Source of the DNA: a virus
IMG/VR virus record: IMGVR_UViG_3300023223_000189
Location: 1-37,868 of that record
Length of the DNA stretch: 37,868 nucleotides
Strand: one strand, 5' to 3'
Shown here: piece by piece, positions 1 through 37,868 of the stretch
How the letters are laid out: each line of letters begins with the position of its first letter
How positions within the stretch are numbered: position 1 is the stretch's first letter
Notes under the pieces: model-generated
Databases searched by the model: none
Told to the model about the DNA's origin: nothing
The model's input: only the letters and a program-made list of their open reading frames with translations
Translations under genes and position numbers: made by a program

Positions 1-372
1 AAGCTCGTCTTGAGCTAATCTCTTTTCTTTACCACTATCACTATCACTCTTACTATCACTCTTACTAACACTATCGGCTTTTCTGGGTTCCTTTGTGTTC
101 CCAGATAACCCAGTGGGTTCTTTTGGGTTACTTGGTCTTCCGCCCTTCAAACCGTTGTTTTTATTACGCTTAACGATGTTTTGGTACTTCTCATCGTCCC
201 GTGCAAACTGACTAGCGAATGGAGAGAATGCTACTTTTGCTATAGCAGTTAATTCAATTTGCTCTCCGAATTGATGCGCTTTTATTGCTCTGAATAACTG
301 GCCGCACTGCTCATCTGTGAGGTCATCCAGCACCGCAAGGCTATCCTTGTGAATTATGAACGACTTTCTCAT
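1..372 (-). CDS. Replication initiator/replisome organizer (O-like), N-terminal 124 codons. The gene crosses the window junction and continues at 37724 down to 37224.
   Basis: ATG at 372, 4 nt after the upstream HTH stop. The N-terminus MRKSFIIHKDSLAVLDDLTDEQCGQLFRAIKAH...KRNKNNGLKGGRPS resembles the DUF6291/Lin1244-type phage replisome-organizer N-domain. The frame is exactly continuous (372 = 124 codons) into 37724. Confidence 0.7.
   Translation of the reverse strand, partial: MRKSFIIHKDSLAVLDDLTDEQCGQLFRAIKAHQFGEQIELTAIAKVAFSPFASQFARDDEKYQNIVKRNKNNGLKGGRPSNPKEPTGLSGNTKEPRKADSVSKSDSKSDSDSGKEKRLAQDEL
34..75. repeat. Seven tandem ACTNNN hexamers (ACTATC ACTATC ACTCTT ACTATC ACTCTT ACTAAC ACTATC) inside the initiator gene
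   Basis: Read directly. They encode the Ser/Asp/Lys linker DSVSKSDSKSDSDSG on the minus strand. Confidence 0.9.
84..130. promoter_or_regulatory. Iteron-like TGGGTT repeats (candidate replication origin inside the initiator gene)
   Basis: TGGGTT occurs at 84-89, 114-119 and 124-129, so starts are spaced 30 and 10 bp. AACCCA at 107-112 forms the 13-bp palindrome AACCCAGTGGGTT (107-119). The ori assignment is by analogy with lambda ori lying inside gene O. Confidence 0.35.
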
Positions 373-376
373 AGGG

Positions 377-580
377 CTATTTCTCTCCCAGCGCGACGAA
401 CTCGCTTACGCTGTAACCGAATATCTGAGCCATTGAGAGAAGCATCATTACCGTTGGCTGCTTATGTCCATTCACAATCGCAGACATGTGAGCCCTCGAT
501 ATTGCCAGTTGATCAGCCAGGTTTGTTGCTCTCATTTCCTTGTTGGCCAATGCCACTTTGATTGACTTGCCGATGTTCAT
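377..580 (-). CDS. XRE/Cro-type helix-turn-helix transcriptional regulator
   Basis: 67 aa. MRATNLADQLAISRAHMSAIVNGHKQP is a classic HTH_3 pattern. It is the first gene after a strong promoter and sits directly upstream of the replication genes. Confidence 0.8.
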   Translation of the reverse strand: MNIGKSIKVALANKEMRATNLADQLAISRAHMSAIVNGHKQPTVMMLLSMAQIFGYSVSEFVALGEK

Positions 581-610
581 ATTAGTCCTTAATTGTTATT
601 GCTAGCTAAC

Positions 611-638
611 ATTATAGTCAAATAAAAGGCCCGGTCAA
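611..638 (-). promoter_or_regulatory. Sigma70-like promoter for the Cro-like/replication operon
   Basis: The minus strand reads TTGACC (638-633), a 16-nt spacer, then TATAAT (616-611). Confidence 0.55.
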
Positions 639-644
639 CAGGCC
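621..644 (-). terminator. Intrinsic terminator after the AP2-domain gene
   Basis: The minus strand reads GGCCTG-TTGAC-CGGGCC followed by TTTTATTT. The stop codon and the -35 of the next promoter lie inside the hairpin. Confidence 0.5.
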
Positions 645-955
645 ATTATCAAGTCTCTCTCAGTCGCGTAAGCTTTCGCAGCATCCAGCTTTTCAACGTA
701 TGAGCCCAGGTCTTTCCTGATGTGATCAATAGAGATAGAGGCGCGCCATCTGCCGGACGTTTTGTTCAGGGTTACTCCACGGTAGCCGCTGGTATTATTT
801 GCCCTGATAAGCGTCCTGTCGTCGGTTTGGTATCTATCTAGTTCTGAGTCGTAGAGAACGTGGCCGCAGTGATTACACTCATGCCAGGACTCATAGCCGG
901 AGCTGTTTAGAGTCATTGGCGTATTGTGGCAGCGGGGCTTCTTTGATTCTTCCAT
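635..955 (-). CDS. AP2-domain DNA-binding protein with N-terminal Cys/His cluster (homing-endonuclease-associated type of domain)
   Basis: SGYRGVTLNKTSGRWRASISIDHIRKDLGSYVEKLDAAKAYA matches the AP2/ERF-like domain pattern. The start was chosen at MEESKK (ATG 955), abutting the upstream stop. No clear HNH motif was seen. Confidence 0.6.
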   Translation of the reverse strand: MEESKKPRCHNTPMTLNSSGYESWHECNHCGHVLYDSELDRYQTDDRTLIRANNTSGYRGVTLNKTSGRWRASISIDHIRKDLGSYVEKLDAAKAYATERDLIMAC

Positions 956-956
956 G

Positions 957-1250
957 CTATACCTGCTGTGTGGCCTTGGTTTCCGGCTGGACGAATATAA
1001 CTTCGGTTTCTGGCAGGCCAAACCGGCTATCTGCGTAAATAATATCAAGCTCCTGCTCTATAAAAGCGTTCGATTCCTTGGCCCACTCCTTGCCGTTATT
1101 CCACCCCGTGCGGCGCACTATAATCTTGCCCTTATTTGGGCCGCCGTCTAGCTCGATAAGCCCATTCCATTCGCTCTTGATGGTTACATCACCCACACGA
1201 TGGCCCATAATCTTTAGCTCATATTTCTGCAGCAGTGTCATGCTGTTCAT
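957..1250 (-). CDS. Hypothetical protein
   Basis: ORF with ATG at 1250 preceded by AAGGATAAAGAAG. The longer TTG start at 1340 would overlap the upstream gene. Confidence 0.55.
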   Translation of the reverse strand: MNSMTLLQKYELKIMGHRVGDVTIKSEWNGLIELDGGPNKGKIIVRRTGWNNGKEWAKESNAFIEQELDIIYADSRFGLPETEVIFVQPETKATQQV

Positions 1251-1317
1251 CTTCTTTATCCTTCTATTGGCTGTATGTTGGTTAGTGGTGGTTATACTTC
1301 TGTATATGCTGGAGTGA

Positions 1318-1554
1318 TTAACCTGTATAGGGAAGATCAAAACCGTTTTGGGCCCATATATCTATTTTCTTCAGGCACTTTTTGCAGTCAATGCCATCCG
1401 TGTCCTTTGTGAAATCAAAATGTCTTTCTTTTGACAGCATTAATCCGTCGCAGAATTTAACTTTTCCAGGAATCAGCCCCTCATGAGCCCATTGCTCTAA
1501 GGCTTCAGCGCTTCCATGAGTCCATTCCTGATAATGCGTTTTTAGGTGTGTCAT
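1318..1554 (-). CDS. Hypothetical protein with C-terminal CxxC
   Basis: 78 aa, with a strong GGAGGA Shine-Dalgarno upstream of the ATG. Confidence 0.6.
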   Translation of the reverse strand: MTHLKTHYQEWTHGSAEALEQWAHEGLIPGKVKFCDGLMLSKERHFDFTKDTDGIDCKKCLKKIDIWAQNGFDLPYTG

Positions 1555-1604
1555 GTGCTTCCTCCATGTTGTATTACTGTATTACATGTATGGGGGTGGG
1601 TGGG

Positions 1605-1865
1605 TTACGGTTTGTTAATGCGATGCGCCTTAATTTGTCGCCTAACCATTGCTTTAGCGTCTATAGCACCTTTGTATCCACTCCACCACTTGTCCTTGGT
1701 GTCTATTACCGGGGGGTATTTGTCACCCCTGGCAGAGTGGTATCCGTCGCACACAGGGCAATCGTACAGCTCAGGCGCGTCAGAGTTACACATAGGGCAA
1801 AAACCATACCTTAGCCTTAATCTACCCTTGATTAGAGACAGCCGCCTCTGTATTGCTATCTTCAT
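1605..1865 (-). CDS. Zinc-ribbon protein (CPMC...CPVC)
   Basis: ATG at 1865 with AAGGTGA upstream. There are two CxxC pairs. Confidence 0.55.
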   Translation of the reverse strand: MKIAIQRRLSLIKGRLRLRYGFCPMCNSDAPELYDCPVCDGYHSARGDKYPPVIDTKDKWWSGYKGAIDAKAMVRRQIKAHRINKP

Positions 1866-1891
1866 ATCATTCACCTTGTCTTTGCATATTG

Positions 1892-2158
1892 TTATAAGAG
1901 AGGGTTAATTCGGGTATTCCAATCCTTTATTAGTAGTCTTTTGCTGTCCCTTTCCATACATATCTCGCAATGATTACACTCTACCCACCAGCAGCTATCA
2001 CCATGCTCTGGTCCTTGAATATTCGAATCACCGCAAAACGGACATGGCGCGAGGTCGGCAGGATCTTTTTTCAACTTGTTTATAGACATATTTAATCTAT
2101 CAACCACTAACTTCTCTCTCTGGAGCATTTGTTGATATTCTAGTTCGTTCATATTCAT
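1892..2158 (-). CDS. lar: Lar-family restriction-alleviation-like protein
   Basis: CPFCGDSNIQ...WWVECNHCEICMERDSKRLLIKDWNTR matches the Lar pattern CPFCG...C..C...A...WN.R. AAGGAA Shine-Dalgarno is present. Confidence 0.65.
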   Translation of the reverse strand: MNMNELEYQQMLQREKLVVDRLNMSINKLKKDPADLAPCPFCGDSNIQGPEHGDSCWWVECNHCEICMERDSKRLLIKDWNTRINPLL

Positions 2159-2197
2159 ACTATTTCCTTAAATTAATCCATACCGGTCTATAGAGGG

Positions 2198-2365
2198 TTA
2201 ATACCCCGGATCAAAAATACTCATATCCGTTTGAAATTTAGTTATCTTGAATATGCACCATTTGTGGAAATTATATTTAACCACGGTCTTCGTCTGATGA
2301 TCATTAATTCTGTGTAATTCAGACCATGTATTAAATAAGCCTGCTTCTGTGTCTCGCCACTTCAT
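2198..2365 (-). CDS. Hypothetical 55-aa protein (below ORF-track length cutoff)
   Basis: Hand translation MKWRDTEAGLFNTWSELHRINDHQTKTVVKYNFHKWCIFKITKFQTDMSIFDPGY, with AAGGAAA upstream. It is the first gene of the leftward arm. Confidence 0.5.
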   Translation of the reverse strand: MKWRDTEAGLFNTWSELHRINDHQTKTVVKYNFHKWCIFKITKFQTDMSIFDPGY

Positions 2366-2559
2366 ATCATTTCCTTTAACCCATAGTTATCACTAGAAGG
2401 GGTAGCTGATCTACTAGCATTCCCCTCACCTTACAATCTATTCTACTGGTCAAATATACTACGCTTATCAGGTCACAGTTTTTCGTCTTACCGGACGTCT
2501 ATTAAATCAGCTTCAAGACCTGTTTAATTGCAGAGCCCTGTAGTGGCCCTACATACACC

Positions 2560-2820
2560 CCTTCTAATCCTGGCTACTTGTCTATGAGGGAAGTTGCCAT
2601 TTGCCGTCAGGCTTTCGTCTGTGCGGCTGGTGCGGTAGTTATCAGTGTTACAGTCTTTGATTACCCAGTGTTAGATCTGGTGGGTGTCACAGTACCCAGG
2701 GCTGGGCAGATTGGAGTATTACTAGGAGTTGTGTATAATCGTTTTACGCCTAGCAGCCTCTATCTGCTTTGGTCTGTCCTCAAACCCTCGATCAGTTGAT
2801 GCTGATTGGGGGTTTTCTAT
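2560..2820 (+). ncRNA. Candidate non-coding transcript ending at an orphan intrinsic terminator. The 5' end is uncertain.
   Basis: There is no convincing CDS. A weak promoter candidate is TTGCAG (2528-2533), 16 nt, TACATA (2550-2555). Several local helices are readable, for example 2703-2711 with 2761-2769, 2722-2726 with 2749-2753, and 2663-2668 with 2679-2687. The unit ends at the 2785-2820 terminator. Confidence 0.25.
2785..2820 (+). terminator. Intrinsic terminator in the middle of the divergent control region
   Basis: An 11-bp stem CCCTCGATCAG / CTGATTGGGGG (two G-U pairs), loop TTGATG, followed by TTTTCTATTT. Confidence 0.6.
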
Positions 2821-2841
2821 TTCGGAAGACCTGAAATTAAT

Positions 2842-2855
2842 CTTTATTGATAAAG
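2842..2855. promoter_or_regulatory. Operator-like palindrome CTTTATTGATAAAG
   Basis: Read directly. It is the reverse complement of the site at 3024-3037. Confidence 0.4.
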
Positions 2856-3023
2856 TGCCTGTCTTTCCAAGCTGTCAACTTTGCTCACCTTCCCAACCAA
2901 ACCAGAACACGGGAAGCTACGAGACCTTTCGGTTTCGGGTCTTAAACCCTCATCAGTCGTAGTAATTGTTCTGGCCTGCCTATCTACTTGCAAAATGGCG
3001 ATAGGGTATGATCTTTTCACTTA

Positions 3024-3037
3024 CTTTATCAATAAAG
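3024..3037. promoter_or_regulatory. Operator-like palindrome CTTTATCAATAAAG
   Basis: Same 14-bp element as 2842-2855 in the opposite orientation, 182 bp away. Confidence 0.4.
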
Positions 3038-3079
3038 ACTAATCTAGAACTAATATTAAACCTATATAGCCGTTTAGCA

Positions 3080-3118
3080 AGTGGCATATCCAGTCAGAAA
3101 GTGAACGTATTTGCCACT
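3080..3118. promoter_or_regulatory. Inverted repeat AGTGGCA-N25-TGCCACT upstream of the rightward arm
   Basis: Read directly. It lies 67 bp upstream of the first rightward ATG. Confidence 0.3.
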
Positions 3119-3184
3119 ATCCATATCTTGATTAATTAGTTACTGTAATGACACTGAATATTTGATCAGGGTTAAGGAGGTTAC

Positions 3185-3439
3185 ATGGCATCAAGTTCAA
3201 TGTGTAAGACCTACGCCGCATTAAAGGGTCGTGGTGACTGGATGAGTAGGCTAGAAATAGCTCACGAGTCCGGGGTTGGCCCCAGGTGGGTTGGAGTATG
3301 CTCAAGATTATTAGTAGAAGGAGGTGTTGCAGAATCAAAGACAATAGATCGACGTAAATATTACCGGCTATCAACGGGTCACGAAGATAGCGCGGTAGTT
3401 AATGATATCAATGAATCTAACAGGATTAAATCAATATGA
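3185..3439 (+). CDS. Small winged-helix-like DNA-binding protein
   Basis: Strong TAAGGAGG Shine-Dalgarno. LEIAHESGVGPRWVGVCSRLLVEGGVAESK...YYRL resembles a wHTH. It is the first gene of the rightward arm, and its stop overlaps the next start. Confidence 0.5.
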   Translation: MASSSMCKTYAALKGRGDWMSRLEIAHESGVGPRWVGVCSRLLVEGGVAESKTIDRRKYYRLSTGHEDSAVVNDINESNRIKSI

Positions 3440-4209
3440 TCAACACAACTATTATGACAGTAACTCCGTCCAAGGCAAAGAAAATGCTTGAGATGAACCT
3501 AAATAACCGGCCATTAAATGGTAAGCACGTAGCGTTCATTGTTAGCGAAATTAAAAATGGCAACTGGAGACTAAATGGCGAGTCAATCAAGATTGGAAAA
3601 GATCGTCTAATTGATGGTCAGCATCGACTTCAGGCTATCGTGCAGTCAGGCAAATCTATGAAGACCGTAGTAATGACAGGTATTGATGATGATGTTTTTG
3701 ATACAGTAGATACCGGACGAGCCCGAAAGCATGCAGATATTTTAGCTCTCAATGGGGAGAAAAATACAGCGGCATTGGCATCATTGCTTATTATGTTACA
3801 TCGATATTATGGGGAGAACTGGAAGGATACAAAAAGAATGTCAAATTCTGAAATTGAAAAGCTGTTGGAAAAGTATCCTGATGCAAGAGCCTCCGTTGCC
3901 CATAATTATAGAGCCACGGGCTTATTTGTGCCAAAGATAATTAATCTATGTCATTATGTATTTAGCAATATCGACAAGGATCAAGCGGATTATTTTATCT
4001 CTTCAATGTGTAGTGGTGCGAATTTATCATCAAACAATCCAATTTACACGCTACGCAACAAGGTTATGACTGCCAAGCTAACCGGGGCAAGACATCATCC
4101 TGATACTATTTGCACTATGGCGTTTAAAGCATGGAACATGATCCGGCAAGGGAAAAAGTCTACCAGGCTGCATGTTAAGAGTACCGACACTCCTGACAAG
4201 GCAGTTTAG
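3436..4209 (+). CDS. ParB N-terminal-domain (ParB/Srx, DGQHR-type) protein
   Basis: The LIDGQHRLQAIVQSGK motif and downstream DTGRARK are typical of phage ParB-like nuclease-domain proteins. Confidence 0.65.
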   Translation: MINTTIMTVTPSKAKKMLEMNLNNRPLNGKHVAFIVSEIKNGNWRLNGESIKIGKDRLIDGQHRLQAIVQSGKSMKTVVMTGIDDDVFDTVDTGRARKHADILALNGEKNTAALASLLIMLHRYYGENWKDTKRMSNSEIEKLLEKYPDARASVAHNYRATGLFVPKIINLCHYVFSNIDKDQADYFISSMCSGANLSSNNPIYTLRNKVMTAKLTGARHHPDTICTMAFKAWNMIRQGKKSTRLHVKSTDTPDKAV

Positions 4210-4225
4210 CAGCGTATAACCAACC

Positions 4226-4250
4226 AAGGAGCTTAGCGGCTCCTTTTTAT
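4226..4250 (+). terminator. Intrinsic terminator after the ParB-like gene
   Basis: AAGGAGC-TTAGCG-GCTCCTT followed by TTTAT. Confidence 0.6.
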
Positions 4251-4295
4251 GTGCAAGGGGTTTGGTATAATAAACATTCGATTAAGGAGATTTAC

Positions 4296-4475
4296 ATGAA
4301 AAGAATTATTGCTGCCGCCAAATCTCTGGCAATGACGGGATGGTTTGTTAAAGCGTCTTGGGGATATATCGTTACTCGGCGACCCTCTTCAAAAGTTGAA
4401 TTTATTGTAGGCATAGTCCCCGCATGGTTCCGATTTACTATTTCCACATATAAGGACATCAGGCCAGGTGTCTAA
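4296..4475 (+). CDS. Hypothetical 59-aa protein, probably membrane-associated
   Basis: TAAGGAG Shine-Dalgarno 6 nt upstream of ATG 4296. The sequence is hydrophobic and aromatic-rich. Confidence 0.5.
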   Translation: MKRIIAAAKSLAMTGWFVKASWGYIVTRRPSSKVEFIVGIVPAWFRFTISTYKDIRPGV

Positions 4476-4557
4476 TTCTAAGACTTGGAAAAGGTGCGCC
4501 CTCCCAGGCTAGGCAGAATTGATCACTGCCTATTGACTGATCATAAAAGGAATCTAT

Positions 4558-4842
4558 ATGAACTGTCCAAATCCAATGTGCAAGTACGGCGCTGATGCCA
4601 ATTGCTGCAATCCTATGCACTCGTTCGAGAATGTTGGCAAGCGATACAGGAAAAAGGGCGCTACGTTAATGCGCCCATATGTACCAGGAGAAGACCTTAC
4701 AGGCATGTCTGTCAGCGAGGAGGATACCCCAGAGTTAGGCGGTATGATTGCCATAGGCGATGATAATGGCGCTCAGTGGTATGTGTCGAAAGGGTACTTT
4801 GATCAGTTTTATGAAGAGGTCCCTATTGTGAAAGAATGTTAA
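4558..4842 (+). CDS. Hypothetical protein with N-terminal Cys cluster
   Basis: 94 aa, AAGGA Shine-Dalgarno, followed by a promoter/terminator unit. Confidence 0.6.
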   Translation: MNCPNPMCKYGADANCCNPMHSFENVGKRYRKKGATLMRPYVPGEDLTGMSVSEEDTPELGGMIAIGDDNGAQWYVSKGYFDQFYEEVPIVKEC

Positions 4843-4843
4843 C

Positions 4844-4872
4844 TTGATAGATCATAGGTATTGGTTGATAAT
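4844..4872 (+). promoter_or_regulatory. Sigma70-like promoter TTGATA-17-GATAAT
   Basis: -35 at 4844-4849, 17-nt spacer, -10 at 4867-4872. Confidence 0.5.
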
Positions 4873-4878
4873 TCAATC

Positions 4879-4990
4879 CTACACAGAAAGACACACAGGT
4901 ATATACAGTTAACCGACCGGAGCAAGTCATCATGGCCTAACTCGACTAAATCCAGCGCACTGGTAGCCTCCTTTATGGGGGCTTTTTATT
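4879..4990 (+). ncRNA. Candidate ~110-nt sRNA or terminating leader upstream of the first deformylase gene
   Basis: It is bounded by the promoter at 4844-4872 and the terminator at 4965-4990. No ORF longer than a few codons lies inside. Confidence 0.35.
4965..4990 (+). terminator. Intrinsic terminator
   Basis: AGCCTCC-TTTAT-GGGGGCT (one G-U pair) followed by TTTTATT. Confidence 0.6.
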
Positions 4991-5077
4991 GCCTATTCAT
5001 TACCAAACATTAACGGTCATATATCCTGGCAGAGGTTATGATGGAGGCTCATTGATAAGGGAATGGAGAAGAACGAA

Positions 5078-5512
5078 ATGTCAATAAAGTTTGAAGGGCA
5101 TCCAGCGCTTTACAGAACGTCTATGGCTGTTGAGGGCGGGACGGATGTTATTTCTATAATTAGTCACTTGTGGTCTGTAATGACACAAGAGCGAGGATGC
5201 GGATTAGCACATAACCAAGTTGGTGGATCAAAGAGAATCATTGTTATTCATGCCAATGGATTTCGACAAGAATTTATTAATCCTATTATTACTAAGCGGT
5301 ATGGAGGAAAGACCACCAGCAGGGAGGGCTGCCTATCATTTCCCGGTCTTCAGGTTTCTGTTATTCGTGACAAGAAAATAATCGTTGAAGGATTTGATAA
5401 AAATTGGAAGCCGGTTAAATTCAAGCTAAAGGGTCTAGCTTCTTGTTGTGTCCAGCATGAAATTGATCATCTGGACGGGGTAACTATAAGTGACTATAAG
5501 GATAACGAATGA
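5078..5512 (+). CDS. def: Peptide deformylase, minimal phage type (copy 1, 144 aa)
   Basis: All three PDF motifs are present: GCGLAHNQ, EGCLSFPG and QHEIDHLDG. The protein ends ~10 residues after HExxH. GGAG lies 9 nt upstream of ATG 5078. Confidence 0.85.
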   Translation: MSIKFEGHPALYRTSMAVEGGTDVISIISHLWSVMTQERGCGLAHNQVGGSKRIIVIHANGFRQEFINPIITKRYGGKTTSREGCLSFPGLQVSVIRDKKIIVEGFDKNWKPVKFKLKGLASCCVQHEIDHLDGVTISDYKDNE

Positions 5513-5754
5513 ACAAGCCATACACACAAGACCAACTAGACCACTACATGGAAGTCGGCAGCGATAGCCGGTTTGAATACTGCATGGTTCGGCAGCTGAT
5601 GGAGGAGAATAAGTTGCTTAGAAGCGACAAGACAATGCTGGTTAATATTATTGCAATGGACGCAGAAGGCTGTGAAGCATTGGTAAAGGCTCACCGTGAG
5701 CTAGAGGAGAGCCATGCAGAGCTTGAAGACCTGCTAGATGGATTGACTGAATAG
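5509..5754 (+). CDS. Hypothetical acidic coiled-coil protein
   Basis: ATGA overlap with def copy 1. 81 aa. Confidence 0.6.
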   Translation: MNKPYTQDQLDHYMEVGSDSRFEYCMVRQLMEENKLLRSDKTMLVNIIAMDAEGCEALVKAHRELEESHAELEDLLDGLTE

Positions 5755-5758
5755 GGGC

Positions 5759-5893
5759 TCACGAAGCCCCAGCAATACCCCGCATTACCAGATCAACCGC
5801 AATGTCACTATTAGCAGCACCGCTTACACTCCAGCCGGCAACCAGGATGAATAGCCAGAATGACATCCATAGTACTCGTTTTATGTTGATCAT
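5759..5893 (-). CDS. 44-aa single-pass membrane peptide (below ORF-track cutoff)
   Basis: Hand translation MINIKRVLWMSFWLFILVAGWSVSGAANSDIAVDLVMRGIAGAS. ATGA overlap with the upstream gene. It is the last gene of the inverted cassette. Confidence 0.45.
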   Translation of the reverse strand: MINIKRVLWMSFWLFILVAGWSVSGAANSDIAVDLVMRGIAGAS

Positions 5894-6075
5894 GACTTTT
5901 CCTTGATTAAGACCTCAATGATATCGTCTAACTTTTTTCTGATATTTGAATATCCGTCCTTCTGAAGGCCAAGGACAAATGTTGGCGAACATCCTTCTTC
6001 CTTTGCAATTTTGTGAAGATCCGAATTATCAAGGACAAGATCAATAATCTCTCCATAGTATATGTGCTTATTCAT
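5890..6075 (-). CDS. Hypothetical protein
   Basis: 61 aa, start/stop-coupled within the inverted cassette. Confidence 0.55.
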   Translation of the reverse strand: MNKHIYYGEIIDLVLDNSDLHKIAKEEGCSPTFVLGLQKDGYSNIRKKLDDIIEVLIKEKS

Positions 6076-6293
6076 TTCCGTGACTCCAGTTTCTGCCGTA
6101 GCTTGTTAATCGTTTGTGACTGCTTGGCTATCTCATCTTTCTGCTCAAGGATTAGCTCCTGGTCGCGCAGTGCATTGGCCTGGTAGTGCTCGATAGTCTT
6201 CGGCATCGGCTCACCTTTAGCAGGGGTAACCGTATTGCCGTCTCGACAAACCTGGTCATAGCCTGCGTCTGGATCATATCTATCTATACCCAT
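6072..6293 (-). CDS. Hypothetical coiled-coil protein
   Basis: 73 aa, coupled starts and stops. Confidence 0.55.
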   Translation of the reverse strand: MGIDRYDPDAGYDQVCRDGNTVTPAKGEPMPKTIEHYQANALRDQELILEQKDEIAKQSQTINKLRQKLESRK

Positions 6294-6553
6294 TATTTCT
6301 CTTCCTTAGCTGCTGATAGCATGGCTTTGTATATGTCATAGTTCAGTTCTTCTGGCGCGATGCTAAAGCAATCATTAATATGCCTTGCTTCCTGCATCAT
6401 TGCATCTGTAGGATCTTCAGGCACTATTACCTTGCCTTCTAGGTGCTTATTGATTATGGCAATTGCATCCTCTACATCAAGACAAGTTACTCCTTGCCCA
6501 TAATGAAAGTTTGCTGCCTGTACTAGCTCATCAATCATCTCCTGCTTGCTCAT
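6293..6553 (-). CDS. Hypothetical protein
   Basis: 86 aa, coupled starts and stops. Confidence 0.55.
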   Translation of the reverse strand: MSKQEMIDELVQAANFHYGQGVTCLDVEDAIAIINKHLEGKVIVPEDPTDAMMQEARHINDCFSIAPEELNYDIYKAMLSAAKEEK

Positions 6554-6774
6554 ACGTTTTTATCCTTATGGTAAGTAACTGCCCCGACACGCTTCACCAT
6601 TCCCATCATGTTTAGAATCGCCTTAGATGGCGGCTTATGGCCGTTTAGCACCTGACCTATATATTGACGACTAACGCCTAGCACTTTGGCCACTGCGGCG
6701 GCTGGCGACGGATCATCACCATAATAGAATGCGATGTGTACCGCCATTGCCTGTCTGAATTTCTTCTCGTTCAT
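6550..6774 (-). CDS. Cro/YdaS-like HTH regulator
   Basis: VAKVLGVSRQYIGQVLNGHKPPSKAI is an HTH pattern like Cro/YdaS. GGAGG Shine-Dalgarno is present. It is the first gene of the inverted cassette. Confidence 0.7.
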   Translation of the reverse strand: MNEKKFRQAMAVHIAFYYGDDPSPAAAVAKVLGVSRQYIGQVLNGHKPPSKAILNMMGMVKRVGAVTYHKDKNV

Positions 6775-6799
6775 TACTGCCTCCTATTAAGTTGAGATA

Positions 6800-6828
6800 A
6801 TAATAAACAATAAGGGGTTGCAGTGCAA
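6800..6828 (-). promoter_or_regulatory. Leftward sigma70-like promoter TTGCAC-17-TATTAT for the inverted cassette
   Basis: On the minus strand, -35 is at 6828-6823 and -10 at 6805-6800. Confidence 0.5.
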
Positions 6829-6846
6829 GCGGTATTGGTTTATATT
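6818..6846 (+). promoter_or_regulatory. Rightward sigma70-like promoter TTGCAG-17-TATATT for def copy 2
   Basis: -35 at 6818-6823, -10 at 6841-6846. The two -35 boxes together form the palindrome TTGCAGTGCAA (6818-6828). Confidence 0.5.
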
Positions 6847-6879
6847 CATTCCATCACTTGCGGTATGGAGCAAAACAGA

Positions 6880-7314
6880 ATGGCATTAAAGTTTGAAGGA
6901 CACCCAGCACTGAGTAACACGTCAACGGCTGTTGATAGAGGCGACGATGTGCTTTCCACAATTAGCCATATGTGGTCTGTAATGACACAGGAACGAGGAT
7001 GTGGATTAGCAAATAACCAAGTGGGCGGATCGAAAAGAATTATTGTTGTTCACGCCAATGGGTTTCGCCAGGAATTCATAAACCCTATTATCACCAAGCG
7101 ATATGGAGGAAAGATCACTAGCAAGGAGGGGTGCCTATCATTTCCCGGCCTTCAAGTTTCCGTTATTCGTGATAGGAAGATAATCGTTGAGGGGTTTGAT
7201 AAAAATTGGAAGCCGGTTAAATTTAAATTAAAAGGTCTAGCTTCTTGTTGTGTCCAGCATGAAACTGATCATTTGGACGGGGTAACTTTAATTGACCATA
7301 AGGATAAATCATGA
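6880..7314 (+). CDS. def: Peptide deformylase, minimal phage type (copy 2, 144 aa)
   Basis: Motifs GCGLANNQ, EGCLSFPG and QHETDHLDG. It has the same length and the same start context (GGAGCAAAACAGA-ATG) as copy 1. Confidence 0.85.
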   Translation: MALKFEGHPALSNTSTAVDRGDDVLSTISHMWSVMTQERGCGLANNQVGGSKRIIVVHANGFRQEFINPIITKRYGGKITSKEGCLSFPGLQVSVIRDRKIIVEGFDKNWKPVKFKLKGLASCCVQHETDHLDGVTLIDHKDKS

Positions 7315-7586
7315 GCAAGCAAGAAGTAACATTCAAATACCAATTCGGCCAGATTCTTATAACCGTTGTAGCATCTGTCACTCTGGGTAGTCCGGCCAAG
7401 ACATATGGTGAGGCTGAACACTGTCACCCTGCAGAAGACGCCGAGGTTGAGCTTCTAGTCGTGATGGCACCATGGGCAACAAAGATGCAGGCAGAGGACT
7501 ACGGCGTCCCTGAGATGGGCAGATTTCGCGGCCTGGATGATGTATTGAAAGACTTGGCTATTGCCGAAGCCGTGGAGCAAGACTAA
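7311..7586 (+). CDS. Hypothetical protein
   Basis: ATGA overlap with def copy 2. 91 aa. Confidence 0.6.
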   Translation: MSKQEVTFKYQFGQILITVVASVTLGSPAKTYGEAEHCHPAEDAEVELLVVMAPWATKMQAEDYGVPEMGRFRGLDDVLKDLAIAEAVEQD

Positions 7587-7795
7587 TGGAGAGTCACAAT
7601 GCAGATCAAGCCCAACATATTTCTTCTATCTTCGCTATGGCCCCTCCTGTATCTGGATTTGATACGCATCGCGACGAGGGGGAGAGAAGAACCAACATCA
7701 ATAAAAAAGCACGTGCCGAAGCTGCACAATCTCGACGAAAAATGGGACAAGCTGAGCTACGAATCCAATACCAAATCGAGGCGGCTGCAGAATGA
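7586..7795 (+). CDS. Hypothetical basic protein
   Basis: TAATG overlap with the upstream gene. 69 aa. Confidence 0.5.
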   Translation: MESHNADQAQHISSIFAMAPPVSGFDTHRDEGERRTNINKKARAEAAQSRRKMGQAELRIQYQIEAAAE

Positions 7796-7959
7796 CTGAC
7801 TATTATGTTGAAATATGGCAGACATTCCCGTCAACTGGGGTAACTAAAACAATGGGGCCATTTAGTAAATCAAAAGCTTCGCGAGTTGCTGACGGGGTTG
7901 AGATGAATCTTGATGAAGAGTTTTATTCTGTTCTTATAGTTAGTGATGAAGATGAGTGA
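7792..7959 (+). CDS. Hypothetical 55-aa protein (below ORF-track cutoff)
   Basis: Hand translation MTDYYVEIWQTFPSTGVTKTMGPFSKSKASRVADGVEMNLDEEFYSVLIVSDEDE. ATGA overlap upstream and ATGAGTGA overlap downstream. Confidence 0.5.
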   Translation: MTDYYVEIWQTFPSTGVTKTMGPFSKSKASRVADGVEMNLDEEFYSVLIVSDEDE

Positions 7960-8164
7960 CCGAATAGAGAGGCTGAAGCAATCGGATGAGGGTAAGTCTC
8001 GCGCTATGGAGCTGTTCTATTTTCACTCCGACTCTGCCGAGATTCTAAGCCAGTTATCAGAGCAGCCTAACTATGGATTGCTCCGGTTTAGCGTTGTAAT
8101 GAGTGAGATATACCAGCAGATGGCAATTGACGATCAAGCCAAAGAAGACATGAACAAAGCTTAA
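7952..8164 (+). CDS. Hypothetical acidic protein
   Basis: Start chosen at the ATG (7952) that overlaps the upstream stop. Confidence 0.55.
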   Translation: MSDRIERLKQSDEGKSRAMELFYFHSDSAEILSQLSEQPNYGLLRFSVVMSEIYQQMAIDDQAKEDMNKA

Positions 8165-8219
8165 CATTAGCCACCACAATCCAGTGCTACAATATACGCT
8201 CAACTAAGGAGAGAAGACG

Positions 8220-8420
8220 ATGGAAGCAACGCATATTATTAAGCCGCCAGGGGCTCTAAAAGCCTACACAATAGACTTATTGGAAGAGCATACTTCATGT
8301 CTATTTATTGTTAAAACTGACGGAAATTACTGCGGCCCTACATCTTATAGCGAAGATTGGGCAATATACCTACACAACGAAATGTTCAGTAAGGCTCGCG
8401 GAGCATACGACTATGAGTAG
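8220..8420 (+). CDS. Hypothetical protein
   Basis: AAGGAG Shine-Dalgarno. 66 aa. Confidence 0.6.
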   Translation: MEATHIIKPPGALKAYTIDLLEEHTSCLFIVKTDGNYCGPTSYSEDWAIYLHNEMFSKARGAYDYE

Positions 8421-8604
8421 CGAGCAGGAATTACTAGAAGAGCTTAGCCGTCAATATGCTGGTGATGGTCAGGGTTATTATTTGGCTGAGCTTCAGTTAA
8501 TTCTGAAGGGGAAGATTCAAAGCGATATCACTGATGACCATGTATCTGCATTGCATACTGAGATGGTTAATCGCAACCAGGTTAAAATGGAGTTGTCGCT
8601 GTGA
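8413..8604 (+). CDS. Hypothetical protein
   Basis: ATG 8413 overlaps the upstream stop. The longer 8308 start lies inside the upstream gene. Confidence 0.55.
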   Translation: MSSEQELLEELSRQYAGDGQGYYLAELQLILKGKIQSDITDDHVSALHTEMVNRNQVKMELSL

Positions 8605-9065
8605 GCATTACAGATCAGCTTAAGCAGCCCTTCAATCCCTCTGTGGTTCATTGGCGCGTAGGATCAACCAACGCCAAGAAGCTTGGCTGCAAGCCGTGGC
8701 AGGCTACAAAGGGCATTGCACTGGCCTATATCGACGCCAGGGACGTTATGAAGCGCTTGGACGATGTATGCGGCGACCTCTGGCAAGTTGAGTACCCCTT
8801 TGATGGCTGCTGTCGTATTGGCATTAAAATTGACAACGAGTGGATTTGGCGTAGCAATGGAGCCGGTGAAACTCAAGTCGAGGGTGAAAAGGGTAAGTTC
8901 TCCGATGCATTCAAGAGGGCCGCCGTGCTTTGGGGGGTTGGTCGATACCTGTATTACCTCCCGAATACTTGGTGTGATTTGAGTAACGGAAAGATTGTTA
9001 AAACTCCAGCATTGCCCACTTGGGCTCTACCACAAGGAAAGAAAGATGACCAAAGTCATACTTGA
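8601..9065 (+). CDS. Rad52-family single-strand annealing protein
   Basis: GEKGKFSDAFKRAAVLWGVGRYLY matches the conserved Rad52/Rad22 segment (K.A.sDa.KRA...G.G). GTGA-coupled start. Confidence 0.6.
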   Translation: MSITDQLKQPFNPSVVHWRVGSTNAKKLGCKPWQATKGIALAYIDARDVMKRLDDVCGDLWQVEYPFDGCCRIGIKIDNEWIWRSNGAGETQVEGEKGKFSDAFKRAAVLWGVGRYLYYLPNTWCDLSNGKIVKTPALPTWALPQGKKDDQSHT

Positions 9066-9720
9066 CATAGAAACCTTACCTACTCAGCCAGAAGAAGAAG
9101 CAAAATCACAGATTGCCAAGACTACTCAGCATCCTGCAGCCATGAAGAAGCCCGAGACAATCGATGCTTGGCACAAAGGTCTTGATAAGTATGCCGGCGC
9201 TAAAGATGCGGCCATTGAGGATGAATACCGGAAGTCTTCTTTTGATGGCGGTAAGGGTGAGATTTGCTCTATTGCTTGGAAGGTTGAAGGTGCGGATTTT
9301 TGCTCCCTTTCTAGAGGTGGGCATGACGAGATAGACATGATTGGTGTTTTCTTTGACCTTGCTTCATTTAAATGCAATGGCCGCCCTCCTTTCTTCATCG
9401 GTCACAATATCCCTTTCGACCTGCAATTCATCTGGCGGCGCGCTGTAATCCTTGGCGTTAAACCTCCATTTGCGCTGCCCTTTGATGGCCGACACGGCAA
9501 AGACTATTACGACACAATGCAGGCATGGGCTGGGTACAATAAGCGTATCAGCCAGGATAATCTCTGCAAGGCGCTGGGCATTGAAGGCAAGCCAGGTGAT
9601 ATCAGTGGCGCTAATGTGTGGGATCATTATAAGAAGGGAGACATCGCCCGTATTGAAGAGTACAACCGTTCAGATGTCGAAACGGTAGAGAAGATCTATA
9701 ATCGAATCAATTTCATCTAA
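9046..9720 (+). CDS. DnaQ-like (PolB-exo-type) 3'-5' exonuclease
   Basis: The N-terminus MTKVILDIETLP contains the DxE ExoI motif, and HNIPFDLQFI is ExoII-like. AAGGAA Shine-Dalgarno lies before ATG 9046. Confidence 0.6.
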   Translation: MTKVILDIETLPTQPEEEAKSQIAKTTQHPAAMKKPETIDAWHKGLDKYAGAKDAAIEDEYRKSSFDGGKGEICSIAWKVEGADFCSLSRGGHDEIDMIGVFFDLASFKCNGRPPFFIGHNIPFDLQFIWRRAVILGVKPPFALPFDGRHGKDYYDTMQAWAGYNKRISQDNLCKALGIEGKPGDISGANVWDHYKKGDIARIEEYNRSDVETVEKIYNRINFI

Positions 9721-9736
9721 TCCCAGGTCGGGTACT

Positions 9737-9760
9737 GCCCTGCTAGCGTGGGGCTTTTTT
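9737..9760 (+). terminator. Intrinsic terminator
   Basis: GCCCT-GCTAGCGT-GGGGC followed by TTTTTT. Confidence 0.55.
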
Positions 9761-9775
9761 ATTAAGGGAAATATT

Positions 9776-9988
9776 GTGGCTAAGATTAAAGGAACTATTA
9801 AGAAGATTACTTATCACGTAATTGATCTAGATACAGATGATTACATTGATAATGATGCCAAAATAAATGATGTATTTGATTTTTTCGAATCGGTAAAAGA
9901 AGATCCTATGGATTTTGCTGAGGAGTTTATTGAGCGAATCGGTAACAACGCAGAAATTGAAGTTCAATCAATCAAAATTGAAGATTAA
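9776..9988 (+). CDS. Very acidic 70-aa protein
   Basis: GTG start after AAGGGAA. Asp/Glu-rich throughout (DLDTDDYIDNDAKINDVFDFFESVKEDPMDFAEEFIE). Confidence 0.55.
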   Translation: MAKIKGTIKKITYHVIDLDTDDYIDNDAKINDVFDFFESVKEDPMDFAEEFIERIGNNAEIEVQSIKIED

Positions 9989-9999
9989 GGAGAATTATC

Positions 10000-10176
10000 T
10001 TGCTGGTACTTTCCAGGCGCGTTGGAGAAGTTTTATATATTGGTGACGATGTGAAGATCACCGTTTTAAGCATAAGCGGCCAGCAGGCCAGGGTTGGAAT
10101 TTCTGCTCCTGATGATGTGCTTATATTGCGTGAAGAAGTAAAATTGCGAAACGAGCGCGAAGAAAATGAACGTTGA
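10000..10176 (+). CDS. csrA: CsrA/RsmA-family RNA-binding translational regulator (58 aa, TTG start, absent from ORF track)
   Basis: Hand translation LLVLSRRVGEVLYIGDDVKITVLSISGQQARVGISAPDDVLILREEVKLRNEREENER aligns position-for-position with E. coli CsrA [54 protein letters not shown] lies at 9987-9992. Confidence 0.8.
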   Translation: MLVLSRRVGEVLYIGDDVKITVLSISGQQARVGISAPDDVLILREEVKLRNEREENER

Positions 10177-10495
10177 TATCACAGACAAGCGAGTTGAGAC
10201 GGCTATCAAATACCTAGCGTCAACCGATGAGTCTCATGCGCGCGAGAGGGCTAACTATCACGCCTTAGAGCAGCTTCGCAAGACGGTAAGGGCTCAGTGC
10301 TTCGGAGATGCTAAAGGTGGCGTGAAGGAGCGGGAAATGGCTGCTGAGTGCGACCCTATCTACATTGAGCATATCGAGCGCATCAAGCAGGCTGAATTCG
10401 AGTTTCATCATACTCACAACAAGCGAAAGCTGGCTGAATTGACTGTTGAGATGTATCGAACAATGTCGGCTAATCAGCGTAAGGGGAATATATGA
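10166..10495 (+). CDS. Hypothetical helical protein, translationally coupled to csrA
   Basis: The ATG lies 11 nt inside the csrA 3' end. 109 aa. Confidence 0.6.
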   Translation: MNVDITDKRVETAIKYLASTDESHARERANYHALEQLRKTVRAQCFGDAKGGVKEREMAAECDPIYIEHIERIKQAEFEFHHTHNKRKLAELTVEMYRTMSANQRKGNI

Positions 10496-11031
10496 AGGCT
10501 CTAAAGCAGAAGAAGTGCAAAGCCTGCCGTGAGCTATTCACCCCGTTTAACTCAATGACTAAGGCGTGCTCTGTTAAGTGCGCCCTGGTTGTTGCAAAAG
10601 ACTCTAAAGATAAGGAGTATCGACGTGAAACAAAGCGACTCAAGCAAAAAATCAAGTTTAAATCCTGCTGGCTTTCTGAGGCTCAGACAGAGTTTAACAA
10701 GTTTATTCGGCTTCGTGATATGGATAAGCCTTGCATTAGTTGCGGTAGGCATCATGACGGGCAATACCATGCTGGCCATTATAGGACTGTCGGAGCTCAT
10801 CCTGAGCTGCGTTTCACTGAGACAAATTGTCATAAGCAGTGCGCCCCATGCAATAACCACAAGAGCGGAAATATTGTTGAGTATCGTATTAATCTTGCTA
10901 AGCGCCTCACTAGCTCTCAGCTCCACTGGCTAGAAGGCCCGCACAAGCCTTTAAAGCTAACCATAGACGATATCAAGGCTATTAAAGAGAAGTACAATCG
11001 AAAGTATAAAGAGCTTAAGGAGATGGAATGA
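10492..11031 (+). CDS. ninG: NinG/Rap-family recombination endonuclease
   Basis: KKCKACRELFTP...AQTEFNKFIRLRD...PCISCG...GHY...CAPCN matches the lambda NinG pattern. Confidence 0.75.
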   Translation: MKALKQKKCKACRELFTPFNSMTKACSVKCALVVAKDSKDKEYRRETKRLKQKIKFKSCWLSEAQTEFNKFIRLRDMDKPCISCGRHHDGQYHAGHYRTVGAHPELRFTETNCHKQCAPCNNHKSGNIVEYRINLAKRLTSSQLHWLEGPHKPLKLTIDDIKAIKEKYNRKYKELKEME

Positions 11032-11210
11032 AGCACTACGACGATAGAGATATTATGCAGCTTGATGAGGCTGGCGACTTTTACACTAATCATGTAATGG
11101 CTATGACTGCAGAAAAGCTACATTCAAAATCAGATATAGCTGCAGAACTTGGCTGGCGCGACATGGAGATTGACAGGCTCAAATGCATGCTGGATTTTCA
11201 TTCGCCATAA
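11028..11210 (+). CDS. Hypothetical protein
   Basis: ATGA overlap with ninG. 60 aa. Confidence 0.55.
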   Translation: MKHYDDRDIMQLDEAGDFYTNHVMAMTAEKLHSKSDIAAELGWRDMEIDRLKCMLDFHSP

Positions 11211-11283
11211 CATTACGAAAGTTTAAGAGTATAAAATCGTATGGCTGCTATTGTATACACACTAACTTATTAAGGGGAAAGGA

Positions 11284-11445
11284 ATGAACGAAGTAATCAC
11301 ACATCTCGCCGGTACTATCGCTGTATATGGATCTTTCTATAGTGTCTGCTCAGTTTTGAGCAGTATTAAAACCGGGAACCAACTTGAGCTGTTTATTGCT
11401 CCACTTTCTGCATCGCTAGCAATAGGATATTTAATAGCATATTAA
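11284..11445 (+). CDS. 53-aa two-helix membrane protein (below ORF-track cutoff)
   Basis: Hand translation MNEVITHLAGTIAVYGSFYSVCSVLSSIKTGNQLELFIAPLSASLAIGYLIAY. AAGGGGAAAGGA Shine-Dalgarno. It is followed by the hairpin GGGGT-TTCG-GCCCC. Confidence 0.45.
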   Translation: MNEVITHLAGTIAVYGSFYSVCSVLSSIKTGNQLELFIAPLSASLAIGYLIAY

Positions 11446-11497
11446 CCAATGGGGTTTCGGCCCCTAATCAATCGCATAGGTAAGGATAGCAGCTGTC

Positions 11498-11722
11498 ATG
11501 GAAATTGAAGATATTGCAAATCAAGTGATGTTTGGCAGGGTGACAATGTCAGAGATTATTAAATCTGAGGGGCTTGAGTATAGAAAGGGTAAAAGCATAA
11601 CTGATGTAAGAAAGGCATTGGAAAAAGCCTTTAAGAAAGGACAGCAGAAGACAGAGCTTGAGATTGGATTATTTGAGATATATTTCTCACAGCTTTTTAA
11701 GAAAACTAGAATCAATAAATAG
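11498..11722 (+). CDS. Hypothetical protein
   Basis: 74 aa ORF in the co-oriented gene array. Confidence 0.5.
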   Translation: MEIEDIANQVMFGRVTMSEIIKSEGLEYRKGKSITDVRKALEKAFKKGQQKTELEIGLFEIYFSQLFKKTRINK

Positions 11723-11737
11723 CCGGAGTAAACTGCT

Positions 11738-11983
11738 ATGTGCAAGAAATACGTAACACCTCACAACCAGCTGTCAGACCTCGAACAAGAGGCGCTACGG
11801 GCTAAGTTCAGCAAGGGTAGCCCTGACAAGCATCGAGCTATATTCTGCCATGACACGCGCACTATGATCCTAGCAGCCCCCTTTCATGTACCCATGCAGA
11901 AAACTAAGCAGGCCATCCAAGGAATGATTAACCTGTATTCTCCTGACCGTATCGAGATTACAGCATTGCCGAGGGCTGTGTAA
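11738..11983 (+). CDS. Hypothetical protein
   Basis: GGAG Shine-Dalgarno. 81 aa. Confidence 0.55.
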   Translation: MCKKYVTPHNQLSDLEQEALRAKFSKGSPDKHRAIFCHDTRTMILAAPFHVPMQKTKQAIQGMINLYSPDRIEITALPRAV

Positions 11984-12357
11984 TGAGGGATATAAGATTT
12001 CGCGCATGGGATAAAGCAACTAAATCAATGGTTGATTCGACAACTCATTCATCGTGGAAATTTTATCTACTCGATGGAGGGAGCTCCATTGATCAAGTTT
12101 GGGCCACCAAGGATCTAGAGCTAATGCAATTCACCGGCCTAAAGGATATGAACGGTGTCGAGATTTATTCGGGGGATATCATACGGCTGTACCCTGACGA
12201 AATTGGTTTCTCCTATTTAAAGGAAGTGGTAGCGGCTGAAGATAGGCCAACACTTGGATTTGAAGGATCTGGAGCTATATTGTGTGAAGGGAATTCCTCG
12301 ATCATGCTTGTGGTCGGTAATATTCATCAGGATAAAGAATTACTGGAGGCGTCATGA
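11983..12357 (+). CDS. YopX-family protein
   Basis: MRDIRFRAWDK...LMQFTGLKDMNGVEIYSGDII is the typical YopX N-terminal pattern. Confidence 0.7.
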   Translation: MRDIRFRAWDKATKSMVDSTTHSSWKFYLLDGGSSIDQVWATKDLELMQFTGLKDMNGVEIYSGDIIRLYPDEIGFSYLKEVVAAEDRPTLGFEGSGAILCEGNSSIMLVVGNIHQDKELLEAS

Positions 12358-12761
12358 CAGATAAAGATTGCATAAAGCATCAGTTATTAAAAGCCCTGTC
12401 GTGCAATCAATTCCTGACCAGTAGTGAGGCATGGGGAAAACTTACGGTTAGCTGTACAAAGCTTGAAGTTTCCAAGATTATGTTAGAGCTCCACGAAGAG
12501 GGGAAGGTATCGCACCGAAGAACTGGAAAGAAGCGGCCTTATATTTACTGGGTAGATCTGATCAATATTGAGCCTGTTCCTGAATCTGCAAGAGTTCGCT
12601 GTGATCCAGTAATCGGCAGTGATGTATCGTATTCAGCATGGGGCCACTTTCGACAGGTGCTTTTCAAGGCTCAATACAAGGTACTTGCACCCGCTGCATT
12701 TGTCTTTGGTGTCGGTATAATGGCAGTATTTGACATGATAGTTAACGCCATATCTGGCTAA
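12354..12761 (+). CDS. Hypothetical protein with winged-helix-like N-domain and C-terminal transmembrane helix
   Basis: GGAGG Shine-Dalgarno. The C-terminal hydrophobic stretch is LAPAAFVFGVGIMAVFDMIV. Confidence 0.5.
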   Translation: MTDKDCIKHQLLKALSCNQFLTSSEAWGKLTVSCTKLEVSKIMLELHEEGKVSHRRTGKKRPYIYWVDLINIEPVPESARVRCDPVIGSDVSYSAWGHFRQVLFKAQYKVLAPAAFVFGVGIMAVFDMIVNAISG

Positions 12762-12771
12762 GGATTTGAGC

Positions 12772-13020
12772 ATGAATGCTCAGGTGATAAGTATCAACAA
12801 CAGAATAGAGCAGCGATCAAACCGGGCCATGGCAAGGCGTCTAAATAATCAGGCTGAGCGTGTTAAGGCTATGAGAGTCAAGCTTGAGGAGGACTCGTTT
12901 GACCTATTCCTGGCCGGAGTTAACCCGCAGGAAGTCATGCGATTCTCTAAGCATCTTCGCGCTGTGTACGGGGATTTAAAAGAAGCGGCAATTGGGGGGA
13001 ATATCGATGTCAATATTTAG
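12772..13020 (+). CDS. Hypothetical protein
   Basis: ATG 12772 lies 7 nt after AAGGA. Confidence 0.5.
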   Translation: MNAQVISINNRIEQRSNRAMARRLNNQAERVKAMRVKLEEDSFDLFLAGVNPQEVMRFSKHLRAVYGDLKEAAIGGNIDVNI

Positions 13021-13387
13021 CAGGGTGGCCGGAGCATTCCTCGGCACAGACAAGGCTGTATCGGGCGTGATGGATATCGCCAAGAAGGGTATGGATATCT
13101 GGGACATGTCCAAGCTGACGCATCAGGAGCGTCTTCAGGCTTTCGTTATCGCCGTCAAGGCAACGGCAAGCAAAGAGACTGCAATCTCCCGCAGGATCAT
13201 CGTGTGGTCTCTGACGGCTATGATCTCATTCTGCTTGGTTGTCGGAACCATCTGGATTGGCCTTGGATCGACCGAGAAGGTGGACCAGCTTGTATTGCTA
13301 GTTGAGGCGCTGAAGATTGGCTGGGGATGGGGTGTTAGCTTGACGTTCTACTTCCTGGCTCATTTGACGATTGGGGGCAAGAAATGA
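13007..13387 (+). CDS. Putative holin (GTA-holin-3TM-like)
   Basis: The N-terminus MSIFSRVAGAFLGTDKAVSGVMDIAKKG... followed by C-terminal transmembrane helices resembles the GTA_holin_3TM family. It heads the lysis cassette. Confidence 0.5.
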   Translation: MSIFSRVAGAFLGTDKAVSGVMDIAKKGMDIWDMSKLTHQERLQAFVIAVKATASKETAISRRIIVWSLTAMISFCLVVGTIWIGLGSTEKVDQLVLLVEALKIGWGWGVSLTFYFLAHLTIGGKK

Positions 13388-13512
13388 ATACTCTATCATG
13401 CGCTATTACATGTGTTATTTTTGGCACCCTGCACGCCATTGACGGGAATCCTCAAGCGTCAACATACGCTGCAGCGTTTCTTATTATTTTAGCGATAAGG
13501 TCAGAGAAATGA
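13384..13512 (+). CDS. 42-aa membrane micro-protein (below ORF-track cutoff)
   Basis: ATGA overlap with the holin. Hand translation MNTLSCAITCVIFGTLHAIDGNPQASTYAAAFLIILAIRSEK. Confidence 0.4.
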   Translation: MNTLSCAITCVIFGTLHAIDGNPQASTYAAAFLIILAIRSEK

Positions 13513-13688
13513 ATCGCAAATGGTGGCCAGACCTGACATTCCTGTATACACCTCTACGAGATACGGCATTTTACATTGTGTTTGGGGTTGTAATTGGCTT
13601 TGGGCTTATCGACTGTAACGAGAAAAGAGGCGATATTGACATGAATACTCACGCTGAACTCACAGAAAATATTAAGGAAGAAAAATGA
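13509..13688 (+). CDS. 59-aa single-pass membrane protein (below ORF-track cutoff)
   Basis: ATGA overlaps on both sides. Hand translation MNRKWWPDLTFLYTPLRDTAFYIVFGVVIGFGLIDCNEKRGDIDMNTHAELTENIKEEK. Confidence 0.4.
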   Translation: MNRKWWPDLTFLYTPLRDTAFYIVFGVVIGFGLIDCNEKRGDIDMNTHAELTENIKEEK

Positions 13689-14128
13689 CGACGATTGCAT
13701 GGGATGGTAAAACACTGGCTGTCGATAGCAGGGCTACATCTGACGGGTACGTAATGACCGACAAGTGTAAAAAGCTGTATACCGGGGTAGGCCAGTATGT
13801 AGCGGCTGCCATGTGCGGTGATGAGGCCGAGGCCGTAGACATGATGGACTGGCTGCGCACTGGCGGGAAAGCCCCCGAGTGCAAGGAGGGTGTGATTATC
13901 GTTGCCGTAATGGAAGACGGTACAGCCCACAAGTTCACCGGGGGCATTGAGACCCCTATCAAGGTCCAGGTGCCCTACGCCGACGGGTCAGGGTGGATCG
14001 TGGCCCTCGCGTCAATGGATGCCGGGCTGAATGCAGTTGAGGCAGTGAAGGCTGCCAGGAAGCGCGACATCTACACTGGCGGCCCAGTAAAGTCGTTTAA
14101 AATAGGGGCTGACGATGAAGGTATCTAA
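13685..14128 (+). CDS. HslV/proteasome-beta-like N-terminal-nucleophile hydrolase (147 aa)
   Basis: MTTIAWDGKTLAVDSRATSDGYVMTDKCKKLY...AAAMCGDEAEA...ADGSGW parallels HslV [38 protein letters not shown]...GFAGGTADA...GSGG. Thr immediately follows the initiator Met. Confidence 0.55.
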   Translation: MTTIAWDGKTLAVDSRATSDGYVMTDKCKKLYTGVGQYVAAAMCGDEAEAVDMMDWLRTGGKAPECKEGVIIVAVMEDGTAHKFTGGIETPIKVQVPYADGSGWIVALASMDAGLNAVEAVKAARKRDIYTGGPVKSFKIGADDEGI

Positions 14129-14468
14129 AGACTTCCATGACTGGGAATTTGAATGCAGCTGCGGATGCGGCAAGAACAACATCGGCGCGGCTGTGGTGTA
14201 TGTCCTTCAGCGCGTCAGGGATTACTATGACAGCCCTGTTACCGTGACATCAGCTGTCAGGTGCCTGGTATACAATCGTAGTGATGACGTTGGCAGTAAT
14301 GACAAGTCACAGCACCCGAGGCGCACAGCTGTTGATTTCACTGTACAGGACGTTGATCCATATGATGTATTTGCGCTGCTTTGCGGATGGTATCCTGACT
14401 CCCTGGGTATCGGTCGATATTGTAACTTTACTCACGTTGATACTCGATTGATTAAGGCAAGGTGGTAA
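14115..14468 (+). CDS. Peptidase M15 (VanY/M15_3-type) endolysin
   Basis: EFECSCG...VTSAVRCLVYN...SQHPRRTAVDFTV...NFTHVD carries the H..D...H zinc-ligand pattern of M15 cell-wall peptidases. Confidence 0.75.
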   Translation: MKVSKDFHDWEFECSCGCGKNNIGAAVVYVLQRVRDYYDSPVTVTSAVRCLVYNRSDDVGSNDKSQHPRRTAVDFTVQDVDPYDVFALLCGWYPDSLGIGRYCNFTHVDTRLIKARW

Positions 14469-14470
14469 CT

Positions 14471-14587
14471 ATGATTATCGACATTTTAATCGGTGTTTTA
14501 GTTATAGCTTTCGGTGCTCACGCAACCTGGTATCGATATCAACAGGAGCTTGAAAAGGATAAAAAAGGGGGCCGTAATAGCCCCTAA
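14471..14587 (+). CDS. 38-aa membrane micro-protein (below ORF-track cutoff)
   Basis: Hand translation MIIDILIGVLVIAFGAHATWYRYQQELEKDKKGGRNSP. It starts 2 nt after the endolysin stop. Confidence 0.4.
   Translation: MIIDILIGVLVIAFGAHATWYRYQQELEKDKKGGRNSP
14561..14584 (-). terminator. Intrinsic terminator at the convergence point of the two arms
   Basis: The minus strand reads GGGGC-TATTACG-GCCCC followed by TTTTTT. On the plus strand the same hairpin is followed by a moderately T-rich tract. Confidence 0.55.
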
Positions 14588-14604
14588 GTTGTACGTTATT
14601 ATTG

Positions 14605-14832
14605 TTATTTCTGGATAGTGTTATTAGATGTTCCACTCTGGTAACGCTTGGCAAAGGCGTCACGTGTAGCAGGATCATTGGCATCGACCAGCGCTTGATA
14701 TTTCTCAGGGTGCAGCCATCTAGTCATGGCAGTCGTGCCGTGTGCGTTCTGACCCTCTGGGACACTCCAGGTAGAGCATCCAGTAGAAAGCGCTGACAGG
14801 GCGATAAGGGCGATAGCGAATAGTGATTTCAT
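14605..14832 (-). CDS. Lipoprotein (signal peptide with lipobox LSTGC)
   Basis: MKSLFAIALIALSALSTGC|STW... AAGGA Shine-Dalgarno lies before ATG 14832. The gene is bracketed by intrinsic terminators. Confidence 0.7.
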   Translation of the reverse strand: MKSLFAIALIALSALSTGCSTWSVPEGQNAHGTTAMTRWLHPEKYQALVDANDPATRDAFAKRYQSGTSNNTIQK

Positions 14833-14904
14833 GGTTAATCCTTGCTTTGGCTTGAGAGACCAAAATAGTAACATTGCATCGTAATTATGAAGGTTAAACT
14901 TCTG

Positions 14905-14929
14905 TAATAAAAATGCCTCCGAAGAGGCA
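14905..14929 (-). terminator. Intrinsic terminator upstream of the lipoprotein gene
   Basis: The minus strand reads TGCCTC-TTCG-GAGGCA followed by TTTTTATTA. Confidence 0.65.
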
Positions 14930-14992
14930 GTGAACTAATACATTATTGTTATTATACGGGGCTGCTAGTTATTATGCCCCGCCTGCTCTGCC

Positions 14993-15472
14993 TTACCGTT
15001 GAGCAACAAGCTTATCAAGCAAGTGCGTAATCTTTCCCAATGCCAGCTCTGCAACTGCGAACTTTTTTTTTGCGCCGGCAAGCTCTCTATTGGCCTTCTC
15101 AACCTCGATAGCCTTTTCTCCTGCCGGAATACCCTGTATAGCCATAAGCTGCCACACGATCAGCTGTAGATTGTCTACGCGCCGGCTGATGTAGTCACAC
15201 TCGCGCTGTAATACCTGCCTCTCAGTTTCCGCAACAAACCATTCTTCAGTGTTCTGATGAAGCCTGAATTGCTCAACCTCATTACCGATAAACCACTGCG
15301 GGGCTGTCTTTCCCTTGAATGGTATCTCGACAAACAGAAAGCAATACCACATCGTACCGAATACTACGCACCAGAATGCGTACCGCCTGGCGAATGCGCC
15401 TGGCTCATGCAGGGATGCCCACCACCTAACAATTATCTGCCTGCCGAACATATTGAACAGTGACTTAATCAT
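14993..15472 (-). CDS. Single-pass membrane protein with C-terminal coiled coil (i-spanin-like topology or exclusion protein)
   Basis: Transmembrane segment AFWCVVFGTMWYCFLFV followed by a helical heptad-rich region. AAGGAG Shine-Dalgarno. Confidence 0.55.
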   Translation of the reverse strand: MIKSLFNMFGRQIIVRWWASLHEPGAFARRYAFWCVVFGTMWYCFLFVEIPFKGKTAPQWFIGNEVEQFRLHQNTEEWFVAETERQVLQRECDYISRRVDNLQLIVWQLMAIQGIPAGEKAIEVEKANRELAGAKKKFAVAELALGKITHLLDKLVAQR

Positions 15473-15725
15473 GCATTAGCTCCTTAGCCTTTTTGATAGC
15501 CCGGGTCTTTCGTTCAATAGATGCATCATAAGCGGATTGGCAGTGATTCTTTTGCCAGAAGAATAAACCATTGATCAGTCGCCTGGCTACTCTCCATCGC
15601 TTCTTAGGCTTATCTACTAGCTTAGCAGATCGATATGCCCTGGCGCTGATTGTCTCTGTGTGACTCCCTGATATCAGGGTATTAGCCAGTTTATCTACTG
15701 CTATTGCTACGTCCAAATAACTCAT
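15465..15725 (-). CDS. Hypothetical protein
   Basis: 86 aa, AAGGGG Shine-Dalgarno, directly downstream of the tailspike. Confidence 0.55.
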   Translation of the reverse strand: MSYLDVAIAVDKLANTLISGSHTETISARAYRSAKLVDKPKKRWRVARRLINGLFFWQKNHCQSAYDASIERKTRAIKKAKELMHD

Positions 15726-15742
15726 TGCCGACCCCTTAATAA

Positions 15743-18151
15743 TTAAGCATCTATAACGCCGAACGCCTTAAAGGCTGAGTTGTCTACCGCAGCATCAGCA
15801 ACGTCTGCTGTTGCCGACCATCCTATCTTGCCGCCCGCTACAGGAGAGGCATTCCACACTATGTCTCCCCGATTCCATGCCCCAGAAGTCGGAATAGCGT
15901 TAAGGGTAACTTGTCGTGCTGGGTATGGGCCTATGGACGCGCCGCCTGAAAAGTATTCCACTGCTCGCCGCCCATCGGGGCCACCATCAGGGCTGTGATA
16001 GACAGCTGTTGGGGTAGACGAATTCACATTAAAAGGCAGATACATATCAAATGCTGCAGCGCCCGAAACGGTAGTATTAGTAAGCCGCATTGATATATTT
16101 CCAGCGCCCGCATCAAAGCCAGTTATTGGGAAGAGTTCCCATGTGTCTTTAATCTTGAATTCTTGGCTAACAATGTCGGCCCCGCCTGCTATTTTTAAAT
16201 GTATCCGCATTAGGGCTAAAGGAGTTGATGATTTTAACCAGGCACCCCCGCACTTTGTGCCGTTCCAGTTGTCGGGCGATGGCGTGGCGTGCTCTGTCCA
16301 GTCAAACTGGGCAGCATATGCCACATTCATTACCGCCTCATCTTTGAGCCCGTGCGGCCCTTCTACTGTCTTGGGCGATGTTCTAGTGGCTCCAGAGTCC
16401 GACCACGCACCGTCCGAATGCATATTCAGCGTGCGGCCAAAGTTGTTTGTCATTACTCCCGATGAGCGAGTGGGTGCGAGTATGTCCCTACCATCAATGA
16501 TGTTTCCATAGATAGAGTTAACCTTGCTGTTTAGTGATCTGCCTTGATAGGCTCGCACTGTTATTTCTTGGCCGGCAGGAAATGTGGGGTTAGGAGTGCT
16601 GTTTTTATTCCTGACATTGTCTGCATCCGTTCCTACATCCAGCCGAACCAGTCTTTCAACGTCGAATTCGACATCAGAACAGAACTCAGTCTTGGCGTCC
16701 AGCACTGCGCCATCTATGTATATTTGCTCAGATATTACGCTAGCGGTTCCTGTAACGCGGACATCATAGCTATCAGGAGAGCCGGGGGCATTTAGTGAGT
16801 GGTGGTTTTCAGATAAGAAATTCAACGTCTTAACTCGGCGGCATCTGTCTAGCTCTAACCCTGTACCGAAACCATAGATTGTCGGATCGGAGATGGGGCC
16901 GCCTGCGTTTGATACTCCGTTATATCCGTTAGACTGTACGACCGAGTTAATCAGAGTCAGCTCTTTAATGAAGGTTGCTTGTATGCCCCTTCCGCTCCTG
17001 CCTCCGTCTGAACGACCCCATGCTAGATGAGAAGTGACATTCTCTAAGGTGATCGCATACACCCTTGTGGCCGTAGAAGGGGTAAACTCAAGCTCTAAAT
17101 TGATGTCATTATCCCTAAGCGTGCTGTTGCTGAGTTTTGTAGATATCGAGTCTGGAGCCCCGGAGTCTGTCTTGTGAACCTTAATCCCAGACTGATACCA
17201 TCTAGGCTCGATATTATCCATCTCAATACGTTGAATGTTCAGTAATTCAATGCCGACTAGAGAGTTAATAGCCTGCCCGGTGTTATTGTTGCCGATGGGG
17301 TGGAATCCTTTCAGCGTCACTTTTAAGCAATTCTCAAATTTAAAGCAGCCGTTGACATCTGTGGTTGTAAGGAAGTTATTGAAGCCGGTAATTTCTACCT
17401 CTGTTCTTGTCGTGGAGACTCTTGTGGCTAGGTCGTAATCAACTCCCTGAGTCATATCTATCTTTGCAAAAGCATTTACGGCAGCCTGGAAAGCTGCAGA
17501 GTTTACAGCCCCAGATTGCGCGCTTCCGGCACCATACTGGTCGACAAGCACTATCCCTTCTTCTGGTGCAAGGAGCGCCACATTTCCATTAGTTAGCGTG
17601 TGATCGCCTAGCTCATCGACAGTGCCTGTACCACGAACAATATCGTGCTGTGCCTTAGTGACAATCTGGTACGTCGCTCTGCCAGATGGGCCGCCCACTG
17701 TTGCCTCCCATCCCGCATGATATGAGATAGTGGTAGCGGTGGAATCAAGTGGTGCCTGACTTGAGACCAAGGCGGCTACGGAGTCATACTCTACATTTGT
17801 AAAGTTAGATATGACGGTATTAAGAGTGGCGTTCGGGTCGGCGTTGATATCATTCGCAATCTGAATGGCATTAGTCGTATCGTTCGCGTCAGCATCTGCA
17901 GCAGTCGGAAATAGCCACCCATCATAGGCACCATCTACCCACGGAATAAATATTACATCACCGGCTGTTTTAATAAATCCAACAGGGATTGTGCCTCCAC
18001 TGGAAATCTCAGCTTTGGCTAATGTTGTCGCACCCGTCGAGTCTGTAGCCATACTTAATGGCGTAGGTGTTCCCTGTTGAAAGAATTTCAGGAAGAAGCC
18101 ACCAAAATTCTCATATTGCTGGCTTTTATATGCTGTCGGGGCTAATGCCAT
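15743..18151 (-). CDS. Tailspike / receptor-binding depolymerase (right-handed beta-helix type)
   Basis: 802 aa. Gly/Asn/Thr/Ser-rich with a repetitive beta-strand texture. It is the last large virion gene, matching the P22 gp9 position. Confidence 0.65.
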   Translation of the reverse strand: MALAPTAYKSQQYENFGGFFLKFFQQGTPTPLSMATDSTGATTLAKAEISSGGTIPVGFIKTAGDVIFIPWVDGAYDGWLFPTAADADANDTTNAIQIANDINADPNATLNTVISNFTNVEYDSVAALVSSQAPLDSTATTISYHAGWEATVGGPSGRATYQIVTKAQHDIVRGTGTVDELGDHTLTNGNVALLAPEEGIVLVDQYGAGSAQSGAVNSAAFQAAVNAFAKIDMTQGVDYDLATRVSTTRTEVEITGFNNFLTTTDVNGCFKFENCLKVTLKGFHPIGNNNTGQAINSLVGIELLNIQRIEMDNIEPRWYQSGIKVHKTDSGAPDSISTKLSNSTLRDNDINLELEFTPSTATRVYAITLENVTSHLAWGRSDGGRSGRGIQATFIKELTLINSVVQSNGYNGVSNAGGPISDPTIYGFGTGLELDRCRRVKTLNFLSENHHSLNAPGSPDSYDVRVTGTASVISEQIYIDGAVLDAKTEFCSDVEFDVERLVRLDVGTDADNVRNKNSTPNPTFPAGQEITVRAYQGRSLNSKVNSIYGNIIDGRDILAPTRSSGVMTNNFGRTLNMHSDGAWSDSGATRTSPKTVEGPHGLKDEAVMNVAYAAQFDWTEHATPSPDNWNGTKCGGAWLKSSTPLALMRIHLKIAGGADIVSQEFKIKDTWELFPITGFDAGAGNISMRLTNTTVSGAAAFDMYLPFNVNSSTPTAVYHSPDGGPDGRRAVEYFSGGASIGPYPARQVTLNAIPTSGAWNRGDIVWNASPVAGGKIGWSATADVADAAVDNSAFKAFGVIDA

Positions 18152-18152
18152 T

Positions 18153-20288
18153 TTATTGTTCCTCTTGTGCGGGCTCTGTAGCTTCTATGTCATTAATCAA
18201 CTGCGTTAATGCTCTTCCGGCTTCTGGGCTTTTCGGGCTAAACCTTCTAAGCGCCTTCATTTCTGCCTTCCATGTCGGGTCAAATAGAGCCTTGGACATA
18301 TTTGTAACGGCCCTATTGAATTGGGCGTCTTCGCCAGTTGATACTAAAGTATCTATTGGCTTTCTAAACATATTTCTGAAGGCGTTGAATATACCGCCTC
18401 TCAACTCCCTCTTAATTTCTTCTCTTCCTGCAGTTGGAGACCCCGGCGCCCTGCCTATAGAAGCCCGGCTTAATGCCGTACGTAGATATTTTAAATTCTT
18501 TTTACCTTCATCATCTAGGGCCCCTATTAATACTTTTGTGCTTTTATCATTTGGGAACAGCGCCCTAAATAACTGACCTGGAAGATTCTCGACTGTTCCT
18601 GGCTCAGCTATTGACTTGACGGCACCGAGCCTCTTCTCAAACTCAACTCTAATTATCTCATCCCAAGCCGATGGATTAACATCTGTAATGGCTCTTTTTG
18701 CTTGAGCCAGAACCGCAGGATTTGTTTCACCCGCATCAAATAATTTTGTAGAAACCTGCTTAAGTTGAATGTCATCAAGATTTGCTATTTTGCCAACAAT
18801 GGAGTCTTGTATTTTTGTAACCTCTGGCGTCAGTCTAATAAACTCATCTCTAGCGGCTCTATATGAAGGGCTTTGATCAACAAGCGCGTCAGTCAGGTCA
18901 TTCTTAACATCAGTCAAGAATCGCTTAGTTGTATTGCCAACAGAGTCTGCTCCAAAAGTATTGATAGTCTGGTCCAACTCAGTTTTAGCCAAATGAAGTT
19001 TTTGTAAATTACCATCAGCACTCTGTAACTTATCTAATGCAGAGCTAAGATTTTTTGATATCTGGCCTTTTGGATCAAACTGACGTGACATTTGGAACAC
19101 TTTTGTTTCCAGGGCAGACGTATCTATCAGGTCAAGCTGACCTTTTCTCTGGCGACGAAATGCCTGCTTATAGATTGGCGATGAAGCCTCACTTCTAGCC
19201 CTCTTTGTGGCGGCAATAGCAGTTTGCGCGGCAGTTCTAACCTTTTCCGCACCAGTTACCACGGCGGCATCTGGCGCTATCTGCCCAATAAATGTCTCCA
19301 CAGCATCACCTGCAGCCTTATTCTGAGCTGTAAGCCCTTTAACTGCTGCCAGCGTGCCTGAAGGAAGCTGAGCAACAAAAGCTTGTTTCTCAAGCTGTGC
19401 AGGTATTGCCGTTTGCTGTGCTTGAAACAACGGAATCCCTGTTGCCTCACTAGCAGCCCTTGCGGCGCTAACGTTTCCGGCCAGCTGGCTTAACTGATCC
19501 CTGGAAGCACCAACTCTTGCGGCCTCTCTTCCTGCCCTAAACGACTGAACAGCAGGCACTACGGCCTCTGCAAGTCCGCCAGTAACAGCTGCAATGCCAG
19601 TGCTTAATGGGTCACGTTCCTCACGACCAAGCGCAACGCCTACTTCTTGTAGCGCCTGCTCAGTAGTGCCAGCTGCTGCTGCGCCAAAACCAACCTTTTG
19701 CAACACGCTTTTACCAAAACTCGCAATTCTTGCAGCAGGTATAAACGACAGGGCTTGAGCCGTAGCCGTTGTTAGATCCTGAGGAGAGAAGCCCGGCCTA
19801 TTTAACACAGACCTGCGCGTTCCGCCGTCCTCTGTAGGAACCTCGATAATAGTCGATCCGTCTGGCGTGGTTTCAAATACGGCCTCGGGAACTTGTGAAA
19901 GGATAATATCCTGCTGGGCTTTTGGGTCGAATGTAGACAAGAATCCTGCTGCTATTTTTAATCCTTTTTCGACCTCTGAAAAATCACCTTGAATGATTTC
20001 TTCTAAGTTTGGGATTCTTCCAGCTTCTGGAGTAACGCCAAATTCAGGAAGAGTTCCAAGCTCTGGGGTGGCTGCTATACGCTCTGCTCCCGTGAAGATA
20101 TCTCCAAAACCTGTTCCTGGTGGCTGAGCTTGAGCGGGCTGCTGTAAAGACTGCTGAGCAGGTGTAGCACCACCAACAGACTCAGGGATAACTAGTGATT
20201 GGGCCCTTACCTCTACAGGCTGAACATTTTGAGCAGGCTGCTGGACATCAGCTGTACCGCCTACTGATTTAGGTATGACAAGCGCCAT
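18153..20288 (-). CDS. Internal virion/ejection protein (gp16-position)
   Basis: 711 aa, Ala/Gln-rich and helical. It is the largest of three consecutive genes in the position of the P22 ejection proteins. Confidence 0.5.
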   Translation of the reverse strand: MALVIPKSVGGTADVQQPAQNVQPVEVRAQSLVIPESVGGATPAQQSLQQPAQAQPPGTGFGDIFTGAERIAATPELGTLPEFGVTPEAGRIPNLEEIIQGDFSEVEKGLKIAAGFLSTFDPKAQQDIILSQVPEAVFETTPDGSTIIEVPTEDGGTRRSVLNRPGFSPQDLTTATAQALSFIPAARIASFGKSVLQKVGFGAAAAGTTEQALQEVGVALGREERDPLSTGIAAVTGGLAEAVVPAVQSFRAGREAARVGASRDQLSQLAGNVSAARAASEATGIPLFQAQQTAIPAQLEKQAFVAQLPSGTLAAVKGLTAQNKAAGDAVETFIGQIAPDAAVVTGAEKVRTAAQTAIAATKRARSEASSPIYKQAFRRQRKGQLDLIDTSALETKVFQMSRQFDPKGQISKNLSSALDKLQSADGNLQKLHLAKTELDQTINTFGADSVGNTTKRFLTDVKNDLTDALVDQSPSYRAARDEFIRLTPEVTKIQDSIVGKIANLDDIQLKQVSTKLFDAGETNPAVLAQAKRAITDVNPSAWDEIIRVEFEKRLGAVKSIAEPGTVENLPGQLFRALFPNDKSTKVLIGALDDEGKKNLKYLRTALSRASIGRAPGSPTAGREEIKRELRGGIFNAFRNMFRKPIDTLVSTGEDAQFNRAVTNMSKALFDPTWKAEMKALRRFSPKSPEAGRALTQLINDIEATEPAQEEQ

Positions 20289-21508
20289 TATCGAGCCCCT
20301 TTATCTGCGATACGCCAAGCCTCTAGTATCTCCTGCTTAGATGCCTGTGGATTGGCGTTCCTTACGTCTTGTTCAAACTTATAGAAGAATACCGGTAAGC
20401 CTTGAGGCGTGCGCAAATTCGATGAAACCATTGGTGTCTTTCGCTTAAAGTCAGACCAAGCCTTATTAGCACCCTTCAGTGTTTCTTTGTCTTCCAAGAA
20501 TGTATTGAAGAAATCTGCTTTCTCTATTTTCCGTCCGGAAAATGCGCGAGATGAATCAATGATGAACTGGTTGCCCTGCTGAGAGTTACCCAGATTAGCA
20601 ATAGTCTCTCTAATAGTCTCTTCATCCTTGTCTGTCTGCGGGCCTTTTTGTGTCGCCTTGATAGATAATACAAGCTTCTTGGCCTCAGCATTAAACGCTT
20701 CACCGGCTGCAACATTGGCTAAGGCCGACGTATCTAATCCGAACGCCCGGCCAAATGCGGCCACGCCCTGTTTAGCTGGCTCTAGCGCACCTGTATTTAC
20801 ATCAATGTTTTCAAGAACATCTAGGGACTGAATAGTATCAATCGCCGCATTAGCTTCTTCTTGGATAGTCCCAAGCTCTCTAGCCCTGAGCTTGGCAAGT
20901 GCCTTCTGCTCTTCTCCCAATCCTGTTCCGATGGTCACAGTTGTTCCGGATGGCTTGCGGATACTGGCTAGAAGCTCCTGTTGAAACTCAGGCGTCCCTG
21001 GCGTCAAACCGGAAGCAATAAGATTCTGTTGGATAGCAGTAGGCTGAGACGGCGCTTCCAGCACCCCAAATTGCTGCCCTAGCGCGGTTGCCTGCTGTGA
21101 AATCTGGTCAATCTGAGTCAGCTTGTCCTGCTCTGAGATATCAGGATTATCAATCAGCTCTAACAACTCCTGAGAGTCATTAGACGGAACGCCCTGATTG
21201 GGTAGGTCTTGAGCTATACGCTGAACTGTCTTCGCTCTAATAGAGGCTAAATTGCCTGCCTTTACGTCATTGGCAATCTCAGAGCCAAACAAGGCAATGG
21301 AGCGTACGCGGTTAAGTTGCTGGCTCTCAGTAACACCGGCCTCTGCTTGGCCAGCTTGAGCCTCTAGAAGCCTGTTCTGGAATGGAGCCTGCTGAGCTTG
21401 CTGAGATATCTGCTGGCCTCTCTGGACATTAAGCAGGGCGCTGCCAAATGCGCGACCAACATCAACTGGCGCGCGACCGGCAAGGGCTATTCTCGGATCA
21501 ATTGCCAT
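20288..21508 (-). CDS. Internal virion/ejection protein (gp20-position)
   Basis: 406 aa, Gln/Ala-rich. Assignment is by synteny. Confidence 0.45.
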   Translation of the reverse strand: MAIDPRIALAGRAPVDVGRAFGSALLNVQRGQQISQQAQQAPFQNRLLEAQAGQAEAGVTESQQLNRVRSIALFGSEIANDVKAGNLASIRAKTVQRIAQDLPNQGVPSNDSQELLELIDNPDISEQDKLTQIDQISQQATALGQQFGVLEAPSQPTAIQQNLIASGLTPGTPEFQQELLASIRKPSGTTVTIGTGLGEEQKALAKLRARELGTIQEEANAAIDTIQSLDVLENIDVNTGALEPAKQGVAAFGRAFGLDTSALANVAAGEAFNAEAKKLVLSIKATQKGPQTDKDEETIRETIANLGNSQQGNQFIIDSSRAFSGRKIEKADFFNTFLEDKETLKGANKAWSDFKRKTPMVSSNLRTPQGLPVFFYKFEQDVRNANPQASKQEILEAWRIADKGAR

Positions 21509-22354
21509 TTACAGCTCCCCGTATTTAACTTTGTAGAAGCCACTTTGATTCATAATTACAGCTTCAGGATTATCGACCATAACCTCTTGAGCAATAACGC
21601 CATTATCAGCGCCGAACAAGCCAAAAATCTCACCGGCTAACTTGTTCCAATCCCATGAATACCAGTTATTACCGTCCTTTGTACCTTCAAGTTTAATGTT
21701 CTCTTTTAGGCGCTCATCAGAAGGAAGGAAGGGGGCAAGGGCTTGCACCCCACTAATTAGTCCTGGCGCTCCTGCAACCGCTCCACCTATACCGCCAGCT
21801 AGGCCTATTGTCTGCTCGAATCCTGCAGCCTTACCGCCACCCCTTGCAATTTGTCCCGCCGCCGTAGCTGCTCCGATATCAGTTTGCAGGCCGCCAATTC
21901 TAGCCGCCTGACCTGTTTCTATGTTTGCCTGAGATGTTGCGACTCCTGTACCAAGATCAAGGAGAGCGGTTACATCTTGCCTCTGTCGATCAATCAATGG
22001 CTGAGCAGAAAGAAGAACATTACTAGATAGCTGCTGTAACGTATCGCCCGCACTTAATCGGCCCCTTGCCGTTGCTGACTGCTGTGTTTGTACGTTAGCA
22101 TTCTCTAATGCCAGCTGAAATAAGGGATTCTGCTGAAGAAAATCAAACTGCGCTTGAGGATCAGCTAAGAACTGGGATGCTTCAACGCCTCGTTCAGCTG
22201 CGCCTGCGAATGGCTGAAAGAATCCTTGCGCCCTAGCTCTTGCCTCTTCTTGGGTCTCGATAGCGGCTTGGCCTGCTTCTGCCTGAGTTGAAGCAGCACC
22301 CCTAGCGGCTCTTGTCTGATCCGAAACGCCGGTTAACTTTCTTACAAAGCCCAT
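21509..22354 (-). CDS. Trimeric fiber/needle-like protein with C-terminal intramolecular chaperone (peptidase S74) domain
   Basis: The C-terminus SDERLKENIKLEG...GVIAQEVMVDNPEAV...YKVKYGEL matches the endosialidase chaperone-domain pattern. The N-terminal ~210 aa are Ala/Gln/Gly-rich. Confidence 0.7.
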   Translation of the reverse strand: MGFVRKLTGVSDQTRAARGAASTQAEAGQAAIETQEEARARAQGFFQPFAGAAERGVEASQFLADPQAQFDFLQQNPLFQLALENANVQTQQSATARGRLSAGDTLQQLSSNVLLSAQPLIDRQRQDVTALLDLGTGVATSQANIETGQAARIGGLQTDIGAATAAGQIARGGGKAAGFEQTIGLAGGIGGAVAGAPGLISGVQALAPFLPSDERLKENIKLEGTKDGNNWYSWDWNKLAGEIFGLFGADNGVIAQEVMVDNPEAVIMNQSGFYKVKYGEL

Positions 22355-22746
22355 TCTTCAGCCTCCAAAGCAAGACGATGAATGCCATCATCAATACCTT
22401 TGTCTTTCATGAATTTTAACGCAAATCCGTACACATTGCCGTATTTTACAGGTATATTGGCTACAATTCTATTAGCGCCAATTTCCTCAAAGCCATACCT
22501 GAATGCCTCTGATGCTGCTTCCAGCGCCTTAGCTCTATAATCCTGAACAACATTGACGTGCATCTCCCAATCATCACCATCCGGATGCAATATGCATAAT
22601 ACACCCTCATCGAATAAATAGTGGTAATCACCCATTGGGGGGTTAAATTCGTCTATATTATCGTCATCGTCTGCAATATTCGGCCATATATCAGGATGCT
22701 TTAGCACTGAGTTGATCTTATCAATGTCAACAGTGCGCCCTATCAT
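22342..22746 (-). CDS. Small GNAT-fold-like protein in the P22 gp14 position
   Basis: The C-terminal segment RAKALEAASEAFRYGFEEIGANRIVANIPVKYGNVYGFALKFMKDKG resembles a GNAT core. The assignment is tentative. Confidence 0.3.
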   Translation of the reverse strand: MIGRTVDIDKINSVLKHPDIWPNIADDDDNIDEFNPPMGDYHYLFDEGVLCILHPDGDDWEMHVNVVQDYRAKALEAASEAFRYGFEEIGANRIVANIPVKYGNVYGFALKFMKDKGIDDGIHRLALEAEEWAL

Positions 22747-23075
22747 TGCTCTCTGCCTGTTGCGTAGAAGCTTAATGAATTAGCGGTGTTGTTTTCTGCT
22801 CGAATTGTACCGCCTGGAGGGACAACCTGATTAACAATAGACGCGCCTGAATCAAATCTATCTCTGATCACTATCTTAAAGGGGATAATGGCGTCGACAG
22901 CGCTTCCAGAGGAATCGAAGATATATGCCTTATAAGATGCGTTTATTCCTGAGTTATTACTTACCGTAAATGCCGTGATAATCGTACCAGCGCCTCCTGA
23001 AGGCGATGTATACAGCGCTGTTATCGTGTTTGATGAAGATATCTTAGCGTTATTTATAATCGGCGTATCGGCCAT
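22743..23075 (-). CDS. Hypothetical beta-rich virion-module protein
   Basis: 110 aa, start/stop-coupled within the tail module. Confidence 0.5.
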   Translation of the reverse strand: MADTPIINNAKISSSNTITALYTSPSGGAGTIITAFTVSNNSGINASYKAYIFDSSGSAVDAIIPFKIVIRDRFDSGASIVNQVVPPGGTIRAENNTANSLSFYATGREQ

Positions 23076-23076
23076 C

Positions 23077-24345
23077 CTATCCCCCTATAACTTCTAAGCT
23101 GGTGACAGAGGCGATAATATCGGACGTTCCTGTATTATTGGCAAATATAGCCCTGATATCGTCATTAGTCACCATGGGAGCCAAAGCCCCGAATGGTACG
23201 GTTGTAGGCGTTGCGTTTTGTGTGACCGCCCTGGACTTTACAATGCCAGGCCCAGATATCCAATTTTTAGCAAATTGAACTTCTATTTCATCAGCACCAC
23301 CACCAACTTTCTCAACGGTTGCTCGGCCGGTAAGCTGTACTTCTATATCTTCCTCGCCAATGTAAGTAATAACTCCGTCCGTTCCGACCGTGAATCTGTC
23401 AGAAATATCTGATGCCCAAGAAACACCACCAGCACTAGGAACGCCTATTTCAACAAATGTTGATGAGGCAGATATAGTAATTGTTTCTGAGCCGCCAGTT
23501 AAAAACGCATCGGCTGCATTACGACTATTCATCGTTCCGGTGACTTGAGAAAAGAACCATCTTATGTCTTGTTCATCTATACCAGATAACGGGGTAATTG
23601 CACCGGCTGCAAGATCAGTTGTATCTACAAGTGCGCGCTCACCTGAATTAATGTTACCGCTTGCAGCCAGCCCCTTCAAAGCAATCGCGCCAGATGGCCC
23701 CGCTATAGTGCTGTCGATCAGCCTGAACAGATCGAATGTGGCCGTGCCAAGATCCAGACCGACAAATGACGCGCTAGACCCTACAAGCGTGCCGGTGGTA
23801 TATAAGAACCCTTGTGAGGAGCCAAAGAATTGTAGACCTTGGCCGGTAATACTAGTAAAAGATGATGAGTTCCAGAACAATCCAGCATTGGTAAACGAAC
23901 CCATATCTTTAGCGTTAGTGCAAGTCGAGTTACGCATCACCATAAAGTTGGTGCCGGTTTGAGCGAACACTGTGCCATTAGGACAATCAAACGCCAGGTT
24001 AAACATATTCCACCCTGCGGCGGAGGTAAACATAACCCCTGTTCCAGTATAGGTGAGAGCAAGAATAGCCTGACCAGCCCCTTCTACAGCTACGCTATCC
24101 TCCACTATAATTGATTTAGATGTGGATACAGGAGCGCCAAAATAATACCTGTTACCCGACTCCCATGTAATAGTAGTTGCATCCTGAACAGGGAAATCAG
24201 CCTCTTCATTAATCACTACAATGTTATTGGCAAGCCCGGCATACAGCTCTGTGAAGTTATCTTGAGAGTTGCTGAATAGCGTTCTAAGCGGATCACCTGT
24301 TCCGTCATTCGCCACAGTGCCGATATTTAATGTCTTTTGCGCCAT
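23077..24345 (-). CDS. Tail fiber / second receptor-binding protein
   Basis: The N-terminus LNIGTVANDGTGDPLRTLFSNSQDNFTELY is a widespread phage tail-fiber N-terminal motif. Confidence 0.6.
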   Translation of the reverse strand: MAQKTLNIGTVANDGTGDPLRTLFSNSQDNFTELYAGLANNIVVINEEADFPVQDATTITWESGNRYYFGAPVSTSKSIIVEDSVAVEGAGQAILALTYTGTGVMFTSAAGWNMFNLAFDCPNGTVFAQTGTNFMVMRNSTCTNAKDMGSFTNAGLFWNSSSFTSITGQGLQFFGSSQGFLYTTGTLVGSSASFVGLDLGTATFDLFRLIDSTIAGPSGAIALKGLAASGNINSGERALVDTTDLAAGAITPLSGIDEQDIRWFFSQVTGTMNSRNAADAFLTGGSETITISASSTFVEIGVPSAGGVSWASDISDRFTVGTDGVITYIGEEDIEVQLTGRATVEKVGGGADEIEVQFAKNWISGPGIVKSRAVTQNATPTTVPFGALAPMVTNDDIRAIFANNTGTSDIIASVTSLEVIGG

Positions 24346-24632
24346 TATACTTCCTCTAAATCGCCGTATATCAGCGTAGTGTCGCCGGTAAAGCCAGTCG
24401 TATCACCCGTTAAGAAATCACCAGAGCCTATCTGCTCACGAACTGCATTAATCTGAGCCTGCGAACCTGGAACAAACTGAAGACCATCGGCAACCAAATC
24501 TTCACCACCGCCTGTTCTTTGCCACAACTGGAATATAATAAATTCTATTTGCTGAAAATAGGGGCGAGTCGCTGGATCGTCGAAAAACTTCTTCGGTATC
24601 TGTATGTGCGGTGGCGGGTTAACTCTGCTCAT
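24345..24632 (-). CDS. Hypothetical tail-module protein
   Basis: 95 aa, coupled to the gp10-like gene. Contains a TGDTTGFTGDTT mini-repeat. Confidence 0.5.
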   Translation of the reverse strand: MSRVNPPPHIQIPKKFFDDPATRPYFQQIEFIIFQLWQRTGGGEDLVADGLQFVPGSQAQINAVREQIGSGDFLTGDTTGFTGDTTLIYGDLEEV

Positions 24633-26047
24633 CGGCCAGCCAGCCGCAAATCAATAGCGCCTGATAATATCGTGTAATGCACTGGATCACTGGTAGTTAT
24701 ACGAATAATCAAATCATAAAAAGACTTTAGGCTAAACCATTCCGCCCTTACGTTGGTCTCTCCCAATCTGCCAATACGCATCCATGTACCCGCATCAAAC
24801 GATTTCCCGCCATCATAAGATGCCTCTATCATAATCTTAGGGTCTTCACCCTGGCCGGATATTAAGCCCACGCCGGCTTCTAGTATCAGCTCAAAGCGCG
24901 ACATCTGGATACGCTTACCAGGAGCGCCAACCATTCCGCCATGAATTGAAGACATCACCCTTGTTCTGTGGATCTCTGTTCCATTGTTATCAAAGGCGTC
25001 TAAATCAAGCTCGTATAGTCGGCCATTCAGCTCATCAGAGATTAAGTGTTTTCCATATATAAACGTGTGCGAAGTAGCGTTATATTTACCGCCATTCCTG
25101 TCAGCAGAAACCTCAAACCAGCCATCATCTCCTAACTCTTCATTAACCACCCAAGTCTTATTTTCAGTTGGAAAGGTTATCTGATAGAAGTTCTGACCTT
25201 CTAATGTGTAGGTATAAGCAACCGCATCATCGACAAAATCATAGTTCTCAATAGCATGAGATATAGCCTTGCTTGATATTCTGCGAGGCGTACCGCCAGA
25301 GGCTTGATAAATCTGTCTATCATCACCAAGCCAATACATAAAGTTGTCATTGTGATCAACAGAGTGAATAGCAGCCAACCCAATACTCATCATCTGGGTA
25401 TCAATGCGGTCAAACGGAGGTGCCCCTGTGCCTGAGTTATACCATGGTTCTATGGTTAACTCTCCGAACATATAGACAATCTGGTCAAAAACATAGGCTC
25501 TGATTAAGTCATCTGGCTGCGACTCCGCTTGAGCTGCATTCAATCCACTAGCGCTAGCGCCATTATTAACATCAGAGATAATGAACAAATTAGACTTTGT
25601 ATAGATAAATTGGCTGTTTAAAAAATCAACAGCAATTGAGCCTGCAATATCAGGGTCAGTAACCGTTGATATCACTTTAGACAGTCGATTATATTGCTGA
25701 ACATTTCCGTCATTAACAATAAAAAGATTCTCGCCATCGTCAGCAAAAATGCAGCGCCTAGATCCTACGATAAACCCCCTGTCAGTATGGACGCCCACAC
25801 TGCTGACCTCGAAAAGCTTGGAGCCAGCAACACGATACAGGATATTATCCATTCTATGCTGGCCTCTATCGGCCCCCGTCACTGAACCAAACAGAGTCTG
25901 ACCAGGATACGAATGAAGGACTAGCGGGGATTTACCGCTTGGGTCAAACTCTTGATAAAAGTTAATCGTCGCCTGAGACGATAATGGGCGCGACCTGCTC
26001 TGATAAGAGGGGCCAGATACATTAATGGGCAGGGTCTGAAAAGGCAT
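24629..26047 (-). CDS. P22 gp10-like tail hub (packaged-DNA stabilization protein)
   Basis: 472 aa, the same length as P22 gp10. The N-terminus MPFQTLPINVSG...NILYRVAGSKLFEV parallels gp10 MPIQQLPMMKG...NAVYRVCGGKLYKG. Confidence 0.6.
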   Translation of the reverse strand: MPFQTLPINVSGPSYQSRSRPLSSQATINFYQEFDPSGKSPLVLHSYPGQTLFGSVTGADRGQHRMDNILYRVAGSKLFEVSSVGVHTDRGFIVGSRRCIFADDGENLFIVNDGNVQQYNRLSKVISTVTDPDIAGSIAVDFLNSQFIYTKSNLFIISDVNNGASASGLNAAQAESQPDDLIRAYVFDQIVYMFGELTIEPWYNSGTGAPPFDRIDTQMMSIGLAAIHSVDHNDNFMYWLGDDRQIYQASGGTPRRISSKAISHAIENYDFVDDAVAYTYTLEGQNFYQITFPTENKTWVVNEELGDDGWFEVSADRNGGKYNATSHTFIYGKHLISDELNGRLYELDLDAFDNNGTEIHRTRVMSSIHGGMVGAPGKRIQMSRFELILEAGVGLISGQGEDPKIMIEASYDGGKSFDAGTWMRIGRLGETNVRAEWFSLKSFYDLIIRITTSDPVHYTILSGAIDLRLAGR

Positions 26048-26670
26048 TAAGGTGTGGCCCCTTCTATCCGCATGGCTGGAGCCGGGCCATACCGGCCCTG
26101 CTTATCCTTTTTGTTTGCGCCTCTAATGGCATTGATAAACCTGCCGTAATACTTCAGCGCCTTCTGATCCTCTTCGGCAAACTCATTCAACGCCCACAGA
26201 GCGCCAAATAGGTAAATATTAGGGTGATCAGTTAATACTGCATTAGTCTGGTTTAATGTTGATAGTGGTGTAGGGATGGCCATATATTGGAATATAACGG
26301 TATAAGCCGCATCTGGTACGCGGTCAAACTCTATCTGATCGGTAACAGTAAAGAATTGGGGTAGTCCTGATGTGTCGTGAACAATCATCTGCTCAGGCGC
26401 TCTATAACGTAGATTAGAGCCGCTGTTGTTAATCTCTAGCCTAATACTCCTCATGGACTGGTAGCCCGCAGGCAGCGCTAGAAACTTGCCTGAAGTCGTC
26501 GCAGTGGCATCTCTCAGCTCTTGCCCGCGAATCTTCAGTACTTCTTCGGTGTTTGAGTACATCTCTGTTTCTGCAAGATCAATAAAATCATCAATCTCTT
26601 GGTCAATATCATCACGATGCGACCAATTTATAATTTGGAGCTTCAGGTTATCAAACGTATCAAGAGCCAT
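26047..26670 (-). CDS. Head-to-tail adaptor (gp4-position)
   Basis: 207 aa. The N-terminus FDNLKLQIINWSHRDDIDQEIDDFIDLAETEM is typical of adaptor/head-completion proteins. Assignment is also supported by synteny. Confidence 0.4.
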   Translation of the reverse strand: MALDTFDNLKLQIINWSHRDDIDQEIDDFIDLAETEMYSNTEEVLKIRGQELRDATATTSGKFLALPAGYQSMRSIRLEINNSGSNLRYRAPEQMIVHDTSGLPQFFTVTDQIEFDRVPDAAYTVIFQYMAIPTPLSTLNQTNAVLTDHPNIYLFGALWALNEFAEEDQKALKYYGRFINAIRGANKKDKQGRYGPAPAMRIEGATP

Positions 26671-26987
26671 TACATTCTGCCCTCTTTGGTTCTCAATTTA
26701 TAGAAATCTGAGCTATTCAATTTAGCAACTAACCAATTCCGGTTACGTCGCGCACCTGGATCATCCCCCAACTCCTTCCACCATGTATGCCACACAATAG
26801 GAGGAATACTAGCCACCTCATGCATCTCACCCTTCCAGCCGCTTTGAGACATAGACCTAGCCTGAGCATTTTGGCTCAGAAAAGGGTCTATATCTTGAGT
26901 CGTCTGGATAGTGTAAGTGCCATCACCATTACCATGATAAACCTGAGTTAAGCCGGTATACGAGTCATGATCCAAGATGCGCTTCAT
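26670..26987 (-). CDS. Hypothetical head-module protein
   Basis: ATG 26987 lies 1 nt after the upstream stop and has a GGAGA Shine-Dalgarno. The longer TTG start at 27014 was rejected. Confidence 0.5.
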   Translation of the reverse strand: MKRILDHDSYTGLTQVYHGNGDGTYTIQTTQDIDPFLSQNAQARSMSQSGWKGEMHEVASIPPIVWHTWWKELGDDPGARRNRNWLVAKLNSSDFYKLRTKEGRM

Positions 26988-26988
26988 A

Positions 26989-27348
26989 TTATCTCCGAAT
27001 AACGAGCGTACCAAAGGCTTCAGCGGTCACGGTAGACCCGCCATCCGTCTCAATCTCTATAGCATCGCCTACCCGCACAGCATTATTACTAGTAGGAAAC
27101 GAGGCATCTACATCACCCAATGCAGCGCCTGTAAAGGCAACGGTAATTGCGCCATTTGTCATAGCAGTACCATTAACCTTTGGCGTTAATACAGCGTCAG
27201 CCGTAGTGATTACACCATTCAGAGCCGTGCGGATTTCAATCACCGTGCCATCAAATCCAATCGGAATAGGAACGAAAATCTGGCCAGCCGTTGAAATATC
27301 AGCAATGTAAAAGTTTAACGTGGTGTTCAATAAATCGGGCGCACTCAT
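26989..27348 (-). CDS. Putative head decoration/cement protein (DUF2190-like beta protein)
   Basis: 119 aa, Gly/Thr/Ala/Val-rich. It lies downstream of the major capsid gene. The assignment is tentative. Confidence 0.35.
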   Translation of the reverse strand: MSAPDLLNTTLNFYIADISTAGQIFVPIPIGFDGTVIEIRTALNGVITTADAVLTPKVNGTAMTNGAITVAFTGAALGDVDASFPTSNNAVRVGDAIEIETDGGSTVTAEAFGTLVIRR

Positions 27349-27560
27349 GCGTCACCTCCTTCAATAGCCTGGTCACCGGCACTATCTACAATAATAACAG
27401 GCTCATCTCCAGGGACATACTCAGGACGCTGAACCGCACCGATACGGACATAATGCTCCATCTCCTTACCGGTTAGTTTAGCAGTCTCACCCTTCTTGAT
27501 CTTGCCGTCCGCTTTTGTGCAGATATTGCGCAGTACTAAGGCTTCAATTTTTTTAGCCAT
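27345..27560 (-). CDS. Hypothetical head-module protein
   Basis: 71 aa, GGAGG Shine-Dalgarno. Confidence 0.5.
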   Translation of the reverse strand: MAKKIEALVLRNICTKADGKIKKGETAKLTGKEMEHYVRIGAVQRPEYVPGDEPVIIVDSAGDQAIEGGDA

Positions 27561-27571
27561 TACAGCCTCCG

Positions 27572-27590
27572 GAAAAGGGGCCGAAGCCCC
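27572..27590 (-). terminator. Intrinsic (probably partial) terminator right after the major capsid gene
   Basis: The minus strand reads GGGGC-TTCG-GCCCC followed by TTTTCC. Confidence 0.55.
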
Positions 27591-27595
27591 ATTGG

Positions 27596-28540
27596 TTAGC
27601 TGATAGTCAGGTCAAATACACCGCCAGAAGCAGCTTCATTACGCGCTTCCAGTGTGTATTCAGACAGAAGCTGAACGCGGTCAGAATCGCCAGTCTTGGC
27701 AAGTGGGGTCTGCATGAACTCTCGCAGGGTAGCCATTGCCCACATATCCATGTCAAGCACTAGGGCGGACTCAGGACGCGAGAAGCGGTTGGTCTGAACC
27801 TGCAGCTCACCGAAATCACTAACGTAAATCTTGATCGCAGTGTTCAGAGTCTGATCTTTTGAATCAGTGTTGCGTGTCGCATTACCTGAGAAGGCCGACA
27901 TGGCTTGCTTATTGAATGACCCAACCATGATCATATTAGGATCACCGCCTTGATCAAAGCAGTCGGCCAGTACATCTTTCAGATCAGATTCAGCAAAGGC
28001 TCGCAATGTACCATCAGTACGAGCATCTGTACCATCACCCGTAGGAGACGCACCGGTTGCACCAAAATTATCATTGGTCGCAATCCATGCTTCGATACCT
28101 GCAAGCTCACGCGCCACAGAATCGGAGCCGGTCACAGCCGCATTGTTAGCCAGCAGTGAGCTCTCCATATCACGCTTGAGAGCCTTGCCCGCCTTCAGAA
28201 TCTGATAATCAAACTCATCACCACGACCTGCCGAATCAACAACACGCTGTGAGCCGGTCACGCGAGGCACCTTATCGCTAATTTGTACGCGGTTGCCCAG
28301 TCGAACACTGGGTGTTGAGGCGGTTGTAGTCGCATCATCACCTTCAATTACAGCGTTTGTGGCGCTCGCTGTATCCAGGGCATCAGTTTGCCATTCATGC
28401 AGTGTTGCGGTCGCAGGAGTGCGCGCAATACTCGACATAAACGGCGTTTCGGTGGGAGAGATGTCATAAATCACATCACTCAAGTCTTCACGGTTGCCAA
28501 TCGCGTCAAAGGTTGAAAATGTATCTGCTGGTTGTGCCAT
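27596..28540 (-). CDS. Major capsid protein (HK97-fold family)
   Basis: 314 aa. The N-terminus FSTFDAIGNREDLSDVIYDISPTETPFMS is a recognisable capsid-family motif. It follows the scaffold gene and is followed by a terminator. Confidence 0.75.
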   Translation of the reverse strand: MAQPADTFSTFDAIGNREDLSDVIYDISPTETPFMSSIARTPATATLHEWQTDALDTASATNAVIEGDDATTTASTPSVRLGNRVQISDKVPRVTGSQRVVDSAGRGDEFDYQILKAGKALKRDMESSLLANNAAVTGSDSVARELAGIEAWIATNDNFGATGASPTGDGTDARTDGTLRAFAESDLKDVLADCFDQGGDPNMIMVGSFNKQAMSAFSGNATRNTDSKDQTLNTAIKIYVSDFGELQVQTNRFSRPESALVLDMDMWAMATLREFMQTPLAKTGDSDRVQLLSEYTLEARNEAASGGVFDLTIS

Positions 28541-28551
28541 TGTCTTATACC

Positions 28552-29535
28552 TTATTTAGATTGTTGACGTTTCAGTTTCATTACGACCTGGGCGTCTTCA
28601 ATCTTACCTGTTCGTTTAAACTTTGCCTGGGCATCGCCTATCTGTTTGGCAAGATTAGTCGCTGTGGCCTTTTTACCCTTGATAACTACAGGAGCTTTCT
28701 TCACCTTCTTGGTGATAGCGGCCTCTGTGGACTTACGAGCATGGAACTTAGCGGCATCCAAAAGCGTTAACATGTGCTTATGATTAATGATGTCGTTGAA
28801 TTCCTCATTACTCCATTTATTGTCAGTAAGGTAGGTTTGCAGCATGACCATATCCGCCTCTTTCTTCACCGGATCACTCCAGTGAGGTAAGGCGTCAAAC
28901 AACTTAGCCTGCTCAGCAGATGCCTTCTCATTGCGCTGAGACTGTAGCAACTCGCTACGTTTTGCCTTAGCTGCATCAAGCTTGCCCTGCTTACCTTCCT
29001 TCTTTTCCTTAAGCTTTAAGTACTCTCCAGTATCAAGTTCACGCAATTCGTCCCAGTCAACGCCCTCAAACTCGCCATCAAGCATCTCTGTTACTAAGTC
29101 GATGTGTGATTGCAGGTTATCTAGCATCTCTTGCTGCTTCTCGGTCTGGGCTTGTACACCCTTACGGTCCTCAGCTAACTTCTGGGTCTTTTGCGTATAG
29201 TCAGCATCCTTCATTTGTCCCTTTTCAAGCTCATCAAGCTGCTTGAGGGTAATCTGGCGACCGCCAATCTCATACACAAGATCATCGCCACTGGATTCCT
29301 CTGCAGCCTCATCACCTTCTAAGGTTTCAGCTAACTCTTCGGTATTCGATAGCTCATCATCCGTCTGATCTTCATCGTTCTGAATATCGTCAGTCTGCAA
29401 TTCACTATCTACGTCCGGTGTCTCAACTGAGACATCAACAGCCCCCGCTTCCTCTGGTTGGCCTTCCGGCTCCGTTGGTGTGCGGAGGTTTTTGATTCTT
29501 TCTAACAATTCTGTCTGGGTGGCTTCGGCGCCCAT
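28552..29535 (-). CDS. Scaffolding protein
   Basis: 327 aa, highly acidic and helical, with a basic C-terminal helix-rich tail. It lies between the portal and capsid genes. Confidence 0.65.
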   Translation of the reverse strand: MGAEATQTELLERIKNLRTPTEPEGQPEEAGAVDVSVETPDVDSELQTDDIQNDEDQTDDELSNTEELAETLEGDEAAEESSGDDLVYEIGGRQITLKQLDELEKGQMKDADYTQKTQKLAEDRKGVQAQTEKQQEMLDNLQSHIDLVTEMLDGEFEGVDWDELRELDTGEYLKLKEKKEGKQGKLDAAKAKRSELLQSQRNEKASAEQAKLFDALPHWSDPVKKEADMVMLQTYLTDNKWSNEEFNDIINHKHMLTLLDAAKFHARKSTEAAITKKVKKAPVVIKGKKATATNLAKQIGDAQAKFKRTGKIEDAQVVMKLKRQQSK

Positions 29536-29544
29536 GGTATATCC

Positions 29545-29799
29545 TTAGTGCTTCTGCATCTCTAGTGTCTTTTCACCCAGCTTGCCGGTAGTCATAACGG
29601 CGTTAAGCTGATCCTCGAATTTATCCATGATCTTCATTTGACGCCATATCTCATCACGCGCCTCTGATTCATCATGCTTGGTTTTCTGGAAGGCTTCCAT
29701 CATTTGCCCTCGCATAATCACCATCGCCTCTCGAAAGATCGAGTTGTTCAGCACTGTCTGCGCTTCCCGCCCCCTTGCTACCTCTTCCTCTGGTGCCAT
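29545..29799 (-). CDS. Hypothetical helical head-module protein
   Basis: 84 aa, AAAGGGG Shine-Dalgarno. Confidence 0.6.
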   Translation of the reverse strand: MAPEEEVARGREAQTVLNNSIFREAMVIMRGQMMEAFQKTKHDESEARDEIWRQMKIMDKFEDQLNAVMTTGKLGEKTLEMQKH

Positions 29800-29890
29800 C
29801 GACTGCCCCTTTTATAAATAGTTTATCCCAATTGTCGCTAAATTGCTTATAGTTTACAGCTATCGGTCGTCGTGCGCTTCCTTTGCTCAT
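29672..29890 (-). CDS. Small protein coupled to the portal stop. The 3' extent is uncertain.
   Basis: The N-terminus MSKGSARRPIAVNYKQFSDNWDKLF looks like a conserved small phage protein. The remaining ~45 codons overlap the next gene out of frame. Confidence 0.4.
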   Translation of the reverse strand: MSKGSARRPIAVNYKQFSDNWDKLFIKGAVDGTRGRGSKGAGSADSAEQLDLSRGDGDYARANDGSLPENQA

Positions 29891-31944
29891 ACCACTGAGC
29901 CTGGAACATCTTGGCCGCTGCCTACCTCTAGCTTGGTAAGCTCTGTCGCTGTCTTCATGTCAGCTTGGCGTGCATCCTCCCTAAGCTGGGCTATCTCTAG
30001 CTGCATGTTCTCATTAAATTGCCGTTGTTGCTCTAGGGCTTTTGCTATATCAGCTTGCTGCTGTCCCTGTGCCTTAATAAGACTCGCCTGGGCCTTGATC
30101 TGCTCAGCCTCAGCCAATGGATTAGATTGTGCCTGCTGCTGCAATATCTGCAGGTTCTGCTTCAGAATCTCATTCTCTCGCTGCAGCAGCTCTTCAGGCT
30201 GTTCAGGATCGTTAAAGAATTCGTCGACCCGGGATAAACCTAGCCCCTTAACAATGCGTGATAGGGTGTTGAACAGCTTAGGCTCATCAACCAACGACGA
30301 CCCGGTTTGTTGTAACTGCTGCTGAACACCTAGCAGGATAGACATTGAATCTACCAGCTTATCGTTATCGCCAGCACCTAGACCCACATTAGATTCAACA
30401 TGGTGGTCATACTTCCAGCCAGAAGGATTAACAGTCATCGCCTTGCCGAGCACACGGAACTCTGTCTCTGTATCCTGGAATCGACTAACGAGCCATGCCA
30501 GCCCTTCATAGAGTTTGCGGAATCCTGTCTCTGCGATAACCCTGGCCACTAGCTCGATTTTAGCCGTGCCCTCAGCATTCATTCCATCAAAGCGTGTAGC
30601 TGTCTCGCCATTCAATGAATCACTATTCAAACCCTGAGACGCCATTAATGTGCCTGTGGATTGAGCGCGAGCAAAGTCTAGGTATTGAATAATCTGGAGA
30701 GATTTGTCACCCACATACTGAGTGGTCAGCGGGAATACTGCAGTCTGTACGTCACCCTCAGTCCTGACAATACCGTTAGGCCGAACAGTTAGCATGTCAT
30801 CAAGGTTTACCTTGTCACTCACCACGTTGCGGGCATTGTTAACAAAGTAGAGGTTGTCAAGAGTTTGACGCAGCACTACTGTCTTAACGCGCTGGTTGGA
30901 TTGAGTGAGCTCTGCCCTGGAACGACCGATAGCTTTGTGTGGCATCAATAGCGAGCTGATCATGGCATAAGGTACATGATCAAATTGCTCGTTAACCAAG
31001 ATGTGATTGCCTGACTTAATGATATGCCGGCGCTCAGCAATACCATCACCATCAAAGTCTACCTTGATAGACATATCAATGATCTCTACTTCTTGAGATG
31101 CCCAATCACCGATATTCTCGTCGAAGTCACCGCCCTCATCACGAAAGCGTATCTGCTTCAGGGTGGACTGATTAAGCCTCTCAGTCTCAAAGGTTGGCAA
31201 CATGCTGATTAGATCACGCTCAAATCCCTCAGATACTAGGTCGCCTCTAGTCTTGAGCATCCTGTCACCCACTATTTCAGCATCTTCTAAGCTGGATGAG
31301 TTGCGGGTGATCAAGAAAGATTCAGTGGGTACGTTTACGATACAGACTTTCTGGGTGCCTTTAGTGACGCGGAACTCAATATCGAAGGTGTTTGGCGTAT
31401 CAGCATCGGTCTCAATCTCTGACTGACCAGTGATCTCTACCTTAGACACGTCCTCGCCGCGCAAAGACTCCATGATATCCTGAAGCTCTAGCGGATCAAC
31501 GCCTTTATATTTAACCTCTTCCGTCTCTCGCTTGTCGTCAATGAAGTACTTAACAACGCCCATCTTTTGTATCTCGGCATCCTTCAGCCAGCCATGAATG
31601 GTAGCGAATGACTCCGGCTGATTGCGTACCAGCCAATTGATATACTTGGTCTTGTCCTCAGCCTCTTGAATCTCATCCTCATTCTCGGTGTTTGACTGAA
31701 AGCTAACAACATTACCTGAACCAAGGAATACCCTGGCCAGGCTGGGCATATCTGATTCAACCACATCTGCAATGTCAGTAGAGACCACACTCGATCGACC
31801 CTCTACCTCATCACCGTAAGGCTCTGCCAAGTACTCTTTCAGCAACCGCTCATTGTCAGCCATGAACTCGCCGTTAAATGCCACAGCATCCGACTCAGCT
31901 TCATTAATGAGGGCTACTAATCGGTTCTCGCTCATCTCTGCCAT
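29887..31944 (-). CDS. Portal protein (P22-type, with C-terminal coiled-coil barrel)
   Basis: 685 aa. LLKEYLAEPYGDEVEGRSSVVSTDIADVVES is the portal N-terminal motif. There is a long Gln-rich helical C-terminus. Confidence 0.8.
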   Translation of the reverse strand: MAEMSENRLVALINEAESDAVAFNGEFMADNERLLKEYLAEPYGDEVEGRSSVVSTDIADVVESDMPSLARVFLGSGNVVSFQSNTENEDEIQEAEDKTKYINWLVRNQPESFATIHGWLKDAEIQKMGVVKYFIDDKRETEEVKYKGVDPLELQDIMESLRGEDVSKVEITGQSEIETDADTPNTFDIEFRVTKGTQKVCIVNVPTESFLITRNSSSLEDAEIVGDRMLKTRGDLVSEGFERDLISMLPTFETERLNQSTLKQIRFRDEGGDFDENIGDWASQEVEIIDMSIKVDFDGDGIAERRHIIKSGNHILVNEQFDHVPYAMISSLLMPHKAIGRSRAELTQSNQRVKTVVLRQTLDNLYFVNNARNVVSDKVNLDDMLTVRPNGIVRTEGDVQTAVFPLTTQYVGDKSLQIIQYLDFARAQSTGTLMASQGLNSDSLNGETATRFDGMNAEGTAKIELVARVIAETGFRKLYEGLAWLVSRFQDTETEFRVLGKAMTVNPSGWKYDHHVESNVGLGAGDNDKLVDSMSILLGVQQQLQQTGSSLVDEPKLFNTLSRIVKGLGLSRVDEFFNDPEQPEELLQRENEILKQNLQILQQQAQSNPLAEAEQIKAQASLIKAQGQQQADIAKALEQQRQFNENMQLEIAQLREDARQADMKTATELTKLEVGSGQDVPGSVV

Positions 31945-33464
31945 TAAGCTATGCTCATCTTTTGGTAGTCAAGTTTGCCCCAGCTCTTCTTAACTGGCGG
32001 CTGAAATATGTTCATCATCATAGAGTCCCACATGTTCGGGGATTCGATGCCTAATGACTTCATCTCTTGCTTAGTCATTATCTGGATAAGCCCTGTGTTA
32101 TTCTTCTTTCTTGGTATTCTGCAAACCTCCGACCTCAGCCTATCAATAGACTCAATACCATCTGAATCCAGGCTAATCATATCCGCAGGGTCTACATAAT
32201 CACCCCTAACAACACAGCGATATGTATTATAAAACAAGTCAGCCATTCTAATCGAATACTGAGAGCGGTTATTTTTGAACGTCTCAGCATAGGTTTTGGG
32301 CTTATCTGCTAGCTTATCGTCGCCATCTGTCGGTAAGTATACATCATCTGCATTATCTTGGCCTATTCCAGACAATGACCCTCTGAACATATGGGTTTGC
32401 ACTTTCTTGCCACTAAACGCATCAGATACTTGGCGCTTTAACCCTGCCCCCATTCCATCACCATCCCAGATAAACCAGTCGGCACTATCGCGGATAGCCA
32501 TATCGGTAGCCCAATCACAGCCTTCATCTATCTCGCCATCAGTCTTCTCTAGCACCTTCAAGAATACCGAGCCATGCCGCAAAGCATAGCCTTTTGGATC
32601 GTTACCTGTATCAGAGGGGTCGTGTGATGCCATGATGGCACCGAGCGGCTTAAACACTGTCTTCAGTCTGTCTAGCTTATGAGCATCAATAGCGGCGTCA
32701 AACCACTCGGGCTTGATAATAGAGTTCTCTACCTCATCCAAGTATTTACCATGCCACTTGTGGTCGTAGGCTGCTTTGGATAGCTTCTTTTCATCATCAA
32801 GCCGCTCCTCCTCAAGCCCTGACGCGACAAACCATTCTTTAGGCATGTCGGTATAGTTCATTTGAACAACCATAATTAGGTCGTCTTCATAGTACCCGCA
32901 GCGCTGCAAGTCCCTCTCTGCCCGCTCTAGCCACTTCTGAGCAACAGCCCCAGTCCTTGCGCCCCTGTTCATAGTGATGATGATTTCAGGCATTTTTACA
33001 TCTTCGCCAGCTATCAATCTCTGAGAGTCTTTAGCGTTCAGTCGAACAGATGCGGTCAACACCCTGAGTGTGTTGTCTGATATATCCTCGCCTTCCTCAA
33101 TCCATAGCCCGTCAATACCTGACAGTGTGGATTTAAGCGAGGTAATGTTTCTGGCTAGACCTCGGTAGAATGTACGGCCGCCCGTAGGAAGGTGAGTAAT
33201 TGAGGTTTTGGTATCTTCAAAGCCGCCAATCTCTAGCCGACTGATTTCATCCAGGATAGTACGGTGTACTGACTCCTCAATGCTGTTCTGGTTCTCGCGA
33301 GCGCAACACCATAGCTCGCCTGTCGTTAGCTTGGCCGCAACGTAATCAGCGACACCGGTACTCTTAGTGCTGCCTCTACCGCCAACAATGATCTTAATCC
33401 GCTTGGGCTTGATGAATATGGGATAGAGGTTTTTTACATACTCTATTTTGATTCTATTTCCCAT
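31944..33464 (-). CDS. terL: Terminase large subunit
   Basis: 506 aa. Walker A VGGRGSTKST and nuclease-half acidic motifs are present. It lies upstream of the portal. Confidence 0.85.
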   Translation of the reverse strand: MGNRIKIEYVKNLYPIFIKPKRIKIIVGGRGSTKSTGVADYVAAKLTTGELWCCARENQNSIEESVHRTILDEISRLEIGGFEDTKTSITHLPTGGRTFYRGLARNITSLKSTLSGIDGLWIEEGEDISDNTLRVLTASVRLNAKDSQRLIAGEDVKMPEIIITMNRGARTGAVAQKWLERAERDLQRCGYYEDDLIMVVQMNYTDMPKEWFVASGLEEERLDDEKKLSKAAYDHKWHGKYLDEVENSIIKPEWFDAAIDAHKLDRLKTVFKPLGAIMASHDPSDTGNDPKGYALRHGSVFLKVLEKTDGEIDEGCDWATDMAIRDSADWFIWDGDGMGAGLKRQVSDAFSGKKVQTHMFRGSLSGIGQDNADDVYLPTDGDDKLADKPKTYAETFKNNRSQYSIRMADLFYNTYRCVVRGDYVDPADMISLDSDGIESIDRLRSEVCRIPRKKNNTGLIQIMTKQEMKSLGIESPNMWDSMMMNIFQPPVKKSWGKLDYQKMSIA

Positions 33465-33843
33465 CTGAACCTACAGGGATGAATTCAAATACTGAGTCTG
33501 TTTGAACGGGGCCACCACCAGGCGCTGACAGCGTGTTGTCGACCTTATCGCTGTAGCCATGGTTAGCTAAGGCAAGCTTAACTATCGTTGGATTGAACTC
33601 ATTTGCTAACCCCTTATGTACCAAAGAAAGCTCTTGCATTTCATTACATTGAGCTAACGTGTCAGAAATATCCCCTCTTCCATCCTTGCCCCAGAGGTAA
33701 AGTGTTGATTTTGCTACACCTATTGCAACAGACATCCCCACTATGCTTGGTAGGGGGTGGCCATACTCATCACTGTAATTAACCAAGTAATCCCTGGCTG
33801 CATCATTCAGCGCCCTAGTGTACTTAGTCGGTCGGCCTGCCAT
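33454..33843 (-). CDS. terS: Terminase small subunit (gp3-like)
   Basis: MAGRPTKYT...PSIVGMSVAIGVAKSTLYLWGK is the typical small-terminase HTH N-terminus. It overlaps terL by 11 nt. Confidence 0.75.
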   Translation of the reverse strand: MAGRPTKYTRALNDAARDYLVNYSDEYGHPLPSIVGMSVAIGVAKSTLYLWGKDGRGDISDTLAQCNEMQELSLVHKGLANEFNPTIVKLALANHGYSDKVDNTLSAPGGGPVQTDSVFEFIPVGSDGK

Positions 33844-33875
33844 CTTACTACCCCTAGAGCATTTACCTAGCTCTG

Positions 33876-33974
33876 TTACTTACGTTTCTTGGTTGATTTG
33901 GACTTATTGGACTTACGAGAGCTCTTATTAGTGGCTGCCCGCTGGCCGCGCTTAGGCTTTGTTTTATGAACCAT
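33876..33974 (-). CDS. 32-aa extremely basic micro-ORF (below ORF-track cutoff)
   Basis: Hand translation MVHKTKPKRGQRAATNKSSRKSNKSKSTKKRK. The ATG lies 1 nt after the upstream stop. Confidence 0.3.
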   Translation of the reverse strand: MVHKTKPKRGQRAATNKSSRKSNKSKSTKKRK

Positions 33975-33975
33975 A

Positions 33976-34263
33976 TTAACCTCTATTAATTACTGCAATA
34001 GCTCTACCGACAATTTCAATACTTGTCGACCCGTCAGCGCCTGTGACTTCAAACTCTGATCTTAGCACATGGCTTTCGTATACCTCGGCAATAGTTGTAG
34101 CCGTCCTTGCAGCAGCACCCCTGCCGACAGAGTTGGTCGTATAGTGCGTTAGTGTGCCTGTGGAGAATGTACCCTGTACGCTGATCTCGCTAGGGCCTGC
34201 AAAATACATGGTTCCTGTAGTTGTGCCGCTAGTTAGAGTTAATCTTTGTTCGCCATTAGCCAT
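33976..34263 (-). CDS. Hypothetical beta-rich protein
   Basis: 95 aa, AGGATAA Shine-Dalgarno. Confidence 0.5.
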   Translation of the reverse strand: MANGEQRLTLTSGTTTGTMYFAGPSEISVQGTFSTGTLTHYTTNSVGRGAAARTATTIAEVYESHVLRSEFEVTGADGSTSIEIVGRAIAVINRG

Positions 34264-34267
34264 ATTC

Positions 34268-34867
34268 TTATCCTGTTAGGTTTGATGTTAGTGGGCGGGT
34301 TAGGCTGGAGGTTAGAGGGCTTGTTAAGGCTGGGCCTAGGAATGAGTAATCAACGAACATAACGTGTTGCTTGTCGCCAGCGTTGCCCCATGTAGCGCCT
34401 GTTAATCCATCTGTTGATCTTGCCGCCCTTGGTATTTCTGTCCATGTCGCAGCCGTATTAGCAATGTTAAATGACGCAGCGCCCGATGAATGGGCTACGA
34501 CTACCGGAGTTATCGATGAAGGGACTGATATTAAATGATTTATATTTAAAATATGCTCAGCTTCTGTCATGCCGGCAGGAATCGGTAAAACAAACTCGCC
34601 TAAACTGGGGCCTGTAGGTCGTATTTGTAATGGGCTTCCCACTTCGGCACTGTCATATACCCTAATTGTGACCTCGGCAGCAGTTACTCCGCTTGCGCTA
34701 GCACCCCTAATTGTAATTTTATTAAGGAAAATGTCTTGGGTTTCTTCAGGAAATAGAAGATTATTCTCGCCTATATTAGCAACATTATTAGTCGTACCCG
34801 TCCACTCTGCAGCGCCCAAGGTAACCATTGAGCCAACAGCTGAAGTTACTACGTAACCAAATTGCAT
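34268..34867 (-). CDS. Hypothetical beta-rich protein with C-terminal (xLTx)5 repeat
   Basis: 199 aa. It ends ALTS PLTS SLTR PLTS NLTG, encoded by five 12-nt units. Confidence 0.5.
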   Translation of the reverse strand: MQFGYVVTSAVGSMVTLGAAEWTGTTNNVANIGENNLLFPEETQDIFLNKITIRGASASGVTAAEVTIRVYDSAEVGSPLQIRPTGPSLGEFVLPIPAGMTEAEHILNINHLISVPSSITPVVVAHSSGAASFNIANTAATWTEIPRAARSTDGLTGATWGNAGDKQHVMFVDYSFLGPALTSPLTSSLTRPLTSNLTG

Positions 34868-34920
34868 TATCTAATAACCCTATTCATTTGATTAATCTAT
34901 ACCTGATTGGAAGTATGGAA

Positions 34921-35115
34921 TCAGCCTGTTGACCGAGTTCTAACGCGATTCTTGTACTCTCTGCCTTCATACCTTACGCGGCAGAAACCGTTTGATCCTA
35001 TCCATGCAATACTTAAATCAGACCATGGCTCACATAGAGAAACCTTGTGATAGTCCGCCTCATCGGGCAGGTCCGGTAAATCAAGTATTTGGGTATAGTC
35101 GTGGGTATCGGTCAT
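34921..35115 (-). CDS. Hypothetical protein
   Basis: 64 aa, AAGGG Shine-Dalgarno. Confidence 0.5.
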   Translation of the reverse strand: MTDTHDYTQILDLPDLPDEADYHKVSLCEPWSDLSIAWIGSNGFCRVRYEGREYKNRVRTRSTG

Positions 35116-35161
35116 CCCTTAGCCTGCTGGCTTGTCCATTTTGAGTGATATTGTCATTGTA

Positions 35162-35320
35162 TCATGACTTAGCAGGATGGCGAATAGTTGGCCTACATAG
35201 GGACGACCAAGGTACAGGTGTTATCTCGCCGTTGTGCCACTTTACCCGTCTGGTGCGTTTGCCGTCATCCAGATAGATCAAGTGGCCGGTTCGGGGTGGA
35301 TTAGTGGTGATGACTCTCAC
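35162..35320 (-). CDS. 52-aa hypothetical protein, GTG start (below ORF-track cutoff)
   Basis: GTGA overlap with the upstream micro-gene. Hand translation (M)RVITTNPPRTGHLIYLDDGKRTRRVKWHNGEITPVPWSSLCRPTIRHPAKS. Confidence 0.35.
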   Translation of the reverse strand: MRVITTNPPRTGHLIYLDDGKRTRRVKWHNGEITPVPWSSLCRPTIRHPAKS

Positions 35321-35466
35321 AAGCTCACGTTAGTGATGTCGGTATCTATCCATTTTGCGGTTATCTTATACCTACCGTCGGCTTCTGCCAGCTCCTCATC
35401 CAGCTCTATTTGTGTGGCTAAATTTTCTATCTGATCTAGGATTTCATCTGCTTGATCTGTATTCAT
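35317..35466 (-). CDS. 49-aa acidic hypothetical protein (below ORF-track cutoff)
   Basis: AAGGAA Shine-Dalgarno. Hand translation MNTDQADEILDQIENLATQIELDEELAEADGRYKITAKWIDTDITNVSL. Confidence 0.45.
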   Translation of the reverse strand: MNTDQADEILDQIENLATQIELDEELAEADGRYKITAKWIDTDITNVSL

Positions 35467-35496
35467 ACCTATTCCTTATCCCGCTATGGGGTGTGT

Positions 35497-35721
35497 TTAT
35501 GGGGTGTCTGACAGGATATTATCGGCCAACTTATCACAAATCTCTTGTCGTACCTCCTCGTTTGCCTGAGCACCAGCTAGAAAGGCACGCTCCAGTCTGT
35601 TTTTGATAAAATATCGATACTTCTCGGATCTCAATTCCAGTGACTTGGCGTCCATGCACCCTTTACCCTCATCGCTATCGAACCACTCGTCTCGCTTTAT
35701 TGCTAGCTCACTTTTTGCCAT
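35497..35721 (-). CDS. Hypothetical protein
   Basis: 74 aa, AAGGAA Shine-Dalgarno. Confidence 0.55.
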   Translation of the reverse strand: MAKSELAIKRDEWFDSDEGKGCMDAKSLELRSEKYRYFIKNRLERAFLAGAQANEEVRQEICDKLADNILSDTP

Positions 35722-35776
35722 GCTTATTCCTTATGTCCCGTATATGGGGGCTGTGGGTTAATTAGAACGGGATTCA

Positions 35777-36067
35777 TCAGAAAGGGATATCTTGCGAATC
35801 ATCAAATGACGGATCATATGCCGGCGGTTGCTGCTGTGGAGCCCCGTAGAACACCTTGCTATTGCCAAGGATAGTCGTCTGCACCCCTTGATCCCGCTCC
35901 TCCTTTGATACTGATTGCGAGATGAATCCGTGGTTGCCGTACTGGTCCACGTTGTCAGTATCGATAAAGGTGGTCAAGTCAAGGTAAGTCCCTTTGGCTC
36001 CCTTGAACAGTCGAGCCTTATCAATCTTTGATACGTCGATTTTAATGCTGATGCCTAGCTTTGCCAT
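35777..36067 (-). CDS. Small SSB-like protein with Pro/Gln linker and acidic C-terminal tip ...DDSQDIPF
   Basis: 96 aa. The C-terminal DIPF matches the bacterial SSB tip. It lies in the replication-gene neighbourhood. The core is not recognisably a canonical OB-fold SSB by eye. Confidence 0.45.
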   Translation of the reverse strand: MAKLGISIKIDVSKIDKARLFKGAKGTYLDLTTFIDTDNVDQYGNHGFISQSVSKEERDQGVQTTILGNSKVFYGAPQQQPPAYDPSFDDSQDIPF

Positions 36068-36096
36068 TGTTTTTCCTTAAGTTTTTCGTTTAAACC

Positions 36097-36111
36097 ACTT
36101 TTCTGAAAAGT
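36097..36111. promoter_or_regulatory. Perfect 15-bp palindrome ACTTTTCTGAAAAGT upstream of the SSB-like gene
   Basis: Read directly. It lies 30 bp upstream of the ATG at 36067. Confidence 0.3.
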
Positions 36112-36153
36112 TGTTTAAGTGATCCCCTTATATGGTAATGGGGTGGTGTTGGG

Positions 36154-36360
36154 TTATGTGCCTGACCGCTTGAAACACTTTTTAATACGGCTGAAATGCA
36201 TCCAGTCAATAATGCCGTCGCATCGAACTAATGCTTTTGATGCAGGGCTATCGATTTGCTCGACCTCAATATTACCCCCGTCCATTAGAAGGAAGTGCTG
36301 CCCGGAAAGGCTCATGGCGCAATCCTTTACCGCCTCATATTTTCCAATTGATATTTCCAT
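36154..36360 (-). CDS. Hypothetical protein
   Basis: 68 aa, coupled to the upstream gene. Confidence 0.5.
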   Translation of the reverse strand: MEISIGKYEAVKDCAMSLSGQHFLLMDGGNIEVEQIDSPASKALVRCDGIIDWMHFSRIKKCFKRSGT

Positions 36361-36548
36361 TAGTGCAATACCCTCAAAAAGTTGTTTGCGATTACTTCCT
36401 GCCGGAGCTCTTCAATCTCAAGCCATGCCGTACTGCCCGGGTCTGGAAGGTGGTTGCGCATTACGATTAGATGAGCGTCAAGCATGGTCTGGCTGGTTGC
36501 CCTCCATATTCCTGCGATGATTACTTCCTGTGTGCTTTTCATCTGCAT
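36360..36548 (-). CDS. Hypothetical protein
   Basis: 62 aa. Starts MQM; the second ATG (36542) is equally possible. Confidence 0.5.
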   Translation of the reverse strand: MQMKSTQEVIIAGIWRATSQTMLDAHLIVMRNHLPDPGSTAWLEIEELRQEVIANNFLRVLH

Positions 36549-36560
36549 ATCCCCCTGTCG

Positions 36561-36731
36561 CTAATCTGAAATCGTATCAATGTACTCTTTTGCCTTTTTC
36601 TCACCATCAATACATCCCAGACCCGGGTATTCTCTTAAAATATACCCCAAATCCTCAACAGTCGTTGTTCCACCCCATTCGTTATATCTTATTCCAAATC
36701 CTTTGTACCAATAAAAACTTTCCATCTGCAT
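36561..36731 (-). CDS. 56-aa hypothetical protein (below ORF-track cutoff)
   Basis: AAGGAG Shine-Dalgarno. Hand translation MQMESFYWYKGFGIRYNEWGGTTTVEDLGYILREYPGLGCIDGEKKAKEYIDTISD. Confidence 0.45.
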   Translation of the reverse strand: MQMESFYWYKGFGIRYNEWGGTTTVEDLGYILREYPGLGCIDGEKKAKEYIDTISD

Positions 36732-36779
36732 ATCTCCTTTTGTATGCCTTATTGTAGCCCGTGTTGTTGCTGTCTTAGA

Positions 36780-36938
36780 TTAAGTTTTTGTAACGTCTGG
36801 ACGCCATCCGCATAGACCGAATACATAGCTCCATGTAGAAATAGTTCTGGGGCTATAGCATTCTTTGTTAATTGGCGCATTGCTTCCTGCTGCCAACCGG
36901 TATGCTAGCGCTTCAGATACGTTATCGAAGTGAGTCAT
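36780..36938 (-). CDS. 52-aa hypothetical protein (below ORF-track cutoff)
   Basis: ATGA overlap with the P-like gene stop. Hand translation MTHFDNVSEALAYRLAAGSNAPINKECYSPRTISTWSYVFGLCGWRPDVTKT. Confidence 0.4.
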   Translation of the reverse strand: MTHFDNVSEALAYRLAAGSNAPINKECYSPRTISTWSYVFGLCGWRPDVTKT

Positions 36939-37477
36939 AGTAAATCCTTAAGTGATCCCATTGCTTTGTCCCTTGCGCCTTTGATGCGCCCCTTGCGTCC
37001 TGAGTCCTCGATACAGAGCGTTTGCTCCTTGTCCCGGGCAACCAGGTTGGGGTGACGCTCATAGCTGGCAGCGCTCTGTCCTGCCGTAGCTGACACCTCA
37101 TTCTTTGGAGGGAAGCACATAGCAACAAACATTGCCGGCGTCCCGGGTGGCCATACTTCTCGACAATGAGCAATATCAGCGCTGATTTTCATCTCGACCC
37201 GGTCAAATCCATATTTCCAATCTTTATCCTTCAGTTTTCTGGTCACATGATACCAATCTAGGAATCCCTCGCTGGCCGTCCCATCCTGGTTGGTCATCTG
37301 CCCCCATTGGCCGGTCCACTTGTTCGAGAACATGTTGCCCATCCATGACCACATTGCCGCTACCTTGTCCGCGTGGACTTGGTCCCATGCCTCTGAATGC
37401 TGCCGCGTCCCGCTCTCTTGCTTCCCTTGCGATGTCCATTGATGGACGTTTTTGGTTAGGTTGTTGATGTCCTGCAT
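36935..37477 (-). CDS. Replication protein P-like (helicase-loader-like)
   Basis: HCREVWPPGTPAMFVAMC resembles lambda P ...RPFLPSPGQFVAWCRE. ATG 37477 is preceded by AAGGTGG. It lies directly after the O-like gene. Confidence 0.5.
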   Translation of the reverse strand: MQDINNLTKNVHQWTSQGKQESGTRQHSEAWDQVHADKVAAMWSWMGNMFSNKWTGQWGQMTNQDGTASEGFLDWYHVTRKLKDKDWKYGFDRVEMKISADIAHCREVWPPGTPAMFVAMCFPPKNEVSATAGQSAASYERHPNLVARDKEQTLCIEDSGRKGRIKGARDKAMGSLKDLL

Positions 37478-37868
37478 TTTGTGCCACCTTTTCGTCAGTC
37501 CAGCGCTCGCCGTTGAGGTACGTCGTAGGGTGCATTTCTGCAAAACCCAGTTGATTAAGATTCAGTCTGTCTTCCACATCTCGACACAGCATTGTCGTGA
37601 AGTCGTAAATCGTCGGCCCATGCTCATTGGTTTTTGATTTTAAGATCCTGTTGAACAGTGCCGCTGATTTCTTCTTGTTCACCTTTCGAATGCCAGATTT
37701 CCAGAACTGATCAAAGCAGCGATCAAGCTCGTCTTGAGCTAATCTCTTTTCTTTACCACTATCACTATCACTCTTACTATCACTCTTACTAACACTATCG
37801 GCTTTTCTGGGTTCCTTTGTGTTCCCAGATAACCCAGTGGGTTCTTTTGGGTTACTTGGTCTTCCGCC
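37224..37868 (-). CDS. Replication initiator (O-like), C-terminal part. 37725-37868 duplicates 1-144; the full protein is about 290 aa.
   Basis: In-frame continuation DRCFDQFWKSGIRKVNKKKSAALFNRILKS...HPTTYLNGERWTDE, motifs typical of phage replication-initiator C-domains. The last ~84 codons overlap the P-like gene and look low-complexity. Confidence 0.6.
   Translation of the reverse strand, partial: GGRPSNPKEPTGLSGNTKEPRKADSVSKSDSKSDSDSGKEKRLAQDELDRCFDQFWKSGIRKVNKKKSAALFNRILKSKTNEHGPTIYDFTTMLCRDVEDRLNLNQLGFAEMHPTTYLNGERWTDEKVAQNAGHQQPNQKRPSMDIAREARERDAAAFRGMGPSPRGQGSGNVVMDGQHVLEQVDRPMGADDQPGWDGQRGIPRLVSCDQKTEG
37725..37868. repeat. Terminal overlap: second copy of bases 1-144
   Basis: Same 144-nt string as the window start. 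Unique genome length is therefore 37,724 bp. Confidence 0.95.

Follow-up and report, generated by a model that had tools for sequence, protein, structure and literature searches.

The question posed by this locus is what a gene-free stretch of some 820 nt does at the point where the two transcription arms of a phage genome diverge. The window (the whole stretch of DNA that was analyzed, 37,868 nucleotides) contains a complete lambdoid/P22-like podophage genome of ~37.7 kb with an exact, direct terminal repeat of 144 bp; its lambdoid genes include NinG, a Rad52-type recombinase, and P22-like packaging genes, and a Cro/CI-type HTH protein is encoded at positions 377 to 580. The ORF maps confirmed the gene-free gap reported in the initial annotation, at positions 2366 to 3184, bounded by the start codon of the first leftward gene, 2198 to 2365 (minus strand), and by the first rightward gene, 3185 to 3439 (plus strand), whose small protein product is common to relatives. 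This is the sole divergent control region in the genome. Together with the terminal repeat and the GC skew, the cumulative minimum of which lies at ~2900 to 3100, the ORF maps mark it as the divergent early control region, with a leftward arm starting from 2365, comprising small early genes and then, around the circle, the packaging and structural genes, and a rightward arm starting from 3185. The GC content is 0.44 to 0.49 over 2400 to 2900 and 0.33 to 0.40 over 2900 to 3200, in agreement with the earlier description of 2390 to 2960 as not AT rich and 2960 to 3180 as AT rich. No tRNA or tmRNA was found in a scan of the window, nucleotide searches against isolated phages with the gap and its flanks, with the first 25 kb, and with the hammerhead described below gave no useful match, and the products of the two genes flanking the gap have no exact-protein record.

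Four ORFs can be read inside the gap (2578 to 2799, 2729 to 2962, 2844 to 3020, and 2881 to 3042), none with a Shine-Dalgarno sequence. Their codon-usage scores (-0.07 to +0.04) lay inside the span of -0.34 to +0.09 obtained for 31 out-of-frame ORFs, and the 28 long genes all scored higher, at 0.13 or more. These ORFs thus look noncoding, as had been suggested from the missing Shine-Dalgarno sequences and the compositional appearance of the first two. It is very improbable that ORF 2578 to 2799 encodes a small hydrophobic protein and that the terminator described below ends its mRNA. The stop codon does lie inside the terminator stem, and the 73-amino-acid product would have two hydrophobic stretches, but the ORF starts with TTG, lacks a ribosome-binding site, and has a codon score of -0.02, which is in the spurious range. 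Furthermore, no real homologue was found among 1.84 billion representative proteins, in which the only four matches were weak, multistretch, low-complexity alignments to long repetitive proteins, and none was found at the related loci.

The initial annotation had proposed a large structured ncRNA on the plus strand, a transcribed origin, or a switch, pointing to a series of helices within 2390 to 2960. Those helices are at chance level, since complementary segments of 5 to 10 bp are expected in 820 nt (by chance, ~0.3 perfect 10-mers and several 8-mers), and three of the four had positions shifted by one: AGAAGGGG lies at 2395 to 2402, CCCCTTCT at 2558 to 2565, CTTCCC at 2889 to 2894, and GGGAAG at 2911 to 2916. 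Fold z-scores in sliding 120-nt segments of both strands were unremarkable over 2300 to 2700 (-1.8 to +1.0) and became strongly negative (-3 to -4) only at the terminator; the 380 nt from 2366 to 2745 had a z-score of -0.9 on the minus strand, and 2390 to 2780 folded no better than shuffled sequences. At the gathering score, Rfam gave no match in the 37,868 bases or in the relatives. With neither excess folding energy nor an Rfam family nor conservation, the large plus-strand ncRNA over 2390 to 2960 found no support. The segment from 2379 to 2710 is a noncoding spacer lacking a credible ORF, excess structure, an Rfam match, and similarity to relatives, and is most simply explained as a long untranslated stretch at the 5' end of the leftward transcript.

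A large structured plus-strand RNA (~2400 to 2820) ending at the terminator, or a transcribed origin, is therefore improbable given these near-zero z-scores and the missing Rfam match, even though the terminator requires a transcript start upstream and a weak promoter-like site is present at 2431 to 2460. Three relatives (L004 to L006) carry in the equivalent slot a noncoding module of ~430 nt that is 86 to 90% conserved, versus 72 to 84% for the flanking genes; however, the gap sequence has no similarity to this module, and the promoter-like sites that flank it in L004 face leftward. As for an origin, one match to the DnaA-box consensus (TTATACACA, 2730 to 2738, minus strand) is located in the gap and is the only one in the genome, with no genome-wide enrichment; neither iterons nor any further features of an origin are present. 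This box overlaps the -10 element of the small-RNA promoter described below, the same 9-mer sits in the invariant promoter spacer of L004 to L007, and a single box is weak evidence for an origin. What survives of the original proposal is a divergent control region with functional-looking RNA elements, and what does not is a plus-strand ncRNA as its main element. The control region is of a recognizable kind rather than a new RNA class.

The plus-strand terminator itself was borne out. It spans 2782 to 2815, with a G+C-rich hairpin of 15 pairs including G-T pairs, a loop of 4, and the U-tract tail TTTTCTATTT; two G·U pairs of the stem form on the plus strand only and are mismatches on the minus strand, and no other terminator was found on either strand over 1800 to 3800. 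It very probably closes a transcript started inside the gap, as had been proposed, and a promoter-like site was found at 2711 to 2739 (TTGGAG-N17-TATAAT, plus strand). This site scored 9/12 in a relaxed sigma-70 scan, with a perfect -10 and a poor -35 (3/6), and a stricter promoter scan left it unlisted; its predicted start is near 2746. The resulting predicted RNA of ~78 nt (2746 to 2824, plus strand) would consist of a 5' hairpin with a CCUCUAU loop followed by the terminator hairpin and U tract, and over its full length it is complementary to the leader of the leftward arm.

The terminator is the sole piece of the gap with sequence similarity to relatives. Distant relatives with the same architecture have ParB proteins of 49 to 52% identity; a ParB-like protein found in IMG/VR at one locus, more distant ParB homologues (L155 and L156), and a homologue of the first leftward gene (L157 to L160) were all nonsyntenic. 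In L004 to L007, the terminator lies ~375 nt upstream of the same rightward operon/gene pair, its stem positions 7 to 9 vary as pairs (UA/CG and AU/GC/GU), and the promoter at the equivalent place (10/12) is an invariant TTGACA-N17-TAGACT (TACACT in L007), giving predicted RNAs of 75 to 79 nt with the same layout. The ~78-nt plus-strand RNA was predicted from the terminator and the promoter-like site, and such a short RNA, with its promoter-like site at 2711 to 2739, seems the more likely plus-strand product of the gap.

The strongest features of the region, a minus-strand hammerhead and a 21-nt inverted repeat enclosing it, had been missed in the initial annotation. The minus strand of the gap encodes a canonical type I hammerhead ribozyme with a perfect core (2978 to 2898), recognized by the Rfam HH9 model, the minimum-energy fold, and our own model, R1; self-cleavage itself is a prediction. 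Stem I consists of a proximal helix of 6 bp (2962 to 2957 with 2922 to 2917) and a distal helix of 12 bp (2978 to 2967 with 2909 to 2898). These are followed by the core sequence CUGAUGA (2956 to 2950), seen directly in the letters and in the alignments to the Rfam and R1 models; stem II, with 5 bp and a UAA loop (2949 to 2937); the GAA segment (2936 to 2934); and stem III, ACC-GAAA-GGU, with 3 bp and a GAAA loop (2933 to 2924), all on the minus strand. The cleavage site C17 corresponds to position 2923 in the GUC triplet (2925 to 2923), with the cut predicted between 2923 and 2922. All conserved core positions are present (C3, U4, G5, A6, U7, G8, A9, G12, A13, A14, and the GUC triplet), as are the three helices, in which G10.1-C11.1, A15.1-U16.1, and N1.1-N2.1 are all paired, and at minimum energy the RNA folds into exactly this three-way junction. 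Fast cleavage by hammerheads needs a tertiary contact (loop-loop or pseudoknot) of stem I with stem II. The stem I internal loop (AAUU/CUUCCCG) faces the UAA loop of stem II; by eye, in this one sequence, there is no Watson-Crick complementarity between them.

In a search of 1.1 kb, the match to HH9 (RF02275) at 2974 to 2896 scored 26.4 bits (E = 4.4e-4), which is below the gathering score of 52, and the match was lost in a whole-window scan with stricter filters. Another viral copy of the subtype (L029) scores just 21.8 bits, which indicates that the Rfam models fit this subtype poorly. The ~215-nt units adjoining the L029 hammerheads had no Rfam match. With R1, a model trained on 14 viral hammerheads that do not include the window copy, the hammerhead scored 52.2 bits (E, ~8e-14), although the training copies had been found with a pattern derived from the window's own core and stem III; it was the sole match in the window and L001 to L007. 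The stem III/core pattern is rare in shuffled sequences, and its exact form occurred in 23 IMG/VR contigs, versus ~0.06 expected by chance by our estimate, as well as in 55 metagenome contigs and 4 bacterial genomes. Among 45 distinct hammerhead copies, stem I was paired in 41, all six of its pairs covaried with double changes, and 92.7% of stem I cells were paired, versus 22 to 35% with slid partners. A second match to the core pattern in the window, at 10109 to 10152, was discarded because R1 gave it no score. Only for this minus-strand element of the gap, which belongs to a known ribozyme class, is the evidence of a defined RNA fold strong.

Hammerheads known in phages and prophages number in the thousands. 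Their presence in phage intergenic regions has been described (Perreault et al. 2011, PMC3088659), so that the window copy adds one member and no new kind. Like the phage and prophage hammerheads of Rfam clan CL00010 (PMC3088659), it has the identical catalytic core, a three-helix junction, a stem I that is open (type I) and contains an internal loop, and an intergenic position in a tailed-phage genome. It differs in lying inside a domain of 208 nt whose ends are joined by the 21-nt inverted repeat, in scoring below the gathering threshold of its best model (HH9, a mammalian intronic family), and in being 557 nt from the first annotated leftward gene, not ~15 to 25 nt; most relatives of the same subtype lie 13 to 25 nt before a start codon. 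The subtype points to a host among the Gammaproteobacteria. In the haloviruses HF1 and HF2, the early helicase operon is preceded by a hammerhead at a distance of 13 nt from the start codon of its first gene, and the mapped 5' end of the mRNA coincides with the cleavage site (PMC3088659). The window copy would likewise head an early polycistronic transcript, whereas the HF1/HF2 core is altered, its host belongs to another domain, and the mRNA end there is mapped, the cleavage site in the window being predicted.

The position of the ribozyme within a transcript can be narrowed from the gene layout. Because the hammerhead has no minus-strand gene on its right side, its RNA must begin no more than a few hundred bases upstream. 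Gene orientation and the lack of any predicted minus-strand terminator from the hammerhead to the first leftward gene would place the ribozyme in the leader at the 5' end of the leftward transcript. No good sigma-70 promoter was predicted for this transcript; the best candidate, TTGCTA-N16-TAATAT at 3053 to 3080 (minus strand), is weak (8/12 in the relaxed scan) and would start the hammerhead-bearing RNA near 3046. A strong leftward promoter (11/12) is found at the equivalent position in L004, back to back with the rightward one and reading through the small-RNA region.

The hammerhead is enclosed by an inverted repeat of 21 nt, the left arm of which (ATTAATCTTTATTGATAAAGT, 2836 to 2856) is 95% complementary to the right arm (ACTTTATCAATAAAGACTAAT, 3023 to 3043). 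The left arm contains a 14-bp palindrome (CTTTATTGATAAAG), and this palindrome, CTTTATNNATAAAG, occurs exactly twice in 37.8 kb, at 2842 to 2855 and 3024 to 3037. Minus-strand RNA from 3050 to 2830 had a folding energy of -73.3 kcal/mol (z = -5.8), a stability equaled by none of 200 shuffled sequences, and kept the hammerhead junction. The arms could form an RNA helix, as an RNase III-type substrate, or alternatively act as a pair of operator/repressor sites.

Developed fully, the operator possibility is a protein switch in which an HTH repressor bound to the two CTTTATNNATAAAG sites loops 182 bp over the leftward promoter, the terminator insulates the arms, and the hammerhead and the short RNA are incidental. 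We consider this unlikely, while noting that the genome supplies both candidate operators, each repeat arm being itself palindromic and both copies lying in the gap, and candidate binding proteins, namely, the Cro/CI-type protein and the gap-adjoining small protein (3185 to 3439). In addition, the equivalent stretch of the relatives contains repeated inverted motifs (GGTGTAC and GTGGAAAAC). However, the repeat runs 6 to 7 nt past the palindromic core in inverted orientation, an extension that independent operators do not need, the palindrome is missing from all related loci, and the perfect ribozyme core and the covarying terminator are left unexplained. Such a switch could operate alongside the reading favored below. 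The geometry of the repeat (21-nt arms, 166 bp between them) also resembles that of known invertons, in which the arms would be recombination sites that flip the 166-bp segment and redirect transcription; this is hardly to be expected here, as the scanned proteins of the window included no member of an invertase or integrase family and the arms are largely self-palindromic.

Downstream of the ribozyme, 45 nt 3' of the cleavage site, the minus strand carries a 22-nt hairpin (UGACAGC-UU-G/GAAAGA/C-AG-GCA, 2856 to 2877) with a 5-bp stem and a GAAAGA loop. The motif had at least 120 matches in IMG/VR, all 120 with paired, covarying stems, and 22 of them end 2 to 11 nt 5' of a tRNA. A literature search on the hairpin sequence, or on hairpins upstream of phage tRNAs, found nothing. 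The motif often stands 2 to 7 nt before tRNAs, and it might, though this is rather unlikely, be a novel RNA signal common among viruses that marks the 5' ends of tRNAs and other RNA units for a processing or binding factor. The possibility that the motif is a sigma-70 promoter, with TTGACA and a spacer of 17 nt, was rejected, as the -10 is poor in the window and absent in the tRNA-linked copies. Drum RNA was also dropped as a precedent, since the paper on it contradicts a link to ribozymes and tRNAs.

The hammerhead was not found in the six related loci or in L001 to L007, either by pattern or by model, and E-value scans of the L004 and L002 gaps with Rfam found no ribozyme; its absence from the six loci implies that it is not a conserved part of the control region and may be a recent acquisition. 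This raises the possibility that the 208-bp segment from 2836 to 3043, in which both the hammerhead and the 22-nt hairpin lie, is a small cassette, mobile or gained by horizontal transfer, that plays no part in regulating this phage, a view that we regard as doubtful. Both elements are missing from the six relatives and occur in unrelated viral contigs, sometimes side by side, the segment is bounded by terminal inverted repeats, and hammerheads are common in selfish elements (PMC3088659). In the closest relative, L002, the gap holds homing-endonuclease genes and a different, 25-nt inverted repeat. Nevertheless, the segment has no target-site duplication, no second genomic copy, and no transposase; the exact 34-nt ribozyme core had no match in IMG/VR, and a looser form keeping the window's stem I start had none in the metagenome collection.

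The reading that we favor, and hold to be probable, is that the leftward early transcript cleaves itself within the leader, while a countertranscript converges on it and overlaps it; transcript start, in vivo cleavage, and antisense effect are each inferred. The three-way junction would fold during synthesis of the leader, and the RNA would cut itself after C2923, yielding a 5' piece of ~124 nt with a cyclic phosphate and giving the downstream mRNA a 5'-hydroxyl end 45 nt before the conserved hairpin. Since the cleaved pieces would be held together by a helix of ~18 plus 25 bp, cleavage alone may change little. The ~78-nt plus-strand RNA would converge on the cleaved leader, with full complementarity to approximately +224 to +300, and would most likely be a countertranscript tuning leftward expression, by analogy with the short antisense RNAs of lambdoid phages. 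The 21-nt inverted repeat would act as a long RNA helix closing the ribozyme domain or as a pair of repressor sites.

Several known systems offer parallels for parts of this arrangement. Lambda OOP (77 nt) and P22 sar (~69 nt) are short lambdoid countertranscripts; the window RNA is comparable in its predicted length of ~78 nt, its candidate promoter, its intrinsic terminator, and its predicted convergent overlap with an early transcript, whereas it overlaps a noncoding leader instead of a coding region or ribosome-binding site and has no sequence similarity to them. The lambda N leader contains the nutL boxB hairpin and an RNase III-sensitive helix, and the leader in the window would similarly be a long structured RNA heading the leftward early transcript, containing a long double-stranded helix and a hairpin of 5 bp whose loop is rich in purines. 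Unlike the lambda leader, it lacks boxA, the hairpin loop has 6 bases, not 5, and the hairpin motif elsewhere directly precedes tRNAs, which is not the case for nut sites. No arginine-rich protein resembling N was identified. RiboJ-type synthetic insulators place a hammerhead and then a hairpin in the 5' leader, an order that would likewise give a defined, promoter-independent 5'-hydroxyl end here, whereas the window element is natural and its hairpin lies 45 nt away, far from any ribosome-binding site.

A more far-reaching interpretation, which we put forward as tentative and rather unlikely, is that the hammerhead, the helix of the 21-nt repeat, the GAAAGA hairpin, and the ~78-nt RNA form an RNA gate on the whole left arm, including the virion genes, and that, separately, the 22-nt hairpin is a new viral RNA signal. 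If the gate were real, ribozyme cleavage would have a defined regulatory job in a phage. The role of phage hammerheads is a question that this copy could address: it is unusually readable, heading one of two transcription arms in a small, complete genome, with a long helix and a conserved, convergent short RNA beside it. Expression of the phage or of a synthetic copy of the region, if feasible, would provide a compact test of the effect of cleavage on mRNA stability and of its coupling to antisense control. Independently, the 22-nt hairpin may give a clue to how RNA is processed in the tRNA clusters of phages.

The first 144 bases of the window are identical to its last 144 (1-144 and 37725-37868), and this exact direct terminal repeat shows the contig to be a complete phage genome, its two divergent arms converging at 14468-14993. 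Among the encoded proteins are an SU10-type major capsid and adaptor, P22 gp3- and gp7-like proteins, and a large terminase and a portal with about 30% identity to various podophages. NinG, a Rad52-type recombinase, and an M15 endolysin are encoded as well, and peptide deformylase genes occur at two sites in the rightward arm, 5063-5512 and 6823-7314 (Pfam E = 1e-36 and 1e-37, respectively). All genes leftward from 2365, across the contig ends and down to 14993, are on the minus strand, small early genes first and then packaging and virion genes, and every gene between 3185 and 14468 is on the plus strand, so that the gap at 2366-3184 is the sole divergent control region of the genome.

The gap contains no credible gene, as proposed in the initial annotation. 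Codon-usage log-odds trained on 28 long window genes gave its ORFs scores of -0.07 to +0.04, within the range of 31 out-of-frame ORFs (-0.34 to +0.09) and below all 28 long genes (0.13 to 0.49). A small protein encoded by 2578-2799 is disfavored: this 73-amino-acid ORF lacks a Shine-Dalgarno sequence, no counterpart was found in related loci, and a search of 1.84 billion representative proteins yielded no more than four matches, all of them weak, broken into several stretches, and to long proteins of repetitive sequence. The base composition along the gap was also as first described. The structure attributed to 2390-2960 did not hold up: three of the four helices listed were one base off in their coordinates and all were short enough to occur by chance, dinucleotide-shuffled controls folded as well as the 120-nt windows over 2300-2700 on both strands, and the 380 nt at 2366-2745 gave a fold z of -0.9. 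A large structured plus-strand RNA or an origin, as proposed for the gap, has little support, and the earlier observations were confirmed, and their interpretation supported, only in part.

The plus-strand terminator itself was confirmed (2782-2815, with 15 pairs followed by TTTTCTATTT). The closest relatives, found via the ParB-like protein of the window (60% identity for locus L002 and 49 to 52% for L004-L007 and L154), have only the rightward gene pair in common with it. L004-L007 likewise have a gap of about 1 kb that is free of genes; at the nucleotide level it resembles the window only in the 3' half of a terminator, located about 375 nt from the rightward operon (370 nt in the window). 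An invariant 40-nt block in these relatives is a near-consensus promoter, TTGACA-N17-TAGACT (10/12), followed after about 29 nt by the terminator hairpin; together they predict RNAs of 75 to 79 nt, and the terminator stems show compensatory changes with G.U pairs valid on the plus strand only. Since the window has a promoter-like TTGGAG-N17-TATAAT at 2711-2739 (plus strand, 9/12) that with its terminator predicts a 79-nt RNA of the same layout, the orphan terminator is taken to close a short, conserved gene for a small RNA rather than a long structured RNA. A DnaA-box consensus, TTATACACA, at 2730-2738 (minus strand) occurs once in the 37.8-kb genome and overlaps the -10 element of that promoter; in L004-L007 the same 9-mer falls within the invariant spacer of the promoter and is oriented the other way with respect to the small RNA. 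Back to back with its rightward promoter, L004 has a strong leftward promoter, TTGACA-N16-TATGAT (11/12), from which a transcript would cross antisense of the small RNA; the window equivalent, TTGCTA-N16-TAATAT at 3080-3053 (minus strand), is weakly predicted.

Left of the small-RNA gene, the relatives carry a noncoding module of about 430 nt (L004 4812-5239, L005 4812-5235, L006 2440-2861, and L154 about 290-710) that is 86 to 90% identical among L004, L005, and L006, versus 72 to 84% for flanking genes; it had no Rfam match and a minus-strand fold z of -2.0, and in L007 its slot (4440-4868) holds unrelated sequence of the same size. L005 encodes a TROVE (Ro60-like) protein at 7314-8636, and the downstream genes of L004-L006 include ParA-type and CsrA homologues, with ParG-like and LuxR-type autoinducer-binding homologues also in L005, a gene content suggestive of functions in plasmid-like maintenance and RNA-binding host takeover.

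In an E-value scan of 2200-3300 against Rfam, the one notable match was Hammerhead_HH9 at 2974-2896 on the minus strand (26.4 bits, E = 4.4e-4, below the family gathering score of 52). Direct reading of the minus strand revealed every defining element: the core CUGAUGA (2956-2950); stem II, GGGUU-UAA-GACCC, closed by G10.1-C11.1; GAA followed by stem III, ACC-GAAA-GGU, with A15.1-U16.1; C17 at 2923; and a stem I of six proximal pairs, an internal loop, and twelve more pairs. The minimum-energy fold of 2980-2890 was exactly the hammerhead three-way junction. Two occurrences of the core pattern were found in the window (0.02 expected). The same core and stem III were present in 23 IMG/VR contigs (<0.1 expected by chance, by our own estimate), 55 metagenome contigs, and four bacterial genomes (two Acinetobacter, a Pseudomonas, and an Enterobacterales MAG); stem I was complementary in 41 of 45 distinct copies, with double changes at all six of six pairs. 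R1, a covariance model trained on 14 of the viral copies without the window sequence, scored the window hammerhead at 52.2 bits (E about 8e-14), partly by construction, the training copies having been retrieved by their match to this core and stem III; pairing in stems I and II provides evidence independent of that choice. R1 detected nothing further in the window or the related loci, and the second core-pattern site was rejected. By sequence, the element is a type I hammerhead of an already known class, to which it adds a member, since hammerheads are established in phage intergenic regions (PaP3, Bcep176, HF1/HF2, and prophage clusters; PMC3088659).

Among 185,579 species-representative genomes, the subtype was confined to two Acinetobacter genomes, a Pseudomonas nitroreducens, and an Enterobacterales MAG (L150-L153), which hints at a gammaproteobacterial host range. 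At locus L016, a copy at 6528-6566 (minus strand) lies just downstream of a 14-tRNA array (6889-11538), and the roughly 300 nt beyond it are poor in ORFs. The CTTCCC/GGGAAG helix first noted in the window (2889-2894/2911-2916) is, on the minus strand, an alternative hairpin that would compete with distal stem I.

A 21-nt inverted repeat with one mismatch (2836-2856/3023-3043) surrounds the hammerhead. The minus-strand RNA 3050-2830 folded as a single closed domain (-73.3 kcal/mol, z = -5.8, 0 of 200 shuffles as stable) that retained the hammerhead junction. Because the palindrome CTTTATNNATAAAG in each arm occurs at only these two sites genome-wide, the repeat could just as well represent two operators separated by 182 bp, a role compatible with the main reading of the gap; the 6 to 7 extra flanking bases, which match in inverted orientation only, lean slightly toward an RNA helix or terminal repeats. 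An invertible switch in the gap would lack a recombinase, no such family having been found among the window proteins scanned. No hammerhead was found in the relatives: at its position L004-L007 carry conserved three-way-junction-like inverted repeats, and L002 a different 25-nt inverted repeat. The inverted-repeat segment may be an acquired selfish cassette, given its absence from relatives and the mobility of both the hammerhead and the hairpin described below, but it has no target-site duplication, second copy, or transposase. The nested repeats (L004 5489-5624 and equivalents in L005-L007 and L154), which comprise TTAAGGTGTAC...GTACACCTTAA, enclosing two hairpins, as well as GTGGAAAAC/GTTTTCCAC, are flanked by the small-RNA terminator and the back-to-back promoters, show one A-U to G.U change compatible with minus-strand pairing only, and could be RNA structure or operator sites. 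In L002, the closest relative, the equivalent gap (4150-5521) is filled by genes of the HNH endonuclease and T5orf172/MUG113 types, one of each, and its repeat (4831-4855/4970-4994) encloses 114 nt without a known RNA family.

Between the hammerhead and the left repeat arm lies a 22-nt hairpin, UGACAGCUUG-GAAAGA-CAGGCA (2877-2856, minus strand), which also flanks hammerheads in unrelated contigs and first drew attention in this way. A degenerate search found the motif, TGACARC-NN-G GAAAGA C-NN-GYA, in at least 120 IMG/VR contigs. In all 120 matches listed, the 5-bp stem was fully paired and covarying (about 14% by chance); 22 of them end 2 to 11 nt before a same-strand tRNA, and 77 are outside any ORF of ≥80 amino acids. 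No conservation beyond the 22 nt was found among the matches, nor any description of the motif in the literature searched. In some contigs the hairpin recurs every ~200 nt, one copy being 7 nt 5' of a hammerhead, and L038 has three identical 78-bp tandem repeats (4125-4400), each containing it.

The ribozyme motif, the terminator, the strand of each, and the gene orientations are the demonstrated parts of a proposed mechanism in which a leftward transcript would start near 3046, fold the hammerhead, cut itself after C2923, and extend through the left arm as an mRNA with a 5'-OH end; no minus-strand terminator was predicted between 2896 and 2365. The plus-strand RNA of ~78 nt would pair with about +224 to +300 of the leader and modulate it, a function presumably like that of lambda OOP or P22 sar. 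As a caution, both cleavage products would stay joined through long helices. Most copies of this subtype lie 13 to 25 nt before a start codon; the first annotated gene in the window is 557 nt away, and only a 13-codon TTG mini-ORF (2878-2837, minus strand), which has AAGGUGA ahead of it and spans the 22-nt hairpin, is close. For 2379-2710 (~330 nt), the simplest reading is a long 5' leader.

What is notable in the gap is an informatively placed ribozyme of a known class, together with a probable conserved countertranscript. The widespread 22-nt hairpin motif emerged alongside the hammerhead as a separate lead, and the arrangement could allow the role of hammerheads in phages to be tested.

Follow-up and report, generated by a model that had tools for sequence, protein, structure and literature searches.

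The DNA analysed here (the window, 37,868 nucleotides) encodes two peptide deformylases (PDFs), c1 and c2, and we consider it probable that it represents a complete phage with two functional minimal PDFs of the Vp16 type, their activity being predicted, in which c2 is the resident gene and c1 a cassette in a variable slot. Each protein would be a metal enzyme that strips the N-formyl group from nascent proteins, without the ribosome-docking C-terminal helix of bacterial PDFs. As the resident, promoter-proximal copy, c2 would lie about 35 nt downstream of a sigma70-like candidate promoter, which is paired back-to-back with that of a leftward operon whose first gene encodes a 74-aa HTH regulator. 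As a precise cassette of RBS plus ORF, the second gene, c1, would have entered a hypervariable slot that ends the upstream rightward unit (in the order terminator, conserved leader, variable gene, orf81, hairpin), and would derive either from duplication of c2 or from a swap with a close relative. Both copies would since have been retained by purifying selection, with the C-terminal divergence clustering around the residue that corresponds to the Vp16 'offset' Ile137. Two transcription units under separate control would each supply a slightly different version of the deformylase, which could secure the maturation of phage proteins when the host PDF is limiting or inhibited.

The two deformylase genes and their phage

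The 37.7-kb phage genome carries an exact 144-nt terminal repeat and is complete, circular or terminally redundant, and lambdoid/P22-like, with a gene set that includes Erf, NinG, an M15 endolysin, portal, TerL, MCP and ejection proteins; its relative L001 measures 38.6 kb. No integrase was detected in this genome, and searches for tRNA genes and Rfam families found none. Megablast of positions 4500-8000 against sequenced phages gave no match, the exact look-up of c2 in the contig index returned no record, and a peptide-pattern scan of IMG/VR with c2 gave no close relative, the same scan of GTDB genomes yielding only cellular PDFs that were 30-35% identical. Genome-level relatives sought via Erf and a ParB-like protein were loci that share that single gene only, without the PDF region. 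The two genes are as follows.

5078 to 5512, plus strand: c1, peptide deformylase, putative extra copy, 144 aa (Pfam E 9e-37; TIGR00079 110 bits)
6880 to 7314, plus strand: c2, peptide deformylase, putative ancestral-position copy, 144 aa (Pfam E 9e-38; TIGR00079 113.5 bits)

The sequence-only reading that preceded this work had described two 144-codon ORFs set 1.8 kb apart as direct repeats, and the coordinates, the lengths and the spacing (1802 nt from start to start) match; its hand count of 22 differing residues among 144 is exact. Both copies are intact, with an identity of 85%. All three PDF motifs that it had recognised are present in both copies, as GCGLAHNQ and GCGLANNQ, EGCLSFPG, and QHEIDHLDG and QHETDHLDG. 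PF01327 scores were 126.5 bits for c1 and 129.7 for c2 (cut-off 22.8), and both proteins exceeded the TIGR00079 equivalog cut-off of 103.95 bits (110.4 and 113.5, respectively). The catalytic and metal residues Cys85, His127, His131, Glu128 and Gln47 are kept in c1 and c2. Within motif I, the family alignment shows no variation at Gly40, Gly42, Leu43, Ala44 and Gln47, and the second Ala is replaced by His45 in c1 and by Asn in c2; Asn also occupies this position in L001 and L002, and Ala in 14 remoter relatives. Motif II is the same in both copies, with Cys85 invariant. Motif III reads HEIDH in c1 and HETDH in c2, with His127, Glu128, Asp130 and His131 invariant, and Thr129 in this HE-phi-DH element and Leu137 are each unique to c2 among the 18 aligned family members. 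The triplet at 135-137 is V135-T136-I137 in c1 and V135-T136-L137 in c2, followed in both by a 7-aa tail (SDYKDNE and IDHKDKS).

At the nucleotide level the copies differ at 71 of 435 positions, 46 of them third positions. Their homology spans from 18 nt upstream of the ATG (starting at 5060/6862) to the ATGA stop/start junction, and includes an identical GGAG RBS with a 9-nt spacing to the ATG. The GC3 of both genes is 34-38%, as against 51-55% in the adjoining genes.

The earlier view of both proteins as minimal, Vp16-like phage PDFs without the C-terminal helix was borne out by the profile searches (PF01327 E ~1e-37, TIGR00079 passed) and by the match to the Vp16 structure; in both, 13 residues follow the second His of HExxH and alpha3 is missing. 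The AF2 models are confident (pLDDT 93.6 for c1 and 90.8 for c2), and the top Foldseek match for both was 5MTC (TM 0.92/0.97, rmsd about 1 Å); dozens of bacterial PDFs came next, at a TMq of about 0.84 or above. The c2 model has no helix after residue 132, and the c1 model just a 4-residue turn at 137-140.

The Vp16 PDF (VP16T orf60T, 5MTC) is the best solved-structure match (E 1.6e-33, about 45% identity), with an alignment that spans residues 7-137, up to the Vp16 C-terminus. It resembles c1 and c2 in lacking the alpha3 ribosome-binding helix, in the V-T-I that c1 has after HLDG, and in being encoded by a phage-borne gene amid small ORFs. However, Ile137 is terminal in Vp16, whereas c1 and c2 run 7 residues further; c2 has Leu137 and Thr129; motif I reads GLA(H/N)NQ here and GLAGNQ or GLAANQ there; and Vp16 has one PDF, downstream of its integrase, where this phage has two PDFs. 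The Vp16 enzyme is a type 1B minimal PDF that is active in vivo without C-terminal helices and needs Ile137, its C-terminal residue, whose carboxylate is salt-bridged to Lys91 (the 'offset element'); I137F, the sole change at 137 tested in that paper, abolishes its activity, and a Vp16(VTI)+helices chimera is active (PMC5591237). Because of the 7-residue tail past 137, the free-carboxylate Ile137 lock of Vp16 cannot form in the same way in c1 and c2, and since the chimera is active, such an extension alone need not abolish activity. In core and fold c1 and c2 are Vp16-like, but the terminal-carboxylate lock described for Vp16 is not open to them.

The PDF of cyanophage S-SSM7 (3UWA) is likewise a phage auxiliary enzyme with a truncated C-terminus (TM 0.87-0.88), and it and the marine viral 'type 4' PDFs also keep a short segment after motif III. 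It is only 36-37% identical to c1/c2, however (PDB phmmer E 1.3e-17), and cyanophage PDFs occur in single copy in large T4-like phages; for S-SSM7-type PDFs a role linked to photosystem D1 turnover has been proposed (PMC3660681).

Genomic settings of c2 and c1

The features of the c2 region are these.

5759 to 6774, minus strand: leftward five-gene operon, comprising the HTH regulator (6550-6774) and then ORFs of 86, 73, 61 and 44 aa
6775 to 6879, no strand: putative divergent promoter region (hexamers identified by eye, below the scan threshold)
6818-6823 and 6841-6846, plus strand: rightward candidate promoter, TTGCAG, N17, TATATT (by eye)
6828-6823 and 6805-6800, minus strand: leftward candidate promoter, TTGCAC, N17, TATTAT (by eye)
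6867-6870, plus strand: c2 RBS, GGAG, 9 nt before the ATG
7311 to 7586, plus strand: orf91, ATGA-coupled to c2, weakly YuA gp49-like (PF20788 E 0.016)

On comparison with the relatives, c2 appears to be the copy in the ancestral position and the first gene of the rightward early operon. We take it as the positional ortholog because its location, its upstream leader and its downstream gene all agree with those of the PDF of L001, in which a single PDF directly follows an HTH-headed leftward operon. Nucleotide similarity to L001 reaches about 55 nt upstream for c2 only, and the candidate rightward -10 and the leader are conserved with L001 and L002. Downstream, orf91 resembles by eye the L001 gene that follows the PDF (83 aa) and, in L002, the second gene beyond the PDF (85 aa), a homology that is weak, since BLASTP gave only E 0.67 to the L002 protein (L2_85). 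The rightward genes of L169 and L170 start with one that does not encode a PDF. The two candidate -35 elements have the palindrome TTGCAGTGCAA in common; as a repeated operator, TTGCAnTGCAA was rejected, being a single site and not above chance.

The five minus-strand genes between the copies are start/stop-coupled as described before, with overlaps of 1 or 4 nt. Their 74-aa HTH regulator matched HTH_3 (E 3e-5, 24.3 bits against a cut-off of 23), a PHROG 'transcriptional repressor' (E about 1e-3) and the L001 HTH protein (E 6e-4), and the same HTH-headed leftward architecture is found in L001, L169 and L170. The sequence-only reading had presented these genes as an inverted cassette flanked by the two PDFs; they do lie between the copies, but orf81 separates c1 from them and they are not inverted, and an inversion or a mobile element was rejected because relatives have the leftward operon without flanking PDFs. 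The supposed cassette is the ordinary leftward HTH-headed operon of the phage, not tied to the PDFs, and the two PDF genes do not form one structural unit. That each copy has a different downstream neighbour holds, orf81 and orf91 being mutually unrelated.

Around c1 the following features were identified.

4965 to 4990, plus strand: terminator-like hairpin with T-run that closes the upstream genes (terminator scan; position kept in L169 and L171)
4991 to 5061, plus strand: conserved slot leader with a -10-like TATGAT at 5037-5042, 82% identical to L169 729-828
5062 to 5077, plus strand: left end of the c1 cassette, placed by homology breakpoints, with the RBS GGAG at 5065-5068
5509 to 5754, plus strand: orf81, ATGA-coupled to c1, closing the upstream rightward unit; conserved
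5754 to 5770, no strand: GC-rich hairpin GGGGCT-cacga-AGCCCC between the convergent units (read from the sequence)

Homology to L169 stops at 5061, exactly where the c1/c2 homology begins. L169 matches 4961-5061 and 5508-5797 of this phage, with a 44-aa ORF between the two matches, and the same slot holds an unrelated 55-aa ORF in L171; in this phage, L169 and L171 the slot gene is always ATGA-coupled to an orf81 homolog. Homologs of orf81, which matched no family in the profile searches, occur on L169, L170 and L171 (56-64% identity), always followed by a convergent small-gene operon. These comparisons suggest that the slot is hypervariable and received c1 as an additional cassette of RBS plus ORF. 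A block of TATGAT/TATAAT and GGRGGCT is common to this phage, L169 and L171, and the slot leader may act as a promoter; the promoter scan upstream of c1 found no good -35 and no convincing sigma70 promoter, so that separate regulation of the two copies is only inferred. The hairpin at 5754-5770, which has an analogue after the orf81 homolog of L171, could be a terminator, a role put tentatively since it has no T-run.

Morons and hypervariable accessory slots occur in lambdoid phages. The c1 slot is similar to these in being gene-sized, with a content that varies between relatives, and in having a terminator-like hairpin and conserved leader before c1 and a hairpin after the two-gene unit, but it differs from morons in that no convincing autonomous promoter was found for c1 and that c1 copies a gene that this phage already has.

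Divergence, selection and gene conversion

Purifying selection on both copies, proposed earlier from the pattern of synonymous changes, was supported by the Nei-Gojobori comparison (dN 0.085, dS 0.72, dN/dS 0.12 (0.118), not near 1) and by derived amino acid changes on both, 10 on c1 and 6 on c2. Eight of the 10 c1-derived changes fall within the N-terminal 57 residues; in the Tajima relative-rate test of c1 against c2 the difference (12 vs 6 amino acid changes, chi-square 2.0) was not significant. Along the gene the regional pN/pS was 0.36, 0.06, 0 and 1.69, the last value covering the final 16 codons, where 7 changes are non-synonymous and 1 is synonymous; dN/dS over core codons 34-128 was about 0.05. 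The catalytic core appears nearly frozen, with divergence concentrated in the N-terminal 33 and C-terminal 16 residues. A decaying pseudogene is contradicted by the dN/dS and by the intact 144-codon frames with matching RBS.

The last third of the genes had been described as almost identical; its identity is only 90-92%, although this is higher than the 65-88% further 5'. Codons 1-105 account for 42 of the third-position differences and codons 106-145 for 4 (p 0.01 by permutation), and Fisher's test at synonymous sites gave p 0.015. The scarcity of synonymous changes in this tract suggests that the 3' part was homogenised by gene conversion, which makes the partial conversion proposed earlier plausible.

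The nucleotide identity of c1 and c2 is 84%, compared with 75% to L001, against which dS is saturated, and no closer homolog of either copy was found among the 5.8 billion proteins searched; at the nucleotide level they appear to be each other's closest known relatives. The protein tree joined c2 with L001 at a bootstrap of 63% and c1 with c2 at 34%, and because it does not resolve c1 and c2 as sisters, an older duplication or an import from another phage may lie behind the pair. The copies match exactly over at most 31 consecutive nt, and the genome repeats no k-mer of at least 33 nt, which rules out a repeat-collapse artefact in its simple form.

Rarity and rival explanations

The sequence-only reading was aware of no such arrangement, and the two-copy state is unusual: in IMG/VR and metagenome profile scans covering ~160-162 loci among the matches listed, mostly of distant PDFs, 0/162 other PDF loci had a second PDF within ±10 kb. 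Among sequenced phages, 164-166 records had a PDF match, in 165-167 matching places; two PDFs occur in at most 1 of about 166 of these phages, and no record with two PDF places was present among the 100 matches listed. Our search of the published literature found no description of a two-PDF phage. The protein clusters of c1 and c2 each have one member, from one metagenome contig, and the two-copy arrangement is known from that contig only. We regard it as a variation, uncommon yet not surprising, on an accessory gene that is well known from phages.

It is possible, if rather unlikely, that the linkage is real and c1 is a xenolog, acquired from a different related phage through recombination at gene boundaries and not by duplication in place, its 16% divergence from c2 predating their co-residence. 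The protein tree, which weakly joins c2 and not c1 with L001, would fit this, as would the clustering of the c1-derived changes, which makes the N-terminal part look like a separate lineage, the GC3 of both PDFs relative to their neighbours, and the rampant mosaic exchange at gene boundaries among these phages; yet synonymous sites and overall nucleotide identity put c1 far nearer c2 than any known PDF, and no c1-like donor was present among the 5.8 billion proteins. We think it quite improbable that two co-occurring strains carried one PDF each and that an assembly path joined both slots. The arrangement is on a single contig, the 1.8 kb between the slots exceeds short-read pairing, and both slots vary (L169 and L171 have no PDF in the c1 slot, and L169 and L170 begin the rightward operon with another gene); between the slots lies a 75-nt island (6069-6143) that is 100% identical to L169, and where strain-identical stretches are longer than typical k-mers an assembler could join variants that never coexisted. 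Against such a mosaic, nowhere within the genome are 33 nt or more repeated as a k-mer, the contig is self-closing with a length that is plausible next to that of L001, both junctions fall cleanly at gene boundaries, and the low-dS 3' tract suggests exchange, which is easiest between co-resident genes.

Somewhat less credible still is a specialisation of the two copies with different timing, c1 acting in a carrier or lysogenic state and c2 in the early burst. From its moron-like slot, c1 would be made while the early rightward operon is off, shielding host and phage from natural PDF inhibitors, and c2 would be expressed from an early promoter under the control of the switch, so as to handle the burst of phage proteins, the divergent N-termini and the I137/L137, I129/T129 and H45/N45 differences giving different substrate or inhibitor profiles. 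Natural PDF inhibitors are now known as triggers of prophage induction. We also very much doubt that one copy has lost or changed its deformylase function, whether by decay or by neofunctionalisation (for instance to bind formylated peptides or to serve as a decoy for inhibitors). The Thr129 of c2 and its Leu137 where Vp16 needs Ile, the inactivating effect of I137F in Vp16, the His45 in motif I of c1 and the high pN/pS of the last 16 codons could be read in this way, but both ORFs are intact, of equal length and with the same RBS, selection is strong overall and more so in the core, every metal and catalytic residue is retained, both proteins exceed the equivalog cut-off and both models are confident and PDF-like. 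Least probable by far is that the direct repeats serve as a recombination substrate, an Erf crossover deleting orf81 and the HTH operon to leave a deregulated derivative with one chimeric PDF. Such repeats (435 nt, 84% identical) and an Erf annealing protein are present, and the low-divergence 3' tract indicates that the copies interact; in relatives, however, no PDFs flank this operon, the copies are identical over no more than 31 nt at a stretch, no deletion variant was found, and there is no sign of selection for such a deletion.

Among viral accessory genes, those for phage PDFs rank with the most abundant, yet what the phage gains from them is still argued. The gene is a known phage accessory gene, and the novelty, of modest interest, is the two-copy arrangement; its impact is modest unless specialisation is shown, because the copies are ordinary family members and a simple duplication into a variable slot would account for them. 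Under the preferred reading of a resident and a slot copy, two diverged genes kept by purifying selection in two transcription units would be a natural experiment, in which the retention of both suggests that dosage, timing or specificity was selected for, and the divergence concentrates on the C-terminal element that controls Vp16 activity.

The case ties in with recent work in which additional PDFs carried by mobile DNA can confer protection from natural PDF inhibitors (PMC12690207; Chen et al. 2025, bioRxiv 10.1101/2025.06.06.656871). Bacterial Def2 and the integron and plasmid PDFs (PMC12690207) similarly give multiple PDFs per genome, with the extra gene in a mobile-DNA slot; unlike the present pair, however, they are full-length enzymes in cellular genomes, integrons and plasmids, whereas c1 and c2 are close paralogs, both of the minimal phage type, in one phage genome.

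Two peptide deformylase genes in a complete phage genome

The window begins and ends with the same 144 nt (1-144 = 37725-37868), an exact direct repeat, and so represents an entire phage genome, 37,724 bp long and either circularly closed or terminally redundant. Genes were identified for Erf, a DnaQ-like exonuclease, NinG/Rap, an M15 endolysin, an HslV-like peptidase, and portal, large and small terminase, scaffold, major capsid, head-closure and ejection proteins, a set that marks a lambdoid or P22-like phage. No integrase, tRNA or Rfam element was detected in the window, and the GTDB scan for a host link returned distant cellular peptide deformylases (PDFs) only.

Several genes look accessory, namely the HslV-family peptidase gene (13685-14128, directly ahead of the endolysin), a Lar-like restriction-alleviation protein (1892-2158), an HNH/AP2 endonuclease (635-1048) and a protein of 257 aa bearing the motif DGQHRL (3436-4209, PHROG 5931, ParB/sulfiredoxin-like by eye). 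In the upstream part of the early region, close to another divergent junction (about 2160-2580), lies a 21-nt inverted repeat (2836-2856/3023-3043, 95% complementary, 166 nt between the arms) rich in TTATTGATAAAG-like half sites. A 23-nt GC-hairpin sequence with a GGGGCCGAAGCCCC core occurs at 11443-11465 and 27576-27598, in opposite orientations, once in the early arm and once in the structural arm; the two are probably twin terminators.

The features around the PDF genes are:
5078-5512, plus strand: c1, the first PDF gene
5509-5754, plus strand: orf81, downstream of c1
5759-6774, minus strand: leftward operon of five ORFs, headed by a gene for a 74-aa HTH protein (6550-6774)
6880-7314, plus strand: c2, the second PDF gene
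7311-7586, plus strand: orf91, downstream of c2

Both PDF genes have 144 codons, a GGAG 9 nt ahead of the ATG and an ATGA overlap in which the stop codon is shared with the start of the next gene. They match Pfam PF01327 (E 9e-37 for c1, 9e-38 for c2) and exceed the 104-bit cut-off of TIGR00079 (110 and 113 bits), and PHROG 2890, searched with c1 alone, was matched at E 1.2e-33. The metal-binding or catalytic residues Gln47, Cys85, His127, Glu128 and His131 are invariant columns in an 18-member family alignment. The closest solved structure is the Vibrio phage Vp16 PDF (5MTC, E 1.6e-33), with an alignment that reaches its C-terminal V-T-I, and the AlphaFold models (pLDDT 93.6 for c1, 90.8 for c2) superpose on it with TM 0.92/0.97 at about 1 A. 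Profile scores, catalytic residues and fold agree with the two 144-codon PDF ORFs proposed by the sequence-only reading, and c1 and c2 are two intact, conserved genes of PDF fold; both proteins are predicted to be active deformylases.

The Vp16 enzyme, which has no ribosome-binding helices, cannot do without its C-terminal Ile137: the I137F substitution inactivates it, and Vp16(VTI) with added helices stays active (PMC5591237). In comparison c1 keeps V-T-I, c2 has V-T-L, and both copies extend by seven charged residues, so that the two proteins are Vp16-like in core and fold, yet the terminal-carboxylate lock is not available to them. The ISDY of c1 is similar by eye to the FMDY of E. coli eta3 (residues as named in PMC5591237).

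Divergence and selection between the copies

As proteins, c1 and c2 differ in 22 of their 144 amino acids, exactly the number counted earlier by hand; as genes, they differ in 71 of 435 nt, of which 46 are third positions. The two copies are 84% identical in nucleotide sequence, against 75% in the comparison with the PDF gene of L001, a 38.6-kb phage contig with a single PDF; against L001 and a further comparison contig, L002, synonymous sites are saturated. The Nei-Gojobori comparison of c1 with c2 gave dN 0.085 and dS 0.72, a ratio of 0.12, which bears out the proposed purifying selection on both copies and makes it unlikely that one of them has lost or changed its function. What speaks for such a change is that the changes derived on c2 include the unusual Thr129, inside HExxH, and Leu137.

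When the 22 differences were polarised with L001 and L002, ten fell on c1 and six on c2, an asymmetry that is not significant. Eight of the ten changes on c1 lie within the first 57 residues, including His45 of motif I, and these extra N-terminal changes are the likely reason why the branching order of c1, c2 and L001 is not resolved in the protein NJ tree (63% bootstrap for c2 with L001, 34% for c1 with c2). Constraint on the pair is strongly regional.

pN/pS between c1 and c2 by region
codons 1-33: 0.36
codons 34-105: 0.06
codons 106-128: 0
codons 129-144: 1.69 (small numbers: seven non-synonymous, one synonymous)

Codons 1-105 contain 42 third-position differences and codons 106-145 only four (permutation p 0.01; Fisher p 0.015), so the 3' quarter fits a gene-conversion or recombination tract, as the suggestion of partial gene conversion had anticipated. 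GC3 is 34% and 38% in the two PDFs, 51-55% in the neighbours orf81, orf91 and Erf, and 53% in the L001 PDF, consistent with an accessory, horizontally moving gene and hinting at a source of lower GC or at other constraints on codons.

Two variable slots and a divergent control region

Homology between the copies runs from 18 nt upstream of the ATG to the ATGA junction, beyond which the flanks are unrelated, confirming that each copy has a different downstream neighbour. Relatives of the c1 region were reached through homologs of orf81, on three short contigs (L169, L170 and L171), of which L169 and L171 come from JGI 3300023219. L169 matches the window at 4470-4536 (96%), 4961-5061 (82%) and 5508-5797 (74%), and between the last two blocks an unrelated 44-aa ORF replaces c1; L171 has an unrelated 55-aa ORF at this position, and in each of the three an ATGA junction links the slot gene to orf81 or its homolog. 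Since the slot contents vary, and since window/L169 homology ends at 5061 and c1/c2 homology starts at 5060, c1 is a precise RBS-plus-ORF cassette within a hypervariable slot. Ahead of the slot lie a conserved terminator-like hairpin (4965-4990) and a conserved leader, and c1 expression would depend on the upstream unit or on a conserved but weak -10-like element. A second gene-sized indel adjoins the slot: the 424-nt block 4537-4960, including orf94 (4558-4842, a 94-aa Cys-rich ORF), is missing in L169, which joins its flanks directly (L169 731/729).

In the protein database the tight PDF clade (above 75% identity) comprises only four members, c1, c2, P0002 (84% identical to c2) and P0004 (78%). 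P0002 is encoded on L001 (from SRR12623516), as the first rightward gene past a leftward operon whose first gene encodes a small HTH protein detectably related to the 74-aa protein of the window (E 6e-4). Upstream nucleotide similarity to L001 extends for about 55 nt at c2, though not at c1, the -10 region and leader can be aligned across the window, L001 and L002, and orf91 is weakly similar, in part by visual comparison, to the gene that follows the L001 PDF. By gene order and these similarities c2 is the positional ortholog of the L001 PDF and hence the resident copy, with c1 the extra one.

The c2 gene adjoins a divergent control region, where it would be driven by TTGCAG-N17-TATATT (6818-6846), back-to-back with a leftward TTGCAC-N17-TATTAT; these hexamers were read by eye and fall under the promoter-scan threshold. 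The perfect palindrome TTGCAGTGCAA at 6818-6828 is common to both -35-like hexamers and is a possible operator site of the 74-aa HTH protein, which presumably controls the c2 promoter; as an operator repeat TTGCAGTGCAA has a single occurrence in the whole genome, not above chance.

Five start/stop-coupled minus-strand ORFs do lie between the copies, as the sequence-only reading described, but its inverted cassette bracketed by PDFs is neither an inversion nor a unit and was rejected. The same leftward operon is found in L169 and L170, where orf81 is convergent with a small leftward operon ending in an HTH gene and the first rightward gene is not a PDF, showing that the five genes make up the normal leftward arm of the divergent control region in this phage and that the PDF is accessory in both slots.

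Within this operon, otherwise 40-77% similar at the protein level, a 75-nt island is 100% identical (window 6069-6143 = L169 1547-1621). It points either to recent recombination among phages that occur together or to a conserved element that they share, and it could mislead an assembler.

Rarity and origin of the two-copy state

The HMM scan found no second PDF copy in the 162 other PDF loci listed (80 from IMG/VR, 80 from metagenomes, L001 and L002), and among 50,697 sequenced phage records 164-166 had a PDF match, at 165-167 places, with at most one record carrying two. A literature search found no paper describing a two-PDF phage, so the arrangement is as unusual as had been supposed.

The main rival to two copies on one real genome is a strain-mosaic assembly. 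The arrangement is seen on one contig, both slots vary among relatives, and inter-strain identical islands (75 nt) exceed common k-mers; against this stand the absence of internal repeats of at least 33 nt, the clean circular closure and the conversion-like tract between the copies, and we regard a mosaic as improbable. With both copies on one genome, c1 may have been duplicated in situ or brought in from a close relative. Overall, two regulatory circuits would supply the phage with two versions of deformylase that differ slightly.

The PDF itself is a well-known phage accessory gene, and what is new is a Vp16-like minimal PDF in two copies and two slots, an uncommon state with an unsurprising mechanism and a useful case in which to ask what trait selection acts on in phage PDFs. 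In bacteria extra PDFs are common on mobile elements and can give resistance to natural PDF inhibitors (PMC12690207), and some Vibrio prophages are induced by these compounds (bioRxiv 10.1101/2025.06.06.656871); this could provide a rationale for a second phage copy.

Known phage PDFs are single-copy and their contexts varied. On a 293-kb contig that has the look of a jumbo phage (L181, JGI 3300054976), a 62%-identical minimal PDF is surrounded by genes for ribonucleotide reductase and 5'-3' exonuclease, so the Vp16-like clade spans very different phage types.

Follow-up and report, generated by a model that had tools for sequence, protein, structure and literature searches.

What does a small proteasome-like hydrolase do among the lysis genes of a phage? 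The question is raised by a 147-aa open reading frame (ORF) at positions 13685..14128 (+) in 37,868 bp of viral DNA. This whole stretch, called the window below, is a phage contig that carries genes for terminase, portal, major head and tailspike proteins, and its terminase is closest to those of Pseudomonas phage AH02 and P22-like phages. An earlier note on this DNA took the product for an HslV/proteasome-type Ntn hydrolase in an unusual place, and speculated that it might process lysis proteins and be linked to two peptide deformylases encoded in the same genome.

The gene and its active site

The ORF is present as described, and the N-terminus of its product is Met-Thr-Thr-Ile-Ala (MTTIAWDGK). 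A good ribosome binding site, AAGGAAG, lies 6–7 nt 5' of the start codon. The gene was thought to be ATGA-coupled on both sides; this holds for the upstream junction, with a 59-aa membrane-protein ORF, but the downstream junction, with an M15 endolysin gene, is a 14-nt overlap instead. Its GC content is 56.5% (GC3 65%) against a window mean of 46%, and that of the two small ORFs upstream is 41–42%. A sequence scan of the 147-aa protein found no hydrophobic segment. Two ORFs lie antisense to the gene (13649..13930 and 13672..13962, both −), and we rejected them as genes because they match other loci only by mirroring, on the minus strand, the conserved coding sequence of PPH. A search for near-identical DNA, with positions 12900–14700 against 50,697 phage records, gave no match.

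The protein matches Pfam family PF00227 above its cutoff (23.5 bits against 22.4; E 4.8e-5) and PHROG 1040, "peptidase HslV family", with an E value of 3.9e-31. Its AF2 model (pLDDT 95.2, pTM 0.89) has the alpha-beta-beta-alpha sandwich fold that is typical of proteasome beta subunits; in a Foldseek comparison with the PDB it gave 392 matches at E<=1e-3, the best being the beta5 subunit of the 20S proteasome (probability 1.0, E 8e-9, TMq 0.67–0.73, that is about 0.7). A family profile (A1) compared with the PDB finds beta5/beta8 at E ~1e-10 and 5ovs_A (BPH) at E 1.5e-6, and hhalign aligns the protein with E. coli HslV over its full length (probability 92.6%, E 4.5e-7). In the alignments with proteasome beta5 and E. 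coli HslV, T2 is the equivalent of Thr1, D14 (in AVDSRAT) of Asp17, K30 (in KCKKLY) of Lys33, G45 (in MCGDEAEA) of Gly47, and G101-S102-G103 of Gly128-Ser129-Gly130; in addition, D128, T131 and G132 align with Asp166, Ser169 and Gly170. The four segments in which a parallel to HslV had been seen by eye all fall on catalytic elements, but the Asp17 equivalent is D14 and not the "DG" at residues 7–8.

These residues, including the Thr1/Lys/Gly-Ser-Gly set, are well conserved among 56 homologues from the PPH family (see below): T2, D14, G45, G101 and G103 are invariant, position 131 is T or S in every one, K30 is kept in 51, and S102 and D128 are each kept in 44. The invariance of MTTIA in this first set is partly a selection artefact, since the set was assembled with a word index and the pattern MTTIA[WY]D; conservation of the N-terminus was re-tested by an index-free HMMER search. 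Free of that bias, 125 of 132 new family representatives begin Met-Thr, and in nearly all of the best 150 representatives the alignment begins at residue 1 of profile and protein alike. The identification of the product as a proteasome-beta/HslV-type Ntn hydrolase, with all catalytic elements present, is thus confirmed.

Assignment to the PPH family

The likeness to HslV extends to the fold and the Thr1 site, but not to orthology: the protein is a member of the PPH family (PHROG 1040) and not an HslV orthologue. This family was described in 2021 by bioinformatics, and its hallmarks are a length of ~140 residues, the lack of helix H2 and of a propeptide, and an occurrence in tailed phages and prophages (Fuchs et al. 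2021, PMC8665760). We judged membership by these hallmarks, with PHROG 1040 as a proxy for the published representative WP_042125023.1. The protein is near the PPH size and has no propeptide; DSSP finds in the AF2 model a sole helix (47–59) between strands 38–44 and 71–75, so that helix H2 is absent, and in the hhalign comparison the part of HslV that forms H2 faces a gap. A search of NCBIfam returned no HslV model, only arc_protsome_B (32.6 bits, cutoff 224), and a Walker-A scan of the window in six frames found two unrelated ORFs only and no AAA+-like or HslU-like partner. The residue aligned with Lys28 of HslV is T25 (Ser in the family consensus). In the HslVU and 20S structures helix H2 is part of the surface in contact with the regulator ring, and Lys28 of HslV is an anchor for the C-terminal tail of HslU.

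The family is large, with about 9,000–9,400 clusters at 50% identity (E<=1e-10); 237 phage records carry an annotation as HslV-family or Ntn hydrolase. It is very widespread in phages of Proteobacteria, and is common in those of Salmonella, Pseudomonas, Xanthomonas, Erwinia, Escherichia and Klebsiella. The PPH of the window stays below 38% identity with every deposited phage PPH, and its identity with metagenomic proteins does not exceed 56%; its closest genome-encoded homologues, which are in Serratia prophages, are all named "hypothetical protein" at NCBI.

The lysis cassette in the window and its relatives

At the head of the cassette is the gene for a 126-aa membrane protein (13007..13387, +), which has a soluble N-terminal part of ~65 aa followed by hydrophobic, TM-like segments; its ATG at 13007 agrees with the starts of all homologues (the ORF listing had a TTG at 12992). 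It belongs to a family of only 12 proteins, all 122–126 aa long, whose genes always lie two genes 5' of an endolysin gene in the relatives, the endolysin type varying, and we consider it a candidate holin from this position since it has no Pfam or PHROG match. A hydrophobic, ATGA-coupled 42-aa ORF follows (13384..13512, +), which is particular to the window among the relatives' loci examined. The 59-aa single-pass membrane protein encoded next (13509..13688, +) has a conserved acidic C-terminal tail (..HAELTENIKEEK) and is the product of the second conserved cassette gene, with homologues in the same slot of the sister loci L096, L097 and L098; it is possibly a holin or antiholin partner. Downstream of PPH are the 117-aa endolysin (14115..14468, +; Peptidase_M15_3, PF08291, E 2.1e-18; PHROG 894 endolysin, E 1.5e-28), which has no signal peptide, and a 41-aa ORF (14462..14587, +) with an N-terminal TM segment, a charged tail and weak PHROG hints. 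This last ORF of the operon is uncertain as a real gene, and its 3' end overlaps a terminator-like hairpin at 14568..14584. For the small membrane ORFs neither Pfam nor PHROG yielded a usable match, and promoter and terminator scans gave counts equal to those in shuffled sequence.

Directly 5' of the cassette is the gene for an 84-aa soluble protein (12766..13020, +), whose position is kept in the sister loci L012 and L098 (41–43% identity by blastp). Convergent to the cassette is that for a 159-aa protein (14993..15472, −) with an N-terminal TM segment by hydropathy and a C-terminal coiled-coil-like region, which has a 73% identical homologue at the same position in L098 and is tentatively a candidate i-spanin. 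A small lipoprotein (14605..14835, −; lipobox LSTG/C) is, equally tentatively, a candidate o-spanin or superinfection-exclusion lipoprotein. Neither of these two proteins has a family match, and tblastn of the 126-aa and 159-aa proteins against phages gave no match; the holin and spanin roles proposed for the neighbours of PPH are read from position only, because Pfam and PHROG were uninformative.

The cassette that the sister phages have in common consists of the genes for the 126-aa membrane protein, a ~55-aa membrane protein and an endolysin of the M15_3, Amidase_2 or M23 type. PPH occupies the same slot in the window, in L012 (56% identity) and in L098 (38% identity), whereas in L096 and L097, whose 126-aa proteins are 76–78% identical, the membrane-protein genes are followed directly by the endolysin gene. 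PPH is not a core lysis component, being absent from these two loci, nor is it of the holin, endolysin or spanin class, having no membrane segment, lipobox or muralytic domain and only the proteasome-like domain. Its position in the lysis cassette is thus real but optional. The suggestion that it processes holin, endolysin or spanin components finds no support as a dedicated function, because the L096 and L097 cassettes work without it and because the endolysin type differs among the cassettes that contain it.

A survey of homologues, such as the earlier note had proposed, finds a lysis gene within 2.5 kb of PPH in at least 14–15 of 62 non-redundant loci, or about a quarter. Random placement near lysis genes in a ~40-kb genome would give about 15% by a rough estimate. 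The excess over chance is no more than about 1.5-fold, and shared genome architecture confounds it. PPH adjoins lysis genes in unrelated lineages, namely Pradovirus (in Pagan it overlaps the o-spanin gene), L014, L015 and L003. As had been said, its gene here is coupled into an operon that also encodes small membrane proteins and an M15 endolysin, but such a place is less exceptional than it was taken to be. At other loci PPH is found right after NinG or YbcO, in tail or head modules, or beside terminase, and it is gene 1 of jumbo Erwinia phages. Other accessory genes also occur beside lysis cassettes, a PagL-like gene in L015 and an OMP-barrel gene in L003.

Possible roles and relation to known systems

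The reading that we favour, with a probability of roughly 0.6, is that the gene encodes a catalytically competent, minimal PPH, a member of the ~140-aa phage branch of the proteasome-beta/HslV group, and is mobile accessory cargo in a late lysis operon. Such a protein would be made without a propeptide, and the ordinary deformylase and methionine-aminopeptidase pathway would strip its fMet (a step that we infer) and expose Thr1, whose hydroxyl would be the nucleophile and whose free amine the base. D14 and K30 would aid catalysis, G45 would form the oxyanion hole, and S102, D128 and T131 would keep the active site in shape. Since there is no signal peptide or membrane segment, the enzyme would act on peptide bonds in the cytoplasm, probably as a ring-shaped homo-oligomer without a phage-encoded unfoldase, and the loss of helix H2 could alter or abolish ring assembly; for its presumed peptidase activity, oligomeric state and substrates we extrapolate from what holds for HslV and the 20S proteasome. 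The gene would be horizontally mobile, inserted in and translationally coupled to the operon in the order 126-aa membrane protein, small membrane protein(s), PPH, endolysin, and so, judging from gene order only, it would be expressed late with the lysis proteins, yet would not be required by the lysis machinery. That it is accessory and mobile is suggested by its deviating GC content, by cassettes of one kind occurring with and without it, by the varied endolysin type in these cassettes and by its place after NinG or YbcO in other relatives.

Its recurrence beside lysis genes in unrelated lineages, and its retention in one slot by three sister phages in spite of divergence, could mean that the position serves a function and is not just a neutral place for cargo. 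PPH might then be an optional fourth component of the cassette that tunes the timing or efficiency of lysis by acting on the ~65-aa N-terminal domain of the 126-aa protein or on the acidic tail of the 59-aa protein, or alternatively on a host envelope-maintenance factor or murein precursor. The translational coupling between membrane proteins and endolysin speaks for this, as do the slot filled in both L012 and L098 despite PPH divergence and an endolysin swap, the adjacency to lysis genes in independent lineages and the quarter of loci near such genes. On balance we think it unlikely, since L096 and L097 share the cassette but lack PPH, about three quarters of PPH loci show no lysis gene within 2.5 kb, the gene appears in the various other modules listed above, accessory genes classically insert in the surroundings of lysis cassettes (as L015 and L003 illustrate), and the enrichment is slight and confounded. 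The strongest form of this idea is doubtful to a somewhat greater degree: PPH would be a genuine lysis-cassette module here, and independently so in Pradovirus and others, as a cytoplasmic threonine protease that sets or strengthens lysis by cutting the 126-aa N-terminal domain, cutting the small protein's acidic tail, or destroying a lysis-delaying host factor or murein precursor. If true, a viral proteasome homologue would for the first time have an assigned function, and lysis a regulator of a new kind.

A second possibility, about as unlikely as the tuning of lysis, is that PPH docks to HslU of the host, or to some other AAA+ unfoldase, and turns ATP-dependent degradation against host or defence proteins. 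Its homology to HslV spans the full length, and the phage has no unfoldase of its own, so degradation of folded proteins by PPH would need a host partner. Hosts among the Proteobacteria, in whose phages the family is so widespread, generally possess HslUV. Against such docking, the helix on the regulator-ring face is missing and the residue aligned with Lys28 is Thr in PPH and Ser in the consensus. PADLOC found no defence-system relation for PPH and its neighbours, and there is no known anti-defence annotation.

PPH might also use the same Thr1 chemistry for something other than proteolysis, as a connectase-like transpeptidase or ligase or as an amidase on a small non-protein substrate. The proteasome-like superfamily, of which PPH is the most reduced member, does include a ligase, connectase (PMC8665760). 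The signature of connectase is a helical insertion between S3 and S4 that lies over the active site and has a part in substrate specificity (PMC8665760); PPH lacks this insertion and conserves the full proteasome-type residue set, including the equivalents of Ser129, Asp166 and Ser169, and we regard such a role as very unlikely.

As to the link with deformylases, the genome does encode two, at 5063..5512 and 6823..7314, both above the TIGR00079 cutoff. They are in the early region, 6–8 kb from PPH. Of the phage records, 237 are PPH-positive and 166 deformylase-positive, and only jumbo phages (~280 kb or more; for example CcrColossus) are in both sets; phages of Salmonella, Pseudomonas, Xanthomonas, Erwinia, Escherichia and Klebsiella, in which PPH is common, are virtually missing from the deformylase-positive matches. 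No deformylase motif occurs in any of 98 loci (724 kb), of which nearly all bear a PPH. E. coli HslV, which likewise starts Met-Thr-Thr, is matured by the host's own deformylase, an essential enzyme, together with methionine aminopeptidase. An Ntn hydrolase does, for chemical reasons, need its Met removed, and both kinds of gene are present in this genome. Even so, we give almost no credence to the idea that the purpose of the phage deformylases is to uncover Thr1 in PPH or in other phage proteins; the link is tempting but unsupported.

The finding of a PPH by itself reveals no new mechanism. The family is nevertheless a very large one, first described in 2021, and our search of the literature on phage proteasome homologues found that bioinformatic description and passing mentions in genome annotations but no experimental work. 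The window and its four sister cassettes form a natural series in which PPH is present or absent in an otherwise constant small lysis operon, and therefore offer a clean genetic system for the function of a viral proteasome homologue.

Among known proteins, the PPH of the window is most like those of Fuchs et al. (2021) in its size of ~140 aa, Thr after Met, lack of propeptide and H2, equivalents of Thr1, Asp17, Lys33 and Gly47, and coding by a tailed phage or prophage; its slot between holin-like genes and endolysin is a context absent from that paper. With HslV (ClpQ) it shares the Met-Thr-Thr-Ile start, the lack of a propeptide, the fold and the catalytic residues, but HslV (about 175 aa, with helices H1–H4) is ~30 residues longer and has helix H2, no hslU gene is present in the window, and the Lys28 equivalent is Thr or Ser. 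The 20S beta subunits (beta5/beta5i and archaeal beta) are its best structural and profile matches, and their Thr1, Asp17, Lys33, Gly47, Ser129, Asp166 and Ser169 all have equivalents in PPH, although identity is ~20% and PPH has no propeptide, H2, C-terminal H5 or alpha-subunit partner. BPH (PDB 5OVS) and connectase belong to the same superfamily; connectase differs in its S3/S4 insertion and ligase activity, and BPH in its length of about 200 aa, its H2 and its long acidic pore loop. BPH is nevertheless a stand-alone ring peptidase without a known unfoldase, and is in this respect a plausible functional analogue of PPH.

Fold and active site

The 147-aa ORF at 13685..14128 (+), whose N-terminus reads MTTIAWDGK in both the ORF listing and the raw sequence and which is preceded by a ribosome-binding site (AAGGAAG), was described in an earlier note as a proteasome-type Ntn hydrolase with a Thr nucleophile and a GSG motif, and this is borne out by family, structure and profile comparisons. 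The protein matches Pfam PF00227 (23.5 bits, barely over the gathering score of 22.4) and, over residues 1–142, PHROG phrog_1040, 'peptidase HslV family' (E 3.9e-31). An AlphaFold2 model built with 56 homologues as input (pLDDT 95.2, pTM 0.89) is matched by Foldseek to 20S β5 subunits (E 8e-9, probability 1.0, TM about 0.7), as well as to phage proteins in 43 BFVD clusters. The PDB matches of the family profile are β5/β5i, at about 1e-10, and HslV and BPH, both near 1e-6, and hhalign aligns the protein with E. coli HslV over 134 columns (92.6% probability). In proteasome β/HslV numbering T2 aligns with Thr1, D14 with Asp17, K30 with Lys33, G45 with Gly47, G101-S102-G103 with Gly128-Ser129-Gly130, D128 with Asp166, T131 with Ser169 and G132 with Gly170; the catalytic-site positions are invariant or near-invariant across the family. 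Collection of the first homologue sets relied on a word index and on the pattern MTTIA[WY]D, for which reason N-terminal conservation was checked again: in an HMMER search without the index 125 of the 132 new representatives start with Met-Thr, and the others look like mis-called starts. The window protein is almost certainly an Ntn hydrolase of the PPH family (minimal proteasome-β/HslV-type hydrolases of phages) with an intact active site.

Lysis cassettes with and without PPH

The gene lies in a run of overlapping plus-strand ORFs (13007..14587) that encode, in order, a 126-aa membrane protein (13007..13387), a 42-aa product, a 59-aa membrane protein (13509..13688), PPH, a 117-aa Peptidase_M15_3 endolysin (14115..14468, +; Pfam and PHROG) and a 41-aa product. 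The PPH start codon overlaps the stop of the 59-aa ORF (ATGA), and its final 14 nt overlap the start of the endolysin gene. Its GC content, 56.5% (GC3 65%), is the highest in the region, against 41–42% in the two small ORFs upstream and a window mean of 46%, a composition consistent with a recent horizontal acquisition. A GC-rich hairpin (GGGGCCGTAATAGCCCC, 14568..14584) with T-runs on the minus strand sits exactly where two convergent operons meet and is likely a terminator; its overlap with the final codons of the 41-aa ORF is one of the reasons to doubt that this ORF is a gene. The tail operon, which converges on the lysis operon, ends with a gene for a 159-aa protein (14993..15472, -; N-terminal TM segment, coiled-coil-like C-terminus) and then one for a small lipoprotein (14605..14835, -; lipobox LSTG|C). 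No family match was found for this pair, and a 73% identical homologue of the 159-aa protein occupies the same place in the sister-phage locus L098; the two may be an i-spanin and an o-spanin encoded apart from the cassette, on the opposite strand, or the lipoprotein may instead act in superinfection exclusion.

The 126-aa protein belongs to a family of 12, of which five genomic contexts were read (the window and the sister-phage loci L012, L096, L097 and L098). It is 76–80% identical in all five, and in all five its gene is followed by one for a single-pass membrane protein of ~50–59 aa and then by an endolysin gene; in four, a conserved acidic tail (..ELTE..) marks the small protein. Neither membrane protein is recognised by any Pfam or PHROG profile. 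The endolysin is of the M15_3 type in the window, Amidase_2 in L096 and L098, Peptidase_M23 in L097, and Amidase_2-like, judged by eye from a truncated N-terminus, in L012. Because the pairing is constant and the endolysins are interchangeable, we take the membrane proteins to be the holin-type part of the cassette; modular endolysin swapping (M15_3, Amidase_2, M23) behind a constant holin-like gene is clear in this family. PPH is present in the window, L012 (56% identity to the window protein) and L098 (38%), each time 3' of the small membrane gene and 5' of the endolysin gene, and is absent from L096 and L097, so the gene is an optional insert whose slot is fixed. Its embedding in the lysis cassette, already pointed out in the earlier note, is genuine, common to relatives and optional. 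The pattern of presence and absence among relatives argues for cargo rather than machinery. A real but optional role in lysis timing is an unlikely reading. Directly 3' of the endolysin, L097 (4933..5325) and L098 (3597..3971) encode a WDGH-domain protein (PF25311) that is absent from the window.

Elsewhere PPH occupies many positions. Among the nearest homologues it directly follows NinG or YbcO (nin-region nucleases) in L004, L013, L001, L002 and Pseudomonas phages AH02 and Cruim01; it lies between HNH genes in Xp10, within the tail module in Klebsiella Jedunavirus and near head genes in Vibrio K44, adjoins terminase in phiM5, and is gene 1 in jumbo Erwinia phages. Lysis genes precede it in L014 (lysozyme, 83-aa gene, PPH), L003 (lysozyme, OMP-barrel gene, 78-aa gene, PPH), L015 (M15_3 endolysin, PPH, PagL-like gene) and Xanthomonas Pradovirus (SAR endolysin, i-spanin, o-spanin, PPH, the last overlapping the o-spanin stop). 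The PagL-like lipid A deacylase gene (L015 5455..5931) and the OMP β-barrel gene (L003 5193..5687), both beside PPH/endolysin, are typical lysogenic-conversion-type cargo and show that the cassette flank is an accessory-gene hotspot. Among 62 non-redundant PPH loci (70% identity clusters; ORFs of 90–450 aa within 2.5 kb) Pfam counts were 9 Phage_lysozyme, 7 Rz, 4 holin, 1 M15_3, about 11 small-terminase, 2 NinG and 2 YbcO. A lysis gene lies within 2.5 kb in at least 14–15 of the 62 (about 23%, counting L012 and L001, which ORF calling missed), against roughly 15% estimated for PPH genes placed at random in genomes of ~40 kb. The enrichment over chance is thus weak, and it is confounded by the nin–lysis–terminase architecture common to these phages, whose junctions are classic accessory-gene sites.

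Proposed activity and the peptide deformylases

In the reading we prefer (probability about 0.6), PPH would be an active cytoplasmic Thr1 peptidase, its Thr1 exposed by the normal deformylase and methionine-aminopeptidase route, and would probably act as a homo-oligomeric ring for which the phage encodes no unfoldase; given its insertion position it would be produced late, alongside the lysis proteins, and would not be required for lysis. That it recruits an unfoldase of the host, HslU or another, for attacking host proteins is improbable, as H2 (the second helix of the HslV/20S β fold) is missing and the Lys28 position holds Thr/Ser. A non-proteolytic ligase or amidase is a quite improbable alternative to a Thr1 peptidase.

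The genome does encode two peptide deformylases, as the note had stated (5063..5512 and 6823..7314, both +); each passes the TIGR00079 equivalog cutoff, and their closest phage relatives are those of Vibrio phage VP16T/VP16C (45–49% identity). They are paralogues, about 84% identical over 147 aa, and the four minus-strand genes that they flank (5890..6774) are suggestive of a duplication whose copies are separated by an inverted insert. The speculated functional link with PPH found no support: deformylases occur mainly in cyanophages, VP16-like and ~60-kb Vibrio phages and some jumbo phages, and PPH mainly in phages of Salmonella, Pseudomonas, Xanthomonas, Erwinia, Escherichia and Klebsiella. 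PPH maturation dependent on the phage deformylases is very improbable, since the records listed overlap solely in jumbo Caulobacter and Brevundimonas phages, a deformylase motif is absent from all 98 loci that were fetched, most of which by far carry PPH, and E. coli HslV, which also starts Met-Thr-Thr, is matured by host enzymes.

A 58-aa ORF at 10000..10176 (+; MLVLSRRVGEVLYIGDDVKITVL...) is 60% identical to an L004 ORF with a Pfam CsrA match (PF02599), and L003 has a similar gene; this member of the early/middle operon appears to encode a CsrA-like RNA-binding regulator of the phage.

The PPH family compared with HslV

Deposited phage genomes with a PPH match at E<0.01 number 237, each <38% identical to the window protein, and in a library of 1.84 billion representatives 12,444 clusters (50% identity) match at E<=1e-3 and 9,370 at E<=1e-10. 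The literature searched yielded no experimental work on any PPH; the window gene is a divergent new member of a known, uncharacterised phage family, and is valuable chiefly as a clean natural system in which to learn what viral proteasome homologues do. Four of the closest homologues (P0003, P0004, P0005 and P0009; 171–173 aa, 40–48% identity in alignment) bear an extra basic C-terminal tail of ~25 residues (..LRPPKVGSVSRAAAKKAVKSITKP), absent from the window protein, that may serve in interactions or in nucleic-acid binding.

No AAA+ protein is encoded in the window. No HslV model was matched in NCBIfam, where the sole match is archaeal proteasome β (32.6 bits against a cutoff of 224). The window protein belongs to PPH and is no HslV: it is shorter than HslV by about 30 residues, its model has one helix only between strands 38–44 and 71–75, and in the alignment the H2 region of HslV falls opposite a gap.
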